From assembly GCA_001029635.1 (NCBI GenBank), contig CP011209.1:80983-144982 (forward strand): a stretch of DNA of 64,000 bases. The letters run 5' to 3'. Position 1 is the first letter of the stretch; each line of letters begins with the position of its first letter. The stretch comes from Candidatus Wolfebacteria bacterium GW2011_GWB1_47_1. Its GTDB lineage: Bacteria > Patescibacteriota > Minisyncoccia > UBA6257 > UBA9933. The notes under the pieces were generated by a model, which saw only the letters and a list, made by a program, of their open reading frames with translations, was not told where the DNA came from and searched no databases. Of this stretch, positions 1 through 64,000 are shown piece after piece. A program made the position numbers and the translations under genes.

Positions 1-1399
1 CATAAGCGGCATAATCAACCGCTGAAGCTTCTTTATCAAAATGAGTCTTCTTTGGTGTGCTATGTGCGACAGCAGCCTTCTCCGGTTCAAGCGATGCTAC
101 GGTAACCGCAAACGCAAGAAATGCAAAAAACGGAATGATGGTTGAAATCTGATCGAATACGAACAACAGGTTAAAGAAGAATGCGGTGGCAAAGAAAAGA
201 ATTGCCATCATGTCGAACGAAAATCCTTTCTTGCGGAACACAAGCCAACCAACAGAGATCCAGATGCCAAGATACACAAGCAGCCCAAGTATACCGTTCA
301 TAACGGCAACGTCCATTAGCTTATTATGTGCGCGATCGAACCATGTATGTTCCAGATGGTAATAATCAGGATTATAATACTGGTTATAGGCAATGCTAAA
401 GTTCTCCGGCCCCCAGCCGATCAAAAACTTCTGCAAACCATTCTTCTGTGGATCTATGGCATTTTTACTTACACCCAGCGAGATTAAGCGGGTCTGCACG
501 GTAAAATCATTCAAGGTAAATGTGGCCGCACGGTTAAATCCAGGGATATTTTTCCAAAACGAATTACTACGCGTTGCATAAAATATTCCCCCGACCAATG
601 TCATTACGATCAACACCCAGGCAGAAGCTGTGCGCAAAGAAATGTTCTTTCTTACGGTAATATCCTTCCCATGAAATACACCGTACACAACAAGTGCCAA
701 TGTACCCATAACAAGCCCAAGCATTGCTGCACGCGTTTGTGTTATGAATAAGCCAATAACACCAACGGGAATCATGGTTGTGGCAAACCATCTCCAGATC
801 GGCTCTTTCTTTGCATAATAAAGTACTACGAGTGCGGCAAATACGACAAACAAGAGGTATCCACCAAGGAATGCCGGATTCCCGGTAAACGAACCAGGGC
901 GACCACCCCAATTGCAGATCGTTAAGCCTGCTTCATTAGTGGGGCATAATTCAAACAATTCCTTAATAAAAAGAATGGCACCTGTAACAAGATTCAGCTT
1001 AAAAAACATCACCCAATCCTTCTTTTCAAAAAGCAGAAGCGAATAGACAAAGAATGCATAGAAATATAGGAACCCAAGCAATCCCTCTCCACGTTCAACG
1101 TCGCCAAAAAATGCCCGGAATGGGTTTACTGCAAAGTACGTACTGATTGCGAAGATCGCCATAAATGCGGTCGTCATTACAAAAACCGGACTCTTAAAGA
1201 TCCTCTTGGCTCTTCCGTATGTTTCGCGACGAAATTCCTCATTTGCAACAAGGTGCACTGCAAAAAGAAGCGACGCAAGTGCGATGAATATGCGAATTAT
1301 TAATATCTTTCCAAAAATAAAGGGGAAGAATACAGACGTATTGACGATGAGCGGCACAAAGGCAAGCGCCCACAGGGTAAGTTTGATTAAAAATGCCAT
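1..1399 (-). CDS. O-antigen ligase/polymerase (Wzy_C/WaaL-like) membrane protein, 3' end beyond the left edge
   Basis: Hand-translated open frame from ATG 1399 (MAFLIKLTLWALAFVPL...) to the edge; many TM segments; motifs GSFTGNPAFLGGY, TQTRAAMLG, GWGPENF, FDRAHN. Confidence 0.85.
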   Translation of the reverse strand, partial: MAFLIKLTLWALAFVPLIVNTSVFFPFIFGKILIIRIFIALASLLFAVHLVANEEFRRETYGRAKRIFKSPVFVMTTAFMAIFAISTYFAVNPFRAFFGDVERGEGLLGFLYFYAFFVYSLLLFEKKDWVMFFKLNLVTGAILFIKELFELCPTNEAGLTICNWGGRPGSFTGNPAFLGGYLLFVVFAALVVLYYAKKEPIWRWFATTMIPVGVIGLFITQTRAAMLGLVMGTLALVVYGVFHGKDITVRKNISLRTASAWVLIVMTLVGGIFYATRSNSFWKNIPGFNRAATFTLNDFTVQTRLISLGVSKNAIDPQKNGLQKFLIGWGPENFSIAYNQYYNPDYYHLEHTWFDRAHNKLMDVAVMNGILGLLVYLGIWISVGWLVFRKKGFSFDMMAILFFATAFFFNLLFVFDQISTIIPFFAFLAFAVTVASLEPEKAAVAHSTPKKTHFDKEASAVDYAAY

Positions 1400-1407
1400 A
1401 ATTTTTT

Positions 1408-1478
1408 TGTCATTCCCGCGAAGGCGGGAATCCACTTCCTTTTGCCGTATATGGATTCCTATGTTCGCGAGAATAATC
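1408..1478. repeat. REP-like palindrome TGTCATTCCCGCGAAGGCGGGAATCCA with a degenerate inverted partner
   Basis: Hairpin 1408-1434, decayed inverted copy 1452-1478; relatives at 3475, 21604, 26593, 47113. Confidence 0.7.
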
Positions 1479-1533
1479 GAAGACCCACTTGAATAATGGT
1501 CTAATTGTACGCCACGAATAGGCCGATGACAAG

Positions 1534-1562
1534 AAAAAAAGTCCCCGGATTGCTCCGAGGAC
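1534..1562 (-). terminator. Intrinsic terminator after rfbH
   Basis: GC hairpin GTCCCCGGA/TCCGAGGAC followed by T7 on the minus strand. Confidence 0.65.
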
Positions 1563-1572
1563 TACAGTCCTC

Positions 1573-2886
1573 CTATAGGATGACAAACAGGAATTCCTTA
1601 AACGAGCCGATCACATAATCGAGCATCTCGCGGGTCAGGCCCGGGTACACTCCGATCCAGAACGTATTGTTCATGATGGTATCGGTATTGGCTAGGTCGC
1701 CAACGATACGGTGCTCGATCGCATAGTTCTTGAAGTACGGTTGCCGCGTAGCATTGCCGGCAAACAGCAGTCGCGTGCCAATTTTCCGACTGTCCAGGAA
1801 TTTCAGCAAATCGATCCGATTAAAGCCCGCATTCGGTTTGATCGTAAGCGGGAATCCAAACCAGCTCGGATCCGCACGGGGATCCCAGCTGGGCAGTATG
1901 AAGTGGTCAAAAATAGCTTCATCCTGCTCGAACATGCGATACAGATACCTAAAGTTCTCCTTCCGCTTCTGGATAAATTCCGGCAGGCGTTCCAACTGGG
2001 CCAATCCAAGCGCCGCTTGGATGTCGGTACCCTTCAGGTTGTATCCGATCTCGCTGTACACATACTTGTGATCGTACCCATGGGGCAAATCGCCATGTTG
2101 GTTGCCGAACCGGTTGCCGCAAAAATTGTCGACACCAGTCGGGCAGACGCAATCACGTCCCCAATCCCGCAACGATCGAACGATCGTATTGAGTAGTGGG
2201 TCGTCGGTCAGTACCGCTCCCCCTTCAGCCGTCGTAATGTGATGAGCCGGGTAAAAGCTGCAGGTCGACAGATGCCCGAACGACCCGGTATGTCGGGTAT
2301 CGAGCTTTGATCCAAGTGCATCGCAGTTGTCCTCGATCAGCCACAGTCCACGGTTATAGCAAAACTCCCAAAGGGCTCTCACGTTAAACGGATTACCCAG
2401 CGTATGGGCGATGAAGACGACTTTGGTCTTGGGCGATACGGCACTTGCGATTGCCTCGATTGACGCGTTATACGTACTCAGTTCGACATCCACGAACACC
2501 GGCACCGCGCCGACCTGGATGATCGGGTTGATCGTGGTCGGAAACCCGGCCGCGACCGTGATCACCTCATCGCCCCGCTTAAGCCTACGCTTTTCCGGAA
2601 TTCGGAACGATGTAAGCGCCGAAAGCGCCAACAGATTCGCGGATGAGCCGGAATTGACGAAGGAGCAGTAGCGCGTGCCGATAAACTCGGCGAGCCGCTC
2701 CTCAAACTGTTTTGCGAACTTGCCTTCCGTCCACCAGCCTTCCAGCACCGCATCGATCATCATTACTAGTTCGTTCCTGCCGAAAACCTTGCCGGAAACC
2801 GGCACAGGAGTTACCCCGGGGACAAACGCGTGAGCCCCTACACTTCTTTTTCTTACCGCCTCGTCAATCAGCCGACTGATGTCCAT
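1573..2886 (-). CDS. rfbH: CDP-4-keto-6-deoxy-D-glucose 3-dehydrase (RfbH/DdhC, E1)
   Basis: DegT-family fold with SFYPAHHITT (His in place of Lys) and Cys cluster GRDCVCPTGVDNFC; ATG 2886 follows GGAGG. Confidence 0.92.
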   Translation of the reverse strand: MDISRLIDEAVRKRSVGAHAFVPGVTPVPVSGKVFGRNELVMMIDAVLEGWWTEGKFAKQFEERLAEFIGTRYCSFVNSGSSANLLALSALTSFRIPEKRRLKRGDEVITVAAGFPTTINPIIQVGAVPVFVDVELSTYNASIEAIASAVSPKTKVVFIAHTLGNPFNVRALWEFCYNRGLWLIEDNCDALGSKLDTRHTGSFGHLSTCSFYPAHHITTAEGGAVLTDDPLLNTIVRSLRDWGRDCVCPTGVDNFCGNRFGNQHGDLPHGYDHKYVYSEIGYNLKGTDIQAALGLAQLERLPEFIQKRKENFRYLYRMFEQDEAIFDHFILPSWDPRADPSWFGFPLTIKPNAGFNRIDLLKFLDSRKIGTRLLFAGNATRQPYFKNYAIEHRIVGDLANTDTIMNNTFWIGVYPGLTREMLDYVIGSFKEFLFVIL

Positions 2887-2959
2887 AGTGAACCTCCCCG
2901 TTCCCTTGATGGTAATGCGATGAAATTGACAAAAAGTTTCTGCCCCTAGCGTCGCCCAT

Positions 2960-3469
2960 TTAAAAAATTTTGTCAATGTCGGGGAAGTGGGACGTTCGCT
3001 TTGTGTCCAATATCGCCTTTCGAACATTCTTCCATAAAATCCGATGTTCAGGAATAATATCTTTCGGCATCGTTTTAAAAAACGTCCCCTGTGCCGGACG
3101 ATCGCTTTTACTTAAAAACACCAATGATACACCACTCCCCCGAGGGCTGTTCCAATAATTGAGCGGGAATAGGAATTTGTATTTTTTGATATGCAACCCT
3201 ACTTCGGCAATAGCCATTTTCTTGATCCGCTCATCAACCGTTTCCCGATACCGCATCAACCCTCCCGGAAAATGCCACCCTTTCCACCATTGGTCTTCAC
3301 GCCAAGTAAGGAGTATCTCTCCTTTTTCATTCATAACAACAAGCTCACACGCAATAAACGGTACTACATCACACAGGGCGTCAAATACCGGCTGAGGCAA
3401 TCCGCTATGAGGATCTTCTATTTTCCCCAAGAGCGTAGCGAGCTGTTCTGTTTCTTTTTTGGTAAGCAT
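2960..3469 (-). CDS. NUDIX hydrolase, GDP-mannose mannosyl hydrolase-like
   Basis: ILLTWR...GWHFPGG...E(x)nEVG modified Nudix box; similar to 12549-13046. Confidence 0.75.
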   Translation of the reverse strand: MLTKKETEQLATLLGKIEDPHSGLPQPVFDALCDVVPFIACELVVMNEKGEILLTWREDQWWKGWHFPGGLMRYRETVDERIKKMAIAEVGLHIKKYKFLFPLNYWNSPRGSGVSLVFLSKSDRPAQGTFFKTMPKDIIPEHRILWKNVRKAILDTKRTSHFPDIDKIF

Positions 3470-3474
3470 GTATC

Positions 3475-3501
3475 TGTCATTCCCGCGAAGGCGGGAGTCT
3501 A
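3475..3501. repeat. REP-like palindrome
   Basis: TGTCATTCCCGCGAAGGCGGGAGTCTA, nearly identical to the 1408 copy. Confidence 0.7.
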
Positions 3502-3599
3502 TTGCTGATCTAATTTTTATTCTGATAGTTTAATTATAAACAAAAAAAATGAGGGGGTCGAACCCCCTCATCGGATTGTATATTTTGCGCGATCAATTC

Positions 3600-4739
3600 C
3601 TATGCGAACTCGATTTTGTTGTCCCGGAGTACTGCAACGTCCGCTCCGAAATTCAACTGTCTCAACGTTTTCAGTACTTCGTCAGGATAGAGCCCGGGGA
3701 CCATGACGATCACAAGATCGACCGGATTTTCCTCCAAGTGGCTCGGTGCCACGATATTAAAATGTGTGACCGGAGTGAATCTTCCCTGTTTGAACTTTGC
3801 GGAATCAATCACATAGGCAATATCGGTGATATTACTCAGTGCCAGCAGCGTTAATGTTCTATGACCCGCCCCCCACACCGCTATCTTCTGGTTATTTGTC
3901 ACGTAGGTTGCGACGAGACGCTGCAGCTCGTTAATGAGCAAATGCATCGGACCGCGGCGACCAAAAAGGTTTAGAGCCTCTCGCTTTTTCACCGTTGCCG
4001 CAATGTCATTCTCTTCGTTGATGATCCGGCATTCCAGTACGTCAAACCCGTTTGCCTCAAAAGCATGGGTCAACGTCCTCGTCGTGAAGTACGAAATGTG
4101 ATCGGGAACGAATTCGTAGAGACATTTCGTCTTAAGCAGGTATTCCAGGTTGGGGACAGTTACAAACCCCACGGCATTGGCCGCCAAGTTGCCGGATATG
4201 TTTTCGATAATCCTACCAGGATCGGGCAAATGCTCGAGATAGTTCAGACAGATGAACGCATCGAAGGGGCCTCCGGCTATCGCGCCCCTGTCTCCGATGT
4301 ACCGCTGGACCATCGTCCTACCCAAAGCCGCTCCCCTCTCTACCGATTTTCCGGACGCTTCCACCCCTGTTGCTTGCATGCCGACTTCTTCCAAAACATC
4401 CAGCATCGCACCTTCGCCACAGCCGATATCCACTACCTTTTTACCTGCAAGTCCGAATCGCTCGACCAACTCTTGCATCTGGCCCAGCCGGGACAATCTT
4501 GCCTTCTCGGATAATGAAGCGGCGGTAATAACCTCCTTGAAGTAGTCCACTGGCTGCATCCCATGCTGCACCAGTCCGCAATGCGAACACTGCTTGATCG
4601 CCAGGGTAATGCCGGTGTCCTCGGCAAATTCATCGATTTCCGGATAATACTGGGCAGCTTTTGGCATCCCTTTCAAAAGAAGAATCTGACCTGCGGGTAG
4701 TGCGTGATTGCACAAATGACAGCGGTTGTTCGAATCCAT
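3600..4739 (-). CDS. SAM-dependent sugar C-methyltransferase-like protein
   Basis: N-terminal CxxC...CxxC zinc motif, VVDIGCGEG, LEHLPDP, C-terminal WGAG domain; SD GAGGAG before ATG 4739. Confidence 0.8.
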   Translation of the reverse strand: MDSNNRCHLCNHALPAGQILLLKGMPKAAQYYPEIDEFAEDTGITLAIKQCSHCGLVQHGMQPVDYFKEVITAASLSEKARLSRLGQMQELVERFGLAGKKVVDIGCGEGAMLDVLEEVGMQATGVEASGKSVERGAALGRTMVQRYIGDRGAIAGGPFDAFICLNYLEHLPDPGRIIENISGNLAANAVGFVTVPNLEYLLKTKCLYEFVPDHISYFTTRTLTHAFEANGFDVLECRIINEENDIAATVKKREALNLFGRRGPMHLLINELQRLVATYVTNNQKIAVWGAGHRTLTLLALSNITDIAYVIDSAKFKQGRFTPVTHFNIVAPSHLEENPVDLVIVMVPGLYPDEVLKTLRQLNFGADVAVLRDNKIEFA

Positions 4740-4858
4740 GGTTCTCTCCTCCTCTGTATTCAATTTTTTAGCGCATAACCCAAAATATATGTGGATATAT
4801 GCACTTTTATATACTGACTATCTTATACTGCTTCAAACAATACGTGTCAAGAAAATAC

Positions 4859-5818
4859 TTACGCTTCCTCCTTTTTAAAATACTTACTGCGTAATTCTTT
4901 TGCGTAATTCAAATACAGGTCCTGTCCTACCGCGTCGACATCCAGATTGTCCTGAATGGTCCTGTAATATGCATACAGCTCGGCGATTGCTGCTTTAGAT
5001 GAGGTGAATTTAAAATCACCCATCTCAGAAAGAAGTTTTTTATTGTCCCCGGAATATTCCACCCCGATCCCCGGATTCAATACCTGTATTTCAGTGGTGT
5101 TACCACTAAGCTCATTAATGATGTTTGCGATCGTCACCAGGTCGATCGATTCCGTCGGCGTAACATTGAATATCTTTTCTTTCGAATCGTTATGTATGAA
5201 ATGCCCGATGATCTTATATAAGTCATTAATATAGAGATAATCGTAAACGACATTTTGATTGATCACGATAGGCATCCCCAATAGGCTTTTCACGATCGCA
5301 TTAGCTATGAATTTATACCGATAATCCTCGTATTTTCCGAATATGCCAAATAGCCTGAGGCACACGAGCTGCTCGCTGTTTATATCGCGGACGTACTTGG
5401 AGATTAGGTATTTTGAGTAGCTATGGCTGTCCTCAGGAATATGCTCGTCAAAATATTCCTCTGCCATTTTTTTGTGCCAATGACTCCTTCCATATTCGGA
5501 ACCGCTCCCTAGATTTATCAGCTTTATCGCCGGCGTCATATGCTTCTGCAAATTGAAGAACATGCGCAAATTATGTTCGCACACCTCCAGAGGATAGGTC
5601 TTACCGGATAGGGATGTCGTCGCGGAATGAATGATGACGTCTATATTATTTTTCTTTAAAAATACCCCGACAGCATCGTCGTCGATCAAATTCAACTCAT
5701 TTCTCAATGGAGCAAATACAACATAATTATCCTGCGAAAACAACTCTGTCAAATTGCGCCCGACAAAACCCCTCGCGCCGGTCACTAGGATATGTATAGT
5801 TTTGTTGTCCTTATGCAT
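4859..5818 (-). CDS. NAD(P)-dependent epimerase/reductase (extended SDR)
   Basis: GARGFVG, GSGSEYG and YxxxK (YSYSK). Confidence 0.85.
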   Translation of the reverse strand: MHKDNKTIHILVTGARGFVGRNLTELFSQDNYVVFAPLRNELNLIDDDAVGVFLKKNNIDVIIHSATTSLSGKTYPLEVCEHNLRMFFNLQKHMTPAIKLINLGSGSEYGRSHWHKKMAEEYFDEHIPEDSHSYSKYLISKYVRDINSEQLVCLRLFGIFGKYEDYRYKFIANAIVKSLLGMPIVINQNVVYDYLYINDLYKIIGHFIHNDSKEKIFNVTPTESIDLVTIANIINELSGNTTEIQVLNPGIGVEYSGDNKKLLSEMGDFKFTSSKAAIAELYAYYRTIQDNLDVDAVGQDLYLNYAKELRSKYFKKEEA

Positions 5819-5958
5819 TGATTCAGGATTGTAGGAAAATTATTGCACGCATGACGATACTACTTACAATATTGTCTAATGTAGACCATGCCCATATAAA
5901 AATCAAATAAAAAAAGGCCCGGGCATTACGCACCGGGCCTTCGCAATCCATCGCTAGA

Positions 5959-6741
5959 CTACTGTAATCGCTTCTCAAGCATCTCGATCCTCTTCTCGTC
6001 CTCTGCCTTGACGCGAGAGTAGTACCGACGCTTGCTTTTGAGCCACAGGAGCTCGAATTCGACTGCCTTCAGGATCGCGGCATCGCCGTATTTCCAGGAA
6101 CTGGCCGGGAACACAACCTTGCGCGTCTCGAACTTGTCCACAAGCCCCTCCTGCTCTAACCGCTGTATAACGGGGATTGCTTCCGTGGAAATACCTCCAC
6201 CAAGGCCGGTTTTCAGACCGACCTTCTTCGCCTTTTCCATCGTCCCTTTGCAGATGTCATACACCTCCCCCGAGGTATTAATGACATCGCGACTCAGGCC
6301 CATCGACCCGACAAGGTCGACACGCCCAAGCGTAACTCCGCTCAACCTGGATACATCCGGCAACGCAAGCATCTCATCGAGATTGCGGTATGCCGTAATC
6401 GTTTCCATGTTGAAGGCGAACTCGATGTCACTTGCGTTATCTTCCGCGATCATGTCGCGGATGAGTATCAGAAATTTCGACAAAGCAAACGGCGTTTCCG
6501 CCATAGGGGCGATCAACCCCTTCACGCCGAGACTCAATGCGTTGTACACATCGGTCACCGCCTCAACGCCGCCGATCTTCAGGATGATCGGCAGGCCAAC
6601 GGCCCCCGTAACATCCTTAAGCCGCATCATTTCTTCTATACGGCTTCCTTCGGCCTCGAATTCGGCTTTAATTTCGAATACACCGAAGTCATTTTTCAGC
6701 GACTTCAGCACCTCGATCATCTCGCGCTCTAATACGTTCAT
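5959..6741 (-). CDS. HpcH/HpaI aldolase or citrate lyase beta-like protein
   Basis: KAEFEAEG, KIGGVEA, APMAET, NMET and GRVDL motifs. Confidence 0.75.
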   Translation of the reverse strand: MNVLEREMIEVLKSLKNDFGVFEIKAEFEAEGSRIEEMMRLKDVTGAVGLPIILKIGGVEAVTDVYNALSLGVKGLIAPMAETPFALSKFLILIRDMIAEDNASDIEFAFNMETITAYRNLDEMLALPDVSRLSGVTLGRVDLVGSMGLSRDVINTSGEVYDICKGTMEKAKKVGLKTGLGGGISTEAIPVIQRLEQEGLVDKFETRKVVFPASSWKYGDAAILKAVEFELLWLKSKRRYYSRVKAEDEKRIEMLEKRLQ

Positions 6742-6783
6742 CGGTCTACCTCCTTTTCCTTGAGTGATGTCTGGGATCTACGA

Positions 6784-7833
6784 TCACCAGTTGATGTCTT
6801 TCCAGCTTGCGGGATACTGCTTGGACTTCTCTATTTGCGGCAGGATCTTCTGATAAAACTCGGAGTCCCGGTTACCGCAGAGGCAACTCTGCTTGCAATC
6901 GTACGAGAACCACTGCATCGCCAGTCCGCGTTTGACGATCGTCTCAAGATCTTCTTCGAAGATATTCCCGAGACTGATCGGAATCCACGGGCAAGGCAAT
7001 ACGTCGCCGTATGCCGTGATTGAGAAGTGCTTTTTGAGACACAGGCAACCGAACTCGTGGCCATTGTTGACCGACAGATGCGTAGACGCATTATATATAT
7101 CGGTCAACGACTGGATGTACTGCAGATCCTTGGTATCCAGGATCTCATCCTTGGAATCCTCGAACGCGCCGGTCGCCTTCGCATAGATCATGCTGACGTG
7201 CTGATTGAACTGTTTAACGAATTCCAGCTGCTCGATCAGCTCGCCCGACCCGACGAGACTCTTCGTGACTACGATGTTGATGATGACGCCCAAGCCATGC
7301 TTCCTGCACAACTCCAGGGCATCGATGCATTTTTGCCACGATCCTTCCACACCCCTGAATGCGGTATGGTTAGCTTCCAGGCCGTCGATGCTCAGGTGGA
7401 TCCGGTCGACGCCGATGTCGACCAGCCACTTGATCGTTGCTTCATCCAGTCGGGACCCGTTCGTATCCATGCTGATCACAAACCGTTCCGGCCCGATCGC
7501 ATCGACGATGTCCTTGAGGTTGGGGAAGATCAACGGCTCTCCGCCGGATATGCAGATGCTCGCCAGGCCCATTGCATCTGCCTGATCAGCAATTCGCTCG
7601 ATGTCGGCGATAGCCAGAGACCTTCCGCCCCTTTGCTTAAACCGCTCGATGGCGCAATGCTTGCATTTGAAGTTGCACCGGTAATCGCACTGCAACTGGA
7701 TCAGGGCAACGCTTTCCTTGTTCGCAATCTTCTCCGGATGCCTGATGATCTTTGCGTATGCAAGCGGCTTCCGCTCCTTCAATTCACCCCGTGTCTTTAT
7801 TTCCCGTTCCGTCTGTCCATGCTGGTTAGCCAT
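6784..7833 (-). CDS. Radical SAM protein with SPASM/twitch domain
   Basis: CNFKCKHC, SGGEP, C-terminal C...GDVLPCP...GNI. Confidence 0.88.
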   Translation of the reverse strand: MANQHGQTEREIKTRGELKERKPLAYAKIIRHPEKIANKESVALIQLQCDYRCNFKCKHCAIERFKQRGGRSLAIADIERIADQADAMGLASICISGGEPLIFPNLKDIVDAIGPERFVISMDTNGSRLDEATIKWLVDIGVDRIHLSIDGLEANHTAFRGVEGSWQKCIDALELCRKHGLGVIINIVVTKSLVGSGELIEQLEFVKQFNQHVSMIYAKATGAFEDSKDEILDTKDLQYIQSLTDIYNASTHLSVNNGHEFGCLCLKKHFSITAYGDVLPCPWIPISLGNIFEEDLETIVKRGLAMQWFSYDCKQSCLCGNRDSEFYQKILPQIEKSKQYPASWKDINW

Positions 7834-7837
7834 TTGT

Positions 7838-8599
7838 CTACCTCCCTTTCTTCAGTAATGAGATTATCTCGTTGAGTGCTCTTGCCTTCATATTCGAAAA
7901 ATCCGAAAAGTTGCCGCCAGGATCAAACAGTATGCTTTGACAGTTGAAGTTGTTGGCCATCCTAATGTCGCTTTCGGGCATGTCCCCTACGACGCAAATT
8001 CTCTCCGGCGAAAGCCCGTGCTCTCTGCATAGCAGTTCGAGCATGTACGTATTGGGCTTTCCGACGTGAACATCTGGAGCATGACCCGTTGCGTTGACGA
8101 TTGCGGCAACCAAAGCGCCGCAACCCGGCAATCTTCGATTATTCTCAATCGGATACGAAGAATCGCCATTTGCGACTATTAGCTTGGCTCCTCCATCGAT
8201 CGCGTCCAGCGCCATTGCTATTTTTTGATAGCTGAATGCTGGGTCGATTCCTACGACCACGGCGGATACGCCCGGATCTTCCTTGATGACAATTTCATTA
8301 GACATCAGCTCTCTCCGCAGATCATTGGTGCCGATTAAGTAAATGGGTCCGATCTCTTCCTCTACTAGATAATGAGAAATGCCACGAGCAATGCAATACG
8401 TATTCCCGCTGTGTGCCGGAAAACCAAGGTTGTTCAACTTGTCGACGATCTGCTTCCGCATCTTCCCGGAATTATTCGTCAGGTAGAATATTCGATACCC
8501 CTCCGCTTCAAGAGCGGCAATGGTTTCGATTGCCCCTTCGACGACTTTTTCACCGAGATACAGAGTGCCGTCCAAATCAAAAACAATGCTATCGATCAC
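7838..8599 (-). CDS. HAD-IIA family phosphatase (NagD-like)
   Basis: FDLDGTLY, LTNNS, GKP, VGDMPESDI. Confidence 0.88.
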   Translation of the reverse strand: MIDSIVFDLDGTLYLGEKVVEGAIETIAALEAEGYRIFYLTNNSGKMRKQIVDKLNNLGFPAHSGNTYCIARGISHYLVEEEIGPIYLIGTNDLRRELMSNEIVIKEDPGVSAVVVGIDPAFSYQKIAMALDAIDGGAKLIVANGDSSYPIENNRRLPGCGALVAAIVNATGHAPDVHVGKPNTYMLELLCREHGLSPERICVVGDMPESDIRMANNFNCQSILFDPGGNFSDFSNMKARALNEIISLLKKGR

Positions 8600-8766
8600 T
8601 TTACCACCTCCCTATTTTTCTAGATTATAAAAGGCCTTTTGTACTGAAATCGGTATACAACAATTATAGGTTTAAAGCAAGTATTTTACCTAAAAATATC
8701 TATGCCCACACAACCACTGCATTTTAAAAAAAGAGCCCCGTAAAGTATAGGGACTCTTAAGACAGA

Positions 8767-10566
8767 TCATTCGGGATCGTCAGCGACGATTATCATATTG
8801 GCACCGAATTCATTCCGCGGAAGTAACGGGCTCATATCTTCCAGCGGATTTGATATCATGCGACCGTCTGACTCCTTCCTCGATGCCAACCGTGGAGCAA
8901 AACCATAGTCGGCATCCAGAATAACTTCGCACAACGCCCCTCCCTTGCTCGACAGGACATTGATAATGCCTTGTCTCATATGCACGGTCGAATCTATCCT
9001 GAAATAGTTTAGACCGTACAGATCCGCAAGCTTTGCATTGTCCGGGAAGGAGACACCACAATCCTCGTCGCACCCGATGAAATTGCCCTCGAAGAATCCA
9101 GCTTGGGTCATTCTGATCGAGTGATACCCTTGATTGTTTAGGATAAATATCTTTATCGGCAGATCGTAATGCTTGATAACCTGCAGTTCCTGAAGATTCA
9201 TCTGAATGCTACCGTCCCCTGCGAGGCAGATAACATCCCGATTACCCGCAAAAGCGGCGCCGATGGCGGCAGGTAGGTCGTACCCCATTGCCGCACAACC
9301 TGAGTTCCAGAAAATGCGCTGCCCTAGCTTAACAATACCCGCATGAAATAAACCGACACATGCCGTTCCATTCCCGGCGACTACGATGGCATTTTCATCC
9401 AGTGCGCCCGTCAGCTCCTCGATAAAATGATAGGGATGTACGGACCATTCATTCGGCTTCTTGTACTCGTCTAGAACAACAGGGTACTGCTTCTTGCGCG
9501 CCTGACACCATTCCAGCCATGGTTTATCAACCTGAAAACCTTTGGGAAGATTACCGAGAAGCTTGGTGATAAAAACGTTGGCATCGGAATGAATCAGGAT
9601 GTCGCCTTTGACCGTCGGTTTGCGCAATTCAGCCTCGTCAATGTCGACGATAATCTTTTTTGCGCGGCTGGCGAATGAAGACCAGTTGTAACTTGCCTGC
9701 CTAATGTTATTTCTAGTGCCAAGAAAAACGACGAAATCGGAGTTTTGCAACGCGAAATTTCCCGCGCGACTCCCCAAGGTTCCTATCCTCCCGATAAAAT
9801 GGTTAGATTCGGAAGCGATCAGATCGAAGCCATTGAACGTCGAGACAACGGGGATATTGATCAGGTCGACCAGTCCCAGAAATTCCTTCTGAGCCTTCGC
9901 GATCCTGATACCGTGGCCGGCGACGAGCAAAGGCCGCTTGGCCTTTTGCAATTCATCGACAACCTGGGAGATTGTTTCGTCTTCCGGAGCGATCACGACG
10001 TGCTCCATGCACTCGCCTTGCAGATTCTGCTCCTCGATCAATGCGCCTTGCACATTCAGCGGGATGTCCAGCCATACCGGACCAGGCCTCCCTGAGGTGG
10101 CGATGCGGATGGCCTTTTCTAATTCCGCTCGTATCCTCGTAGGGTCGGCGACCATTGTTGCATACTTGGTCATCGGCTTGACGATGTCAACGATGTTGAT
10201 CTCCTGATCTCCGAGTTGACGCAATCCGATGTCCGAACAGGATGCGAGAGTAGTCTCGAATTTTACCTGACCGGATAAGTAGAGCACCGGGACGGAATCA
10301 AGCCACTGTCCCAAAACTCCCGTCAAGGCATTGGTCCCTCCAGGACCGGACGTGACGCTAACAACTGCCAGATTTCCCGATACACGGGAGTACCCTTCGG
10401 CGGCGATCGCAGAAGCCTGCTCGTGATGGTTGCAGATGTATTTGATACGCCGTTCGTTCTTCAAGGCGTCATTCAAATGCATCGCCCCTCCGCCCGTTAT
10501 GACAAACACGTGCTCAACTCCATATTCGGCCAGATACTTAAAAATATAGTCAGCTACTCTCATCAT
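8767..10566 (-). CDS. Thiamine-diphosphate enzyme, acetolactate synthase-like (YerE-type candidate)
   Basis: HHEQA, TSGPGGTN, GDGS...NN ThDP motif; located in a CDP-sugar locus. Confidence 0.85.
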   Translation of the reverse strand: MMRVADYIFKYLAEYGVEHVFVITGGGAMHLNDALKNERRIKYICNHHEQASAIAAEGYSRVSGNLAVVSVTSGPGGTNALTGVLGQWLDSVPVLYLSGQVKFETTLASCSDIGLRQLGDQEINIVDIVKPMTKYATMVADPTRIRAELEKAIRIATSGRPGPVWLDIPLNVQGALIEEQNLQGECMEHVVIAPEDETISQVVDELQKAKRPLLVAGHGIRIAKAQKEFLGLVDLINIPVVSTFNGFDLIASESNHFIGRIGTLGSRAGNFALQNSDFVVFLGTRNNIRQASYNWSSFASRAKKIIVDIDEAELRKPTVKGDILIHSDANVFITKLLGNLPKGFQVDKPWLEWCQARKKQYPVVLDEYKKPNEWSVHPYHFIEELTGALDENAIVVAGNGTACVGLFHAGIVKLGQRIFWNSGCAAMGYDLPAAIGAAFAGNRDVICLAGDGSIQMNLQELQVIKHYDLPIKIFILNNQGYHSIRMTQAGFFEGNFIGCDEDCGVSFPDNAKLADLYGLNYFRIDSTVHMRQGIINVLSSKGGALCEVILDADYGFAPRLASRKESDGRMISNPLEDMSPLLPRNEFGANMIIVADDPE

Positions 10567-10753
10567 CCCATCCTCCTTTTAGCTTTCGCCTAATGACAAT
10601 CTTGTTATTTTTAGTAATGATTCTGATTCAGCAATACCATAGACTACGGTTTAAAGCAAGGATTTGCCTTAATCAAAATACGGAAGACCATATAAAAAAG
10701 AACGTTTAAATAACGAATGATTTAAAAAAGAGGGGCGTATTTCGCCCCCTCTG

Positions 10754-12406
10754 TTAAATCAGCTCATATATGCCGAATGTACTCGCATACCGTTGCCACG
10801 AGTGGTCCCGCTGTACTATCTGCTTTGCGATGCCCATATAACGACTTGCCCGTTCCACGTCGCCAAGTTTTCCATAACACTTCGACGCATAGTAATAGGC
10901 GAGCGCATGGTCGGCTCGTACCCGTATCGTGTTTTCAAACCCCTTCAGAGCAGTGGCGTAATTTCCCAATCGCAAGTCGTTATTCTCAACGAAATTCAAC
11001 TCGAGATTAAGTAAGTACACCTTTTCCTGTATCCATTCCGGAGTGAACTCGTCGGTCTCGATAACCGCCCGCTTAAAATCACTCCCAATGTGACTGCCCT
11101 TCAAATAGTTCTTGTCGACGCAGATGTCGTACATCTCGCTTCCCACAAGAGGAGCTGCCGTGTAAATACAAAACCACGAAACATCGATGCTCCTTAAAAA
11201 GGATCGAGTATCCTCGATGTCCTGTTTCGTTTCCCCGGGAAGTCCGATGAGGATGTTCGCGTCCGTATTGATTCCCAGTTTGCGGCAATCCTCAATAACG
11301 CGTTTTATCATCGCCGTATTGATCGGTTTATGCATCACCTCCTTCAAGACCCTGTCGCTTCCCGATTCCATAGCCAACACAAGCTCATCAAGCCCGGCGC
11401 TTTTTATCGCCTCGAGCATTTCTTGATCAAGTGCGTACAAGGCCAATCCGCTGTTGAAGAAGATCTTTATCTTCAACTCCCTCGCAATCTGGATTATCTG
11501 CAAGGCCCGCTTCCGATTGATCATGAAACTGTCATCCTGGAATCCGATTGTCTTGGCTCCATATTCTTTTTGAAGCCGGGTAATATCTTCCTTGACCCGA
11601 TCCACGGTGTGATAGCGCATCTTCCGTCCGTGCACCTTATGCGATGCGCAGAAACAGCACAGATGGGGGCATCCTCGTGATGTGGCGACATGAAAGATCC
11701 TTTTTTTATCCGGATCGAAAGAGGAATAGGCATTAACCGTAGGGCTTAATCCATAATCCTCAACTCTCAGGAGCTTGTAATCATAGAACGGTATTTCATC
11801 AAGATCGGAAATGAAATCGTATTGAAACTGGAATCCCGCCTCGCTTTTTCCTCGGGTGATCCACGACGGATGGGAATTCAAAAATCCCCTTTTGTCGACT
11901 GCGTTCACTAATCCCAGCAACGGCCTTTCGCCTTCGCCATAACACAACGCGTCGAAACACGAAGTGACGGCAAAGATCTCCCGGTGCATGATGGTGGGGA
12001 CCCCGCCTCCGGCAATCATCATCGCATCCGGAAATGCGCGCCGCGCCACCTCGGAGATGGCGACCATGTTATGGTACGCGGGAGTGAACAGGGTCGATAT
12101 CCCGATGATGGTCGGATCGAAATCCAACCATTCCTTTCCAGAAAGAACCTCAAGGAACATTTCCGAAAAAGATTTGTAGATGAAATTATCGGTCTTATTC
12201 AGAATAACATTGAAGTCGAGGAGTTTTACCTCGACCGAAGAATGTTTTTTTAAATAAGCACTGAGAGACAAGAGTCCGATGGGCATATCCGTGACTACGC
12301 TGCCGTAATCCCCCGATTTCTTGGAAACAATCCTTTCGCTCGGGAGCGGGTTCACGTAATTTTCATAGCTCACGTACGGTGGCACTACAAATAGAATTCG
12401 TTCCAT
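10754..12406 (-). CDS. Cobalamin-binding radical SAM protein (class B methylase-like) with TPR-like C-terminus
   Basis: PIGLLSLSAYLK B12-binding region, GEGE, TSRGCPHLCCFC, ESGS, GLPGET. Confidence 0.87.
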   Translation of the reverse strand: MERILFVVPPYVSYENYVNPLPSERIVSKKSGDYGSVVTDMPIGLLSLSAYLKKHSSVEVKLLDFNVILNKTDNFIYKSFSEMFLEVLSGKEWLDFDPTIIGISTLFTPAYHNMVAISEVARRAFPDAMMIAGGGVPTIMHREIFAVTSCFDALCYGEGERPLLGLVNAVDKRGFLNSHPSWITRGKSEAGFQFQYDFISDLDEIPFYDYKLLRVEDYGLSPTVNAYSSFDPDKKRIFHVATSRGCPHLCCFCASHKVHGRKMRYHTVDRVKEDITRLQKEYGAKTIGFQDDSFMINRKRALQIIQIARELKIKIFFNSGLALYALDQEMLEAIKSAGLDELVLAMESGSDRVLKEVMHKPINTAMIKRVIEDCRKLGINTDANILIGLPGETKQDIEDTRSFLRSIDVSWFCIYTAAPLVGSEMYDICVDKNYLKGSHIGSDFKRAVIETDEFTPEWIQEKVYLLNLELNFVENNDLRLGNYATALKGFENTIRVRADHALAYYYASKCYGKLGDVERASRYMGIAKQIVQRDHSWQRYASTFGIYELI

Positions 12407-12548
12407 CTCGCATCTCCTTTTCTATTGGTTTGGTAATGAACTCCTATCTGCCCATAAAGTACAACGACTTCTGATTTAATACAAGACCCAGAGGCAATAT
12501 GGGCAACTTTATTAAATAGCGAATATTTTAATTAAAAAGTTTTACAGC

Positions 12549-13046
12549 TTATAAATATTGCCTGTAAATAGCGTCATGAAATTTCAATAAATTGTCGGGG
12601 CAAGTTTCATGCCACTGCAAGTAGCCAGGATCGGTTTCTTTCATCCCTTTATTTTCCGGAGCAAAATCAGGCGGTAACGAACATTTATACAAGATGGAGA
12701 TAAAATGACCCCTGACATCGCGCTCCTCGTTTATTATTTGATTTATTGCCAGCGGGTTGGGGTCAAAGTCAACTTCCGTGCCTATTTCAGATTTCGCAAC
12801 CTTTTTTATTCTTGTCTCGAATGTTTCTTTAAACCTGATAATTCCGCCTGGTATATGCCATCCTTTTCCGGCGTACTGATCATCTCTCCATGCCAGGAGC
12901 GTACGACCTTTTTCGTCCTGTATTAAAAGATCGACATTGATAAGTGGAGTTGTCTCGCTGATATAATAAAAAATTTCGTCCGGCAAGCCATAGGACGGAT
13001 TCGGAACATGCTTTTTGAGAATTTCAATAGCATCTTTAATTTCCAT
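12549..13046 (-). CDS. NUDIX hydrolase, GDP-mannose mannosyl hydrolase-like
   Basis: TPLINVDLLI...LLAWR...GWHIPGG...RGHFIS. Confidence 0.8.
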   Translation of the reverse strand: MEIKDAIEILKKHVPNPSYGLPDEIFYYISETTPLINVDLLIQDEKGRTLLAWRDDQYAGKGWHIPGGIIRFKETFETRIKKVAKSEIGTEVDFDPNPLAINQIINEERDVRGHFISILYKCSLPPDFAPENKGMKETDPGYLQWHETCPDNLLKFHDAIYRQYL

Positions 13047-13175
13047 ATAAATAACTTACGCCCCCCAACAAGGCATGTCAATTTTATATTGTAGGCGATA
13101 AACCTAGCACGAGTTCATATTAAAGGTATATAAAAAAACCCGCAGCAAAGCCGCGGGGGATGAGGTAGAGATGTA

Positions 13176-14147
13176 TTACCGTTCCATCTTGAAGTACTTG
13201 CGATACCACATAGACGTATACTCGATGCCCTCCTCGAACGTGTATTGCGATCTCCATCCGAGGATACTAGTCGCCTTCTCGAAGCTCAGGCTTTGAGAGG
13301 GGATCTCGTTCTTCTGTGTGCTGCGGATCACATACTCACACTTTCGCTTCAACGTCTTCGCGATCGCATCGATCAACTCGATAACGGTGAAGTTGTACCC
13401 GGTGCTGAAATTGAACGCTTCGCCTTTGGAGATATCCATCTGCTCCATAAGGGCAACGTACCCGTCGGCGACGTCCTTTACGTAGACATAGTCACGGACG
13501 AACTGTCCGTCGCTGCGAAGCTCGAGCGGCTCGCAACACCAGGTAGCCCGCATGATGCCGGGCACGATACGGTTGAGGTTGAGATCCCCGGGGCCGTAGA
13601 TGTTCCCAAACCGACTGACTGCAACGGGCAGGCCATAGGTCTTCGCGTAGGTCCGCGCGATCAGGTCGGTGCATGACTTGGAGACATCATACGGATGATC
13701 TCCTGCCATCGGCGCATCCTCGGTCGCATTGTCGCACTTCTTTCCGTACGCCTTGTCGCTCGAAGCAACAACGACGCCTTTGACCATCGTCGAACGCCGA
13801 GCTGCTTCCAAGACATTCACCGTCCCCATGATGTTGGTTTCCAACGTCTCACGTGGATTGACGAATGCCGTGTTGACGATCGGCTGTGCGGCGACGTGAA
13901 AGATGTGTTCGATTTCATACCGGGTGACCACGTCAAGTACGCGTTGCGCATCCTTGATGTCGCACGTTGCGCTGACGACATGATCACCAAGCTTCTTGCC
14001 AGCGAAGTAGGACCACGGATTCGATGCTCGGCACGTGATGTGCACATGCGCACCCATGGCGATCAACTTCTCGGTCAGATGTCCTCCGACAAGTCCTGTC
14101 GCTCCGGTGACCAGAACGTTTCGGCCTCTTAAGTCGTGCTTTGTCAC
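13176..14147 (-). CDS. CDP-glucose 4,6-dehydratase-like (RfbG-like) SDR
   Basis: GATGLVG, HVAAQPIV, SSDKAY, YDVSK, RFGNIYGPGD; GTG start after AGGAGG. Confidence 0.82.
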   Translation of the reverse strand: MTKHDLRGRNVLVTGATGLVGGHLTEKLIAMGAHVHITCRASNPWSYFAGKKLGDHVVSATCDIKDAQRVLDVVTRYEIEHIFHVAAQPIVNTAFVNPRETLETNIMGTVNVLEAARRSTMVKGVVVASSDKAYGKKCDNATEDAPMAGDHPYDVSKSCTDLIARTYAKTYGLPVAVSRFGNIYGPGDLNLNRIVPGIMRATWCCEPLELRSDGQFVRDYVYVKDVADGYVALMEQMDISKGEAFNFSTGYNFTVIELIDAIAKTLKRKCEYVIRSTQKNEIPSQSLSFEKATSILGWRSQYTFEEGIEYTSMWYRKYFKMER

Positions 14148-14266
14148 ATGCCACCTCCTGTATGCGATTGTCTTAATGCATGGATATGCTATTAGTGTTC
14201 TGACTTTTGTATAGTGATTTTTAATGAAAAAGTCAACAAAAAGAGGGGCCGAAGCCCCTCTCACGT

Positions 14267-15049
14267 TTACCAGACCTTCCAAAACGGATCGCACTCCCAC
14301 AGCTCATTCAGCTCAAGAACTTCCTTTTGAGTGTCCATGGGTTTCCACCTTCCCCCATGGGAAAAGACAGACAGCTCTCCGCGCTCCGCCAGCGGGATGA
14401 ACACGTGTTCGATCATCGAATCGGGGTCAATCAGGTCGAGCGCCTCGTTCTTGAACACCATGAACCCGCCGTTTACGTAGTCGGCGTGTTCGCCGCCTAT
14501 AAAGTCTTTGACCTTCGCCTGGTGAAAATCCCTAGCCTTACCGGTACTGTCATCGACGGAGATCAGGCCGAATCGCTCTTCCTTGTGTACGCCGGTGATC
14601 GTGCCGATCGTACCCTGCTTTTGATGGAACTCGACCAGCTTGATTACGTTGACATTGCCAACCCCGTCACCGTAAGTAAGCATAAAATCTTCACCACCGA
14701 GATGGCGCCGTAAGCGCCTGACGCGCTCGCCCGTAAGAGAATTCAGACCGGTTTCTACAAATGTGACTTTGAAGTCGTCGCAATCGTTGTTGTGAAACGT
14801 CAGCTCGGCGGTCTTCGTGTCGAGCGTGAAGTCGTTCAGGAATGTCCTCCAGTGCAGGAAGTATTCCTTGATCATATCGCCACGATACCCTAATGCGAGG
14901 ATGAATTCGTTATATCCGTAGTGGGCGTAGATCTTCATGATGTGCCACAAGATCGGCTTACCGCCGACGAGCACCAACGGCTTCGGCTTAAACTCCGTTT
15001 CCTCCTTCATGCGAGTGCCTTGCCCTCCGCACAGAATCACCGTTTTCAT
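14267..15049 (-). CDS. rfbF: Glucose-1-phosphate cytidylyltransferase
   Basis: LCGGQGTRMKEETEFKPKPLV, LTYGDG, NGGF, WKPMDT, terminal WKVW. Confidence 0.93.
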   Translation of the reverse strand: MKTVILCGGQGTRMKEETEFKPKPLVLVGGKPILWHIMKIYAHYGYNEFILALGYRGDMIKEYFLHWRTFLNDFTLDTKTAELTFHNNDCDDFKVTFVETGLNSLTGERVRRLRRHLGGEDFMLTYGDGVGNVNVIKLVEFHQKQGTIGTITGVHKEERFGLISVDDSTGKARDFHQAKVKDFIGGEHADYVNGGFMVFKNEALDLIDPDSMIEHVFIPLAERGELSVFSHGGRWKPMDTQKEVLELNELWECDPFWKVW

Positions 15050-15159
15050 ATACCCCCCCTTATTCGGTTGTATCCGCTGTATGTACAGCTAGTTCTAGTT
15101 ACTGTATAAAAATTTTCTCATTAAAAGTCAAACGGTTCTTTGTTGTCCTGCTGCACTTG

Positions 15160-15252
15160 TTAACGATTAACCAGCCCAAACACCACCACCCCGAACGCAA
15201 CTCCGACATTCAAAGATTCCTTTTTTGCCACGCATTGGGATTTTCAAAAATA
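15160..15252 (-). pseudogene. Duplicated 3' fragment of the trmH-like gene
   Basis: 51 bp identical to 16423-16473 with weaker similarity beyond; reads LKIPMRGKK(+1 nt)ESLNVGVAFGVVVFGLVNR-stop. Confidence 0.8.
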
Positions 15253-15261
15253 GTGTGCTTA

Positions 15262-16317
15262 TTAATTTACCGCATAATTTCTCGCAGCAAAATCATATTG
15301 GGCAATAAAAATACTCTTGAACGGCGTCAGAATATTTAATTCATAGAATACAAGAACAGCCTCTCGATATTCCTGCTCGTTCACGCTGCGGTAAGAAAGT
15401 GGCGCCAAATCATATGCCAGCAAGATAGCATCAGCCAAAAGTCTACCAGTTCGCTTGTTTCCATCTTCGAATGGCTGTATATACGAAATGCCAATAACCG
15501 CCAAGAGTGCTTTTCCGTAAGGAGAATCACATTGCACTATTTTTTGAGTAAGTGCGTGTAATGCTTCAGATATCTGAAATTCATTGTCAAGAGGTCTATA
15601 AATAGAGCCAGTAACGCCAACTGCTCTTTTTCTTAAATTAAAACCCACATTAAGATCTTTTACTAAGATCTTATGCAGCTCCTCAATATCATTTTTTGAA
15701 AGACTCTTAAATCGATCAGCATTCTTGTGGACATATTCAAAGGCGCTCTTATGATTCAAGATCATCTGAGTTTCATCTTTTGTCTTCCCCGGTGCTGCAA
15801 TGTGTCGGAGAATTAACATCTCAGTATCTAGGAGACTATACGTATTTCCTTCAATCTTTGACGACTTCCAAGAAAGCTCGATAATCAGCCGCTCTAGCTC
15901 CTTTCTTCGTATGCTTTCTGGCAGATCATTGATCCTCCGCCGATATTCATGAGTCGCTTCATCAAGAACCCGCTCTTCTGTCTCATTAAAAAGAACCGTG
16001 GGCATTTCAACAAATAGATCAAAGTTATATCGGGTCATCCCATATCGATTATCGGGGTCAACTGAACAATAAGCAGAAGCGTCTATATCTGCAAAAACTC
16101 TCCCGGTCGTACTTATTGCATACGCCGTGGATCGTCCCGACCCAGAAACCCTTAACACATTCAACTTGACCAATTCGGACAAGATTCTCTTTACAGTCAC
16201 GAGAGAAATTTGCTCGCCAGATTCCTTTAAATCGGAGTATATCTGAGATGACGAAAAAGTCTCCCCTTTTAGTAAGGTTGTCACTATTAGTTGTTGTTTT
16301 TGATTCAATTGGGTCAT
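15262..16317 (-). CDS. Fic-family protein with N-terminal winged HTH
   Basis: SSKIEGN and QPFEDGNKRTGR; N-terminal SLVTVKRILSELV...GSGRSTAY. Confidence 0.9.
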   Translation of the reverse strand: MTQLNQKQQLIVTTLLKGETFSSSQIYSDLKESGEQISLVTVKRILSELVKLNVLRVSGSGRSTAYAISTTGRVFADIDASAYCSVDPDNRYGMTRYNFDLFVEMPTVLFNETEERVLDEATHEYRRRINDLPESIRRKELERLIIELSWKSSKIEGNTYSLLDTEMLILRHIAAPGKTKDETQMILNHKSAFEYVHKNADRFKSLSKNDIEELHKILVKDLNVGFNLRKRAVGVTGSIYRPLDNEFQISEALHALTQKIVQCDSPYGKALLAVIGISYIQPFEDGNKRTGRLLADAILLAYDLAPLSYRSVNEQEYREAVLVFYELNILTPFKSIFIAQYDFAARNYAVN

Positions 16318-16318
16318 A

Positions 16319-16383
16319 TTCGTATCATTTATATATAATTATCGTATCATTATGATACGATAATTACAATACTTTGATACGAA
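16319..16383. promoter_or_regulatory. Palindromic operator-like site upstream of fic
   Basis: TAATTATCGTATCAT-T-ATGATACGATAATTA (16336-16366) plus two flanking CGTATCA/TGATACG half-sites. Confidence 0.6.
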
Positions 16384-16401
16384 AACACGCCCTGGTCTTA
16401 T

Positions 16402-16881
16402 TCACTTGGCCCTATTCAGAATCCCAAACACCACCACCCCGAACGCAACTCCGACATTCAAAGATTCCTTTTTCCCGTGCATCGGAATTTCCAAAATATG
16501 GTCTGTGCGGGCCAGGATCCCCTTTGGCAGTCCTTCTACCTCATTGCCCATTATCAGGGCTAATTTGGCCGTTTTTGGGGCGTTAAAGCCTATATACGGC
16601 ACCGAATCAGCAGATTGTTCGACTGCGCAAATGGTATACCCCTCCTTTTTTAATCTCCCTATGAGGCGAACAGCCGATTTTGAATATTCCCAAGGAATAT
16701 AATCCTCCGCACCAAGCGATACCTTGGAAATATCTTGACGCTTACGCCCAAATTGGTCGACGGGTTGTGGCGTGATGCCACACAAAAACACCTTCTTTAC
16801 ACCCGCCGCATCGGCAGTCCGGAATATGGATCCGACATTATGCGTACTGCGAATGTCGGGCAAGATGACTACGATTTCCAT
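16402..16881 (-). CDS. TrmH/SpoU-family RNA 2'-O-methyltransferase
   Basis: NVGSIFRTAD, MGNEVEGL, IPMHGKKESLNVGVA. Confidence 0.92.
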   Translation of the reverse strand: MEIVVILPDIRSTHNVGSIFRTADAAGVKKVFLCGITPQPVDQFGRKRQDISKVSLGAEDYIPWEYSKSAVRLIGRLKKEGYTICAVEQSADSVPYIGFNAPKTAKLALIMGNEVEGLPKGILARTDHILEIPMHGKKESLNVGVAFGVVVFGILNRAK

Positions 16882-16924
16882 TCGCAAAGTATATCATAAA
16901 AGACCCGCTTAAGCGGGTCTTTTA

Positions 16925-19900
16925 TTAATTAATCTCGAAATACATATCATGAACACCAACATCACGTCCTTCGCTCCCCACGTATGTCGTCAATCCTCCG
17001 TTCACATATGCGCCATACTCAGCAGCACCATACACACTACTTAGAGCATCGGACGGCGGGATAAAGTACAAAACATAATTAATAGCAGGATCAAGTGCGA
17101 TCAAATTGCCAAAATCAAACACCATCGACGTCTTTACATCCGCGACGTTATTTTCTTCACTTGAATAAACCTCTGCGATACTTGTCTTTGCACACGAAGC
17201 GAGGTCGGTACAAATGCCGACGCGCCATCGCCCGGCCCTTTCGCTTTCGCCATAGATCCGAACTATTTTTATTGATGAGATAGCATTCTTTCCAATTACC
17301 TGCTGATAACGCGCTTTTACGGTCGGGGTAGAGCGTATGGAATCATTCAGCTGGGAGAGCGTTGCGGGGCCGGAAGGGAACGCCACTACATCACTATCGA
17401 CAAAATCGGTCGTTGTTGATTCTGTAGACGTGGGTTCAGGTTCGAGTACGACTACAGGCATAACATTTTCCATCCCTGGAGTTGATGATGCCGCTTGCCA
17501 TACATCGCCGAACTTTTGCAATGAATTACCGTCGCCCTGTGCGCCGGTAGCCGATGCGTACATTGTTGTATCGATAACCAAGTCGCCATTCTTTAACACA
17601 AGAAATTCGCCCTCATTACTCAATGAGAACGTGCTATCAAAAAGCGTTCCAGTAAAACCGCTGTTATCAGCAAGAAACGCCGTACTATCATTTCCAATAA
17701 CCGCATACCCCGCCGGAAGTAGCGAGGGACTGCCTTGTTTTAGAGTCAGCCCATGATGCGTTTCGTTCTCGTAGAATTTCCATTCGGCAATATCAACAGT
17801 TGTGGTCCCGTTATTATACAACTCAATCCACTCGCGACCCTCATCAGCCCCCGGGAGGTCATACATGGCCTCGTTAATAATAACCGGATAAAACTGCATT
17901 ATAGTGGTTGTGGCAGTAGTGGTAGCAATATCTTCTGTCGAAGACTCAGTTACCTGCGTTGTTGTCGCAAGTGCAATAGAACTGATCGCAAAATACATAT
18001 CCGCGAGACCCGTATCGATTGCCTCATTGATGTAATAGGGCTCATATTGTCCAAACGCATACAACTTTCCGCCGAGATATACATCAGCAGCAGATCCCCG
18101 AATATGCGATACTCTATCTTTGGCAGGAACGCTTCCCGTCGGTTCAACAAACAGCGCATATAGCATGCCAGCATCAAGCGCCACGGGTTCATTAAATCCA
18201 AACGTAAGCAACGTTTCAGTATCTCCACCAGGCATATCCCGATCAGCAAAGGCCTGAACCAAAACAGTTGAGCACTTGAGAGTCAACGGGTTGAATGCAC
18301 AAACGCCACCTCTCCACTTACCCGCAACTCCCGAACCATATACCGAAAAAGATCCGACGGTATACGAAGTACTGGTCGCTAATGATTGATAATAGGTTAT
18401 CACGCTCAACCCTCCCGAATCGGCACTGTGAATTGACTGCGAAGACGTTGCATACATATCCGCAGTCGTCGTGGCCACATTAACAATAGGCGCACTGTTT
18501 ATGCGCCCGGGAGTCGAAGATGCGGCAACCCAAACGCCATCAATCAATTGCAGTGAAGCACCATCACCGTAGGCACCTGTACTCGACGCATAGGAAGTCG
18601 AGTCTATGGTCAACGTGCCATTTTTAAAAGAAAGCTGTTCTCCGTCATTGTTAAGCGAAAAGGAGCTTTCAAGAATACTCCCGGTAAACCCTGCGTTATC
18701 CTTTAAAAATTCATCTTTACTTCCCGTGATAATTACATAGCCATCAACCGACATAACGGAAGATCCCTGCACAGCAGCGAGTTCATGGTTCACCTCGCCC
18801 TCGAATAATTTCCAATCTAGAATATCAACAGTAGTCGAACCGGTATTGCGCAGCTCTATCCATTCCCGATTTGTATCAGCCCCCGGTAGATCATACATGA
18901 TCTCGTTGATGGTAACCGGATAAAACTGCGGTTCGGCAATCGAAAGCGAATCGCCACCGCGCCCACTTTGCGCCGAACTCAAAGAAACGGAAATTCCCCC
19001 GCCATTTGAATACGTGACGCCGGCAGAATTTTCTTTCTTAGGTGTTCCTCCCACGCTCGAAGATGTGCGCCAGCCACCACCTGAGTTGCGCTCCATCGTC
19101 TGCTTGGAATCATTACTCCCTGCAGTCCAATGCGCCGCAACGGGGATCTCGTCAACAATACTGCACGAGGAATCAAACAAATGCAGTCCATCGCTGGAAT
19201 TTCCGAGCGCACCCGAATAAATAAGATCTGCCGTGACGCCAACCGCAGAATTATTATCGGTTCGCTCCAGAAGCACGATCTGCCCTGCCTTAACGGTTGA
19301 ATTTTTTAAATCATCTAATCGAATTTTAACGCCACCTCCTTTGTTTAATAATTGCCAACCCGAAACATCGACATCGTTTGAAGAAACGTTTTTGAGCTCG
19401 ATCCACTCGTCACCTGCACTGCGCACACCGCCCATCCATGCCACCTCATTTATAACGACACCCCTCTGTATAGATTTAGTGGTAGACCCATATGGGCATA
19501 AAGGAGCATCTAATTGCTTTGACGAAGCACTCTTCACTAGCTCTACCTCCTGCGCATCAGACTCAACAACTTCGGGCTTTTTCTTCTCTAGGGCAAGTAC
19601 CGTTTTATCTTGCACTTGCGCTTCCTTCTGCAATTGAGCTATCTGCAGCTTTAACGCAGCAATCTCATCATTCTTCTTTGTAGCCGCGTCTTTTTTAACC
19701 GTAGTCGTATTGGGACCGGCAGACGCATCCGCTTCGTCATTACTACCGGTATCAAGCTCACTGGATTCCAGTCCTACACTGCCCACATCAGTCAATCCAT
19801 TGTCGTTAGTAAACAACCCTCCGACAAATTTTGCCGAAGAAGTAATGCCATTTCCGATAGCACCCAGTACGTTTCCAAAGAACGCTCCTGTCTTCACTGT

Positions 19901-20983
19901 AACACTCTTCACACCACCCCAAATAGAACTAACAACGTTAGAAGCCCTTGCGACAATACTCGGCTTCGGCGTTTCTTCTTTCAAAAAATCAGGATCTTGT
20001 CGAGCCTTTTCAACATCGTGGAAGAATAGGTCAATCACCCCAGCGCTATAGTGAACCGTACGGACGGAAAGAAGGGACCAGTAGGATTCCATAACTAAAT
20101 CCTTAGTCACAGAAGTATTAGCACTATTCGTTCCATAAATATCATCTAGATTTCGCTGGGCAACTAAGAAATATTGACTCCCCTCATCATCCTTACTCTT
20201 AAAATAATACCATCCGTCATTTTTAGACTCAGCAGTCTTAAAATCAAGCTCCGGGAAATCGTACGCCCCTATAGATTCGGGACTATAGAAATATTTATTG
20301 GAATACTTTGCCAACCCATCGAAGTACTTATCGAGCGAACGAAGACTGACGGGCTTTTTATCTCCGATGCGACTCCTAAGCTGATCATCAGGACTATTTG
20401 AATCGTACCGGGCTGTGTATTCTTCATATTTACTACCCTTTACGTGACTGTCGTTTCTTGTATGCTCAGGTACCCCCATATCCTCCATAAGATGGAGAAT
20501 GTGGCCGAGCACCTCCATGGCCATTGCTTCGTCGCCATTAAGCCAATAGCGAATCCCCTCATTCCATGCAAAGTTCGAGGTTGGATAAAATCCTTCTATT
20601 TTTTCTTTATCAACCGGAGCAAGAGAGGAATCCGAAAGGAGTGTGTATTCAACACCGCCCTGACTCACTAAGTCATTAGCCCATTCCTTCGCCGACTCAC
20701 CGTCAAGAAGACCATCACTAAGCCCCGCATCATTAATGGGATCATAAAAATGATTCCGATACCGAGGATCGTCATCCTCGTGGATAGATCCGTCTATCAA
20801 GAAGCGCTTCAGATCAGCAGATATCTTATTCTCCGCCGTGTTTTTGTTATACAGCTCGATTGCTTCAGCAGTTAGATAGGCATGCGTATTGACTTCGTAT
20901 CCATACACCAATTGCGCAGAAAAAAATAAACCAACCACCAGTAGAAGCGAGGGAATCAAAACGCCAAATTTTCTATTTTCCAT
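16925..20983 (-). CDS. Secreted multidomain protein: phospholipase C/P1-nuclease-like N-terminal domain, coiled coil, three lamin-tail domains
   Basis: Signal peptide; THAYLT, HEDD..RYRNHFYDP, GHILHLMEDMGVPEH; three (V/T/I)INE...EWIEL LTD repeats. Confidence 0.8.
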   Translation of the reverse strand: MENRKFGVLIPSLLLVVGLFFSAQLVYGYEVNTHAYLTAEAIELYNKNTAENKISADLKRFLIDGSIHEDDDPRYRNHFYDPINDAGLSDGLLDGESAKEWANDLVSQGGVEYTLLSDSSLAPVDKEKIEGFYPTSNFAWNEGIRYWLNGDEAMAMEVLGHILHLMEDMGVPEHTRNDSHVKGSKYEEYTARYDSNSPDDQLRSRIGDKKPVSLRSLDKYFDGLAKYSNKYFYSPESIGAYDFPELDFKTAESKNDGWYYFKSKDDEGSQYFLVAQRNLDDIYGTNSANTSVTKDLVMESYWSLLSVRTVHYSAGVIDLFFHDVEKARQDPDFLKEETPKPSIVARASNVVSSIWGGVKSVTVKTGAFFGNVLGAIGNGITSSAKFVGGLFTNDNGLTDVGSVGLESSELDTGSNDEADASAGPNTTTVKKDAATKKNDEIAALKLQIAQLQKEAQVQDKTVLALEKKKPEVVESDAQEVELVKSASSKQLDAPLCPYGSTTKSIQRGVVINEVAWMGGVRSAGDEWIELKNVSSNDVDVSGWQLLNKGGGVKIRLDDLKNSTVKAGQIVLLERTDNNSAVGVTADLIYSGALGNSSDGLHLFDSSCSIVDEIPVAAHWTAGSNDSKQTMERNSGGGWRTSSSVGGTPKKENSAGVTYSNGGGISVSLSSAQSGRGGDSLSIAEPQFYPVTINEIMYDLPGADTNREWIELRNTGSTTVDILDWKLFEGEVNHELAAVQGSSVMSVDGYVIITGSKDEFLKDNAGFTGSILESSFSLNNDGEQLSFKNGTLTIDSTSYASSTGAYGDGASLQLIDGVWVAASSTPGRINSAPIVNVATTTADMYATSSQSIHSADSGGLSVITYYQSLATSTSYTVGSFSVYGSGVAGKWRGGVCAFNPLTLKCSTVLVQAFADRDMPGGDTETLLTFGFNEPVALDAGMLYALFVEPTGSVPAKDRVSHIRGSAADVYLGGKLYAFGQYEPYYINEAIDTGLADMYFAISSIALATTTQVTESSTEDIATTTATTTIMQFYPVIINEAMYDLPGADEGREWIELYNNGTTTVDIAEWKFYENETHHGLTLKQGSPSLLPAGYAVIGNDSTAFLADNSGFTGTLFDSTFSLSNEGEFLVLKNGDLVIDTTMYASATGAQGDGNSLQKFGDVWQAASSTPGMENVMPVVVLEPEPTSTESTTTDFVDSDVVAFPSGPATLSQLNDSIRSTPTVKARYQQVIGKNAISSIKIVRIYGESERAGRWRVGICTDLASCAKTSIAEVYSSEENNVADVKTSMVFDFGNLIALDPAINYVLYFIPPSDALSSVYGAAEYGAYVNGGLTTYVGSEGRDVGVHDMYFEIN

Positions 20984-21594
20984 ACGCTTGAATATTTATC
21001 CTTAGTTATTTCAACACCTATCTGAGCTCTTCCATTCTCAAGATAAGAAAACCAGACATTATTATCCGAGGAGTTTGAATCTTTTTCCAACTTCGCCTTC
21101 CCTAAATAATCAAGCAGCGTCTCAAACTTTCCCTCCGCACGAATCCGATCGAGATTTGCTATCAGCATGTCCTGCCGCTTCTGCGGTTCAATCACAAAAT
21201 ATTTTTCCGCTTGCTCAATGTCGCCTTTTTTTAACGCCGCAGTAAATAACTGCAACGTTTCTTCCGGCGTTGCGCCGCCATCCTTGTCATTCTTCAACCG
21301 CTCTTGCAGTTCGCTCATCGCTTGCTGATTGCGCTCCATGCCCTCCACAAATTCCATATCCTCCTGCTTCTGTATGTACATACCAATGGCAGGGATGCCG
21401 ATAAATCCGACCAATAACAATGCAAAAAATCCTCCAATAAACTTCCAATAATGGTTTTTGATCGAGCCTTGCTCACTGTTCCCATTAGTTCCCTTATCCC
21501 GTTGTTCCGTCCCCGCAATGCCGTTCTCCCCTAAAAGCTCTGCGTCCTTTTCCAAATATTGTGCAATAATACCTTCCTTTTGCTGTTCTTCCAT
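20956..21594 (-). CDS. Single-TM hypothetical protein, overlapping the start of the LTD gene
   Basis: One TM segment, then GGATPEETLQLF..ALKKGDIEQA.KYF and terminal WKI; start uncertain (21594 or 21609). Confidence 0.75.
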   Translation of the reverse strand: MEEQQKEGIIAQYLEKDAELLGENGIAGTEQRDKGTNGNSEQGSIKNHYWKFIGGFFALLLVGFIGIPAIGMYIQKQEDMEFVEGMERNQQAMSELQERLKNDKDGGATPEETLQLFTAALKKGDIEQAEKYFVIEPQKRQDMLIANLDRIRAEGKFETLLDYLGKAKLEKDSNSSDNNVWFSYLENGRAQIGVEITKDKYSSVWKIENLAF

Positions 21595-21603
21595 AGTTTT
21601 CTT

Positions 21604-21773
21604 TGTCATTCCTGCGCATGCAGAAATCCATTACCCTAATTAATTTTTCCTAACCTTTTACGTCGTCATTCCGATCTCATTCGACAGGCTCAGGGCAAAC
21701 TCCGAAGTACTCTTCGGAGTCGAGGAATTTGTTGCAGATTAGTCGACTGCACTCCCTTTCGCTCGGGATGACA
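21604..21773. repeat. Cluster of decayed REP-like palindromes
   Basis: TGTCATTCCTGCGCATGCAGAAATCCA at 21604; GTCATTCCG...TCCGAAGTACTCTTCGGA...CGGGATGACA at 21665-21772. Confidence 0.55.
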
Positions 21774-21942
21774 GAGTGGGCAAGCTCACAAAATAAAAAC
21801 GGGCGTCAAAGACCCCGCATTCCAAAAAAATTACTGAATAAAGTTGTTGTCGATCATCTTCTTCATCTGTCGATAACAAAGTGAAATAGAGAAACGACGC
21901 AAGTGGATACAGTATACCATACTTTTATTTTGTATGCACAAA

Positions 21943-22945
21943 TATGTACGTCATCTGATGACGTACATACCGGAATATTATTTTTCCAGAAGAACATCAT
22001 ATATTTCTCCAATACTGATATCCTTCACCCATTGATCCAACGCCTGCGCATACCCCTTCTCTCCTCCAAAAAATTCGAGCAGCAATTCTCGCTGTGTAAC
22101 CGATGGAAAGTTTTTCTTTCCTAAATAATCCAAGTGACTCGACCACCGATAATTCTCCAAGTAACTCATCGCATCAGCATGATTATGTACAGCACGCTCT
22201 CGCCACCCATAATCAAACATATCGAGTGGATTTAAGTGAATATAATATGGCAGATGAACAAAATGTGCATGCGCCGTAACTAATATCGACTTATATCTCC
22301 CTTCAAATAGTGTCCCTTTTCGTTCATATCGTTCATTAAAATATCGCGAATACCCCATATTTAATTTCTTCATAAACTTCGAGATGCCACCTTCGATCGC
22401 GGGACTAAGTAATAGATGATAATGATTTGGCATTAAACAGAAAGCATGAATATGAACCAAAAGCTTCCGGGTATGTCCTTCATCTATGGCGATATGTCCT
22501 TCGTCGGCTATTTGCTTGGCTTTTTCGAAAATGCGGTGACTCGTACCAACAGATTCAACGTCATTAAACTCATAAAGGTCATGAATAAATCTAAGATAAT
22601 CAAAAGTATCCTTAAAAATTTCTCGCTTATCGACTCCCCGAGTCAACGCATGATAAAGATCTGCCATATAATACATCGTACTACAATACACGCGCCATCG
22701 CTACATATGTACGTCATCTGATGACGTGCATATGTAGATGAGAAGCGCCTTCAGAAGCTTTCCTACTCCGCGCTCATAGGTTTATCGTATATGTCATATA
22801 TCATGGCTAATTTGACCCATTTTATGGCATTAAAGGGCACGACAAATACCTTATCACATCGCTTTATATACCTGTTAACTATTTTTCAGTCTAGCATAAG
22901 GGAATCCCACCTGATGCGGAATGTACGTCATCAGATGACGTACAT
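21943..22945. repeat. Three copies of palindrome ATGTACGTCATC-W-GATGACGTACAT flanking the Y1 transposase
   Basis: 21943-21969 (13-bp arms), 22701-22737 (18-bp arms, 1 mismatch), 22921-22945 (inverted orientation). Confidence 0.88.
21978..22667 (-). mobile_element. IS200/RAYT-like HUH (Y1) tyrosine transposase
   Basis: YHALTRG, FCLMPNHYHLL (HUH), GTLFEGRYKS, YIHLNP, YRWSS; flanked by REP-like palindromes; start uncertain. Confidence 0.9.
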
Positions 22946-23057
22946 ATTTTTATAAAACAAAAGACCCACACATTGTGTGGGTCTTTTGAAAGTATTTTAT
23001 TGCTTCGTGGTCATCATATACATAATCCTGCCTTCGCAGTCATGCACATGTCTTGCG

Positions 23058-23225
23058 TCAACCATGAAGTTTTTTGCTTATTCGCATCTGGCGAATAAGT
23101 ACATGGGATTTGATTTGGTTGTCCCGACTCCCTTTTGTCAAAGACGAAAGGCTTGCGTGAATCGGAGCCAAACGATTGTTTAGTTCTTTTATCCTTTGCG
23201 ATAAAAGATTCAAAGTTTTGTTCAT
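23058..23225 (-). CDS. Possible 55-aa basic peptide
   Basis: ATG directly at the end of the structured element; MNKTLNLLSQRIKELNNRL...; no recognised homology. Confidence 0.3.
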   Translation of the reverse strand: MNKTLNLLSQRIKELNNRLAPIHASLSSLTKGSRDNQIKSHVLIRQMRISKKLHG

Positions 23226-23356
23226 ATCGGTTTTCCCGGACCACCCTCCCCTAGACGAATCAAGGGGAGAATGACCTGGGTCACACACACCTATTACAGG
23301 AGTAGTGAGACCGATATTCAGAATTGGTTTCCTCAAGCCGCCGAAGCGACTTGAGG
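23224..23356 (-). ncRNA. Candidate structured RNA downstream of the S-layer-like gene
   Basis: On the minus strand: cUUCGg hairpin (23331-23356), then a junction closed by AUAUCGGU/ACCGAUAU containing a 21-bp UUCG-capped stem with G-U pairs. Confidence 0.45.
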
Positions 23357-23387
23357 ATAGAGTTCAGTCAAACGATAAGCAAGAAGC

Positions 23388-26300
23388 TTATTGTCGTACT
23401 GAGTAGCTCTGGGTTGGGAAGTTATACAAGTTGGCAGCAGTCAATCCAAGTCCGCCTCCTGTTACATCATCCCAAAGGAAATTCGTGGTTCCCTGCACCT
23501 GTGCAGAAACTGCAGCAGTTGCACCTGAAGATACTACGCCGCCAGTGTTGGTTGCGAAGAGGCTAAAGGTCTTCGAGGTTCCCGCCGGGATGGAATATCC
23601 ATCGCTGGTGGTTGCGGTATCACCAAAGTCAACAGTGATGACCGGGGAAGTGGTCGAAGTGGTGGTTGTTGCGGTCGTTCCGCTGATGGTCGTTGAACCA
23701 TCTGCGATGCGAACAGCCGAGAGAGCAGGACCAGTGCTGAATCCTGAGTATCCAATGTTGAATACCAACTTGTTCAGCTTGATGTCACCCTTTGCGTCAG
23801 CAATGACGGTGACTTCTCCGATCTTGTTCTCAGAACCAAGCAACAATCCGCCCTGCTGAGTTCCATTGACGGTCAAGCTCGGCTTAGAAGCAACGAGCTG
23901 CATCGCATTGGAAACAAGCGTGGTGGAAGCTGTGGTCAAAGTAGCAGAAGTGTTTCCACTGGTGTACTTAACAGCAGTAAGCGTGATGGTATCAACCGCA
24001 GCAGACTGCGAAGCGATTCCACCATTCGTGTTAACGTTACCAAAGGTTACGTCAACAGCAATGTTCAATCCAGAAGCACCGGCCGGAACAGCAATGTTCA
24101 AACCAGTTACTACATTACCTGAAGTTGCAGTGATCGTCTTGGTAACTCCACCAACCTTGAGCGCAGTGATTGCGTCGGTTGAAGTAGCTACGTCGAAGGT
24201 CAACTCAGTGATTGTTACCGGAGCAGTTGAAGCCTTTACGTTATAGGTAACGGTCGGCATAACGGTTCCAGAAACAACGAGCTGGCTCGGAGCAGACGAC
24301 GAAAGCTTAGTTACATCAGCCGCTACGAGAGTTGCCGTGTTGGCAGTCATCGAAACGCCAGTTGCAGCTGCGGTCGTCGAAACACCTGAGCTGATTCCGC
24401 GGTATGAAGAAGTTGCGTTCGTAAGAACAGATGCTGTTGAAGAAGCAGAAGCTCCAAGATCAGCAGTAACTTCAAATACCTTGGTCGAATTCATCGGGAC
24501 AACAACATCCATCGTGAAGTTGTTGGCCGCAGTCGGCTGAGCAACGATGGTTGCTGAGTCGGTTACGCGCAAGTTGGAGATGTTCGAAAGAGCCATCTGT
24601 CCTGCGGTAACAACCAAACCAACTGCCATGTTCGTGACTCGGACATCCTCGTAGTTAGAGTTCGAGATCGTGAACGATCCAAGCTTAACATTCGAGTTCG
24701 GAGTAACGGTCTGGCCCAAGAATCCTCCAGTCTTGCTAAAGGAAACAGTAGCAGAACCAATGGTCAAGTTCTTTCCGGTTGCAGAAGCGCTCGTGGCAGT
24801 AGCCTGAGACTGCTGTCCGCGTCCAACAAAGGAGGTTACGTCAACCTGCACAGATCCTGCGGTGTAGTTGTTGCCAGCTCCATCGCGCAAATCTCCGCGC
24901 ACTTCAAGGGTAACAGTTCCAGCTGCCGGGATGATCATGTTTGCGCCCGGAGTGAATGTAAGGGTTCCAGAAGTCCAGTTCTGTGAAGAACCGACTGCTA
25001 CGCCATTTACATACAACGTTGCATTCTGGATCTTAGCACCGGAAACATATCCAGTGAAGGTTCCAGACGGGGTCAAAACCAACGTTTCGATCTTAACATC
25101 TTCTCCGTATGCCTTGAAAGCAAACTTACCAAGGATAACATTTGAAGATCCACCCACTACCTGAGTAGCAGAGTAAGACTGATCCTGGTTAACCGTTACG
25201 GTCCCCTTCTGGATCTGGAAGTTGTAACCATAGACGTTAGCTCCACTGATCGGGGCGATAAACGCACCCATAACCTGTGAATCCTCAATCATATAGTCAG
25301 CCAAGTTCTGTATATAGAACTGAGCAGATCGATCTGAACCCTTTACGAAGTCGCCGCGCAACTCAATAGTGCGGTTGCCAGCAGCCATATTTACCGGAGA
25401 TCCGGAGAAGTCGAAGGCAACAAGGCCATTCGCATTCACAGTCGCAGTAGAACCAACCTTTACACTATCAACAAAGACGGAAAGGTTTGCAACTGAATCA
25501 GATGAAGCAGAACCGACGTACTTGAAGGTGATTCCCTTCAATACAACGGCGCGAGTTCCAATAGTAAAGGTTGAATTCCAAACGCTCTGGTTAACTGCAC
25601 CAGCATCTACGTTCAAGTTGGTGTTCCCTTGGCTGTTGGTCTGCAAGGTTACAGTAGCCAATGAAGCGGCCGAGATCTGCATCGTATTACCCTTTACGCC
25701 GGTAACTGCAGTTGCAGTTCCACCGCTCATGGTGTACGAAACAACTTCGATCGCAACAGTGGTCTGGCTTGTTGTAGCTGTCGAAGGAACATCTCCTCGG
25801 ATCTCGATAGCCTTTGGAGAAGTGAACAATCCAGACGGATTGTTGAAGGTGATCATGCCTTCTGCATTGATGGAAGCTGCATCAGAGATGCGGGTATTTC
25901 CATCGTACAAGTAGACATTAGTCAACACATCATTGGTCGAAAGACCAGTGCGGCGGAGCTGCAAGTTGGTAACTGCACCGGTTCCTGAGAACTGGAGAGA
26001 AACCATACGAGCGGCTGCCTGTCCTGCTACGATGTATCCTGCTGCCGGGTTATTGGAAGCGAGAGATACCGGACCGGTTGCGGTCGGAGTAGTAGGAGTA
26101 GTAGGAGTAGTCGGAGTGGTCGGAGTGGTCGGAGTTGTGCTCGTCATCATTCCGTTTACTTTGCCGCGAGTCAACGCGCCAAAGTATCCAACTGCTGGGG
26201 AAATGCCGTTAGCTGCCTGGAACTTTGCCAAAGCTGCTTTAGTTGCATTACCGAAGTAAGCGGTCGGGGTTGCGAGAACCAGGTGTCCTTGTGCAACAAG

Positions 26301-26552
26301 GAACTTCTGGAGCTCAGTGACATCTGCTCCACGTGAACCAACAGTGAGGTTGCGGGTAAACGTGTACGACGATGTCATTGTCGTTGCCGGAGTTCCGGAC
26401 AACTGAGTGTTGAGGGCATTGATCTGGGCCATCAAGGCTGCGATCTGTGCCTGCAACTCTTCAGTCGTCGCGGCCGAAGCCGGAGCTGCTACGCCTGCCA
26501 ACAAGGCAAACGAGAGCACAACGATGGAAAGTTTTTTAAATACTTTACTCAT
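23388..26552 (-). CDS. S-layer-like/peptidoglycan-binding surface protein (1054 aa)
   Basis: Signal peptide, EELQAQIAALMAQI coil, FTRNLTVGSRGADVTELQKFL...YFG..T PG-binding domain, (PTT)n linker, Thr/Ser/Gly-rich beta repeats. Confidence 0.85.
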   Translation of the reverse strand: MSKVFKKLSIVVLSFALLAGVAAPASAATTEELQAQIAALMAQINALNTQLSGTPATTMTSSYTFTRNLTVGSRGADVTELQKFLVAQGHLVLATPTAYFGNATKAALAKFQAANGISPAVGYFGALTRGKVNGMMTSTTPTTPTTPTTPTTPTTPTATGPVSLASNNPAAGYIVAGQAAARMVSLQFSGTGAVTNLQLRRTGLSTNDVLTNVYLYDGNTRISDAASINAEGMITFNNPSGLFTSPKAIEIRGDVPSTATTSQTTVAIEVVSYTMSGGTATAVTGVKGNTMQISAASLATVTLQTNSQGNTNLNVDAGAVNQSVWNSTFTIGTRAVVLKGITFKYVGSASSDSVANLSVFVDSVKVGSTATVNANGLVAFDFSGSPVNMAAGNRTIELRGDFVKGSDRSAQFYIQNLADYMIEDSQVMGAFIAPISGANVYGYNFQIQKGTVTVNQDQSYSATQVVGGSSNVILGKFAFKAYGEDVKIETLVLTPSGTFTGYVSGAKIQNATLYVNGVAVGSSQNWTSGTLTFTPGANMIIPAAGTVTLEVRGDLRDGAGNNYTAGSVQVDVTSFVGRGQQSQATATSASATGKNLTIGSATVSFSKTGGFLGQTVTPNSNVKLGSFTISNSNYEDVRVTNMAVGLVVTAGQMALSNISNLRVTDSATIVAQPTAANNFTMDVVVPMNSTKVFEVTADLGASASSTASVLTNATSSYRGISSGVSTTAAATGVSMTANTATLVAADVTKLSSSAPSQLVVSGTVMPTVTYNVKASTAPVTITELTFDVATSTDAITALKVGGVTKTITATSGNVVTGLNIAVPAGASGLNIAVDVTFGNVNTNGGIASQSAAVDTITLTAVKYTSGNTSATLTTASTTLVSNAMQLVASKPSLTVNGTQQGGLLLGSENKIGEVTVIADAKGDIKLNKLVFNIGYSGFSTGPALSAVRIADGSTTISGTTATTTTSTTSPVITVDFGDTATTSDGYSIPAGTSKTFSLFATNTGGVVSSGATAAVSAQVQGTTNFLWDDVTGGGLGLTAANLYNFPTQSYSVRQ

Positions 26553-26592
26553 TTTAATGTTTATTCTTTTTCAGCGGCAACGAGAGTAGTAC

Positions 26593-26619
26593 TGGATTCC
26601 CATTTTCACGGGAATGACA
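26593..26619. repeat. REP-like palindrome (reverse orientation)
   Basis: TGGATTCCCATTTTCACGGGAATGACA. Confidence 0.6.
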
Positions 26620-26980
26620 AATAGTTCATTCGTTGTTCGCTTTTGTGTTTTTCAGTAATTCTGAATGGTTAATTTCAATTCTAATTCAATTCGGTCTCAG
26701 AAAGTAATCGCCCCATCAATCGACCAACAGCCGAACCGGTGTGAGGTAAGGTGGCGGTTTGATCAAGGGATACTCTGATTTCTTTCCTCGCACTCGCCGA
26801 ACCGAAGTTCGGCAAGAACGCGAAAGCCTCGCCGGAGCGAGGCTAAATAAGATTCCAAAGAAACGCACAAAAACATCACAATGGATGCCTTTGTGCCTAT
26901 CCCCCACCACCGTGTATGCACAAGGTGTGCGGGGAATTTTTAGAATCTTGGTTTAGCCTCACTCCAAACCAGTTATATAC

Positions 26981-27008
26981 ATTGTAAAGTATGCATGCAC
27001 TTTGTCAA
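26981..27008 (-). promoter_or_regulatory. Sigma70-like promoter for the S-layer-like gene
   Basis: TTGACA-N16-TACAAT on the minus strand; spacer is quasi-palindromic. Confidence 0.55.
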
Positions 27009-27129
27009 CAACTGAGACCAGCCAGCGACTAGTATGCATCCATACTTAAGATAACGGTGCTGTCCTGTATTTGTTACACAAACACAGGACAGCGACAAAT
27101 AACTTATAACGAATGACAGGAAATGCAGA

Positions 27130-27166
27130 AAAACAAAGGGTCCGCCGTAGGCGGACCCTTTGTTTT
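27130..27166. terminator. Bidirectional intrinsic terminator
   Basis: AAAACAAAGGGTCCGCC-GTA-GGCGGACCCTTTGTTTT. Confidence 0.75.
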
Positions 27167-27195
27167 GTCATAAGTTATCAGTCACTAGTCGCTGG

Positions 27196-28188
27196 TTATT
27201 TCGCCCGATACGCAGCCCCCGGACCGGTAGATCCGATACGATCAATGGATCCGTTATCCACAAGCTTTTGCAGATAGAAACGAATGGTTCGCTCGCTGAT
27301 CTCGGGGAAGTTTGCAGTCAGCTCTTTAGTGGTGGTCTGTCCAAGATCCTTCACCTTTTGCAGGATAACATTCTGCCATGAGCCAGTTGTGGCGACTTGC
27401 GCTTGCCTGGTCGGGGTAATGACCGGAGCAGTAGTCGCGACTGGTCGGGACTGCGCCGGGACTGCCGGACTCTGCGCGATGAACTCAGACTGCCGAGCTG
27501 ATTGAGTAGGCTGAACAACCTCCTGTACTGCCGATTGCATGAATTGATTCAAAGGATTGGCATTTGCCGATATTGCCGAATTTGATCCTCCATCCGCCGT
27601 GATGCTTGGGCGAGTAGCTACGGAAAGCAATTGTTCAATACTGCCGAATTGGCTTGCCTTGTCCTGAGTTTGCCGAATGGCTGAATTATCAACGCCCTGT
27701 TTCTGAACGCTCTGAATTCCAGATTCCGCCGGAACAGCAAGAGAGGCGCTTAGGATAGTCGAGGCAATACTTGCCGAATTGGCATTCGGCAATCCGTTGT
27801 CGGTTGTGAGTTGTAGGTTATTTGTATATGCCGAATTGGTAAACATACTATCCAGCGATACAGAAATGTTCTTCTTGTCTCGACGCTCGGAAATCTCGAA
27901 TCGAATGGCCTTCGACAAATTATCAAGTTCTCGGTACAGGACACTCGCATTCACGGATGCGATCTGCCCAACGGACTCTGCCAAACGAATCAAAGAAGTT
28001 AGCTTCTCGATACGGGGAGATTCGTTTTCCGCTACCTCTAATAGGGTTCCGGGGTCGACGGTGAGCTCAACAGCCGCAGCTTCAACCTCCTTGCGCAACT
28101 TGTCTTGAGTGAACAATTCAGTACATCGGAATACTGCCCACGAAAGTTCGAAGGTCTGCGTCTTAATAAACTCGTAGTTGCTGATCAT
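27196..28188 (-). CDS. DNA-binding protein: helical N-terminal domain, low-complexity linker, C-terminal DeoR-like winged HTH
   Basis: C-terminal TTKELTANFPEISERTIRFYLQKLVDNGSIDRIG; ATG 6 nt after TACAAT. Confidence 0.75.
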   Translation of the reverse strand: MISNYEFIKTQTFELSWAVFRCTELFTQDKLRKEVEAAAVELTVDPGTLLEVAENESPRIEKLTSLIRLAESVGQIASVNASVLYRELDNLSKAIRFEISERRDKKNISVSLDSMFTNSAYTNNLQLTTDNGLPNANSASIASTILSASLAVPAESGIQSVQKQGVDNSAIRQTQDKASQFGSIEQLLSVATRPSITADGGSNSAISANANPLNQFMQSAVQEVVQPTQSARQSEFIAQSPAVPAQSRPVATTAPVITPTRQAQVATTGSWQNVILQKVKDLGQTTTKELTANFPEISERTIRFYLQKLVDNGSIDRIGSTGPGAAYRAK

Positions 28189-28194
28189 GGGGGT

Positions 28195-28224
28195 ATTGTA
28201 TACGGCAGTTCGGCAAGGTGTCAA
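28195..28224 (-). promoter_or_regulatory. Promoter of the wHTH gene with a TGCCGAA site in its spacer
   Basis: TTGACA-N18-TACAAT, ATG 6 nt downstream, no SD. Confidence 0.6.
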
Positions 28225-28298
28225 CACCTATATCTGATTCGGCATTAAAGTAATGAAAAGGCCGGCATAAGCCGGCCATAATGAGAAGGAAGTGTGCA

Positions 28299-28652
28299 TT
28301 AGACCAAAAAGCATCTATGCCGCACACGAAGAAAGGAAAGGGCCATATCGGTATCCTCCGACCAGCGCAAATCTCGCAAATACAGCTCGGGGGTTGCCCA
28401 GCACGCGATTGCCTTACGCAACGAAGGGAATGCCGCGACTAGACCAACGACGGCCATCGACCCGGCTTCGGACAGAAGGCCAAGCTTTTCGTCGCGCACG
28501 CAAATGGCGCGCAACGATACATACATATCCTTACTACACATTGGCGATGCTCCGATGTGTCGAGTAAGCACAGCCTCTCCCCTACTAAAGATGACTTTCA
28601 AAACCGAGGTTTGTGCCCCGACCTGAGTTACCAAATAATAAACTCCGTTCAC
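28299..28652 (-). CDS. Hypothetical protein, paralog of 28879-29271
   Basis: GTG after GAGGAGG; shares LxxAFxSxxxAxxC[WY]...DxRW pattern with its neighbour. Confidence 0.65.
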   Translation of the reverse strand: MNGVYYLVTQVGAQTSVLKVIFSRGEAVLTRHIGASPMCSKDMYVSLRAICVRDEKLGLLSEAGSMAVVGLVAAFPSLRKAIACWATPELYLRDLRWSEDTDMALSFLRVRHRCFLV

Positions 28653-28878
28653 GCATCCTCCTCTACAAATAGATAATAGCTGCCCGAAGGATACGGTAAA
28701 TAACACACCTGGTCAACCCAGAAAAATTCGGCAAAGCGTATCGCATTATTCGGCAATATGTGAACTTGTACTGAGTCCGCCGAAATATTGCCGAATTCGG
28801 CAAAGCGCATAAATACTAGAGTATATACATGCCGAACAAAAAAAGAGCGGCCGAAGCCGCTCTGTGCGTAGTACTCGA

Positions 28879-29271
28879 TCAGACCGTGAGTTCAACTACT
28901 CCGAAAGAGCACCGCTGACCAGGAGCTGTCTTAAAGAGTCCCAGAACCTCGGCGGTGAACCCAGCCCAACGGGAATCGCAGGGTCGAACATCCATGACGC
29001 CGTAACATTCCGTTGCCCTGGAGAAGGAGGTGAACGCGCCGATGAGCTTGCGTGTCACCTCTTCTGCATTTCCGTAGAACGTCATCCGGTCTGCCGAAAG
29101 GGTTACTTTACGTAACTCCTTTTCGGAGATCAGTGACGTCGCGCCGCTTCTCCCCCTGGCCATCTTCTCGCTCAGCATAAGAATGCCGTCGCGCTGGTCA
29201 ACCGAGTACAGGATCCGATGTTCCGGAGCCTCCACCGCAACTGCAACGAAATACAACTTTCTGTCTGGCAT
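28879..29271 (-). CDS. Hypothetical protein, paralog of 28299-28652
   Basis: ATG after AAGGAGG; own terminator at about 28837-28863. Confidence 0.7.
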   Translation of the reverse strand: MPDRKLYFVAVAVEAPEHRILYSVDQRDGILMLSEKMARGRSGATSLISEKELRKVTLSADRMTFYGNAEEVTRKLIGAFTSFSRATECYGVMDVRPCDSRWAGFTAEVLGLFKTAPGQRCSFGVVELTV

Positions 29272-29383
29272 ATGATTCCTCCTTGGAAGGTGCGGTACAT
29301 AGGTCAGATTGACCGTTGGTATACTATACTCACATATTGATAACGATGTCAAAAAAGACGCCTCACTAAGAGGCGCCTTTTGG

Positions 29384-30595
29384 CTAGCCATCCCCGTTCT
29401 TTAACTTAAGAAACACGGGGATTGTAATCGCAAGGGCGACACCCGAAACGATCCAAGCGGTCGAGATCGAGTAGTACTTTGCCAACCACCCGCCAACCAC
29501 CAGGCCGATAAACGCACCTGCATTGTTGACCATCGAGTCGAAGGACAAAATTGTCGCACGCTGCTTGCTCGGGATACGCTTGTTCATGTACGCCCGCTTA
29601 AGTGGAACAATCATTCCCCGACCAATCTCGTGAACAAGAAATGCGGGCAGAACAATCCACGCTCCGACCATACATGCTGCGACAAGTACGCCAGCGGTGG
29701 TAATGGCCTGAGACAAAATGAGCGCCCGCTTTTCATTCCCAACACGCTCCATGAATTTGCGAGAGAGGAAGCTGCCAAGCATGACGAATATCGATATGCC
29801 CACATACCCCCAACTAAGCCCCATAGTGTTAAAAGAAAAATCCTGCACAAGACGCAACTGCCATTGCATATTCAATGGCTGCACGCACATCGTAATGAGG
29901 GATCCGAAGATAACCACATAGAGTACCGATTTGCGCCTAACCCCATAGCGAATACTTTCGACAATGACCGTTCGAATCACAGAGAGGCTAAACGTGAACT
30001 GTTTACGCTCAAAGTATTCCTCCCTCATGATGCAAAGCGCAACAATGCCAAGCACGAACAATCCAACGCTCGAATAGAGCCAGGGCAACGCCAAGTCGCC
30101 CTGGGCGATATACCCTCCCAGCAGGCTACCGATAATACTGCCAATGCGTACAACATACTGCTCGCGACGAAAGATGCTATGCAACTGTCCCCGCATACCA
30201 GTATGCTTTACCGAATCAACGGCCCACGCCTCGAGCGAACCCGAACAGAAGGCAGACCCTGCAGCTCCTATAAGCTCAGCAAGGACACACATCCAGAACG
30301 AATCAGCCATATAATAGATTCCCATGGCAGCAGAAAGCACGAAGCAAGCAGCGATGAACGAATTTCTTCGCCCCAAAACATCTGCATACGCTCCCGTAGG
30401 AATCTCCATGCAGAATACCCCTACCACAAAGAAACAATTGACGAGATTCATCTGCAGCAGATCGAATCCTTTTGCGATAAGGAATACGGAATAGGTAGAA
30501 AAGATAAATGAGAGTGCAGTGGTAAAACATCCCGAGAACAGGTAGTACTGCCAAACAATACTTCGCACCTTGTGCCGATCGATAGACTGCCGCAT
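29384..30595 (-). CDS. MFS transporter
   Basis: About 12 TM segments, EIPTGAYADVLGRR, IPSKQRATILS; AGGAGG SD. Confidence 0.9.
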   Translation of the reverse strand: MRQSIDRHKVRSIVWQYYLFSGCFTTALSFIFSTYSVFLIAKGFDLLQMNLVNCFFVVGVFCMEIPTGAYADVLGRRNSFIAACFVLSAAMGIYYMADSFWMCVLAELIGAAGSAFCSGSLEAWAVDSVKHTGMRGQLHSIFRREQYVVRIGSIIGSLLGGYIAQGDLALPWLYSSVGLFVLGIVALCIMREEYFERKQFTFSLSVIRTVIVESIRYGVRRKSVLYVVIFGSLITMCVQPLNMQWQLRLVQDFSFNTMGLSWGYVGISIFVMLGSFLSRKFMERVGNEKRALILSQAITTAGVLVAACMVGAWIVLPAFLVHEIGRGMIVPLKRAYMNKRIPSKQRATILSFDSMVNNAGAFIGLVVGGWLAKYYSISTAWIVSGVALAITIPVFLKLKNGDG

Positions 30596-31116
30596 AACAC
30601 ACCTCCTTTGATTGGCTGCTTGCCTAGATATGCGCACAATGCGCCCTTCTACTACTGCCAACGCGTCATCACCTCCCCCGTTTGTTGTGCTTCCTATATA
30701 GTATTGTGAATGTTCTCCCCAGATGAGCACCGGATACAAAAAATCTCGGCTTTCTATCTGGCCGAGATCGTCTTATACGCACATGGTTATAGCGAAAAAG
30801 CTATAGATTGGGGTATGGAGATAGAACACTGCCTTGGCCAAACAGAAATGGGGTTTGCAAAATGAGGCCTCCCTTGGAGACGACAAATGCCTGCGAAATC
30901 GCGAAAGGATTCACTATTCCGCACATATTCTGTTGTTTGGTGGTATACCAAGACATATAAATGTTGTGTGTTATATCGCCTACTATATAGTGTAGGCTGT
31001 ACTGAATATAACGACACAAATGGTGATTTGTTTCAAGTTTCGCCCTGCGATGTATACCGCTGCTGATTTTTGACAAATGGCATAAAATCTATACAATTAT
31101 ATATACGTTTAAATAA

Positions 31117-31196
31117 GCCCGGGTGGCGGAACTGGTAGACGCACACGACTCAAAATCGTGCGAGAAATCGTGGGAGTTCGAGTCTCCCCCTGGGCA
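31117..31196 (+). tRNA. tRNA-Leu(CAA)
   Basis: Cloverleaf with CACGA-CTCAAAA-TCGTG anticodon arm, long variable arm, GTTCGAGT T-loop; CCA not encoded. Confidence 0.95.
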
Positions 31197-31226
31197 CATA
31201 TATAAAAATACCCTTGCGGGTATTTT

Positions 31227-31688
31227 TTATTCAAACCTTACTTTCACCTTCTTCATCTTTTGCTTATTCACCTTAGGCAAGGTGATGCGCAAGACGCCGT
31301 TTTTAAATGTGGCAGTCGAATGATCCGGGTTGATCTCCTGCGGAAGGATGATCGAACGGGAAAACTTACCCCAATAGCACTCCTGATACAGATAGTCGTT
31401 ATCTTCAACCTTTTCACGCTGTTCGCGCTTACCCCGAATGGCGACGGATTCCGGTGATATTTCCAGATCCAGGTCATCAATGCCTACGCCCGCGACAGGT
31501 GCTTCAATAATGATGTCATTCCCCGCCTGATACACATCAATGGCGAGCTGCCCCTCCCCTTCCTCAAAATCATCAGATTCGTCATCGTCCGATTCTATTT
31601 CATCAACTTTGGCCAATTTCGGTTCAAATTCTTCCTGCTCGGTTGCACCCGCGAGCTTCTCGAAGAATTTCTTGGTGTCATTGTTCAT
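31227..31688 (-). CDS. Hsp20/alpha-crystallin small heat-shock protein
   Basis: IDVYQ, QECYWGKFSRSIILP, ATFKNGVLRITLPK. Confidence 0.93.
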   Translation of the reverse strand: MNNDTKKFFEKLAGATEQEEFEPKLAKVDEIESDDDESDDFEEGEGQLAIDVYQAGNDIIIEAPVAGVGIDDLDLEISPESVAIRGKREQREKVEDNDYLYQECYWGKFSRSIILPQEINPDHSTATFKNGVLRITLPKVNKQKMKKVKVRFE

Positions 31689-31728
31689 AGTGTAATGGTA
31701 TCATTTTTCGCAAAACCTGTCCAAATGA

Positions 31729-32397
31729 TCAGAGACTTGTAGACTGCTTAAGCTTTTCAAAATCATAAAACACAAAGAATGCCGCCAAGATTAATGCACC
31801 GATGGAATATAGCAGTCCGCCTTCAAATACGACAATGTAATAATTGAAGATCGTATGCAGCAGGGTCGCCATAATAAGTCCCCAGATCAAATAGATAAAG
31901 GTATGTTTTTTGATGATCCCGCGAGCCCAATAATACCCCATCACAGAAGAGCTCAATGCGTGAAGCAATGTAGCTCCCAAAAATCTAAACATCAGTGATC
32001 CAATAGTAATCGCGGCAAATCCGTTTTCGAAGGCAACTGCGATGTTTTCCACGGCAGCAAGTCCCATGGCAGCCGCCATCATATAGATCATTGCGTCGAC
32101 AGGCTCATCAAAATACTTGCTATGCCGAATGACCGCATATGCGGCAAGGAATTTAATCAACTCCTCGATCGCGGCAAATGCCGTAGCATAGCGCAACGAG
32201 TCTTGGAAGATGCCGAAGGTAATGAGGTAACTACTAGTCCATACCTGGGCAAAATACGCCCCCAAGGCAGCAAGCGCGCCGACCACAAAGACGGAAAAGA
32301 TCATCTTACGGGGCTCGGGGTGGAGGTCTTCCTGTAAAAAGAAACTGAGCCAGATGAAACTCGGAAGGAGCCCAAGAATAAGAACGAGAAAATTCAT
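31729..32397 (-). CDS. PrsW-family intramembrane protease
   Basis: IEELIK, FDEPVDAMIY, GLAAVEN, LLHA, LLHTIFN. Confidence 0.9.
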   Translation of the reverse strand: MNFLVLILGLLPSFIWLSFFLQEDLHPEPRKMIFSVFVVGALAALGAYFAQVWTSSYLITFGIFQDSLRYATAFAAIEELIKFLAAYAVIRHSKYFDEPVDAMIYMMAAAMGLAAVENIAVAFENGFAAITIGSLMFRFLGATLLHALSSSVMGYYWARGIIKKHTFIYLIWGLIMATLLHTIFNYYIVVFEGGLLYSIGALILAAFFVFYDFEKLKQSTSL

Positions 32398-32450
32398 GTA
32401 TCCAGTATAGCAAAAATGCCGCACAAAGCGCGACATTATTGCTGATCAGC

Positions 32451-33707
32451 TTAGAGCTCCATATAGCCCTTGATGATATATTCCTTCATCATAGCTTCCA
32501 TTTCCTCTTGTCCAAAATATTCAAGGAATATCTTATTCCACATTGACTCCTGGTGATGGTAGAGATATTTGACCATCTCCTTCTGCTGTACCAGTGCCAT
32601 GGCTGTGTCAACAAGGTTGAAGCTTACCAACACGTCGATCCCGGCATCACTCTTAAAGTAATCACCAACCCAGTTTAAGTTCTTCCAGAACGCAAGATCG
32701 GTAGAAAATCCATCAATCTGGCGGGCAACAACCATAAGGAGATGTTCTGCCTTTTCCCAGTGCAATGCCTCAGGGTTAATATGCGGAGCAAACAAGCGCC
32801 AGTCAAATTCATCATCCTTTGCGAGATAGCGTTGCACAACCATCCATGGCATCTTGCCTCCGTCGGCAGTAATTTGAGTATCAAGCACATCACCGCGGAG
32901 CAATGACTGCAGATTTCCCACGAATGTTTCCGGCTGGTTTGCAAACTTACGGATGATGTCCGAATAAAACGGAATTTCATTGAAGTAGTGGAGAAGCAAT
33001 GCGAGATTACGCAACGTTTCACCGGAGATCTCGAGCGGTAACGGGATCACGTAAATGATACCCATTTCCTTCAAATGACTGATGTTATGGTACTTCTTCT
33101 TCATGAAGCCCTCGGCAAGCGTTCCCCACTTCTTTGGCAACGCGATCGGAGTGATGGGGCGCTCTTCAAAATCATCCGGAGTAACCTTCTCGTATTGCTT
33201 AAAGAATACGGTATTGAGCCATTCGCCACCCTGGAGGAAGCGCAACGCACAGTAGATTTCCATCAGGTCTTCATTTTCGAGTAACTGGTCGATATTGTCA
33301 TACCCTAATGCTTCGATGACTTTCGTTGGCGGCTCAGCCTTCAAAAACTCGATTGCCTTTTCCTTCTTAAGGAAGAAGCCTGGCTTTGGATTAATAGAGG
33401 TTACGATTGTATCAAGTACACGCTGCCAATCGGCAGGTTCGGTGACCTGCGGACGACCAAACGCTTCATAGAACGATGCGTCATCTGCCTCGATCTTACT
33501 GATCAATGCATCATAAATCTCCTTAGCGGATGACTCGCGCGTCAACCCAAGAATATTGAGCCGCCCGTCGATAGAGGTCCAATTTTCCTCCATGATCTTA
33601 TCCAGCACGCCGACCTTCCCCGTCAAAGCGGAGAGTCGTTCTTCTGCAACGCGGATCGTATCTTGGTCCGTGCGCAGTATCTTTGCGATCTTTTCATATG
33701 ATTTCAT
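32451..33707 (-). CDS. Hypothetical protein (418 aa)
   Basis: Long ORF with natural composition; conserved-looking HNISHLKEMG, LHYFNE, PHINPEALHW; function not recognised. Confidence 0.8.
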   Translation of the reverse strand: MKSYEKIAKILRTDQDTIRVAEERLSALTGKVGVLDKIMEENWTSIDGRLNILGLTRESSAKEIYDALISKIEADDASFYEAFGRPQVTEPADWQRVLDTIVTSINPKPGFFLKKEKAIEFLKAEPPTKVIEALGYDNIDQLLENEDLMEIYCALRFLQGGEWLNTVFFKQYEKVTPDDFEERPITPIALPKKWGTLAEGFMKKKYHNISHLKEMGIIYVIPLPLEISGETLRNLALLLHYFNEIPFYSDIIRKFANQPETFVGNLQSLLRGDVLDTQITADGGKMPWMVVQRYLAKDDEFDWRLFAPHINPEALHWEKAEHLLMVVARQIDGFSTDLAFWKNLNWVGDYFKSDAGIDVLVSFNLVDTAMALVQQKEMVKYLYHHQESMWNKIFLEYFGQEEMEAMMKEYIIKGYMEL

Positions 33708-33804
33708 AATGGTCTCATTATACAGCACCAGAGCCGGGATAACAAAATGGCGCCCGAGGGCGCCATTTTTATCTCATATCGCTTACTTCAAAATCTCTAT
33801 TCTC

Positions 33805-35025
33805 TTATTGCGCCTCCGTGTGATCCCCGCAATGCGGGCAAAACGGTAACCCGACAAATCGATCCTTGCCACAGTGCGCACATACTGCACGCGTATGCGC
33901 ACCGCAATTCGGGCAATACATCGCAGCGAGATCGAGATTCGTCTGACACTGCGGGCATTCCTTCGCGCGGAATCGCCTAATAATCACACGTCGCGGATCA
34001 AAGATCTTCTTTTGCAGGAAGTAGACCGCGCCTCCGAAGATGGCAAACGAAAGGAACATGCCGAAGTAGAAGAGTAATGATCGAAGAATATTATACTTCC
34101 CAAACCACTCAATCAGTACACGCAAGATCTCCGCAAGGAACAATCCCCAGAACCAGAAGAGGACCGTCTTAAGTAGTAATAATCCAAGAACCGCAACGAT
34201 GGTCGTTATGATGACCGTATACGGACTGTTCTTGCGATGCAATTCGAGGTACTTGCGCAACGCAAGGAAGAAGAACGGGATAATCAAAAGAAATTGCAAC
34301 AGGAACACTTTGAACTCATACCATCGCATCGCACGCTCATGCGCCTTGAATACTGGTTTGTATGCAGTAGTAAGATCCTTGTCGATCGCATCAAACGCAG
34401 GGCGAAATGCGTCAACCTGCATCCGAAGCTGGTTCAACCGTGAGACCAATGGCGCTTCTCGCTGACGCAACTGTACAATGGATTGCTGTGATGGGGTTGT
34501 GGGAAATATCGGCTTATCGATTTCTGCCTGTTTTTCCTGCAATCCAACACCATACTCGCCCGTCGCCCGCTCAATCTGTGAGCGGATTGATTGTAAATTG
34601 TTATCAAGCTGTATATATTCGGTCACAACCGGGTCGATCTGTTGCTCGATGGTGATACGTCGCTGATACAGGGCGGCAACGCCTCCAGCCTCCTCCAACG
34701 GGCTGAGCCGGATGGCGCAGTTATTCGAATCTTCATAGGCTAATGAACGAACCAAATCTTCCTCGTAATAAGTCGGTAGCTTATTTTCATACGGTCGCTC
34801 TCCCGCTGTATTAGTCTGATATCGATACGAACAACTTGAAAGTGCCTTTGGCCGATCAGGGATATTTGAGAGGTCGTCCATTGCATAGAGCCCAAAGTAG
34901 ATGCCCGCAATAAACATCAAGATAAGCAATATAATACCGGTCTTCGGCGTTCGCCGCTCGGTTTCCTCATATCCCGGCGTTGTGCGGGATATCTCTTCTT
35001 GGTTTTTTTTAAATAGATTGAACAT
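33805..35025 (-). CDS. Membrane protein with coiled coil and C-terminal double zinc ribbon
   Basis: TM segments plus CPQC, CPNC, CAHC, CPHC. Confidence 0.82.
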   Translation of the reverse strand: MFNLFKKNQEEISRTTPGYEETERRTPKTGIILLILMFIAGIYFGLYAMDDLSNIPDRPKALSSCSYRYQTNTAGERPYENKLPTYYEEDLVRSLAYEDSNNCAIRLSPLEEAGGVAALYQRRITIEQQIDPVVTEYIQLDNNLQSIRSQIERATGEYGVGLQEKQAEIDKPIFPTTPSQQSIVQLRQREAPLVSRLNQLRMQVDAFRPAFDAIDKDLTTAYKPVFKAHERAMRWYEFKVFLLQFLLIIPFFFLALRKYLELHRKNSPYTVIITTIVAVLGLLLLKTVLFWFWGLFLAEILRVLIEWFGKYNILRSLLFYFGMFLSFAIFGGAVYFLQKKIFDPRRVIIRRFRAKECPQCQTNLDLAAMYCPNCGAHTRAVCAHCGKDRFVGLPFCPHCGDHTEAQ

Positions 35026-35120
35026 AGTTGTTTATCTGAAACTATTAGTTTAGGGTGTCATTCCCATAGAGGCGAGAATGGCACCCTCCCTTTCCGTATT
35101 TCGTATTTCTTTTTTCGCAC

Positions 35121-35981
35121 TTAGTTATGTTCCGCTTCAATCTTCCCCCACAACGTGCGCAGCTCACGGATGGCATCCTTTGCCTGTTCCTTGTTGGGCG
35201 GCATGCCGTGCCAGGCATAATTGTTTTCCATGAAGCTAACTCCTTTGCCGGGGATTGTGTGGACGATAATAGCAGTCGGACGCTCGTAGATCGCCTGGGC
35301 TTCGACGACAGCCCCGGCGATGGCACGGAAGTTGTGCCCACCCACATCGATTACGTGCCAATTAAATGCTTCGTATTTATCGCGCAATGGCTCAAGCGGC
35401 ATCACATCCTCCGTAAACCCACTGATCTGGATATTGTTTCGATCAATGATCGCAGTAATATTATTCATGCGATTCTTCCCCGCGTAGAGGATGGCCTCCC
35501 AAGTATTGCCCTCGTTATGCTCACCATCGGACATCAAGCAGTAAATACGATGTTTCTTATTGTCGAGCTTCGCCGCATGCGCCATGCCAATTGCTTGTGA
35601 CAATCCCGATCCGAGCGGCCCCGATGTCGTCTCAATACCCGGCAATGCCGTGCGATGCGGGTGTCCCTGTAGTCGGGATCCGAGCTTACGTAGCGTCTTA
35701 AGCTCCTCGACCGGGAAGTATCCGGCATGAGCAAGTGTCGCGTAGAGCACGGGACAAATATGTCCGTTCGATAATACGACGCGATCCCGATCGGCCCAAT
35801 GAGGGTTCTTCGGATCGTGGTTAAGCAAATGAAAATACAGCGTAGTAAACACATCAGCCATACCAAGCGGCCCGGCGCTATGCCCGGAGCCGGCCTCTTC
35901 GAGCATCGCAATAACGTCCTGCCGGATCACATTTGCCTTTTCTTCTAATAATTTCAACTTCCGTTCATGCAATTGGTCCAT
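35121..35981 (-). CDS. Transketolase, N-terminal (ThDP-binding) subunit
   Basis: GSGHSAG, DRVVLSNGH, LQGHP, SDGEHNEG, TIPGKG, WHG. Confidence 0.93.
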   Translation of the reverse strand: MDQLHERKLKLLEEKANVIRQDVIAMLEEAGSGHSAGPLGMADVFTTLYFHLLNHDPKNPHWADRDRVVLSNGHICPVLYATLAHAGYFPVEELKTLRKLGSRLQGHPHRTALPGIETTSGPLGSGLSQAIGMAHAAKLDNKKHRIYCLMSDGEHNEGNTWEAILYAGKNRMNNITAIIDRNNIQISGFTEDVMPLEPLRDKYEAFNWHVIDVGGHNFRAIAGAVVEAQAIYERPTAIIVHTIPGKGVSFMENNYAWHGMPPNKEQAKDAIRELRTLWGKIEAEHN

Positions 35982-36160
35982 ATAAATAAGCATACCATAT
36001 TACACAATACTTCTGCACGCATAATTCAAAGCACAAATTACCTACTTCTAATACGGCGGGATGATGTAATATGTATAATTATACCATCATCGCAAAGCAC
36101 ACTATATTATTTAATCCGCCAATTGAGTATACTATATACCATAATTCACTTACTTAAAAT

Positions 36161-36481
36161 ATGGAGATAATAAATCAAATACTCGGCAGCATAAGTGTGC
36201 TCATAAGTGTCGTACTTGCCATCGTTTTAATTCGATCGAGTAAATCACTCACCGGTTCATTTTTTAAAAAATACTACCGGCTCATGACTATCGCTGCAGT
36301 TATGTTTGCCGCAGGCTTTTTAATCGAAGTCATTAGAAAACCGGCGGCATTGGATTACGAGATTATGGAATTTTTCCACCATATTTCACTCATAACCGGA
36401 GCAGTTGTTCTTGTGTATGCTTCCATCGTAATGCCAAAAGAAGCAGTAAAAATATCGGAAGTCGTTAACACGCTACAATAA
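36161..36481 (+). CDS. Small 3-TM membrane protein
   Basis: Three hydrophobic segments; fills the gap between genes. Confidence 0.7.
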   Translation: MEIINQILGSISVLISVVLAIVLIRSSKSLTGSFFKKYYRLMTIAAVMFAAGFLIEVIRKPAALDYEIMEFFHHISLITGAVVLVYASIVMPKEAVKISEVVNTLQ

Positions 36482-36552
36482 TAAAAGTTTCAAAATGTGG
36501 CAATCACCACACGCAATTTAAAGGGGCCGGTCATTTGACCAGCCCCTTTAAA

Positions 36553-37242
36553 TTATTCCCCTTTCTTTTCTATATCAATCGGGGTCTTCATTTTCATAAA
36601 TGTCGGGAATCGAAATGGAATAGTGATGGTTGCCTTGGGCATGACCAGGTCAGGAACCATCAACAATAACATGGCACTAAAGAACGAAAATACGCTCGCA
36701 AGAATGAATACGATATCGAATCCAAATGCATTTGCGAGTCCACCTCCAACAAATGCGGCAACCCCGGAGGCAAGCCCGATCGTCGTACTATCAAGCGACC
36801 AATCAAACGCATAATGTTCCTTGTCTAGATGGCGGGAAAAAATGCCAGACCATGCCGGCGCATACAACCCGAATGATAAACCCTGCAAAAATGCGACGAT
36901 ATACAATGTTGAGATATCTGTAACAAGCAGGTATGCAAGCGCAGTAAACCCGGCAAGCAACAAGGCGAGGATGAGCGTATAGAAATCATCACGCTCTCCC
37001 TCGTGGCGATCAAGCGTGATGGCGACCGGCAATTGAACCAACGACTTGGTGATCCAATAGGTTGCCACAACACCGCCAACAGTGGCGACCGTCGCTCCAG
37101 GGATGGATTCAACAAGGAAGATTGAGAAGATCGGCCCAATCAATCCCCATCCACCCCACAGCATAAGGTCGGACATGACAAAAAACTTGATAATGCGATT
37201 GATTTTCAATCCGGTCGTATCGATGTTTATTTTGATTCTCAT
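36553..37242 (-). CDS. Half-size (about 6 TM) MFS-like membrane protein
   Basis: QLPVAITLDR, LQGLSFGLYAPAW; 229 aa. Confidence 0.75.
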   Translation of the reverse strand: MRIKINIDTTGLKINRIIKFFVMSDLMLWGGWGLIGPIFSIFLVESIPGATVATVGGVVATYWITKSLVQLPVAITLDRHEGERDDFYTLILALLLAGFTALAYLLVTDISTLYIVAFLQGLSFGLYAPAWSGIFSRHLDKEHYAFDWSLDSTTIGLASGVAAFVGGGLANAFGFDIVFILASVFSFFSAMLLLMVPDLVMPKATITIPFRFPTFMKMKTPIDIEKKGE

Positions 37243-37271
37243 ATAATATAATTTTAAAATTGAAGGGATGC

Positions 37272-38087
37272 TTATTCTAAGGGACTTTTAATGTTCTTCA
37301 ACATCGGGTTTGTCACTTTCGTATATATTTGCGTCGTCCTAATGTTAGCATGACCGAGTAATTCTTGCACATAGCGCACATCGACACCATTTTCCAATAA
37401 GTGTGTAGCAAAGCTGTGACGCAAAGAATGGAATGTCGCATCTTTTTGAATTCCCGCATTTTGTAATGCGCTTTCAAAAACCTTTTGTGCGGTCCGCTCA
37501 GTTAATTTTCCGCCACGTTCGCTCGCAAGTAAATATTCATTAAAATCACGCCCCGCTATCAATTTACTTATACCATTATTTAATATTTCCGGGAATACCG
37601 TAATGCGATCCTTATTTCCTTTTGCACCCTTGATATGGATTGTTAGCTCTGCCAAGTTTATGTCTTTGATCTTCATATTGACAACCTCACTAACTCGCAA
37701 TCCTCCGGCATAAGCCAATGAAACCATCAGGTTATGTTTTTCATTAGCAATGCCATCTAATAGCGATTGAATTTCGGAGCGGGACAGCACTACTGGCAAT
37801 TTGCTCGGTGTCTTGGCAAAACGGATATCTATTTTTCCGCGATAATTCAACACATTCCAGTAGAAGAAATTGATGGCCTGCAAAGCTTGGTTGGTTGTTT
37901 GTGAAGATTTACCGGCATCTACCTTAGACAGCAGATATGTTTTAATAAAATCCACATCGACTAAATTGAGATTCTCGCCTTTTGCGCGTAAATAGTCGGC
38001 AACACACACACGATAACTCTTGATCGTTTTAGGGCTATAATTCCGCAGCCGCAATTCGTCCTCCAGCTTTTTTAAATAGACGTCCAT
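37272..38087 (-). CDS. Tyrosine recombinase (integron-integrase-related N-terminal SAM-like domain, no IntI insertion)
   Basis: LRNYSPKTIKSY; GLRVSE, KGAKGNKDR, HSLRHSFATH, LLGH, TTQIYT give an intact R-K-H-R-H-Y set; 271 aa. Confidence 0.93.
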   Translation of the reverse strand: MDVYLKKLEDELRLRNYSPKTIKSYRVCVADYLRAKGENLNLVDVDFIKTYLLSKVDAGKSSQTTNQALQAINFFYWNVLNYRGKIDIRFAKTPSKLPVVLSRSEIQSLLDGIANEKHNLMVSLAYAGGLRVSEVVNMKIKDINLAELTIHIKGAKGNKDRITVFPEILNNGISKLIAGRDFNEYLLASERGGKLTERTAQKVFESALQNAGIQKDATFHSLRHSFATHLLENGVDVRYVQELLGHANIRTTQIYTKVTNPMLKNIKSPLE

Positions 38088-38191
38088 ATAGACATGGTAT
38101 ATAATAATGAAGGTGTGTTCAAATTATATGTGATATTCGCCTAGTCAGCAATATTGAGTAGCATATACGAAAACACTTCGCATATAAATGA

Positions 38192-38367
38192 GTTACGCAA
38201 AATGTCGTTCGGCTTCACTCCATTTTTCGTAACGTGGAGCTTTGCGAGGGTTGGGCTTCCTCTCTTCCCTATCGGGACAAGTAAACAAGCCTCGCACCAC
38301 ATCGCCTAACAACCGCTTGGCGGCGTCCGCCCAAATCCCGCTCCGCGGGACTTCGCAAAGCTCCACG
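38192..38367 (+). repeat. Repeat A, copy 1
   Basis: 176 bp identical in all three copies by eye. Confidence 0.97.
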
Positions 38368-38523
38368 TTCAACGAAATAAATTTTTTATCTTGGTGAAAA
38401 TTTAAAGTTTTGTGAGATAAATGGGGACAGAAAATTTGATTTTTTATTAATTTAAAGAGGGGGATACGGAGTTTTTCTGCTCTTTGGGGAGCAGAAAAAA
38501 TTAATTCATTTATAATCAAAAAT

Positions 38524-39135
38524 ATGCTCGAAAAACCTTACATTCCATCGCAAGCTGAAATGGAAAAAGCTGAAACAATGGCAGCTGATTATCAAAAAAC
38601 ACCCGAACAAGTCAAGGAGGATGAAGAAAAAAAAGACAAAAACAATGAGGCTCTAATTTCAGATTTAGCTGGAATAGAGATTTACGGCTCTAATTCAGTG
38701 AGTGAGCAGATAAAACAAAATTATGCTGAAATGGCAATTAAAGTCATCACTGATATAAATAAAAGCGCAGGAAAAAAATTATCATGGACTTTTAGGTTAT
38801 TTGGACCGAAATCAGATAAGGATATGAAATTCAAAATGGAGGAAACATTGAATAATATGGCAGCAGCTTTACGTCTTGAGCATGAGAAGGCAGCAAACGA
38901 GGTGGGCCTAATTCGCAAGAGAGGCGATAATACAGAAATGGATAAATTTATTGCGGAAAGAGAACTAGAAAGAAAAGGCCTCTTGAAAAGTTTAAAGGAA
39001 GGATATGCCGATTTTGTATTAAATAAAGACGAAGGAACAATTCAGATAGGTATGACATCGGATGGCTATAAACTTAAATCTGGAGAATTAATGAATTTTG
39101 ATGAAATAACAAAATACATCAGAGAGAATATGTAA
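38524..39135 (+). CDS. Cassette 1 cargo: AT-rich, charged hypothetical protein (203 aa)
   Basis: TATAAT 7 nt before ATG; K/E-rich ORF; enclosed by inverted repeats. Confidence 0.85.
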   Translation: MLEKPYIPSQAEMEKAETMAADYQKTPEQVKEDEEKKDKNNEALISDLAGIEIYGSNSVSEQIKQNYAEMAIKVITDINKSAGKKLSWTFRLFGPKSDKDMKFKMEETLNNMAAALRLEHEKAANEVGLIRKRGDNTEMDKFIAERELERKGLLKSLKEGYADFVLNKDEGTIQIGMTSDGYKLKSGELMNFDEITKYIRENM

Positions 39136-39265
39136 TGCCGATGAGGAGTTTTGAAAAATGAAATTCACCCCTAGCCCCTCTTTCATTTTTCAAAAGAAAA
39201 AATCAAATTTTCTTATACGATAAACTAATGTATAATGAATTTAATAACGAGATAAAAAATTGACA

Positions 39266-39390
39266 TCGTCGAACAACTCATATCTGGCTCAAGAAATTGA
39301 CACTTTAATGTTTCAGATGAAAGCCAATTTCTTTCGACCCAAATTTTTTCGCAATTGCATTGCGCAAAAACTTCAGATATAAGTAACGTT
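39266..39390 (+). other. attC-like site of cassette 1
   Basis: TCGTCGAAC-A-ACTCATATCTG...CAGATATAAGT-AAC-GTT with two internal hairpins. Confidence 0.7.
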
Positions 39391-39563
39391 ACGCAAAATG
39401 TCGTTCGGCTTCACTCCATTTTTCGTAACGTGGAGCTTTGCGAGGGTTGGGCTTCCTCTCTTCCCTATCGGGACAAGTAAACAAGCCTCGCACCACATCG
39501 CCTAACAACCGCTTGGCGGCGTCCGCCCAAATCCCGCTCCGCGGGACTTCGCAAAGCTCCACG
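39388..39563 (+). repeat. Repeat A, copy 2
   Basis: Identical to copy 1. Confidence 0.97.
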
Positions 39564-39602
39564 TTGGACGAAATGCCATAAGGAAATTAGGGGGATGGCA
39601 CA

Positions 39603-40173
39603 TCGTCCAACACTGTGTATCTGGTTTCATGAAAAGGGATTCAACAAATAATCTTTTACAATTCAAAATGCCATTTTTTGGGATAAAAAAATCCGCCAAT
39701 CTTTCGAGAGGCGGAGGATGTGTTGTTTGCTGATTTATTATGTTCAGCTCATATTTTTCTTGACGACCTCGAGATTGCTTTCGAGCAGCTCTTCCTTGAC
39801 GTCGTCGTCGATGTCATCCCATGCGTTGTCCAATCCTCTGCGGCCTGTCAGATCGCCGAGGATAGCAAACAGAATTTTTTTTGCCGGTTCGGTCGGCTTG
39901 GTTGTGTAGCGCTCCTGAAACTCCTCAAGTAACGTTGTCATAAAGTCCTCCTCATGATTTTGATATATTATCCAAATGTTGTTGAATAATATATTATGAT
40001 AGCACATTATTCGTTGTATGTCAAATATAGAGGAGTAAAAATTCCAAAAATGGCTCAAGTTAAGGAAATTATTTGTTGAATTCCTTTTCATTCCACCCAA
40101 ATTTTTGCTTCTTTTATCTATTTGAACTAATATTGAGGAAGCGAAGCAAAAACTTCAGATACACAGTAACGTT
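39603..40173 (+). other. Expanded attC-like site of cassette 2 enclosing a gene
   Basis: TCGTCCAAC-ACTGTGTATCTG (39612-39623)...CAGATACACAGT (40156-40167)-AAC-GTT. Confidence 0.7.
39744..39941 (-). CDS. Cassette 2 cargo: 65-aa acidic hypothetical protein
   Basis: GAGGAGG SD, TTGACA-N17-TATCAT promoter (40024-39996), terminator about 39685-39715; MTTLLEEF...ILGDLTGRRGLDNAWDDIDDDVKEE. Confidence 0.8.
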   Translation of the reverse strand: MTTLLEEFQERYTTKPTEPAKKILFAILGDLTGRRGLDNAWDDIDDDVKEELLESNLEVVKKNMS

Positions 40174-40346
40174 ACGCAAAATGTCGTTCGGCTTCACTCC
40201 ATTTTTCGTAACGTGGAGCTTTGCGAGGGTTGGGCTTCCTCTCTTCCCTATCGGGACAAGTAAACAAGCCTCGCACCACATCGCCTAACAACCGCTTGGC
40301 GGCGTCCGCCCAAATCCCGCTCCGCGGGACTTCGCAAAGCTCCACG
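40171..40346 (+). repeat. Repeat A, copy 3
   Basis: Identical, but followed by CT instead of TT (GCT in place of the GTT core). Confidence 0.97.
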
Positions 40347-40467
40347 CTATGCGAAGACGTTGTACGAAATTACTTCTTTATTAGGTACTATAAAAATCCC
40401 GCCGATACGATCGGCGGAATTTTTTATGCTTCCCACGCAAAACCCCGGGAGTGAGCCCATGAGGACT

Positions 40468-43002
40468 TCATTCTCCCATATTCACGAACCGCACCTCCTC
40501 GCCTTCGAGCGTTAGGTGTAAATGACTCCCCTTTCGCACCTCCCCCCGCAAGATCATCTCGGCAAGCTCACTCTTGATGCGATCGTTGATCACGGTGCGT
40601 AGCGGACGGGCGCCGAATACCGGATCATAGCCAACGTTCGCCAAATGTTCCACGACGGCATTGTCGATCTCCATCGCGATGCCTTGTTCTTCGCCGAGCG
40701 TCTTTGCCAACTTTTGTATCTGCATGCGCGCAATGGCGATTGTGTCGTCGACCGACAGATTCTTGAATATGATCACATCGGAAAAACGATTCAATAATTC
40801 AGGACGGAAATATCCAGTCAATTTCTTCTTAAATTCATCCTTAATATCTTCAATATTACGCCCCGCCTCGATAGATTCCTTAATGAAATCGGAATTTGCG
40901 TTGGACGTTGCGATGACGATAGTGTTCTGGAAATCAACCACGCGCCCCACGTTGTCGGTGATGCGCCCATCGTCGAGTACCTGCAGGAAAAGATTCAATA
41001 CGTCCGGATGCGCCTTTTCGAATTCATCCAATAGAATTAGGCTATACGGCTTCTGAATCACCGACTCGGTAAGCGTGCCGCTCATCTTGCCGTCAGGGGT
41101 TCCGATAAATCGAAAGATGCTTTGCTTGTCCTGATATTCGGACATATCGAAGCGGAGCAGCAGCTGGTCAGACCCAAACTGCGTCTTTGCCAAAATCTTT
41201 GCAAGCTCCGTCTTACCGACGCCCGTAGGCCCAACAAAGAGAAATGTGGCAATCGGCCCGTTGGATCGGGCAAGTCCGCTGCGATACTGACGCAATGCGC
41301 GTGCGACTGCGGTGACCGCCTGTTCCTGGTCGATCAGATTCTGATGAATAATATCCTCGAGATTGAGTAGTTTCTCTGCTTCCTCCTTGGTCGTCTTATG
41401 GATCGGGATATTGATCTTCCGCTCGGCAACGGCGATGACGATCTCATCGGTAAGCATCTTTTCTCCCCGCTGGGTTGCGTCGGCAAGTGCCTCTTTAAGC
41501 AGATCTTCCGCACTCGCGGGAAGAAGCTTTTGTTTAAAATATTTATGAGCGATCGAAACGGCGGCTTTAATGGCTTCAAAGCTGATGACGACGTTGTATT
41601 GCCGTTCCAGGATGATGCCGGAATAGATCAAGACACGAATGGAATCATCCTCAGAAAGCTCTTCGACGCGAACCACTTCAAATGCATTGAGAAAATCGGT
41701 ATGCGGTTCGATCTCGGTCTTCATTTCCTTTGCATAAGAAGACCCGATAACCTGAAACGCATCACTGGCAATGGCCGGCAACATAAGCGTGGCCACATCC
41801 ATATACCCTTCCCCCGACGTCTTGAATAGATTATGAATATCGGGGATATAGAGGATGATATTCTTTGCCGCAATGATCTCCCGAACGACGGTATTGACCC
41901 GAGTAGAAATTTCTTCAGGCCCCGCGCCGGAAACAAGTTCTCCAATAGAAAGCGCAACAAGCCGCTTATCGAATAGCTCCTCAGGAACTTTGTCTTTGAC
42001 GATATTAAATGCCAAATGGCTGACGATGGTCTCTTTTCCACTTCCCGGATCGCCCACTAAAAGAACATTCTGCTTTGCGGCGCGAGAAAGAACATTAACA
42101 ATTGTTCCATATTCCTGTTCGTGGCCAATCAAAAACCCGACACGCTGTTCGCGAGCAAGATCGGTCAGGTCGTCGCTAAACATATCCAATGTCGGCGTAA
42201 CGCGCGCAGTCCACGCACGATTCATAATACGATGTCGCCCTCCTTTGCGACCAAACCCGCCAAGCGTGGAAGGGATAGTCTTGAGCCACGCAAATCGCTG
42301 TCGATAACGGCTAAAGATGAGTGCCTTTTGTAGATCATTTGTATCAAGCGAGAAGAGATAGAACACGCGCCGCACGGCGGCATCGTCAACCGTACCCAAT
42401 GCGGAAAAAAGATCATTGAGAGCAATATACTTTCCCCCGTTGTCATAGGCATCCATGAATGCGACCTTCACCAATATATGAATGCGCGAAAGCAGTTCGT
42501 CATGAGCATAAAGGTTCGTATTTTTGTACTTCTCGACTTCTTCATCAATCTTATGCTCAAACTCCTCCGGAGAAATCTCAAGCCGCCACAAAGCGCCACG
42601 AATGCCGTCATCCCGAATAAGCGTCTTCATGAGATGCAAATAATAGTTACCCCCGGCGATCGCGGTTTTATCAAGCGCACGGATAATTACGCGGAAACTC
42701 TTTGGTAAAAGATATTGGGTAATATTAACTCCTTCGATCTCATCTGCCTTCAGATCGGTGATCGCATGCAATGGAGTGTTAATATGTAAGGCTCGGTCGA
42801 TCAGCACCAGGGTGCACAAGATGCCGAACCAATACAACCATTCGATATCGGACAATACCGCAAGGATAGTGCCTACGGTGAATATGGCATAAAACGCATA
42901 CGTGATCAGCCCCCATAAGAAGCGCAATGATGCGGAGAATTCGAGACGCGGATCAGAGAAGGTGAGTTTTTCAACGGGAAAGTTCGTGTTCATACCAATC
43001 AA
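40468..43002 (-). CDS. ClpA/B/C-family AAA+ ATPase with N-terminal TM helices
   Basis: GDPGSGKET and GPTGVGKTE Walker A motifs, RFDMSEY, LLDEFEKAH, FRPELLNRF, GARPLR; start may be 42993. Confidence 0.9.
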   Translation of the reverse strand: MIGMNTNFPVEKLTFSDPRLEFSASLRFLWGLITYAFYAIFTVGTILAVLSDIEWLYWFGILCTLVLIDRALHINTPLHAITDLKADEIEGVNITQYLLPKSFRVIIRALDKTAIAGGNYYLHLMKTLIRDDGIRGALWRLEISPEEFEHKIDEEVEKYKNTNLYAHDELLSRIHILVKVAFMDAYDNGGKYIALNDLFSALGTVDDAAVRRVFYLFSLDTNDLQKALIFSRYRQRFAWLKTIPSTLGGFGRKGGRHRIMNRAWTARVTPTLDMFSDDLTDLAREQRVGFLIGHEQEYGTIVNVLSRAAKQNVLLVGDPGSGKETIVSHLAFNIVKDKVPEELFDKRLVALSIGELVSGAGPEEISTRVNTVVREIIAAKNIILYIPDIHNLFKTSGEGYMDVATLMLPAIASDAFQVIGSSYAKEMKTEIEPHTDFLNAFEVVRVEELSEDDSIRVLIYSGIILERQYNVVISFEAIKAAVSIAHKYFKQKLLPASAEDLLKEALADATQRGEKMLTDEIVIAVAERKINIPIHKTTKEEAEKLLNLEDIIHQNLIDQEQAVTAVARALRQYRSGLARSNGPIATFLFVGPTGVGKTELAKILAKTQFGSDQLLLRFDMSEYQDKQSIFRFIGTPDGKMSGTLTESVIQKPYSLILLDEFEKAHPDVLNLFLQVLDDGRITDNVGRVVDFQNTIVIATSNANSDFIKESIEAGRNIEDIKDEFKKKLTGYFRPELLNRFSDVIIFKNLSVDDTIAIARMQIQKLAKTLGEEQGIAMEIDNAVVEHLANVGYDPVFGARPLRTVINDRIKSELAEMILRGEVRKGSHLHLTLEGEEVRFVNMGE

Positions 43003-43376
43003 ATGTTCACATTAAATACATGCGCTGCAGGCGTTTGTCCGGCGATCTTGAGTAGGACATAAATAGGAATACCCGCCCATGCGAGAAAAATAACCGCGGC
43101 AACCCCAATAACTACAGCATAGAGTACGCTGCCGATCACCAGACGGATCGCGCGAAAGATAAATCCCAGTACATACCCGAAGATGTTATACTCCTGATAG
43201 AGTGGTTGAAAGATATTACGCCAGGTAACCTTCAGAGCGATAGATTGATCCATTTCTTCCAAGCGCGCGATAATAAACCTACTATAGGACATAAAACTAT
43301 CGACGTACCAATGTCGGATAAAATGGGAGATGCGATAAACGAACCGATCAAAAAGATAGACAAGAAAGATATCCAT
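42999..43376 (-). CDS. Small membrane protein directly upstream of the Clp ATPase
   Basis: WRNIFQPLYQEY..GYVLGFIFR plus TM helix. Confidence 0.75.
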   Translation of the reverse strand: MDIFLVYLFDRFVYRISHFIRHWYVDSFMSYSRFIIARLEEMDQSIALKVTWRNIFQPLYQEYNIFGYVLGFIFRAIRLVIGSVLYAVVIGVAAVIFLAWAGIPIYVLLKIAGQTPAAHVFNVNI

Positions 43377-43667
43377 GATAGAGCCAATTGATCTATTACG
43401 AGTTACGGGTTGACTCACATTACAGATCCGTATTTTTCTAAATTCGCAATTCGTAATCGAGTAATTCTTCCAATAGTATATCCGATTTCCGCCCGCCGAA
43501 CAAAAAAGACACCACGCAAGCGGATGTCTTTTTATTGAACATGTAAATTGTACAAATTTTGATGAGATGTGAGACGCGGGCATGGCGCAAGGAAGTCGTA
43601 CTACCAGTACGCGACCGAAGCGCCAGGAGACCCGCAACAAAGCAGCTCGCAAAATATGTAGAGTTAT

Positions 43668-44351
43668 TTACTTTTCGGAGGTCTCCCGCTTTAACTTCTC
43701 AATAAGAGAAGCTGCGTAGTCCTTTCCGCCGAGGCCGAAGGCAATACCACCTGCGAGGGCGAGCATAGCAACAACACCGGTAATGACCGTCTGGAGAACA
43801 TAGACGTTGATTCCAAGCTGCATCAAAGCAGTAATGAGACCAAAAACGACAACAATCCACCAAACGAACGATCCGAGGAAGTTAGCTGCGTAAAGCTTCG
43901 CACTCGAAACGGAGGCCTTTACCAATGATTTTGAAAACTTCGCAACTACCAAGGTCGCGAGCATTATCAATGCAGCGGCAACGATATTTGGAAAATACAA
44001 GAGTACTTGTTTCAAGAAATCAGAAAAGACATCCAATCCCAAGAGACTGGAAACTGCCAAAATGGCAACGATCGCGAAGAACCAATAGACAGCCCGACCC
44101 AAGAATCGTCCTGAGTCAAGACGCATATCGCCGCGCTCAACATATTGAGCAACGCCGATTTTCTTCAACAATTCGTCCAATTTAATCGCTTTAATAATCT
44201 GTTCAACTACCGTTCCGAATACGGAAGCGATGACCAAACCGATAATCAACACGATAAGAGCTCCAAGAAACTTAGGCACGAACGCCATTACTCCAAGCCA
44301 CACGTTTGCCAGCGAACCGTAAAGCGTGCTTGTTAAATTTTGTACGAACAT
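43668..44351 (-). CDS. TM-helix repeat protein (CmpX/MscS-TM-like)
   Basis: Repeated PKFLGALIVL/PNIVAAALIM; ALAGGIAFGLGGKD. Confidence 0.85.
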   Translation of the reverse strand: MFVQNLTSTLYGSLANVWLGVMAFVPKFLGALIVLIIGLVIASVFGTVVEQIIKAIKLDELLKKIGVAQYVERGDMRLDSGRFLGRAVYWFFAIVAILAVSSLLGLDVFSDFLKQVLLYFPNIVAAALIMLATLVVAKFSKSLVKASVSSAKLYAANFLGSFVWWIVVVFGLITALMQLGINVYVLQTVITGVVAMLALAGGIAFGLGGKDYAASLIEKLKRETSEK

Positions 44352-44674
44352 TTGTTTGTTATCACCCGCCGATCGAAACCGACAGATGACACCATTATGT
44401 GTTTTCGACCTTTCAACTTGTTACCAGTATACCCCGTTAGAGAATTTATTCCAACACCCACTAATAAAATCAACGCTTATCGACTACAAATGGCACACCT
44501 TAGATATATCGTGGCGTTAAATTCTCTAACGGGTATATATATCAAAAAGTCATTTGATCGCATAGAGGACAATTAGCCAAGGTTCAAATCCATGATCCCC
44601 AGCGTATAAATACTACAAATACAAAAATCTCCATAATCTCGCAGAGGTACTGGCTCTGTGATATAATAGGGACA

Positions 44675-45064
44675 ATGAAATTCTTATCTCGATTCCTGTT
44701 TTCAATATTCTCAAACCTCCTGGCGTTTCTGATCGCGATCAAATTCGTCGAAGGGTTTACGATCGCCGATGGGTCCACAACATTATTCGGCATCAGTGTG
44801 CCGGTCCTGGTCGCCGTAGTGGCGCTATTCACGGTCATTAACCTATTTATCCGACCGATTATCAAGCTTATCCTGAGTCCGATCATCATCCTAACCTTCG
44901 GGCTCGGCATCCTTGTTGTAAACGCATTAATGCTGTATCTGCTTGATTATTTCTCGAAAAATGTTACCATACAGGGACTTGAGCCACTCGCCTACGCGAC
45001 ACTCATCATTAGTGTCGTCAACCTCATTATAGGTGTGTCGGCGCGTAAAACCTACAAAGACTAA
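44675..45064 (+). CDS. YvlD/phage-holin-4 family membrane protein
   Basis: INLFIRPIIKLILSPIIILTFGL...VNA. Confidence 0.85.
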   Translation: MKFLSRFLFSIFSNLLAFLIAIKFVEGFTIADGSTTLFGISVPVLVAVVALFTVINLFIRPIIKLILSPIIILTFGLGILVVNALMLYLLDYFSKNVTIQGLEPLAYATLIISVVNLIIGVSARKTYKD

Positions 45065-45069
45065 CTACC

Positions 45070-45288
45070 ATGGACTATTTATCAATTGCTCAGCTCGTTT
45101 TATCGATTGTATTGATTATCATCATTCTTCTACAGGAGCGTTCTTCGGGCCTTTCTGGCGCTTTTGGTGGCGGAACCGAGGGAGGAACCTACCAGACCCG
45201 TCGCGGATTTGAACGTATAATCTTCGGAGCAACCATTGTCATTGCGGTTGCATTTGCGGCGCTTTCCCTTGTCGACCTCATTAAATAA
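45070..45288 (+). CDS. secG: Preprotein translocase subunit SecG
   Basis: ILLQERSSGLSGAFGG...RRGFER. Confidence 0.92.
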   Translation: MDYLSIAQLVLSIVLIIIILLQERSSGLSGAFGGGTEGGTYQTRRGFERIIFGATIVIAVAFAALSLVDLIK

Positions 45289-45458
45289 ATTAGAGGCGTT
45301 CTTGTTTTACCGAACTGCTTCGCATGTTGTCGTTACTAACGATTCATTAGTAGCTGAAGCATATACGAAATACCCGAGTACCGACGAGACATCCGCGCGA
45401 TAACGAAGCCCGGAGCATCTCCTCCTTACCCTTAAAATAAGGACGTCTTACTACTTTC

Positions 45459-47096
45459 TTGTTAAAGACAGCTCTCAATCTTTTCTTTTTATTCTCCCGC
45501 AAAGAACGCATCGCGTTCATTGCGGCATTTTTTGTATTGATCATCTCGTCATTACTCCTTCTAATCAGTATCATAAAAACGAATACGGTATTATCCCCTG
45601 TTGATGGTGGCGAATATGTCGAGGGTATCGTCGGTCAGCCGATCTATATCAACCCGATTTTCGCGGAAAACAACAATCCCGACAACGACCTTTCGCAGCT
45701 ATTTTTCGCGAACATGCGGGCGATCGCAGAAAAGGTGGAAATGGGCGAAGACGGAAGAACGTTCACTATTCGCCTCAAGGGAGACATCGCATGGCAAGAC
45801 AATCAGCCGCTTACGGCAGATGATATCATTTTTACCCTGCAGTTAATCCAAGACCCGGACGTGGGGTCTTCGCTTGCGGCGGCATGGAAAGGGGTCCAGA
45901 TCAATCGCATCAGTGAACGCGAGTTACAAATCATCGCCCCCACGACCTATTCCTTCTTCGAAAACACACTTTTATCGCTACAGCCGATCCCAAAGCACCT
46001 CTTTGAAAGCATCCCGCCCGCGAACATACGCCTCTCGGACTACAACCGAGAACCGATCGGTAGCGGCCCGTACAAATTTGATTCCTTTGAAAAACGCCGG
46101 GACGGGTTCATCACGCAAATCACTGCAAAGAAGAACGACAAATACTTCGGAAATCACGCCTACATAGAAACGCTCATAGTGCGGTTCTATCAAAACGAAC
46201 CAGACGCAGTGGAAGCGCTCAATGATGGAGATATCGACGGCATGGCTATTATCGATCCGAAGAATTTCGACGGGGTATCTATTCCCTCCCGTATTCATAA
46301 GCTCGAAATGCCAAGGTATTATGCGGTATTTCCGAATTCCTTTGCTAACCCGATTCTCACGCCGATGAGTATGCGAACTGCGCTCGATCTCGCGATAGAC
46401 AAAGTGGCAATCACGCAGGAGATCTTTGGAGAAAATGCTGTCATGATAACCGATCCGATCCCTCCGTTTACGCCGGAAACGCAAGGCGTGCAGGAATATT
46501 CTCCGGAAAAGGCAAGTGCGATCCTCGAAGAGTATGGGTGGCGTATGACCGACTCAGGCATTCGAGAAAAAGATGGGGAACGACTCGAATTCATATTGAC
46601 GGTATACCCAACACCATTTCTTGAACAAACAGCGGAAATACTTAAAAAACAATGGAAGGTGGTTGGCATTGACGTACAAGTCCATATCGCATCGGCACAC
46701 AACTTCAACAGCGAAGTGATCAAGCCACGTAATTATGAGTTACTCCTCTTTGGGAACAATTACGGTAAAAACCTCGACCCCTATTCCTTCTGGCACTCAA
46801 GTCAAAAGCTAGCACCGGGACTAAATCTATCTGTCTATAGCAATAAGGATGTCGATAAATTCATTGATGTAGTTCGCACGGATTTCGACCCCGCGAGCAG
46901 AGCCATTGGTATGGGACAGATCGAACCGGTTATTATGGAAGATAAACCGGCGGTATTCCTCTACTCACCGTACTATCTCTACGTCAGTAATAAATCTCTT
47001 AAGGGATTTGATGTGCCGTCAATAGGAACACCAAGCGAACGCTTCACGCTCATCGATACATGGTATATCAAGACGGTGCGAACATTCAAAAAATAA
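45459..47096 (+). CDS. ABC transporter substrate-binding protein, family 5 (peptide)
   Basis: GGEYVEGIVGQPIYINP, WQDNQPLTADDIIFT, PIGSGPYKF, DPYSFWHSSQ; start uncertain. Confidence 0.9.
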   Translation: MLKTALNLFFLFSRKERIAFIAAFFVLIISSLLLLISIIKTNTVLSPVDGGEYVEGIVGQPIYINPIFAENNNPDNDLSQLFFANMRAIAEKVEMGEDGRTFTIRLKGDIAWQDNQPLTADDIIFTLQLIQDPDVGSSLAAAWKGVQINRISERELQIIAPTTYSFFENTLLSLQPIPKHLFESIPPANIRLSDYNREPIGSGPYKFDSFEKRRDGFITQITAKKNDKYFGNHAYIETLIVRFYQNEPDAVEALNDGDIDGMAIIDPKNFDGVSIPSRIHKLEMPRYYAVFPNSFANPILTPMSMRTALDLAIDKVAITQEIFGENAVMITDPIPPFTPETQGVQEYSPEKASAILEEYGWRMTDSGIREKDGERLEFILTVYPTPFLEQTAEILKKQWKVVGIDVQVHIASAHNFNSEVIKPRNYELLLFGNNYGKNLDPYSFWHSSQKLAPGLNLSVYSNKDVDKFIDVVRTDFDPASRAIGMGQIEPVIMEDKPAVFLYSPYYLYVSNKSLKGFDVPSIGTPSERFTLIDTWYIKTVRTFKK

Positions 47097-47112
47097 TCTT
47101 GGTCATAAAGGT

Positions 47113-47205
47113 TGTCATTCCGGCGGAGGCCGGAATCTAGAAGTCTTCTTTAAGGTAATATCTACTCATAAAACTCTGGATCCCGTGTCGTGGCACGGGA
47201 TGACA
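47113..47205. repeat. Inverted REP doublet (REPIN-like)
   Basis: TGTCATTCCGGCGGAGGCCGGAATCTA...TGGATCCCGTGTCGTGGCACGGGATGACA. Confidence 0.7.
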
Positions 47206-47214
47206 GATACAAAA

Positions 47215-48036
47215 ATGCTCAACCTCAAAAAACAAAGTGGGATCTCCGCAACATTCGAAGATAACATGATCGCATTCGGTAAGGATATCGTCTCCGAGCC
47301 CGTGCGCACACGCACGCTCGAAGACGTCCGCCCGTATTTAATGCACAAGGATGCAACGTCGCGCCGAAAGAATTTCTACTTGATGTACCGAGATCCACAT
47401 CGCACACAGGACGAGGCAGTCTTTAGACAATACGGCATCCGTTATGACATCACCGTCCTCTTTCCCGGCACGATCGGTGGAAAGAAAGGCGAGTATGTTA
47501 AAACGATCGGACATACCCATTCGGCTGCCGAACTCTACGAGGTCCTTCACGGGACCGCCCTCTTCGTGCTTCAAGAAATAGCGGGAGAAAATCGAATATT
47601 CTTTATCAAGGCGACTAAAGGGGAGAAGGTCATCATCCCTCCGGAGTTTGGCCACATCACCACCAATATAAGCGATGAGCCGTTGATCCTCGCTGATCTA
47701 TTCCAAGATAGCGTGAAGTCGGATTATTCGTTCTTTAAGGAGCACCAGGGGGCAGCATACTGGGTAAGCGCGCTTGGCCTAAGCTCAGATACAAAGGACA
47801 ACGCATTGGCTACAGAGGGCATTACGCTCACTCAGAACACGAAACATAAGAACGTAGGTGAAGTAATCATGGGAACTCCTGCGGAATATACCGGACTCTC
47901 AAAGAAAACTCCTATCTACACCGCATTCGTGTCCGATCCGAAGCAATTCTCTTTTCTTCTGGATCCTAAAAAAGCATGGAAGATTCTCGATGAACAGGGC
48001 CTTTGTTATGCGGAATGGAAAGAGCAGCTTGCATAA
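47215..48036 (+). CDS. Cupin-type (archaeal-like) glucose-6-phosphate isomerase family protein
   Basis: YLMYRD, RYDITV, EYVKTIGHTH, ELYEVLHG, IPPEFGH. Confidence 0.85.
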   Translation: MLNLKKQSGISATFEDNMIAFGKDIVSEPVRTRTLEDVRPYLMHKDATSRRKNFYLMYRDPHRTQDEAVFRQYGIRYDITVLFPGTIGGKKGEYVKTIGHTHSAAELYEVLHGTALFVLQEIAGENRIFFIKATKGEKVIIPPEFGHITTNISDEPLILADLFQDSVKSDYSFFKEHQGAAYWVSALGLSSDTKDNALATEGITLTQNTKHKNVGEVIMGTPAEYTGLSKKTPIYTAFVSDPKQFSFLLDPKKAWKILDEQGLCYAEWKEQLA

Positions 48037-48096
48037 TACCCCTAATAAGGGTATTATGGGGTATTATTTCGGCGGCTGAACAAGCCCCGAACACCT

Positions 48097-48181
<85 letters not shown>

Positions 48182-48447
48182 CATCTTTCAGCATTACTAC
48201 ATAAGAGAGTTGTGGTTCTGCCAGAAAAATATATAATCCGTCAACCGACGGACAAACAAACAATAATCATACGAACAACGTATTGGCGTAAAAATTGGCA
48301 CCCATCCGTCCTAACGGACACGCGCCACTTTTTATAGTTTCCTATTATGCAGGGCGTATGTTTGCGAAATGTGTCAGATCACAATGCGTAAACATAGGCC
48401 CTCCATGAGAAGGCATCCAGACGTACTACGTATATATCTAAAGAAAA

Positions 48448-50529
48448 ATGGAACAAAAAAACACACCATCTCGACGACCGTTCCGGCCACGCACCGCGCA
48501 GCCAGGAGCAGTACCAAAAACACACAACATAGGCGAAGGAGCCCCAAGCGTAAGGCCACAACGACCTGTAAAGCCGTTTGGTGAAGGAGCAAGACCACAC
48601 CGACCCGCAGGTGCCCCGCGTGACGGCGGCACACCACAACGCACCGAAGGACCTCGCCCATTTGGAGCTCAGCGTGAAGGAGGACGCCGCCCACGCCCGC
48701 AAAGCATCGGAGGACAATATATCCCCCGCCGTGGACGTGAAAAGCACGACTACGACCCAAAGATGCTCCCGGTAACAACCGACCAACCGCTTAAGCCCGA
48801 ACGCCCTATGGGTACCGTACGCCGCGCAGAGCATGGCAAGCGCGCGGGATTCCGCGAATCCGCAAAGGATATCGTTCGTTTTTGTGCACTCGGAGGACTC
48901 GAAGAAATCGGGCGCAATATGTCTTTCTTCGAATATGGAGATGAGATCGTCATCTTTGATGCCGGACTTGAATTCGCAGGAGAAGAAAACCCGGGAGTCG
49001 ACTACATTATCCCGAACACAACCTACCTCGAGCAAAACAAGCATAAAATCCGCGCAATGGTGGTAACCCACGCACACTACGACCACATCGGTGCAATTCC
49101 ACACATTATGGAAAAGTTAGGGAACCCGACCATCTATACAACCCCACTGACGAAGGAGATTATCAACAAGCGCCAAGGAGATTATCCCAACACGCCAAAG
49201 CTCGACTTCGAGATTGTGAAGAATCGCGACGTCATTAAAGTGTCTGACAACATAACGTTGGAATTCTTTAACATCATCCACAGTATCCCGGATTCCATTA
49301 GCATCCTAGTCAAGACACCGGTAGGAAATTTTGTATACGCGACCGATGTAAAGGTTGAATACGATACAAAGGGCAACGAACACGGACTGGATGAGTACAA
49401 GCGGGTTGCCGAACAAGGCATCCTTGGCCTCTTCCTCGAAAGTACCAATGCGGAAGTTCCCGGCAAATCGCTTGCAAGTGATTTGATCATGGACAACATC
49501 GAGAACATCTTCCTTAAGACCAAGGGGCGCATGGTTATTGCGATGTTTGCATCCATGCTGACTCGCGTTGGCGAAGTGATCACCCTTGCAGAAAAACACA
49601 ACAAAAAAATCGCATTCTCGGGACTGTCAATGAAAACCAACGTGCAGATCGCGCAAAATCTTGGATATATCAAGATCAAACAAGGCACGGTCATCCCGCT
49701 CGATGATATTCATAAATATCCGGACGATAAGGTTGTTATTCTCTCAACAGGAGCACAGGGAGAAGAAAATGCAAGTCTCATGAAGATCGCAACGGGAGAA
49801 AATCGATCATTTCAGGTTCGCCCAGGAGATACGATCATGTTCTCGTCATCGATCATTCCAGGCAATGAGCGCGCCGTACAGACCGTCAAGGACGCACTAG
49901 CACGCCAAGGAGCAATCATTTATCACTCAAAGAACTCCGACATTTATTCCAGTGGTCATGCCACGGCAGATGAATTGAAGGCGATTATCAAAGCGGTCAA
50001 ACCGAAGTACTACGTACCGATCCATGGATACTACTTCATGCGATCAACTAACGCGTTGCTCGCACAGGAATGTGGCGTTTTAAAGGAAAATACCATAGTA
50101 GCCGATAATGGATTGGTTGTTGAATTCTCAAAGACAGGGTTCCAGGTGGATATGGATCACCAGCTTCCCGCTCATTACGTCATGGTTGATGGATTGGGCG
50201 TCGGCGATGTCGGAGAGATCGTCATGCGCGACCGCAAAATGCTCGCAGAAGAAGGCATGGTCGTGATCGTTGCCACGATCGACAAGAAAACCGGAAACAT
50301 CATCAAAAATCCGGATATCATATCTCGCGGATTCATCTATCTTAAGGAAAATGTTGGAATCGTTGAAGAAATGCGCAAGAAGATCAAGGGAATCATCGTG
50401 CAAATGCCGGTACACAAAGAAGTCGAGATGGACTATCTAAAGTCGCTCGTTCGTGACCAGATCGGCCAATTCCTGTATACTAAAACGAAGCGAAGACCAA
50501 TGGTCCTCCCAGTCATTATATATGTGTGA
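48448..50529 (+). CDS. rnj: Ribonuclease J
   Basis: LGGLEEIGRNM, THAHYDHIGA, ESTNA, SGHA, PIHG, terminal RRPMVLPVI; R/P/G-rich N-terminal extension. Confidence 0.94.
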   Translation: MEQKNTPSRRPFRPRTAQPGAVPKTHNIGEGAPSVRPQRPVKPFGEGARPHRPAGAPRDGGTPQRTEGPRPFGAQREGGRRPRPQSIGGQYIPRRGREKHDYDPKMLPVTTDQPLKPERPMGTVRRAEHGKRAGFRESAKDIVRFCALGGLEEIGRNMSFFEYGDEIVIFDAGLEFAGEENPGVDYIIPNTTYLEQNKHKIRAMVVTHAHYDHIGAIPHIMEKLGNPTIYTTPLTKEIINKRQGDYPNTPKLDFEIVKNRDVIKVSDNITLEFFNIIHSIPDSISILVKTPVGNFVYATDVKVEYDTKGNEHGLDEYKRVAEQGILGLFLESTNAEVPGKSLASDLIMDNIENIFLKTKGRMVIAMFASMLTRVGEVITLAEKHNKKIAFSGLSMKTNVQIAQNLGYIKIKQGTVIPLDDIHKYPDDKVVILSTGAQGEENASLMKIATGENRSFQVRPGDTIMFSSSIIPGNERAVQTVKDALARQGAIIYHSKNSDIYSSGHATADELKAIIKAVKPKYYVPIHGYYFMRSTNALLAQECGVLKENTIVADNGLVVEFSKTGFQVDMDHQLPAHYVMVDGLGVGDVGEIVMRDRKMLAEEGMVVIVATIDKKTGNIIKNPDIISRGFIYLKENVGIVEEMRKKIKGIIVQMPVHKEVEMDYLKSLVRDQIGQFLYTKTKRRPMVLPVIIYV

Positions 50530-50609
50530 GTTTTGAGTGGTGAGGTATAGGGCACGAAAAATGCAATTGTACTCAACACCTTACCTCTTACCTCAATCTC
50601 TAATATCTT

Positions 50610-51632
50610 ATGCAAAAGCCAGTCCTCTTCTCCGGCATGCAGCCGACCGGAAAACTCCATATCGGAAACTACTTCGGCGCGTTAAAAAATTGGGTTGAGC
50701 TGCAAAACTCAGGGAGATACCAATGCTACTTCTTCGTCGCCGACCTGCATTCAATCACCGCGTCATTTGATCCGGCTGAAAAATATAGACAATCAGTAGA
50801 AGTGATCGCGGATTACATTGCCGCAGGTATCAGTCCGGAAAAATCCATTGTATTTATACAATCGCAGATTCCGGAACACAGCGAGCTCGCATGGGTACTT
50901 AATTGCATTACTCCATTCGGAGAATTACGTCGCATGACGCAATTCAAGGACAAATCGACGACACAAGCAGAAAACATCAATGTCGGACTATTCGACTATC
51001 CAGTCCTGATGGCAGCAGATGTCCTACTCTATGACACAGAAGTCGTACCGGTCGGAGAAGATCAGCTGCAGCACCTTGAACTTACCCGCACCATCGCGCG
51101 CAAGTTTAATGGACAATTCACAAAGATCATGCAAGAACCGGAGCCGCTATTGACTGAAGTTCCGCGTCTTATGAGCTTGAGCGATCCGCTCAAGAAGATG
51201 TCCAAGTCGATGCCAGAGGGGTGCCTTTTTCTCGACGACGAGCCCGATGTCATTCGCGATAAAGTAAAGCGCGCGGTGACCGACTCGGATGCGAAAGTGC
51301 TCTATAGTCCATCCAAAAAACCGGGCATTGCAAACCTAATGCGTATCTACCGCGGATTTACCAATCTACCAATCAAAGAAATCGAAAAGAAGTACGCAGG
51401 TGCAAACTACGGTGTGTTCAAGAAAGAGCTTGCCGAAGTGATTGTCGAAGGCTTGCGACCATTCCAGGTGCGTAAAAAGCTGCTCATGAAGAAGTCGGGT
51501 GAAATAGATCGGATCATTGAGAAAGGACGAAAAAAAGCTCAGAAAAAAGCGACTGAAAAGATGGACCAGGTAAAGGTAACGCTCGGCATCGCAAAAAAAC
51601 CGATGAAGAAAACAGTCACAAAAAGCGCATAA
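50610..51632 (+). CDS. trpS: Tryptophan--tRNA ligase
   Basis: SGMQPTGKLHIGNY, YPVLMAAD, VGEDQ, KMSKS. Confidence 0.97.
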   Translation: MQKPVLFSGMQPTGKLHIGNYFGALKNWVELQNSGRYQCYFFVADLHSITASFDPAEKYRQSVEVIADYIAAGISPEKSIVFIQSQIPEHSELAWVLNCITPFGELRRMTQFKDKSTTQAENINVGLFDYPVLMAADVLLYDTEVVPVGEDQLQHLELTRTIARKFNGQFTKIMQEPEPLLTEVPRLMSLSDPLKKMSKSMPEGCLFLDDEPDVIRDKVKRAVTDSDAKVLYSPSKKPGIANLMRIYRGFTNLPIKEIEKKYAGANYGVFKKELAEVIVEGLRPFQVRKKLLMKKSGEIDRIIEKGRKKAQKKATEKMDQVKVTLGIAKKPMKKTVTKSA

Positions 51633-51696
51633 TGCGCTTTTTGTTTTTTAGTGAATTGCGCAACTCAACAAAGTCGCGCACTCCTGCCCATTAAAA

Positions 51697-51734
51697 TTGC
51701 TGTCCAAATTGACGGTCGTCAATTTGGACAGCAA
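51697..51734. repeat. Perfect palindrome with 18-bp arms
   Basis: TTGCTGTCCAAATTGACG-GT-CGTCAATTTGGACAGCAA. Confidence 0.85.
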
Positions 51735-52023
51735 CTACCAAGCCTTAATGTAATCAGTTTTTTCACATACATCTCTGCGTCCCCATCCTCTACTCACCAG
51801 GAAGTATCTAGGTACTGGGATTTTTAAGTGATGTATTTTACACGGTATGCGTGTTCGACAGCCCAATTCTTGCTTTTAGCGTAGCAAGGCGAAAATGGCA
51901 ATATTCTATGACAGGTGGATCACACGTGGTTTTCTGATAAGGTGGTACCGAGATTGAATGGCCCACAATACAAAAGCCCCTCGAATAATCGAGGGGCCGT
52001 TTTTTTACCGGGGAAGATTTTTA

Positions 52024-52683
52024 TTATCCTTTCCCGGGGAAGAAGGGGTCGAAGAGAAGCACGGGGCTACCCAACGCCTCCCCGTGCACGTGCAAGATCT
52101 TACCGCTCGTCGCTCCGCGGACGACGATATGGCTACCGATCCCGCCGGAAAACATACCCGTCCCCGCATCGGGAAGCGTGACCACGATCTGCTCAAGCAA
52201 GGACCATCCGATATCGGCAACAATCCGGAAGGTTACCACCTTTCCCTTGGGGATAAGAACCCCGCACGGGATGTACGCATAGGTCGTATCGACCCATCCG
52301 TTTTCCGGTGATGCCTGTCTGGGCATCACCGATGTCGCCGTGGGACTTGCCTGGATGTCATTTTGCGTAAGGCGGATGTTGTGCAAGACATTTTCCTGCA
52401 GTAGTTCCTGATACCGGGAACTGTAGATTTCCGGGATCACGAATTCCAGGATACCATCTTCGACATCGTCGACGGCAACTGCGAATTCATTGACAACGAC
52501 ACTTCGCTGTCCGTAATCCACACACTGTAGATAGCCATCGTTGAAGTTCGTCGAGGAAACGTATACGTTCCCCGAAGGCCCATTGTCGGGAAGCGTCGCG
52601 GTGGATACATATTGCGTATCCCCACATCCGGCAAACAACGCCACCAGAGCTCCCAAAACCACCGCCAAAAACATTCTCTTCAT
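52024..52683 (-). CDS. Putative lipoprotein
   Basis: MKRMFLAVVLGALVALFAG-C lipobox; beta-rich mature part. Confidence 0.75.
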   Translation of the reverse strand: MKRMFLAVVLGALVALFAGCGDTQYVSTATLPDNGPSGNVYVSSTNFNDGYLQCVDYGQRSVVVNEFAVAVDDVEDGILEFVIPEIYSSRYQELLQENVLHNIRLTQNDIQASPTATSVMPRQASPENGWVDTTYAYIPCGVLIPKGKVVTFRIVADIGWSLLEQIVVTLPDAGTGMFSGGIGSHIVVRGATSGKILHVHGEALGSPVLLFDPFFPGKG

Positions 52684-52775
52684 ATATACCCCCTTAGTTT
52701 TTTAACTGCTGAATATATTGTATACTAAAAACATATTTATGTCAATAGGAAAGAAAACCCCGCTTTCGCGGAGGG

Positions 52776-53294
52776 TTATGTAGTATTCTCCTTTTCTTCA
52801 TTCTCCGGGGCATCTTCTGCTTCTTCCGCAGATTCTCCAACAATGGGCCCAAGTTCAAGTTCCGTAATCTTGTCGATCCTTCGCTGGTGATGCTCGGCTC
52901 CGTCATATGCAGTTTCAATGAACGCATCAACGATTGCCTTTGCCGTATCTGCATCAAGAAAATCGGCAGCGAGTGCAAGCACATTCGCATCATCATCGTT
53001 CCGCGCAGCCTTTGCTTGATCTGAGTTAGAGATCAATGCCGAGCGAATATCGATAAACTTGTTCGCCACGATATCGACACCCACTCCCGAACCGCAAATC
53101 ACGATCCCCCGATCCTCGACAGGATTATTCGAAACAGCATCGGCAACCGCAGCGGCGAAATCAGGATAATCATCCCCCTCCTCCTCTACTTCATTACCCA
53201 TATCGACGACATCATACCCTCTATCAAACAAAAACGCCTTAAGCTCTTCCTTTAATGCGAACCCACGATGATCCGCGCCAAGATAAATAATCAT
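52776..53294 (-). CDS. rpiB: Ribose-5-phosphate isomerase B
   Basis: GADHRG, DDYPD, ICGSGVG, ANVL, HQRRI. Confidence 0.93.
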   Translation of the reverse strand: MIIYLGADHRGFALKEELKAFLFDRGYDVVDMGNEVEEEGDDYPDFAAAVADAVSNNPVEDRGIVICGSGVGVDIVANKFIDIRSALISNSDQAKAARNDDDANVLALAADFLDADTAKAIVDAFIETAYDGAEHHQRRIDKITELELGPIVGESAEEAEDAPENEEKENTT

Positions 53295-53381
53295 ATGTAA
53301 ATAAATTTCTAATTTTTAACTTCTAAAAAATACGAATTTTAACATGCGCTCTTAGAAATTCGTAATTAGTAAATTCGCTAT

Positions 53382-54410
53382 TCAAGTAAGCGCTACTGAC
53401 TTCTCTACATGTTTTTCAAGCGTCGAAACATACCCCCACTCGTTATCATACCACGACAAGACCTTTACCAAATCGCCATCGACAACCTTGGTCATCCGCA
53501 AGTCGACAAGTGCTCCCGTTTCTTGTCCAAGCACATCACTTGATACGATCTGTTCATTCGTAACCGTCAAGATGCCCTTCCAGCGCGGAGATTGTGCCGC
53601 TTCCTTCAAAATAGTGTTCACTTCTTCGACAGTAGTCGGCCGAGATGCGACAAAGGTGATGTCGGCAACTGATCCGGACGCGACGGGGGTTCGCAAAGCA
53701 ATGCCATCAAACTTCCCCTCAAGTGCCGTAAATGCGCGCGTTACCGCAATGGCTGCCCCCGTCGTAGAAGGCACGATATTCTGTGCGCCTGCCCGACCGC
53801 GACGAAAATCGCTTCCTTTGACAGGGCTGTCGACCATGGTCTGCGTATTGGTATACGCGTGTGCAGTGGTCATCATAGCTTTAAGAATACCAAGCTTCTC
53901 GGATAGTACCGCAACAACAGGCGATATGCCATTGGTCGTACATGACGCATTTGAAGTTACCGCGCATGAGCTCATGACGTCATCATTAATACCCATTAGT
54001 ACTGTACGGCCAAGCTCGCCGTCCGCATCCTTTGCAGGGGCAGAAATGACAACTCGCTTCGCGCCCGCTTTGATATGTGCCTGGTTCTTCTCGAATGATT
54101 CGTAGACTCCGGTGGATTCGATAACAAGATCAACCCCCAAAGCACCCCACGGGAGCATGGTCGGATCCTTTTCGGATACAAACGCGATCTCCTTGTCATC
54201 GACAACAATGGCATTCTTGCCCTCACTCTTAATGAAGGAGACTTCTTTATCGTATTGGCTATAGACCGTATCATACTTCAAAAGATATGCGAGATTCTCG
54301 ACATCTCCCAGGTCGTTAATGGCTACTATTTCGAAATTCGGATTACCGAACGCTTTACGGAAGAATAATCGTCCAATGCGTCCAAACCCATTGATGGCAA
54401 CTTTTTTCAT
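53382..54410 (-). CDS. gap: Glyceraldehyde-3-phosphate dehydrogenase, type I
   Basis: INGFGRIGR, SNASCTTN, WYDNEWGY. Confidence 0.97.
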   Translation of the reverse strand: MKKVAINGFGRIGRLFFRKAFGNPNFEIVAINDLGDVENLAYLLKYDTVYSQYDKEVSFIKSEGKNAIVVDDKEIAFVSEKDPTMLPWGALGVDLVIESTGVYESFEKNQAHIKAGAKRVVISAPAKDADGELGRTVLMGINDDVMSSCAVTSNASCTTNGISPVVAVLSEKLGILKAMMTTAHAYTNTQTMVDSPVKGSDFRRGRAGAQNIVPSTTGAAIAVTRAFTALEGKFDGIALRTPVASGSVADITFVASRPTTVEEVNTILKEAAQSPRWKGILTVTNEQIVSSDVLGQETGALVDLRMTKVVDGDLVKVLSWYDNEWGYVSTLEKHVEKSVALT

Positions 54411-54517
54411 ATCCTCATTATACCAATTGTTGTCATATTTAATAACCCTTGACGAAAGAGCCCAAGCCCTGTTATACAGTAATCTGCTGTTTATAGATCA
54501 CAGGGCGTGGAGGCTGT

Positions 54518-54874
54518 ATGAAAAAGTTATTAGTAGTAGGAAGGATCATCCCCCAAGAGTTGCTCGAACGCCTCAAGGGTGGCGGCGTACAAGCGAATGT
54601 AATGCGCTTTCCGGAGCAACACGACTTTCAGGAAACGCTCAGGACATTTGAGCCCGATGCGGCAGTGTTCCTATGGCCAAGCGGGCAAGAGGAAACAACG
54701 CTCCAAACGAAGCTTATCGATGACCATATGAAGAACATCCCGACGCTCGTGCTGAGCCCTGCCTTATGGCAGCGATACGCGCAAGCAGAAGAAATGGACA
54801 TCCACATCGGAGCCATCTCAGAACCGCGCGCGATTCTGGAATGGGTGCATCAGGTATGCCCCGGACACACCTAG
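54518..54874 (+). CDS. Hypothetical receiver-like-fold protein
   Basis: KLLVVGR...TFEPDAAVF...IPTLV; paralog of 55000-55347. Confidence 0.7.
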   Translation: MKKLLVVGRIIPQELLERLKGGGVQANVMRFPEQHDFQETLRTFEPDAAVFLWPSGQEETTLQTKLIDDHMKNIPTLVLSPALWQRYAQAEEMDIHIGAISEPRAILEWVHQVCPGHT

Positions 54875-54999
54875 CAACCCATAGATACAAGCCGCCGGCA
54901 CTACGCTGGCGGCTTTTTTGTCTTTATGCGTTTCTTGACACACTGTACCATCACTGCTATAAAAAGAGCAGAACCATATCACACACGATCGGAGGAAGT

Positions 55000-55347
55000 A
55001 TGGGCCACAGAATATTGATCGTAGGACGAGCGATCTCATGCACTATGACCGAACATCTCGAAGCACATGGGATCGAGGTGAAACGCCTACAAGAGATCAA
55101 AAGGGAGCGGTTTGAAGAAGAGCTGGAGACGTTCAAGCCCGACGGGATCATCTTCACGCAAATGCCGTTTACCGCCGACGAGCGCCAAAGGCAACGCATG
55201 ATACTCGAAACGAAAGTGATTCCCATCCTTGTCACCGGATCCTTCACATGGAGCGACTGCGTAATAGCGCGGTCACCTCATGTGTATTTCGCATCGATCG
55301 TAACGCCAGACCAAGCATTGGCCTGGTTCAAGTGCGCGTGCCAATAG
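55000..55347 (+). CDS. Hypothetical receiver-like-fold protein
   Basis: GGAGG SD; RILIVGR...TFKPDGIIF...IPILV. Confidence 0.7.
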   Translation: MGHRILIVGRAISCTMTEHLEAHGIEVKRLQEIKRERFEEELETFKPDGIIFTQMPFTADERQRQRMILETKVIPILVTGSFTWSDCVIARSPHVYFASIVTPDQALAWFKCACQ

Positions 55348-55434
55348 CATCGGCGCTGCACTGCATACACAAAATCCGTGCGCCCTGGGCGCACGGATTT
55401 TTTCATCTACACACCTCTTTGTACGCGCCTCGCA

Positions 55435-56454
55435 TCATGCCTTCGGCGCAGGAATCGGACACTTTGCAATGCCCTTTCCAAGAAACTCCTGAATGTTGCA
55501 AATATCCGTATCAAGAATGCGCTGCAATGCCTCCTGCGTATTGAACGCATTGTGCGGCGTAACGAGCACATTCGGCATATCGATCAGAACATGATTTTCA
55601 AGAACGGTCTTGAGATTATGCTCCTCTGGATGTCCATAGAGCACAAGGGTTTTTTCATCAGCAAGAACACCTTCTTCTTCGAGCACGTCGAGTCCCGCTC
55701 CACCGAGGATGCCATCAGCCAAACCTTTTACCAACGCGTCCGTTTCGACAACCGCCCCCCGAGCAGTATTGATAAGCAACGCGCCCTTCTTGATCTTGGT
55801 AAGGCTATCCATATTGATCAAATGGTGCGTAGAAGGAAGATACGGCACATGGATCGTGATCACGTCGGATCGTCCCAAGAGATCATCGAGCCCAACATAT
55901 TCGAACCCGAGCTCGGTGGCAAGCTCAGCCTTAGGGAACGCATCAAACGCAATGACCTGCATACCAAATCCTTTTGCGATACGGATCACGTGCTGACCGA
56001 TACGGCCGGTCCCCATAACTCCAATGGTCTTGCCCTGCAAATCAAATCCGCGCAAGCCAACATAGGAATACACGCCTGTTTCACGCAAGCGATCGACAGA
56101 ATCGTAGATCTTACGGGAGAGCGCAAGAATGAGCCCAAAGGCAAATTCAGCGACCGTATTATCGCCATATCCCGGAACATACCCGGTGGCAATATTCATG
56201 CTTTGCGCCATAGGCAGATCGACATGATCGAATCCGGTCGAACGAGTCGTGACCAATTTAAGATTTGGCAATGCGGCAAGCACCGCTTGATCAATTTTTG
56301 AACCGACGAATACGGAAACAATGTCAAAATCGCGCTGCTCCGGGAGCGCCTCCGCGGAAAGCTTTTCCTTACTGAAAAACAATTCGTGACCGGCGAGCTG
56401 TTCTTTAATGTGCTCGATTTCCCAGTCTTCGATCTGAAAGAATGCTATTTTCAT
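55435..56454 (-). CDS. D-lactate dehydrogenase-like D-2-hydroxyacid dehydrogenase
   Basis: RSTGFDHVD, GTGRIG, INTARG, LDVLEEE, TPHNAF. Confidence 0.92.
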   Translation of the reverse strand: MKIAFFQIEDWEIEHIKEQLAGHELFFSKEKLSAEALPEQRDFDIVSVFVGSKIDQAVLAALPNLKLVTTRSTGFDHVDLPMAQSMNIATGYVPGYGDNTVAEFAFGLILALSRKIYDSVDRLRETGVYSYVGLRGFDLQGKTIGVMGTGRIGQHVIRIAKGFGMQVIAFDAFPKAELATELGFEYVGLDDLLGRSDVITIHVPYLPSTHHLINMDSLTKIKKGALLINTARGAVVETDALVKGLADGILGGAGLDVLEEEGVLADEKTLVLYGHPEEHNLKTVLENHVLIDMPNVLVTPHNAFNTQEALQRILDTDICNIQEFLGKGIAKCPIPAPKA

Positions 56455-56509
56455 ATAACCCTAGTATATCAAAAGAAATAAGCATCCGCTATCGCATAAT
56501 ACTTCTCCT

Positions 56510-56690
56510 GCGAGCATGTAAAAACGACGATCAAATAGATGAAATGAATTTCCCCAGAAACCGAAGGTCGGGGTCCCGGTCAGCCAGGCGGGCGATCCTT
56601 CGGTTTCGTAAGAAATTCATGAGCCTATTAGTCGTTTTTACTCCGCTCGCGAATTTTTTGGTACTTTTTTAGGAAAAAAGTACAGAAAAA
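56510..56690. other. Long interrupted hairpin element (MITE/REP-like or ncRNA)
   Basis: Four nested inverted-repeat blocks followed by a second hairpin. Confidence 0.6.
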
Positions 56691-56787
56691 TAAGCTCTAA
56701 ACTTCGCGCTCCGCTGGACATAGCCTTTGGCCATGTGCAACCGGAAAATACAAAGGAGCGCAATGCGCTCATTTGTATTTTCCACTA

Positions 56788-57375
56788 TTATTTCTTACTC
56801 GCTTTAAACACCTCATCGATCAATCCATACTCCTTCGCCTCGGTGGCCGAAAGATAGAAGTCCCGATCAGAATCCTTTTCGACTCGATTGAGTGGCTGTC
56901 CGGTCGCCTTGGAAAGGAATTGATTCAACTTCTCCTTCGTTTTCAAAATATGCTTTGCATTGATTTCGATATCAGAAGCCTGGCCCTCGAATCCACCCAT
57001 GACCTGATGCAACATCACTTCGGAATTCGGGAGTGCAAAACGCTTTCCTTTCTTTCCTCCGGCAAGCAATACGGCACCCATCGAAGCAGCGATGCCGACA
57101 CAAATGGTCGACACCTCCGGCTTGATATAGTTCATGGTGTCCAAGATGGCGAGCCCGGCAGTCACCGATCCGCCCGGCGTATTCAGGTACAATTGGATAT
57201 CCTTTTTCGGATCTTCATGCGCCAAGAACAACAGCTGTGCAATGACCGTATTGGCAACGTTATCATCGATCACACCTCCCAAAAAAATAATGCGATCGCG
57301 CAGTAGACGGGAATAAATATCATACGCCCGCTCGCCATAGGTACTCTTTTCAATTACGGTTGGAATTAAATTCAT
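56788..57375 (-). CDS. clpP: ATP-dependent Clp protease proteolytic subunit
   Basis: [26 protein letters not shown]. Confidence 0.97.
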
Positions 57376-57378
57376 GCT

Positions 57379-58061
57379 GCGAGAAAAATGAAATATGAAA
57401 TATGAAAAATGAATGAATGCATTTTTCCCTATTCCTTTTTTCCTTTTTCATGTTGCGTTATTCGTGCTTATACGCCTCTTGAGACTTCTTGATTTCTGTA
57501 ATGGCTGATTCCTTTCCTTCCCATCCCTTGATCTCAACCTCCTTACCCTGTAAGTCCTTGTATACCTTGAAGAAATGCGCAATCTCCTTCAAAAGATGTG
57601 GGTTGTGCAACTCGACATCGCTTAAATCCTTGATCGAATCAAAGCGAGGATTTTTTGCTTGTACACCCAAGATCTTTGCGTCTGGATCCCCCGAATCAAT
57701 CATATGGAACACGCCGATCGGACGCATCTCGACGACACACCCGGTAAATACCGGATCGCTACCGATGATAAGTGCGTCCAAATGATCGCCATCCTCAGAG
57801 CGGGTCTGCGGAATGAATCCGTAGTCAAGCGGATAATGCATCGGGGAATACAATACGCGATCTAATTTAAATACGCCCGTTTCCTCGTCATACTCATACT
57901 TGTTATGGCTCCCTTTCGGAATCTCCACGACAACATTTACAACTTCAGGGGCCTTCTTTCCCACTCCTAATGCTTCAAAATCCATATTGCAAGAAAAATG
58001 GAATATGAAATATGAAAAATGAATAAATGCACTTTTCCCTATTCCTTTTTTCCTTTTTCAT
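57379..58061. repeat. 73-bp direct repeats flanking ppa (57379-57451 and 57989-58061)
   Basis: Four mismatches in 73 bp; internal AAATATG iterations and an imperfect fold-back. Confidence 0.85.
57458..57985 (-). CDS. ppa: Inorganic pyrophosphatase, family I
   Basis: EIPKGSHNKYE, LDRVL, YGFIPQT, DGDHLD. Confidence 0.96.
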   Translation of the reverse strand: MDFEALGVGKKAPEVVNVVVEIPKGSHNKYEYDEETGVFKLDRVLYSPMHYPLDYGFIPQTRSEDGDHLDALIIGSDPVFTGCVVEMRPIGVFHMIDSGDPDAKILGVQAKNPRFDSIKDLSDVELHNPHLLKEIAHFFKVYKDLQGKEVEIKGWEGKESAITEIKKSQEAYKHE

Positions 58062-58072
58062 ATTTCGATTTG

Positions 58073-59326
58073 TTATTCGTTTTCAGTTATCGGTTCTGAG
58101 ATGTTACTTGCCGGTTCTTCTCCAAAATCAACGACACCTTCATCTTCTGCCTGCCCGTACACACCACCCGAATGGGCTGCGTCCGGATGCGCCTGAGAAC
58201 GGATATCGATCTTCCATCCGGTCAATCGGGCCGCAAGTCGCGCATTCTGCCCGTCTTTTCCGATAGCAAGACTGAGTTGGTCTTCAGGAACAATAACCTT
58301 CGCTTCGCGACGATCATGCACCTCGACACTGGTAACCTTTGCCGGAGAAAGTGCCGCGGAAATAAACTGTCCCGGATCTTCGTGCCACTGGATAATATCG
58401 ATCTTTTCATTACCCAGTTCATTAGTAACAGTCATAACACGTGTTCCGCGCTGTCCAACACATGCTCCAATCGGATCAATTCCTTCTTCCTTGCTATACA
58501 CGGCGATCTTCGTGCGGCTTCCCGGCTCTCGTGCGATGGATTTAATTTCCACCAGCCCTTCGGCAATCTCAGGAACCTCCAACTCAAACAACTTGCCAAC
58601 AAACTTCGGATGCGATCGGGACAAGATGATCCCCGGTCGTTTGCCCTCTTCATCCTGTACGGCAACAACGTAGAAGCGCATGCGCTCACCTATATTATAT
58701 CGTTCGCCACGAATGACTTCGTTGTAGAACATAACGCCCATAGCGCGCCCAAGGTCGATAAACGTATTTCCACGCTCAACGCGCTGAATAATACCACTCA
58801 CGATTTCTCCTTCTTTGCCCTGATATTCCTTGCGTACGGAATCACGCTCAGCTTCGCGGATCTTCTGTAGCACAACCTGTTTTGCGGTCTGTGCAGCGAT
58901 ACGTCCAAAGTCTTGCTTTTCTTCCAAAGGGAACGAAAGTTCATCCCCCAATTCAGCGTCCTTTTTAATCTGTTTTGCCTCCTCAATCATAATATGACGA
59001 TCGGGATTGTAGCGCGGAAGTAAGTCTTCTTCGTCTTCAAGCTCAATAATTGGCTCTTTTTCTACCGCAACTTCACCTTCGACAAGCTCCTCTTCTTCTA
59101 TGATGCGCACGGTTGATTCATCGACGACAGTTTTTGTCTTCCAGAATGTAAATGTCCCGGCATCCGTATCAATCTTCGCGTGCACGATCTCTCCCTTTTC
59201 GCAATATTCCTTTTTATACGCGGCAGCAAGAGCCGATTCAACGGCTGATAGTATCTGATCTTCCGGGAGGGCTTTTTCCTCAGAAATCTGCTTGATTGCG
59301 TAATTTAATGATTTTAAATCTAACAT
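58073..59326 (-). CDS. nusA: Transcription factor NusA
   Basis: FGRIAAQTAKQV, AREPGSRTKIAV, GACVGQRG, LAIGKDGQNARLAARLTGWKIDI. Confidence 0.97.
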   Translation of the reverse strand: MLDLKSLNYAIKQISEEKALPEDQILSAVESALAAAYKKEYCEKGEIVHAKIDTDAGTFTFWKTKTVVDESTVRIIEEEELVEGEVAVEKEPIIELEDEEDLLPRYNPDRHIMIEEAKQIKKDAELGDELSFPLEEKQDFGRIAAQTAKQVVLQKIREAERDSVRKEYQGKEGEIVSGIIQRVERGNTFIDLGRAMGVMFYNEVIRGERYNIGERMRFYVVAVQDEEGKRPGIILSRSHPKFVGKLFELEVPEIAEGLVEIKSIAREPGSRTKIAVYSKEEGIDPIGACVGQRGTRVMTVTNELGNEKIDIIQWHEDPGQFISAALSPAKVTSVEVHDRREAKVIVPEDQLSLAIGKDGQNARLAARLTGWKIDIRSQAHPDAAHSGGVYGQAEDEGVVDFGEEPASNISEPITENE

Positions 59327-59563
59327 ATGTTGTTTTTATTTAGTTGTTTATTAAATTGTCCAACCACAAACAGTTACACCATCCCGAAATGTTCCAATTC
59401 CGTTGTTGGTCGTGAGTTGTTTATTGTTGGTTAGTATTAGTATACGACGATTGTATAAAATAGAAAATCCGCACAAGTGCGGAATTTCTACTAAGAATAT
59501 AAACAACAATAGGAATGCTGTCAATAGGCAAAGAATTAGCAGATTAAACGCTCTTCTTTATGG

Positions 59564-60097
59564 TTACTTAATAGCCTTTACTCCTTTAGGCTCAGGAATT
59601 ACATATATATCCAAAAATGCAACAGGGCTATCAGTAGAAATATCGGTGCCAACCGTCTCGTAGCGGGCAAGATACGTCAAGGCAGGATCAATAATAGTAA
59701 GATCGTTAGACCGCAGCTCTTCGATCACAGGAGCCTTCCCGGCGACAGTGGTTATCTTCGTAATCTTAGTATTCCCGTCTATGCGCACGGCGTGTACCTC
59801 AGCATCTGAAGCGTGCACCGTTTCATATGCCGGGATATCCTGCGTAGACTGATGTCCTTTAAGATCGAGAATTTTTACCGAACCATCCATTCGAAGAACG
59901 GAGGTGGTGGGTTTTCCGATAAATCCGCGGGTAACGAGATTTGGAGCTTCGGGAGAACCTCCAACGACGATCGGCATACTATCAGACTGATTCGATCGGA
60001 CCAAGAGAAAAACAGCCATTCCTAACGCAACAAGTCCGACGAGACCGGTTGCAATCACTCCACCCGTAACCAATTTGTTTATTTTTGATTGTTCCAT
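59564..60097 (-). CDS. Single-TM hypothetical protein, paralog of 62904-63404
   Basis: Shared GFIGxP, IDxxTKIxK, GKAP, YLxxYETxG. Confidence 0.8.
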   Translation of the reverse strand: MEQSKINKLVTGGVIATGLVGLVALGMAVFLLVRSNQSDSMPIVVGGSPEAPNLVTRGFIGKPTTSVLRMDGSVKILDLKGHQSTQDIPAYETVHASDAEVHAVRIDGNTKITKITTVAGKAPVIEELRSNDLTIIDPALTYLARYETVGTDISTDSPVAFLDIYVIPEPKGVKAIK

Positions 60098-60112
60098 GGT
60101 TAAGTAAGTAGG

Positions 60113-61132
60113 TTATTTATACAAAACCTCCATTGTGCAGTTTACCGCCCCCGCCGACGGACCATCCACAAAGTTTGACTTTAGTGTGAACACAGTCTCT
60201 GCCAAAACATTCAATATGCTCGGGGTTGTTTTGGTGGCAAACCCTCCGGCACCCCAAGGATTCTGGCAAATTTTTGCAGTTCCGTCATTGGTAAAGAGGG
60301 CGGGGTTCGTTGGACACGTATTGTACCCTTCAAAACATAGATAATGATCAGAGTCATCAGGATTTGTCGCAAGTATTAACTGTAGCTCTCCTCTTGGACA
60401 GGTATACCCGCCCGTACTTGGTACGTAAATAGGGTTTGAGTAAATAGACGATCCATCATAATATCTATTATTGACATTATACACCCCCACAGAGGTGTCG
60501 TGCCGCCATGTCGCGATATTGCCGCTTCCCCATGATGCATAGCAATATCCACCGTCGTCAGACCCCCCCGATACGCGAACGCCCGCAATAGGTCCATTGG
60601 AAGTCCATGATACGCTCTTTTCGGTAGCCCATATTTCATCCGTGCTCTGGGAAGGCTTATTCGCCGTAGCAACAGCTACCCAGTTCGTCTCGCGAGTCGC
60701 ATTGCATGGGGAGCTAATTCCCCCTCCAGACCCGTTACAAAGCCATGACCAGGTCGTCCCACTTGTAGAAACTGCGGAAGCAATCCCTGATACGCACAGT
60801 TCGTCGTTGGGAGCTGTTGCGAACAACCTGCTAGCCGCAGGACCGCAGACACCATTGACCAAATCTCCCGTAGGAATAGGGGCTGCGGCGTCCGGCCAAG
60901 CACTAAGGCAAACCCCTCCTAAACAAACTCTTCCGTTAACGGTGAGATCGGATCCGATAGTAAGGGCGCCAGTTTTTGTTTGCGATGCAGCGCCTACATT
61001 AAGAGGCGCAGGAGTATTGGATGCCGGAGGAAGTCCTAGGGGATTCGACCAATCGGCAAGAACAGAAATGACTCCAATAAGAACAGTAAGAACCACGGAG
61101 CCAATAATGGTGAATAGCTTTGTTTTGTTCAT
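60113..61132 (-). CDS. Secreted Cys-rich surface/adhesin-like protein
   Basis: Signal segment, WSNP...PP..N..APLNVG...QTKTG, CLGGVC...W, NGVCG...C..G...WSWLC module; variable C-terminal domain. Confidence 0.8.
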   Translation of the reverse strand: MNKTKLFTIIGSVVLTVLIGVISVLADWSNPLGLPPASNTPAPLNVGAASQTKTGALTIGSDLTVNGRVCLGGVCLSAWPDAAAPIPTGDLVNGVCGPAASRLFATAPNDELCVSGIASAVSTSGTTWSWLCNGSGGGISSPCNATRETNWVAVATANKPSQSTDEIWATEKSVSWTSNGPIAGVRVSGGSDDGGYCYASWGSGNIATWRHDTSVGVYNVNNRYYDGSSIYSNPIYVPSTGGYTCPRGELQLILATNPDDSDHYLCFEGYNTCPTNPALFTNDGTAKICQNPWGAGGFATKTTPSILNVLAETVFTLKSNFVDGPSAGAVNCTMEVLYK

Positions 61133-61210
61133 AGTGAATATATATTGCATATAGTATACACCATTGACGAGTATTTTGACACAAACAAAAAATGAATTAC
61201 GTATAGCCAA

Positions 61211-62836
61211 TCAAAACGGGGTCATAATGGCATAGTTAGGAGCAAATACACGACTAGCTCGCACATCCTCAAGCGAAAGATCAGAAAGTTTTTCCCATGG
61301 TAAACCGGATAGATACTCTTTTGCAGAAGAAACAGTTTCGTTGCGATCATAATCGAACGTGCGAACACCTTCACGCTTGGTAAATACATAAAAAATATCA
61401 CCTGTAAATTGAGATCGATATATCGAATTACGCGCATGATAAACAAAGTAATCGTTAAATCCTGCCTCGGAAATACCCTTGAACAAAACTTTTAGATGTT
61501 CATGGCGGTCATACGACTTTCCGGGGATCTGCCATGGCGCGCTTTCAAGCGATCCATATTCCCAGGTAACAAACATCCCCCGCTCCGAAAGGGACCGCCG
61601 CAAAAAAGTGAAGAATTCCTGCGATCCAAGATGGATAAGCTTCTCACTTCCGTATCCAGGCAGACTCACGACAACAAGATCATATTGTTTTTTATTTTGT
61701 CGAAGAAAGGCGAATGCATCCTGCTCATAGGTTGTGAGTCGTGGCGACTCAAATCTACCTTCATTAAGCGCAAGAAAAAACGGATCGGACTTTGCGTAAT
61801 CCAAAAACTTGCCGTCAATGTCGACTTGATCGATCTGCACATTATTATAATGCAATAGATTTTTGATCGGAAGCAGGCTCCCCCCACCCAATACAAGAAC
61901 ATCCATCGTCGTCGTAGCATCAAAAAATGCCATAGGCACGTGCACAAGTGCATCATGATACTCATCAGCCCAACTTTTGCAAATATTGGTATGATTACCC
62001 AATATGACGCACGTATCAGGGACACCGCCCGAAATACGGCGATATTTTGCAACCTCCTGATAGGGAGTCGTAAAATGGGCGAGCACCTTGACTGTCCGTC
62101 GTTCAGTACTAAAAAGAGCACTTTCGCGCTCAATATTAGTTAAGAGATATATCTTAGTAAAGAAAGAATCAATCAAACGACCATTCAATATTGCAAACAG
62201 GAACAAAAGGATAAGAGCTCCTCCAAAGACGATGAGCACGGTCTTCTTCCGTAGATACGCCCACGCAAATACAATAGAAATAGCTGCATTAATCGCGCCA
62301 ACGAGCAGCACAGTCCGGATAAGGCCAAGTTCGGGATAAAACACTAGCCCAAACAGCACTGCGCCGGCAAGACTACCAAAATAATCGATACCAAGAACTT
62401 CAACGAAGAAATTCTTCCTTTCATCATCGCGCTCTGCAAGGGCGGCGAGGAAAGGAATCTGTATTCCCGCAAGGATTCCTACGACAAGTATCGGAAGGTG
62501 GGAGATCATGACGACTAGCCGATCATACCGCAGCATACCAAGATCGAATGCAGCGCTATTAAGCCATATGATAAAAAAGACGCCAAGCGGACCGATCAAC
62601 GCAAGGAGCGTTTCAATGGACCAAAAAGAGATTGCAAGATTTTTACGGGGAAAAAGTCTAAACAAAAAGGCACCGATTCCCAAAGAAAAAAGATAGAGTC
62701 CGATCGTCATCGCATACCGCAAAACGGTATTGCCTAGGAGGACGGAGAGAAGCTGAGAGTACAGTAATTCGTAGATGATGCTACAAAACGCGGCAAAAAA
62801 AGTAATGATAAAAATATTCAACTGCTTTCGATGCAT
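61211..62836 (-). CDS. Membrane-bound spermidine synthase-like protein (TM domain plus SAM-dependent domain)
   Basis: CSIIYELL, DYFGSLAG, TPYQEV, YHDALVHVPM, VLVLGGG, VDID, QDAF. Confidence 0.85.
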   Translation of the reverse strand: MHRKQLNIFIITFFAAFCSIIYELLYSQLLSVLLGNTVLRYAMTIGLYLFSLGIGAFLFRLFPRKNLAISFWSIETLLALIGPLGVFFIIWLNSAAFDLGMLRYDRLVVMISHLPILVVGILAGIQIPFLAALAERDDERKNFFVEVLGIDYFGSLAGAVLFGLVFYPELGLIRTVLLVGAINAAISIVFAWAYLRKKTVLIVFGGALILLFLFAILNGRLIDSFFTKIYLLTNIERESALFSTERRTVKVLAHFTTPYQEVAKYRRISGGVPDTCVILGNHTNICKSWADEYHDALVHVPMAFFDATTTMDVLVLGGGSLLPIKNLLHYNNVQIDQVDIDGKFLDYAKSDPFFLALNEGRFESPRLTTYEQDAFAFLRQNKKQYDLVVVSLPGYGSEKLIHLGSQEFFTFLRRSLSERGMFVTWEYGSLESAPWQIPGKSYDRHEHLKVLFKGISEAGFNDYFVYHARNSIYRSQFTGDIFYVFTKREGVRTFDYDRNETVSSAKEYLSGLPWEKLSDLSLEDVRASRVFAPNYAIMTPF

Positions 62837-62903
62837 ATACAGACAACTATAACAGAGAACCACGGGTGTGTAAAAAAACAAGCCCAATAAGGCTTGTTTT
62901 GCG

Positions 62904-63404
62904 TCATGGATTAATATGAATCGACAGTGAGCTCGCAACAGATTTATCGAATGCGATACTGTCTCCAGGCGTCTCGTAAGAGACCAGGTAGATCTCGTCC
63001 AAAGATCCTATTGAGAAAGCTTCAAATGGAACTTCTATAACATCAGGAGCCTTTCCTTCCTCTCCCGAAGGGACGACTTTGTAGATCTTTGTTGTCTCAT
63101 CAATCGCCACTGTTACAAGATCGCCGCCTTCAGTAGAGCTGAGCTGGTACGGATTGTCATTTCCCGTAGAGATCTGTCCGCGCAAGGAAAATATTTTTTT
63201 ACCACCACGAGTGTTAATCGATTCAGACTCGGGAAGACCAATAAAACCTTTGCGATTGATTGGCTCACTGGCGATCTCATTTACTTTGCCTTCTCCATCA
63301 TTTCTAAGAAGCTTCATGTAGATGACTCCACTCATTGCAATAACGCCAACAAAGCTAAGTAGGGCAAGAACAAGAGTTATAATCTGCAGTTTTTTTGATT
63401 CCAT
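62904..63404 (-). CDS. Single-TM hypothetical protein, paralog of 59564-60097
   Basis: Same shared motifs as its paralog. Confidence 0.8.
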   Translation of the reverse strand: MESKKLQIITLVLALLSFVGVIAMSGVIYMKLLRNDGEGKVNEIASEPINRKGFIGLPESESINTRGGKKIFSLRGQISTGNDNPYQLSSTEGGDLVTVAIDETTKIYKVVPSGEEGKAPDVIEVPFEAFSIGSLDEIYLVSYETPGDSIAFDKSVASSLSIHINP

Positions 63405-63438
63405 AGTTAATGTATTAATAATGGTTGTCTTATATGAA

Positions 63439-64000
63439 TCACTCGGCATATTGAATATCAAGACTGCAGTTGATCGAGTCCCCTAGATTTCCAATGACGT
63501 GTGCGCCTTGTAGCGTAACGGTCGTCCCGGCAGGGATGGTTCCAGGACCCGTTCTCCCTGAAAATGAAAGGATTTTCGTCATCATCGCTCCTGCATCATA
63601 ATTAAGCTGGCATAATCGCGCAGTTCCATCATTAGAAAAGAACGGGGTTGCGGTCGGACAGGTGTTGTAGGTAGTGGGGGCATACACAACGCTCGCACTC
63701 GCACCGGTACCCGTAGTCACAAGACTTGCGTCTTTACCCGTGCCTGTCGTTAATGGAGTAGCATCTTTAGCGCTAATACTTGCACGCCCATCATAATAAA
63801 GATTATTAACGCTATAGACGCCAATTGTTCCGTCATGTCGCGTTGTTGCCAAATGTCCAGTACCCCAATACACATAGCAATACCCCCCATCATCCGAGAA
63901 TCCACGTACGCGAATATCATCGATCGCGTACTTCGTAGTAAACGATGTCTTTTGCGTAATGCCCCAGGTATCGTCAGAATCATTTTGGACATAGTTAATG
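63439..64000 (-). CDS. 3' part of a paralog of 60113-61132 (5' end beyond the right edge)
   Basis: Frame open to the edge; SDDGGYCY, RHD..GVY.VNN.YYDG, YNTCPT...NDGTA..CQ shared with 60113-61132. Confidence 0.8.
   Translation of the reverse strand, partial: INYVQNDSDDTWGITQKTSFTTKYAIDDIRVRGFSDDGGYCYVYWGTGHLATTRHDGTIGVYSVNNLYYDGRASISAKDATPLTTGTGKDASLVTTGTGASASVVYAPTTYNTCPTATPFFSNDGTARLCQLNYDAGAMMTKILSFSGRTGPGTIPAGTTVTLQGAHVIGNLGDSINCSLDIQYAE

Follow-up and report, generated by a model that had tools for sequence, protein, structure and literature searches.

Introduction

The repeats of Vibrio cholerae are an example of the attC sites of sedentary chromosomal integrons, and in the CTX phage a hairpin of single-stranded DNA is used in Xer/dif recombination. 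Integrons are the textbook device of gene capture in bacteria. They are defined, the archaeal ones included, by a recombinase which matches the profile of the IntI-specific domain, and this domain is called necessary for integron recombination (both stated in PMC9668308, the latter citing Messier and Roy 2001). ORF-less integron cassettes have been described, some of them with promoters or regulatory RNAs (PMC8876359, section 2.4.3). Cassettes with an end of docking-site type are described in PMC12901181 as recombining and as influencing array stability in class 1 integrons, and the same source reports that mixed site types along an array affect excision and stability.

The locus presented here follows the same logic with a recombinase that does not possess the defining domain. 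It is situated in a window of 64,000 nucleotides (the whole stretch of DNA that was analysed) of a Patescibacteria genome of 984 kb. A preliminary description, made from the sequence alone, had pointed to an ORF-less unit of 175 bp, designated here as unit A, and had offered three readings of it: a minimal selfish cassette, an adaptor or a small RNA. The layout and the junctions of the locus support the first of these, a minimal gene-free cassette of a recombinase-associated array. Unit A is probably a gene-free cassette with G|TT bounds which is moved by the adjacent tyrosine recombinase, P0001, as a folded single strand; the transposition itself we infer.

Organization of the cassette arrays

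The platform is composed of the recombinase gene, a docking site, A, a gene cassette, A, a second gene cassette and again A, in this order. Each unit of the array starts with TT and ends with G, and the joints are at G|TT. Unit A has a length of 175 nt (TT...G) and is present in three copies on the + strand of the window. Copy 1 (38193-38367) is inserted at the attI-like docking site, copy 2 occupies 39389-39563, and copy 3 (40172-40346) is the last unit of the array and is followed by CT instead of TT. Direct comparison found the copies letter-identical, as the preliminary description had said, and their identity argues for recent spread or homogenisation. The identity has sharp limits, G|TTACGC on the left and CCACG| on the right, beyond which the flanks diverge. 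The G+C content of A is 0.57, compared with 0.33 and 0.39 in the stretches between the copies. In an independent sample, contig depth was 1030 on A and 215-240 on its flanks.

The two gene cassettes of the window are built differently. Cassette 1 (38368-39388, + strand) contains an ORF of 203 aa (38524-39135) with no family match and its own attC-like site at 39264-39388, so that its gene is situated between R' and R''. Cassette 2 (39564-40171, + strand) starts with an R'-hairpin-R'' structure (39563-39611) followed by L'' (39612-39623), and its reversed ORF (39744-39941), which has a promoter-like site of its own at 40024-39996 (11/12), lies between this L'' and the L' at 40156-40167, with a CCCAAA motif at 40092. 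An AAC box complementary to the cassette's own start after A was found in all four gene cassettes of both arrays. Cassette 1 starts with GTTCAAC and has the box GTCGAAC (6/7 positions matching), while the remaining starts and boxes are GTTGGACGA and TCGTCCAAC (9/9), GTTATACGC and GCGTATAAC (9/9), and GTTAGCTG and CAGCTAAC (8/8). As in integrons, such self-matching boxes are the signature of units that exist as G|TT-closed circles, and they mark the gene cassettes and A as separate units. The end structure of integron cassettes, R''-L''...L'-R' with AAC/GTT boxes, a G|TT crossover and an R'' that matches the own start, is thus present in A along with the four gene cassettes.

A second array is located at 175.96-177.85 kb, outside the window and near oriC. 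It starts with the same 25-nt docking sequence, no recombinase gene adjoins it, and its order is A, a LysE-type cassette, a rearranged A, a YgjV-type cassette and a cut-off A. A fourth full copy of A and three partial ones lie here (G000:C1:175981-177848). The rearranged A has the segment between the two halves of an inverted repeat (the 10/11 pairing described below) in the opposite orientation, and in place of its 3' part there is a perfect complement of the left arm. More speculatively, this rearrangement may show fold-back copying at work. Cumulative GC skew reaches its minimum near 180-200 kb and its maximum near 640 kb, and dnaA lies at 179.96 kb, which places oriC near 179 kb and the terminus near 640 kb. 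The window array, at 119 kb, and the second array therefore lie 60 and 2 kb from oriC.

The genes that flank the platform, clpB and an MFS gene, are about 33 nt apart in two genomes of the same genus, and no P0001 homologue of more than 34% identity was found in three same-genus genomes. Together these observations indicate that the 3.2-kb platform is an acquired insertion. In the Logan contigs of four runs, a type of assembly that drops rare variants, no excision product of A, circle junction, loss of A alone or polymorphism between an empty and a filled state of one and the same junction was found. One contig of run X12, which is of depth 3.9 and comes from a different strain, contains a cassette-2-like 3' end, A and the start of cassette 1; for these two reasons it was not counted as proof of shuffling.

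The recombinase

P0001 (37272-38087, - strand, 271 aa) is a XerA/IntI-like tyrosine recombinase without the IntI-specific insertion. It shows a Phage_integrase domain (3.9e-42) and an N-terminal SAM_4 domain in Pfam. With 228 bits it passes the cut-off of 220 of the NCBIfam model XerA_Arch (NF040815) and belongs to the Xer family by this measure, and its score against integrase_gron (TIGR02249) is 214 bits, under the cut-off of 265 and with the match divided in two stretches. On comparison with VchIntIA (2a3v), residues 5-172 and 195-270 of P0001 align to 6-176 and 242-317, and about 43 VchIntIA residues within 177-241 have no counterpart in P0001 (173-194), where the IntI-specific domain, located around patch III, would stand. 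The best solved relative is XerA 5hxy. Alignments to solved structures showed that the positions of the catalytic Arg, His-x-x-Arg, His and Tyr are kept.

The genome possesses one other tyrosine recombinase gene, at 215 kb, whose product is XerC/D-like. This paralogue scores higher with the XerC and XerD models (246 and 241 bits), and with the integron model it reaches 128 bits, compared with 214 for P0001. P0001 is distinct from the housekeeping Xer. An identification of the docking site with dif was considered and rejected on the basis of its position and of the separate XerC/D-like gene; dif is a single site at the terminus, and here there are arrays at 119 and 176 kb. The platform is built like an integron and is not an integron by definition, because P0001 does not pass the test for the IntI-specific domain. 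Since it does not possess this domain, its chemistry may differ from that of integrons, and screens of the IntegronFinder type would not call the platform an integron.

Sequence and fold of unit A

The pairings in A that were listed in the preliminary description were all borne out by a check of the sequence. A hairpin of 42 nt (38192-38233) is formed by GTTACG-C-AAAATG and CATTTT-T-CGTAAC with 13 positions and one mismatch; in it the first bases of A (R') are paired with an inner R''a (TCGTAAC). The next stem has 17 bp and is 100% complementary between 38231-38247 and 38353-38369. A partly competing pairing of TGCGAGGGTTG (38243-38253) with CAAGCCTCGCA (38287-38297) holds at 10/11 positions and shares 5 nt with the 17-bp stem. 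As single-stranded DNA, the 178-nt stretch has a predicted energy of -42.0 kcal/mol on the + strand (z -6.3) and -44.5 kcal/mol on the - strand (z -6.0), and 0/200 shuffles were as good in either case. In the 175-nt circle of A, 120 nt are paired on the top strand and 126 on the bottom strand, and 0/200 shuffles equalled this. The proposed folding of the circle therefore lies far above shuffled sequence, while the wording that it is almost fully paired overstates a pairing of about 70%.

On the + strand of copy 1 the parts of the site are arranged as follows. The outer left arm (AAC and L''a, 38231-38247) is the perfect partner of the 3' arm CTTC-GCAAAGCTCCAC-G|TT (L' and junction, 38351-38369). 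An inner left arm of the ordinary type at 38300-38322 is composed of R''b CATCGCCTAAC, a spacer and L''b GCTTGGCG, which pairs with the 3' arm at 7/8 positions. The motif TCCGCCCAAA - hairpin TCCCGCTCCGCGGGA - CTTC is at 38326-38354. The R'' boxes of A each match its own start at 6/7 positions. The plan of A is thus a start (R'), a matching box (R''), a left arm (L''), a loop, a right arm (L') and G; it is the same build as that of the gene cassettes, with both loops, the places for cargo, nearly empty.

The - strand of A contains a mechanical stop-free frame of 58 codons. Of 10 homologues of A, presented below, 8 have their full-length open frame on the + strand and 2 (L012, L122) have none, and frame-shifting indels set the homologues apart. 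A coding role for the 58-codon frame was rejected, since no frame is conserved among the homologues, and for the same reason A is ORF-less in a meaningful sense, as had been claimed. With no conserved frame, its own 3' site and bounds at the crossover points, A agrees in build with the ORF-less cassettes of integrons.

The docking site and the CCCAAA-hairpin-CTTC motif

The attI-like docking site of the window, identified by direct reading, is ATATACGAA-AACAC-TTCGCATAT-AAATGAG|TT (38163-38194, + strand). It lies beside a divergently oriented recombinase gene and cassettes are inserted at it, which is the arrangement of attI. Relatives of P0001 with 52-80% identity were found in 39 loci of Patescibacteria MAGs, and the docking site was surveyed in the 35 of them with a near-full-length match. 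A regular expression detected a similar site at most 200 nt upstream of the recombinase gene in 33/35 loci; two of these matches (L022, L036) are chance placements at loci where the true site is visible by eye, and the two misses are due to a variant spelling (L031) and to a contig which ends before the site (L044). In the related loci the site stands about 100-180 nt upstream of the recombinase homologue as a palindrome ATATNCGAA-AACAC-TTCGNATAT followed by AAACGAG|TT. Differences between genomes are paired across its two arms, and the sequences of the loci diverge immediately past its G|TT. Where a locus includes enough upstream DNA, the docking site is followed by arrays of CCCAAA-hairpin-CTTC...G|TT sites. 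On the docking side, 14/35 loci reach their contig end no more than 250 nt from the gene, and a G+C-rich gene-free element with a local R'/R'' hairpin, recognized by eye, starts at least 10/35. Repeats that break assemblies would give this pattern of contig ends and G+C-rich starts.

The motif TCSRCCCAAA-hairpin-CTTC, which the preliminary description had noted with hairpins of unrelated sequence, is present at 38326 (A), 39334 (cassette 1) and 40092 (cassette 2). A set of 92 distinct sites with the pattern CCCAAA-insert-CTTC-N11-15-[G/A/C]TT was collected from the loci analysed and from both arrays, and the motif is always placed 11-15 nt before the G|TT junction. Among the distinct inserts from unselected loci, 21/23 close with a stem of at least 4 bp, compared with 1.9% of shuffles, which bears out the idea of a conserved structure with compensatory sequence; in pattern-selected loci, 18/24 inserts of other spelling close. 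The motif is a conserved and structurally compensated part of the recombination sites across genomes.

From CTTC to the junction, ordinary sites have a spacing of 13-15 nt with an unpaired (A/T)AC. In A, in 9/10 of its homologues and in the docking site the spacing is 12 nt, and the 3' end of A has ACTTCGCA in common with the docking site. The proposal that A is an adaptor gains some footing from this shared sequence and spacing.

The A-type family and its two folds

Ten gene-free elements homologous to A were found on other Patescibacteria contigs. Full-length homologues are present in L012, L047, L057, L062, L068 (two), L081, L113, L118 and L122 (two). Those of L012 and L047 come from P0001-related loci and the others from a pattern scan of metagenomes (78 loci). 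The homologues stand at the docking site or just past an ordinary cassette site, and a gene cassette is always next. BLAST of A against 60 relatives gave no match outside its own genome, and a scan of 401 genomes of the class with a strict A-type pattern returned the own genome (4 copies) and two chance-like hits, a scan which says little on absence as MAG contigs often end inside such repeats.

An alignment of 11 elements (A2), into which one of the two L122 copies was taken, was used for covariation analysis. Among the 44 pairs of the unbiased RNAalifold consensus, 11 have changed on both sides. The cells of the alignment are 97.5% paired, and the 11 covarying pairs compare with 4.5 in shuffles (0/500 reach the observed number) and 0-2 in slid controls. 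Helices 1-2, which correspond to hairpin 1, show compensatory changes at 5 pairs. The helix 54-72/196-214, in which the inner AAC and left arm pair with the right arm and the junction triplet, is 97.3% paired with 5 covarying pairs. Covariation extends to the crossover triplet, which reads AAT...ATT in L068 and AAG...CTT in a different gene-free element of L031.

There is a second fold, mutually exclusive with the first. Here a box of the ordinary type (CATCG..AAC; in A at 38300-38310) has the element's start as its partner, and the same right arm pairs with the left arm at 38315-38322. This fold is 90.5% paired with 7 covarying pairs, a number reached by 0/500 shuffles. A-type elements therefore possess one right arm and two alternative left arms. 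The inner of these is an imperfect arm like those of ordinary cassettes. Hairpin 1 and the outer left arm jointly amount to an antisense copy of the element's own circle junction, which covers 24-28 of 28 nt in 11/11 elements and 26/28 in A. A is the simplest possible passenger, an empty site, yet it belongs to a conserved family with two alternative folds.

Strand of folding

The bottom strand is the more stable one in 32/34 ordinary sites and 7/7 A-type sites (39/41 together). The means are -22.95 and -20.32 kcal/mol for bottom and top strand, compared with a mean difference of 0.4 in control windows; the sites are related to each other, and the advantage owes much to one invariant motif, an AAGT/ATTT pairing beside the small hairpin that needs a G-T pair on the bottom strand. 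In the covarying helices of A2, G-T and A-C exceptions are about equally common, so A itself gives no strand signal. Both arrays are on the left replichore, which puts their bottom strands on the lagging-strand template. According to PMC5371416, this placement of the bottom strand favours attC folding and recombination in integrons, and most sedentary integrons avoid it, 25/30 having the opposite orientation.

Alternative explanations

The separateness of A and the gene cassettes bears on a different reading of the arrays, in which A is the array's own repeat and makes up half of a large composite site, like the species-specific repeats of sedentary integrons. Strict alternation speaks for it. 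A is found at 6/6 junctions of the two arrays. The alternation recurs in L122, in the metagenome contig L072, where an identical A stands on both sides of a cassette absent from this genome, and in L031, where a different gene-free element occurs three times and alternates with gene cassettes; no A-A tandems were found among 17 instances. The gene cassettes, however, each have a complete site whose R'' matches their own start (4/4), and A has its own R'' boxes that match its own start. The A-type elements are moreover INDEPENDENCE from gene cassettes: in the related arrays of L012, L014, L020 and L047 gene cassettes abut directly with no such element between them, and L012 and L047 contain the A-type element once, at the docking site only. 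On these grounds we regard the composite site as unlikely.

It also appears improbable that A is kept as a structured small RNA, an insulator, a terminator or a promoter cassette. Conservation of the structure with covariation would fit such a role, as would the position of A upstream of every gene cassette, and ORF-less cassettes with regulatory RNAs in Xanthomonas or promoters in Treponema are on record in PMC8876359. A gave no Rfam match at E<=1 (36000-42000), however, and no consensus of a sigma-70-like promoter or an intrinsic terminator was found inside it, so that the small-RNA option of the preliminary description found no support; the second array gave no match at gathering score in Rfam 15. 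The conserved letters of A (CATCG..AAC, CCCAAA, CTTC, G|TT) are furthermore the recombination-site letters of ordinary cassettes, and covariation of the crossover triplet is left unexplained by a role as RNA. A regulatory role would in any case be compatible with mobility.

That A is a miniature transposon or REP-like repeat moved by another enzyme and placed beside the recombinase by chance is highly improbable in spite of its several identical copies and strong hairpins, for all 7 matches of A in the genome lie inside the two arrays, exactly at G|TT of docking or cassette sites, and not scattered through ordinary intergenic DNA, neither target duplications nor terminal inverted repeats other than the site arms were seen, and homologues elsewhere keep the same position relative to homologous recombinases.

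Proposed mechanism

With A taken as a gene-free cassette of P0001, a mechanism can be outlined. P0001 would excise and insert the units by one-strand exchange on folded DNA, and, as in integrons, its predicted substrate is the bottom strand in folded form. The CCCAAA-hairpin-CTTC motif with its flanking arms is predicted to form a protein-bound three-way structure. A is most likely a selfish cassette reduced to its site, and recombination via its docking-site-like 3' site may have brought it into the docking site and all the cassette sites of both arrays. More speculatively, the docking-like end of A could make use of the favoured reaction of a docking site with a cassette site and leave a new entry point, and the perfect outer arm could serve to drive folding and self-templated excision, or could instead lock the site. 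When folded in the array, the antisense copy would bring the two G|TT junctions of A side by side on one template strand.

A tentative and rather doubtful extension is that A-type elements are hyper-parasitic mini-cassettes, each a portable docking site around an antisense 'splint'. The splint would join the ends for excision, A could enter any cassette site, each junction would become a new entry point, and the elements would set the stability of the cassettes between their copies. If this reading is true, Patescibacteria run folded-strand cassette recombination by a plain Xer-type enzyme that does without the 'indispensable' domain. As a compact substrate of 175 nt, A lends itself to the questions of how a Xer-type enzyme handles folded DNA and on which strand, and whether the stability and growth of an array are governed by its gene-free cassettes.

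Comparison with known systems

ORF-less integron cassettes, as described in PMC8876359, are among the known systems closest to A. They have no gene, are bounded by crossover points, have their own folded end site, and stand first in the array or between gene cassettes. A differs from them in that its recombinase is without the IntI-specific domain, it contains no promoter consensus, and it fills every junction of its arrays. A further difference is its pair of alternative left arms together with the antisense copy of the circle junction, and no integron cassette with this combination is described in the literature consulted.

The sedentary integrons share with this locus the long, near-identical folded repeats between the cassettes of one chromosome, the AAC...GTT boxes, the G|TT crossover and a bottom strand that is more stable or functional. 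Here, however, the site of each gene cassette is different and A is an extra unit between them, there is a conserved three-way element (CCCAAA-hairpin-CTTC), and cargo may sit in the loop of the site, as in cassette 2. The bottom strands are on the lagging-strand template, unlike those of the 25/30 sedentary integrons with the opposite orientation (PMC5371416).

Cassettes of the Delta-attI type in mobile integrons, as presented in PMC12901181, are like A in having a site that resembles the docking site and not an ordinary attC. They are gene-bearing resistance cassettes acted on by IntI1, unlike A, whose apparent likeness to the docking site consists, at the level of sequence, of an 8-nt identity and equal spacing.

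The archaeal and bacterial integrons detected by IntegronFinder (PMC9668308, PMC4889954) have the same three components as the platform, namely a tyrosine recombinase, a docking site and an array of cassettes with folded sites.

Xer/dif systems are related through the enzyme, as P0001 passes the XerA model and has XerA 5hxy as its best solved relative. In contrast to dif, the sites here lie 2 and 60 kb from oriC and not at the terminus, a separate XerC/D-like gene is present, the distance from the palindrome out to the crossover is 7 nt, and the sites are organized in cassette arrays.

For a cassette platform with a Xer-type recombinase in Patescibacteria/CPR, no description was found in the full-text literature outside subscription journals. 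The present analysis adds a double-armed build that includes an antisense copy of the junction, the docking-like end, the two saturated arrays and the array without a recombinase by oriC. Ultra-small CPR bacteria of groundwater carry a platform which standard integron screens would miss.

Insertion of the platform and composition of its cassettes

The platform (37243-40467), comprising the recombinase gene, its docking site and the cassette array, is in its entirety an insertion. In two genomes of the same genus the gap between clpB and the MFS gene is only about 33 nt, and a close homologue of the platform recombinase was absent from all three same-genus genomes. Homologues with 72-80% identity were found in MAGs labelled as other Patescibacteria lineages.

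The two cassettes of the array differ in their build. Cassette 1 carries a leader of about 160 nt (38370-38535) and a trailer (39140-39215), which are both conserved in unrelated cassettes of other genomes with a different gene between them. Inverted repeats within parts of this leader and trailer bracket the ORF, and the two may serve as a promoter/RBS module or as part of the folded site. In cassette 2 (39564-40171), the gene is reversed and situated inside the loop between L'' and L', the left and right arms of the folded site. The stem around it is extended by a 96% inverted repeat of 24 nt (39629-39652 and 40068-40091). The gene's 65-aa product gave no family match, and the gene has a strong promoter-like site of its own at 40024-39996 (11/12, with TG).

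In the stretch after the last copy of the 175-nt gene-free unit A (40347-40375), the junction reads G|CT instead of G|TT. It is followed by GCTATGCGAAG, which repeats the right-arm core in inverted form and is spelled as in A-type elements from other genomes. The subsequent ACG|TTGTACGAAAT resembles the beginning of a cassette that has been lost.

Second array near oriC

A second cassette array was found outside the window, on the same contig at G000:C1:175960-177850 (loci L001 and L005-L007), 1.5-3 kb from oriC and flanked by relA/spoT and rnpA. It opens with a 25-nt docking sequence identical to that of the window and continues with A and a LysE-type cassette, then with a rearranged A followed by a YgjV-type cassette, and closes with a truncated A. 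The array lacks an adjoining recombinase gene.

In the rearranged A (G000:C1:176932-177048), the stretch between the 10/11 inverted repeat is flipped, and the 3' part, with the inner arm and the CCCAAA motif, has given way to a sequence perfectly complementary to the left arm. This yields a near-perfect hairpin of 117 nt, which looks like the product of fold-back (template-switch) copying.

Gene-free elements in related loci

Among the 35 related loci, 14 (L013, L018, L019, L025, L026, L029, L030, L032-L034, L039-L041 and L044) have a contig end on the array side within 250 nt of the recombinase gene, and the break often falls in a gene-free element rich in G+C. Their platforms are probably under-assembled in the MAGs. 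The array side of locus L031 holds a different gene-free element, repeated three times among gene cassettes (233-382, 1177-1330 and 2405-2558 on the reverse complement of L031), and a further gene-free element separates it from the docking site. The junction triplets of the recurrent element are AAG and CTT, replacing AAC and GTT.
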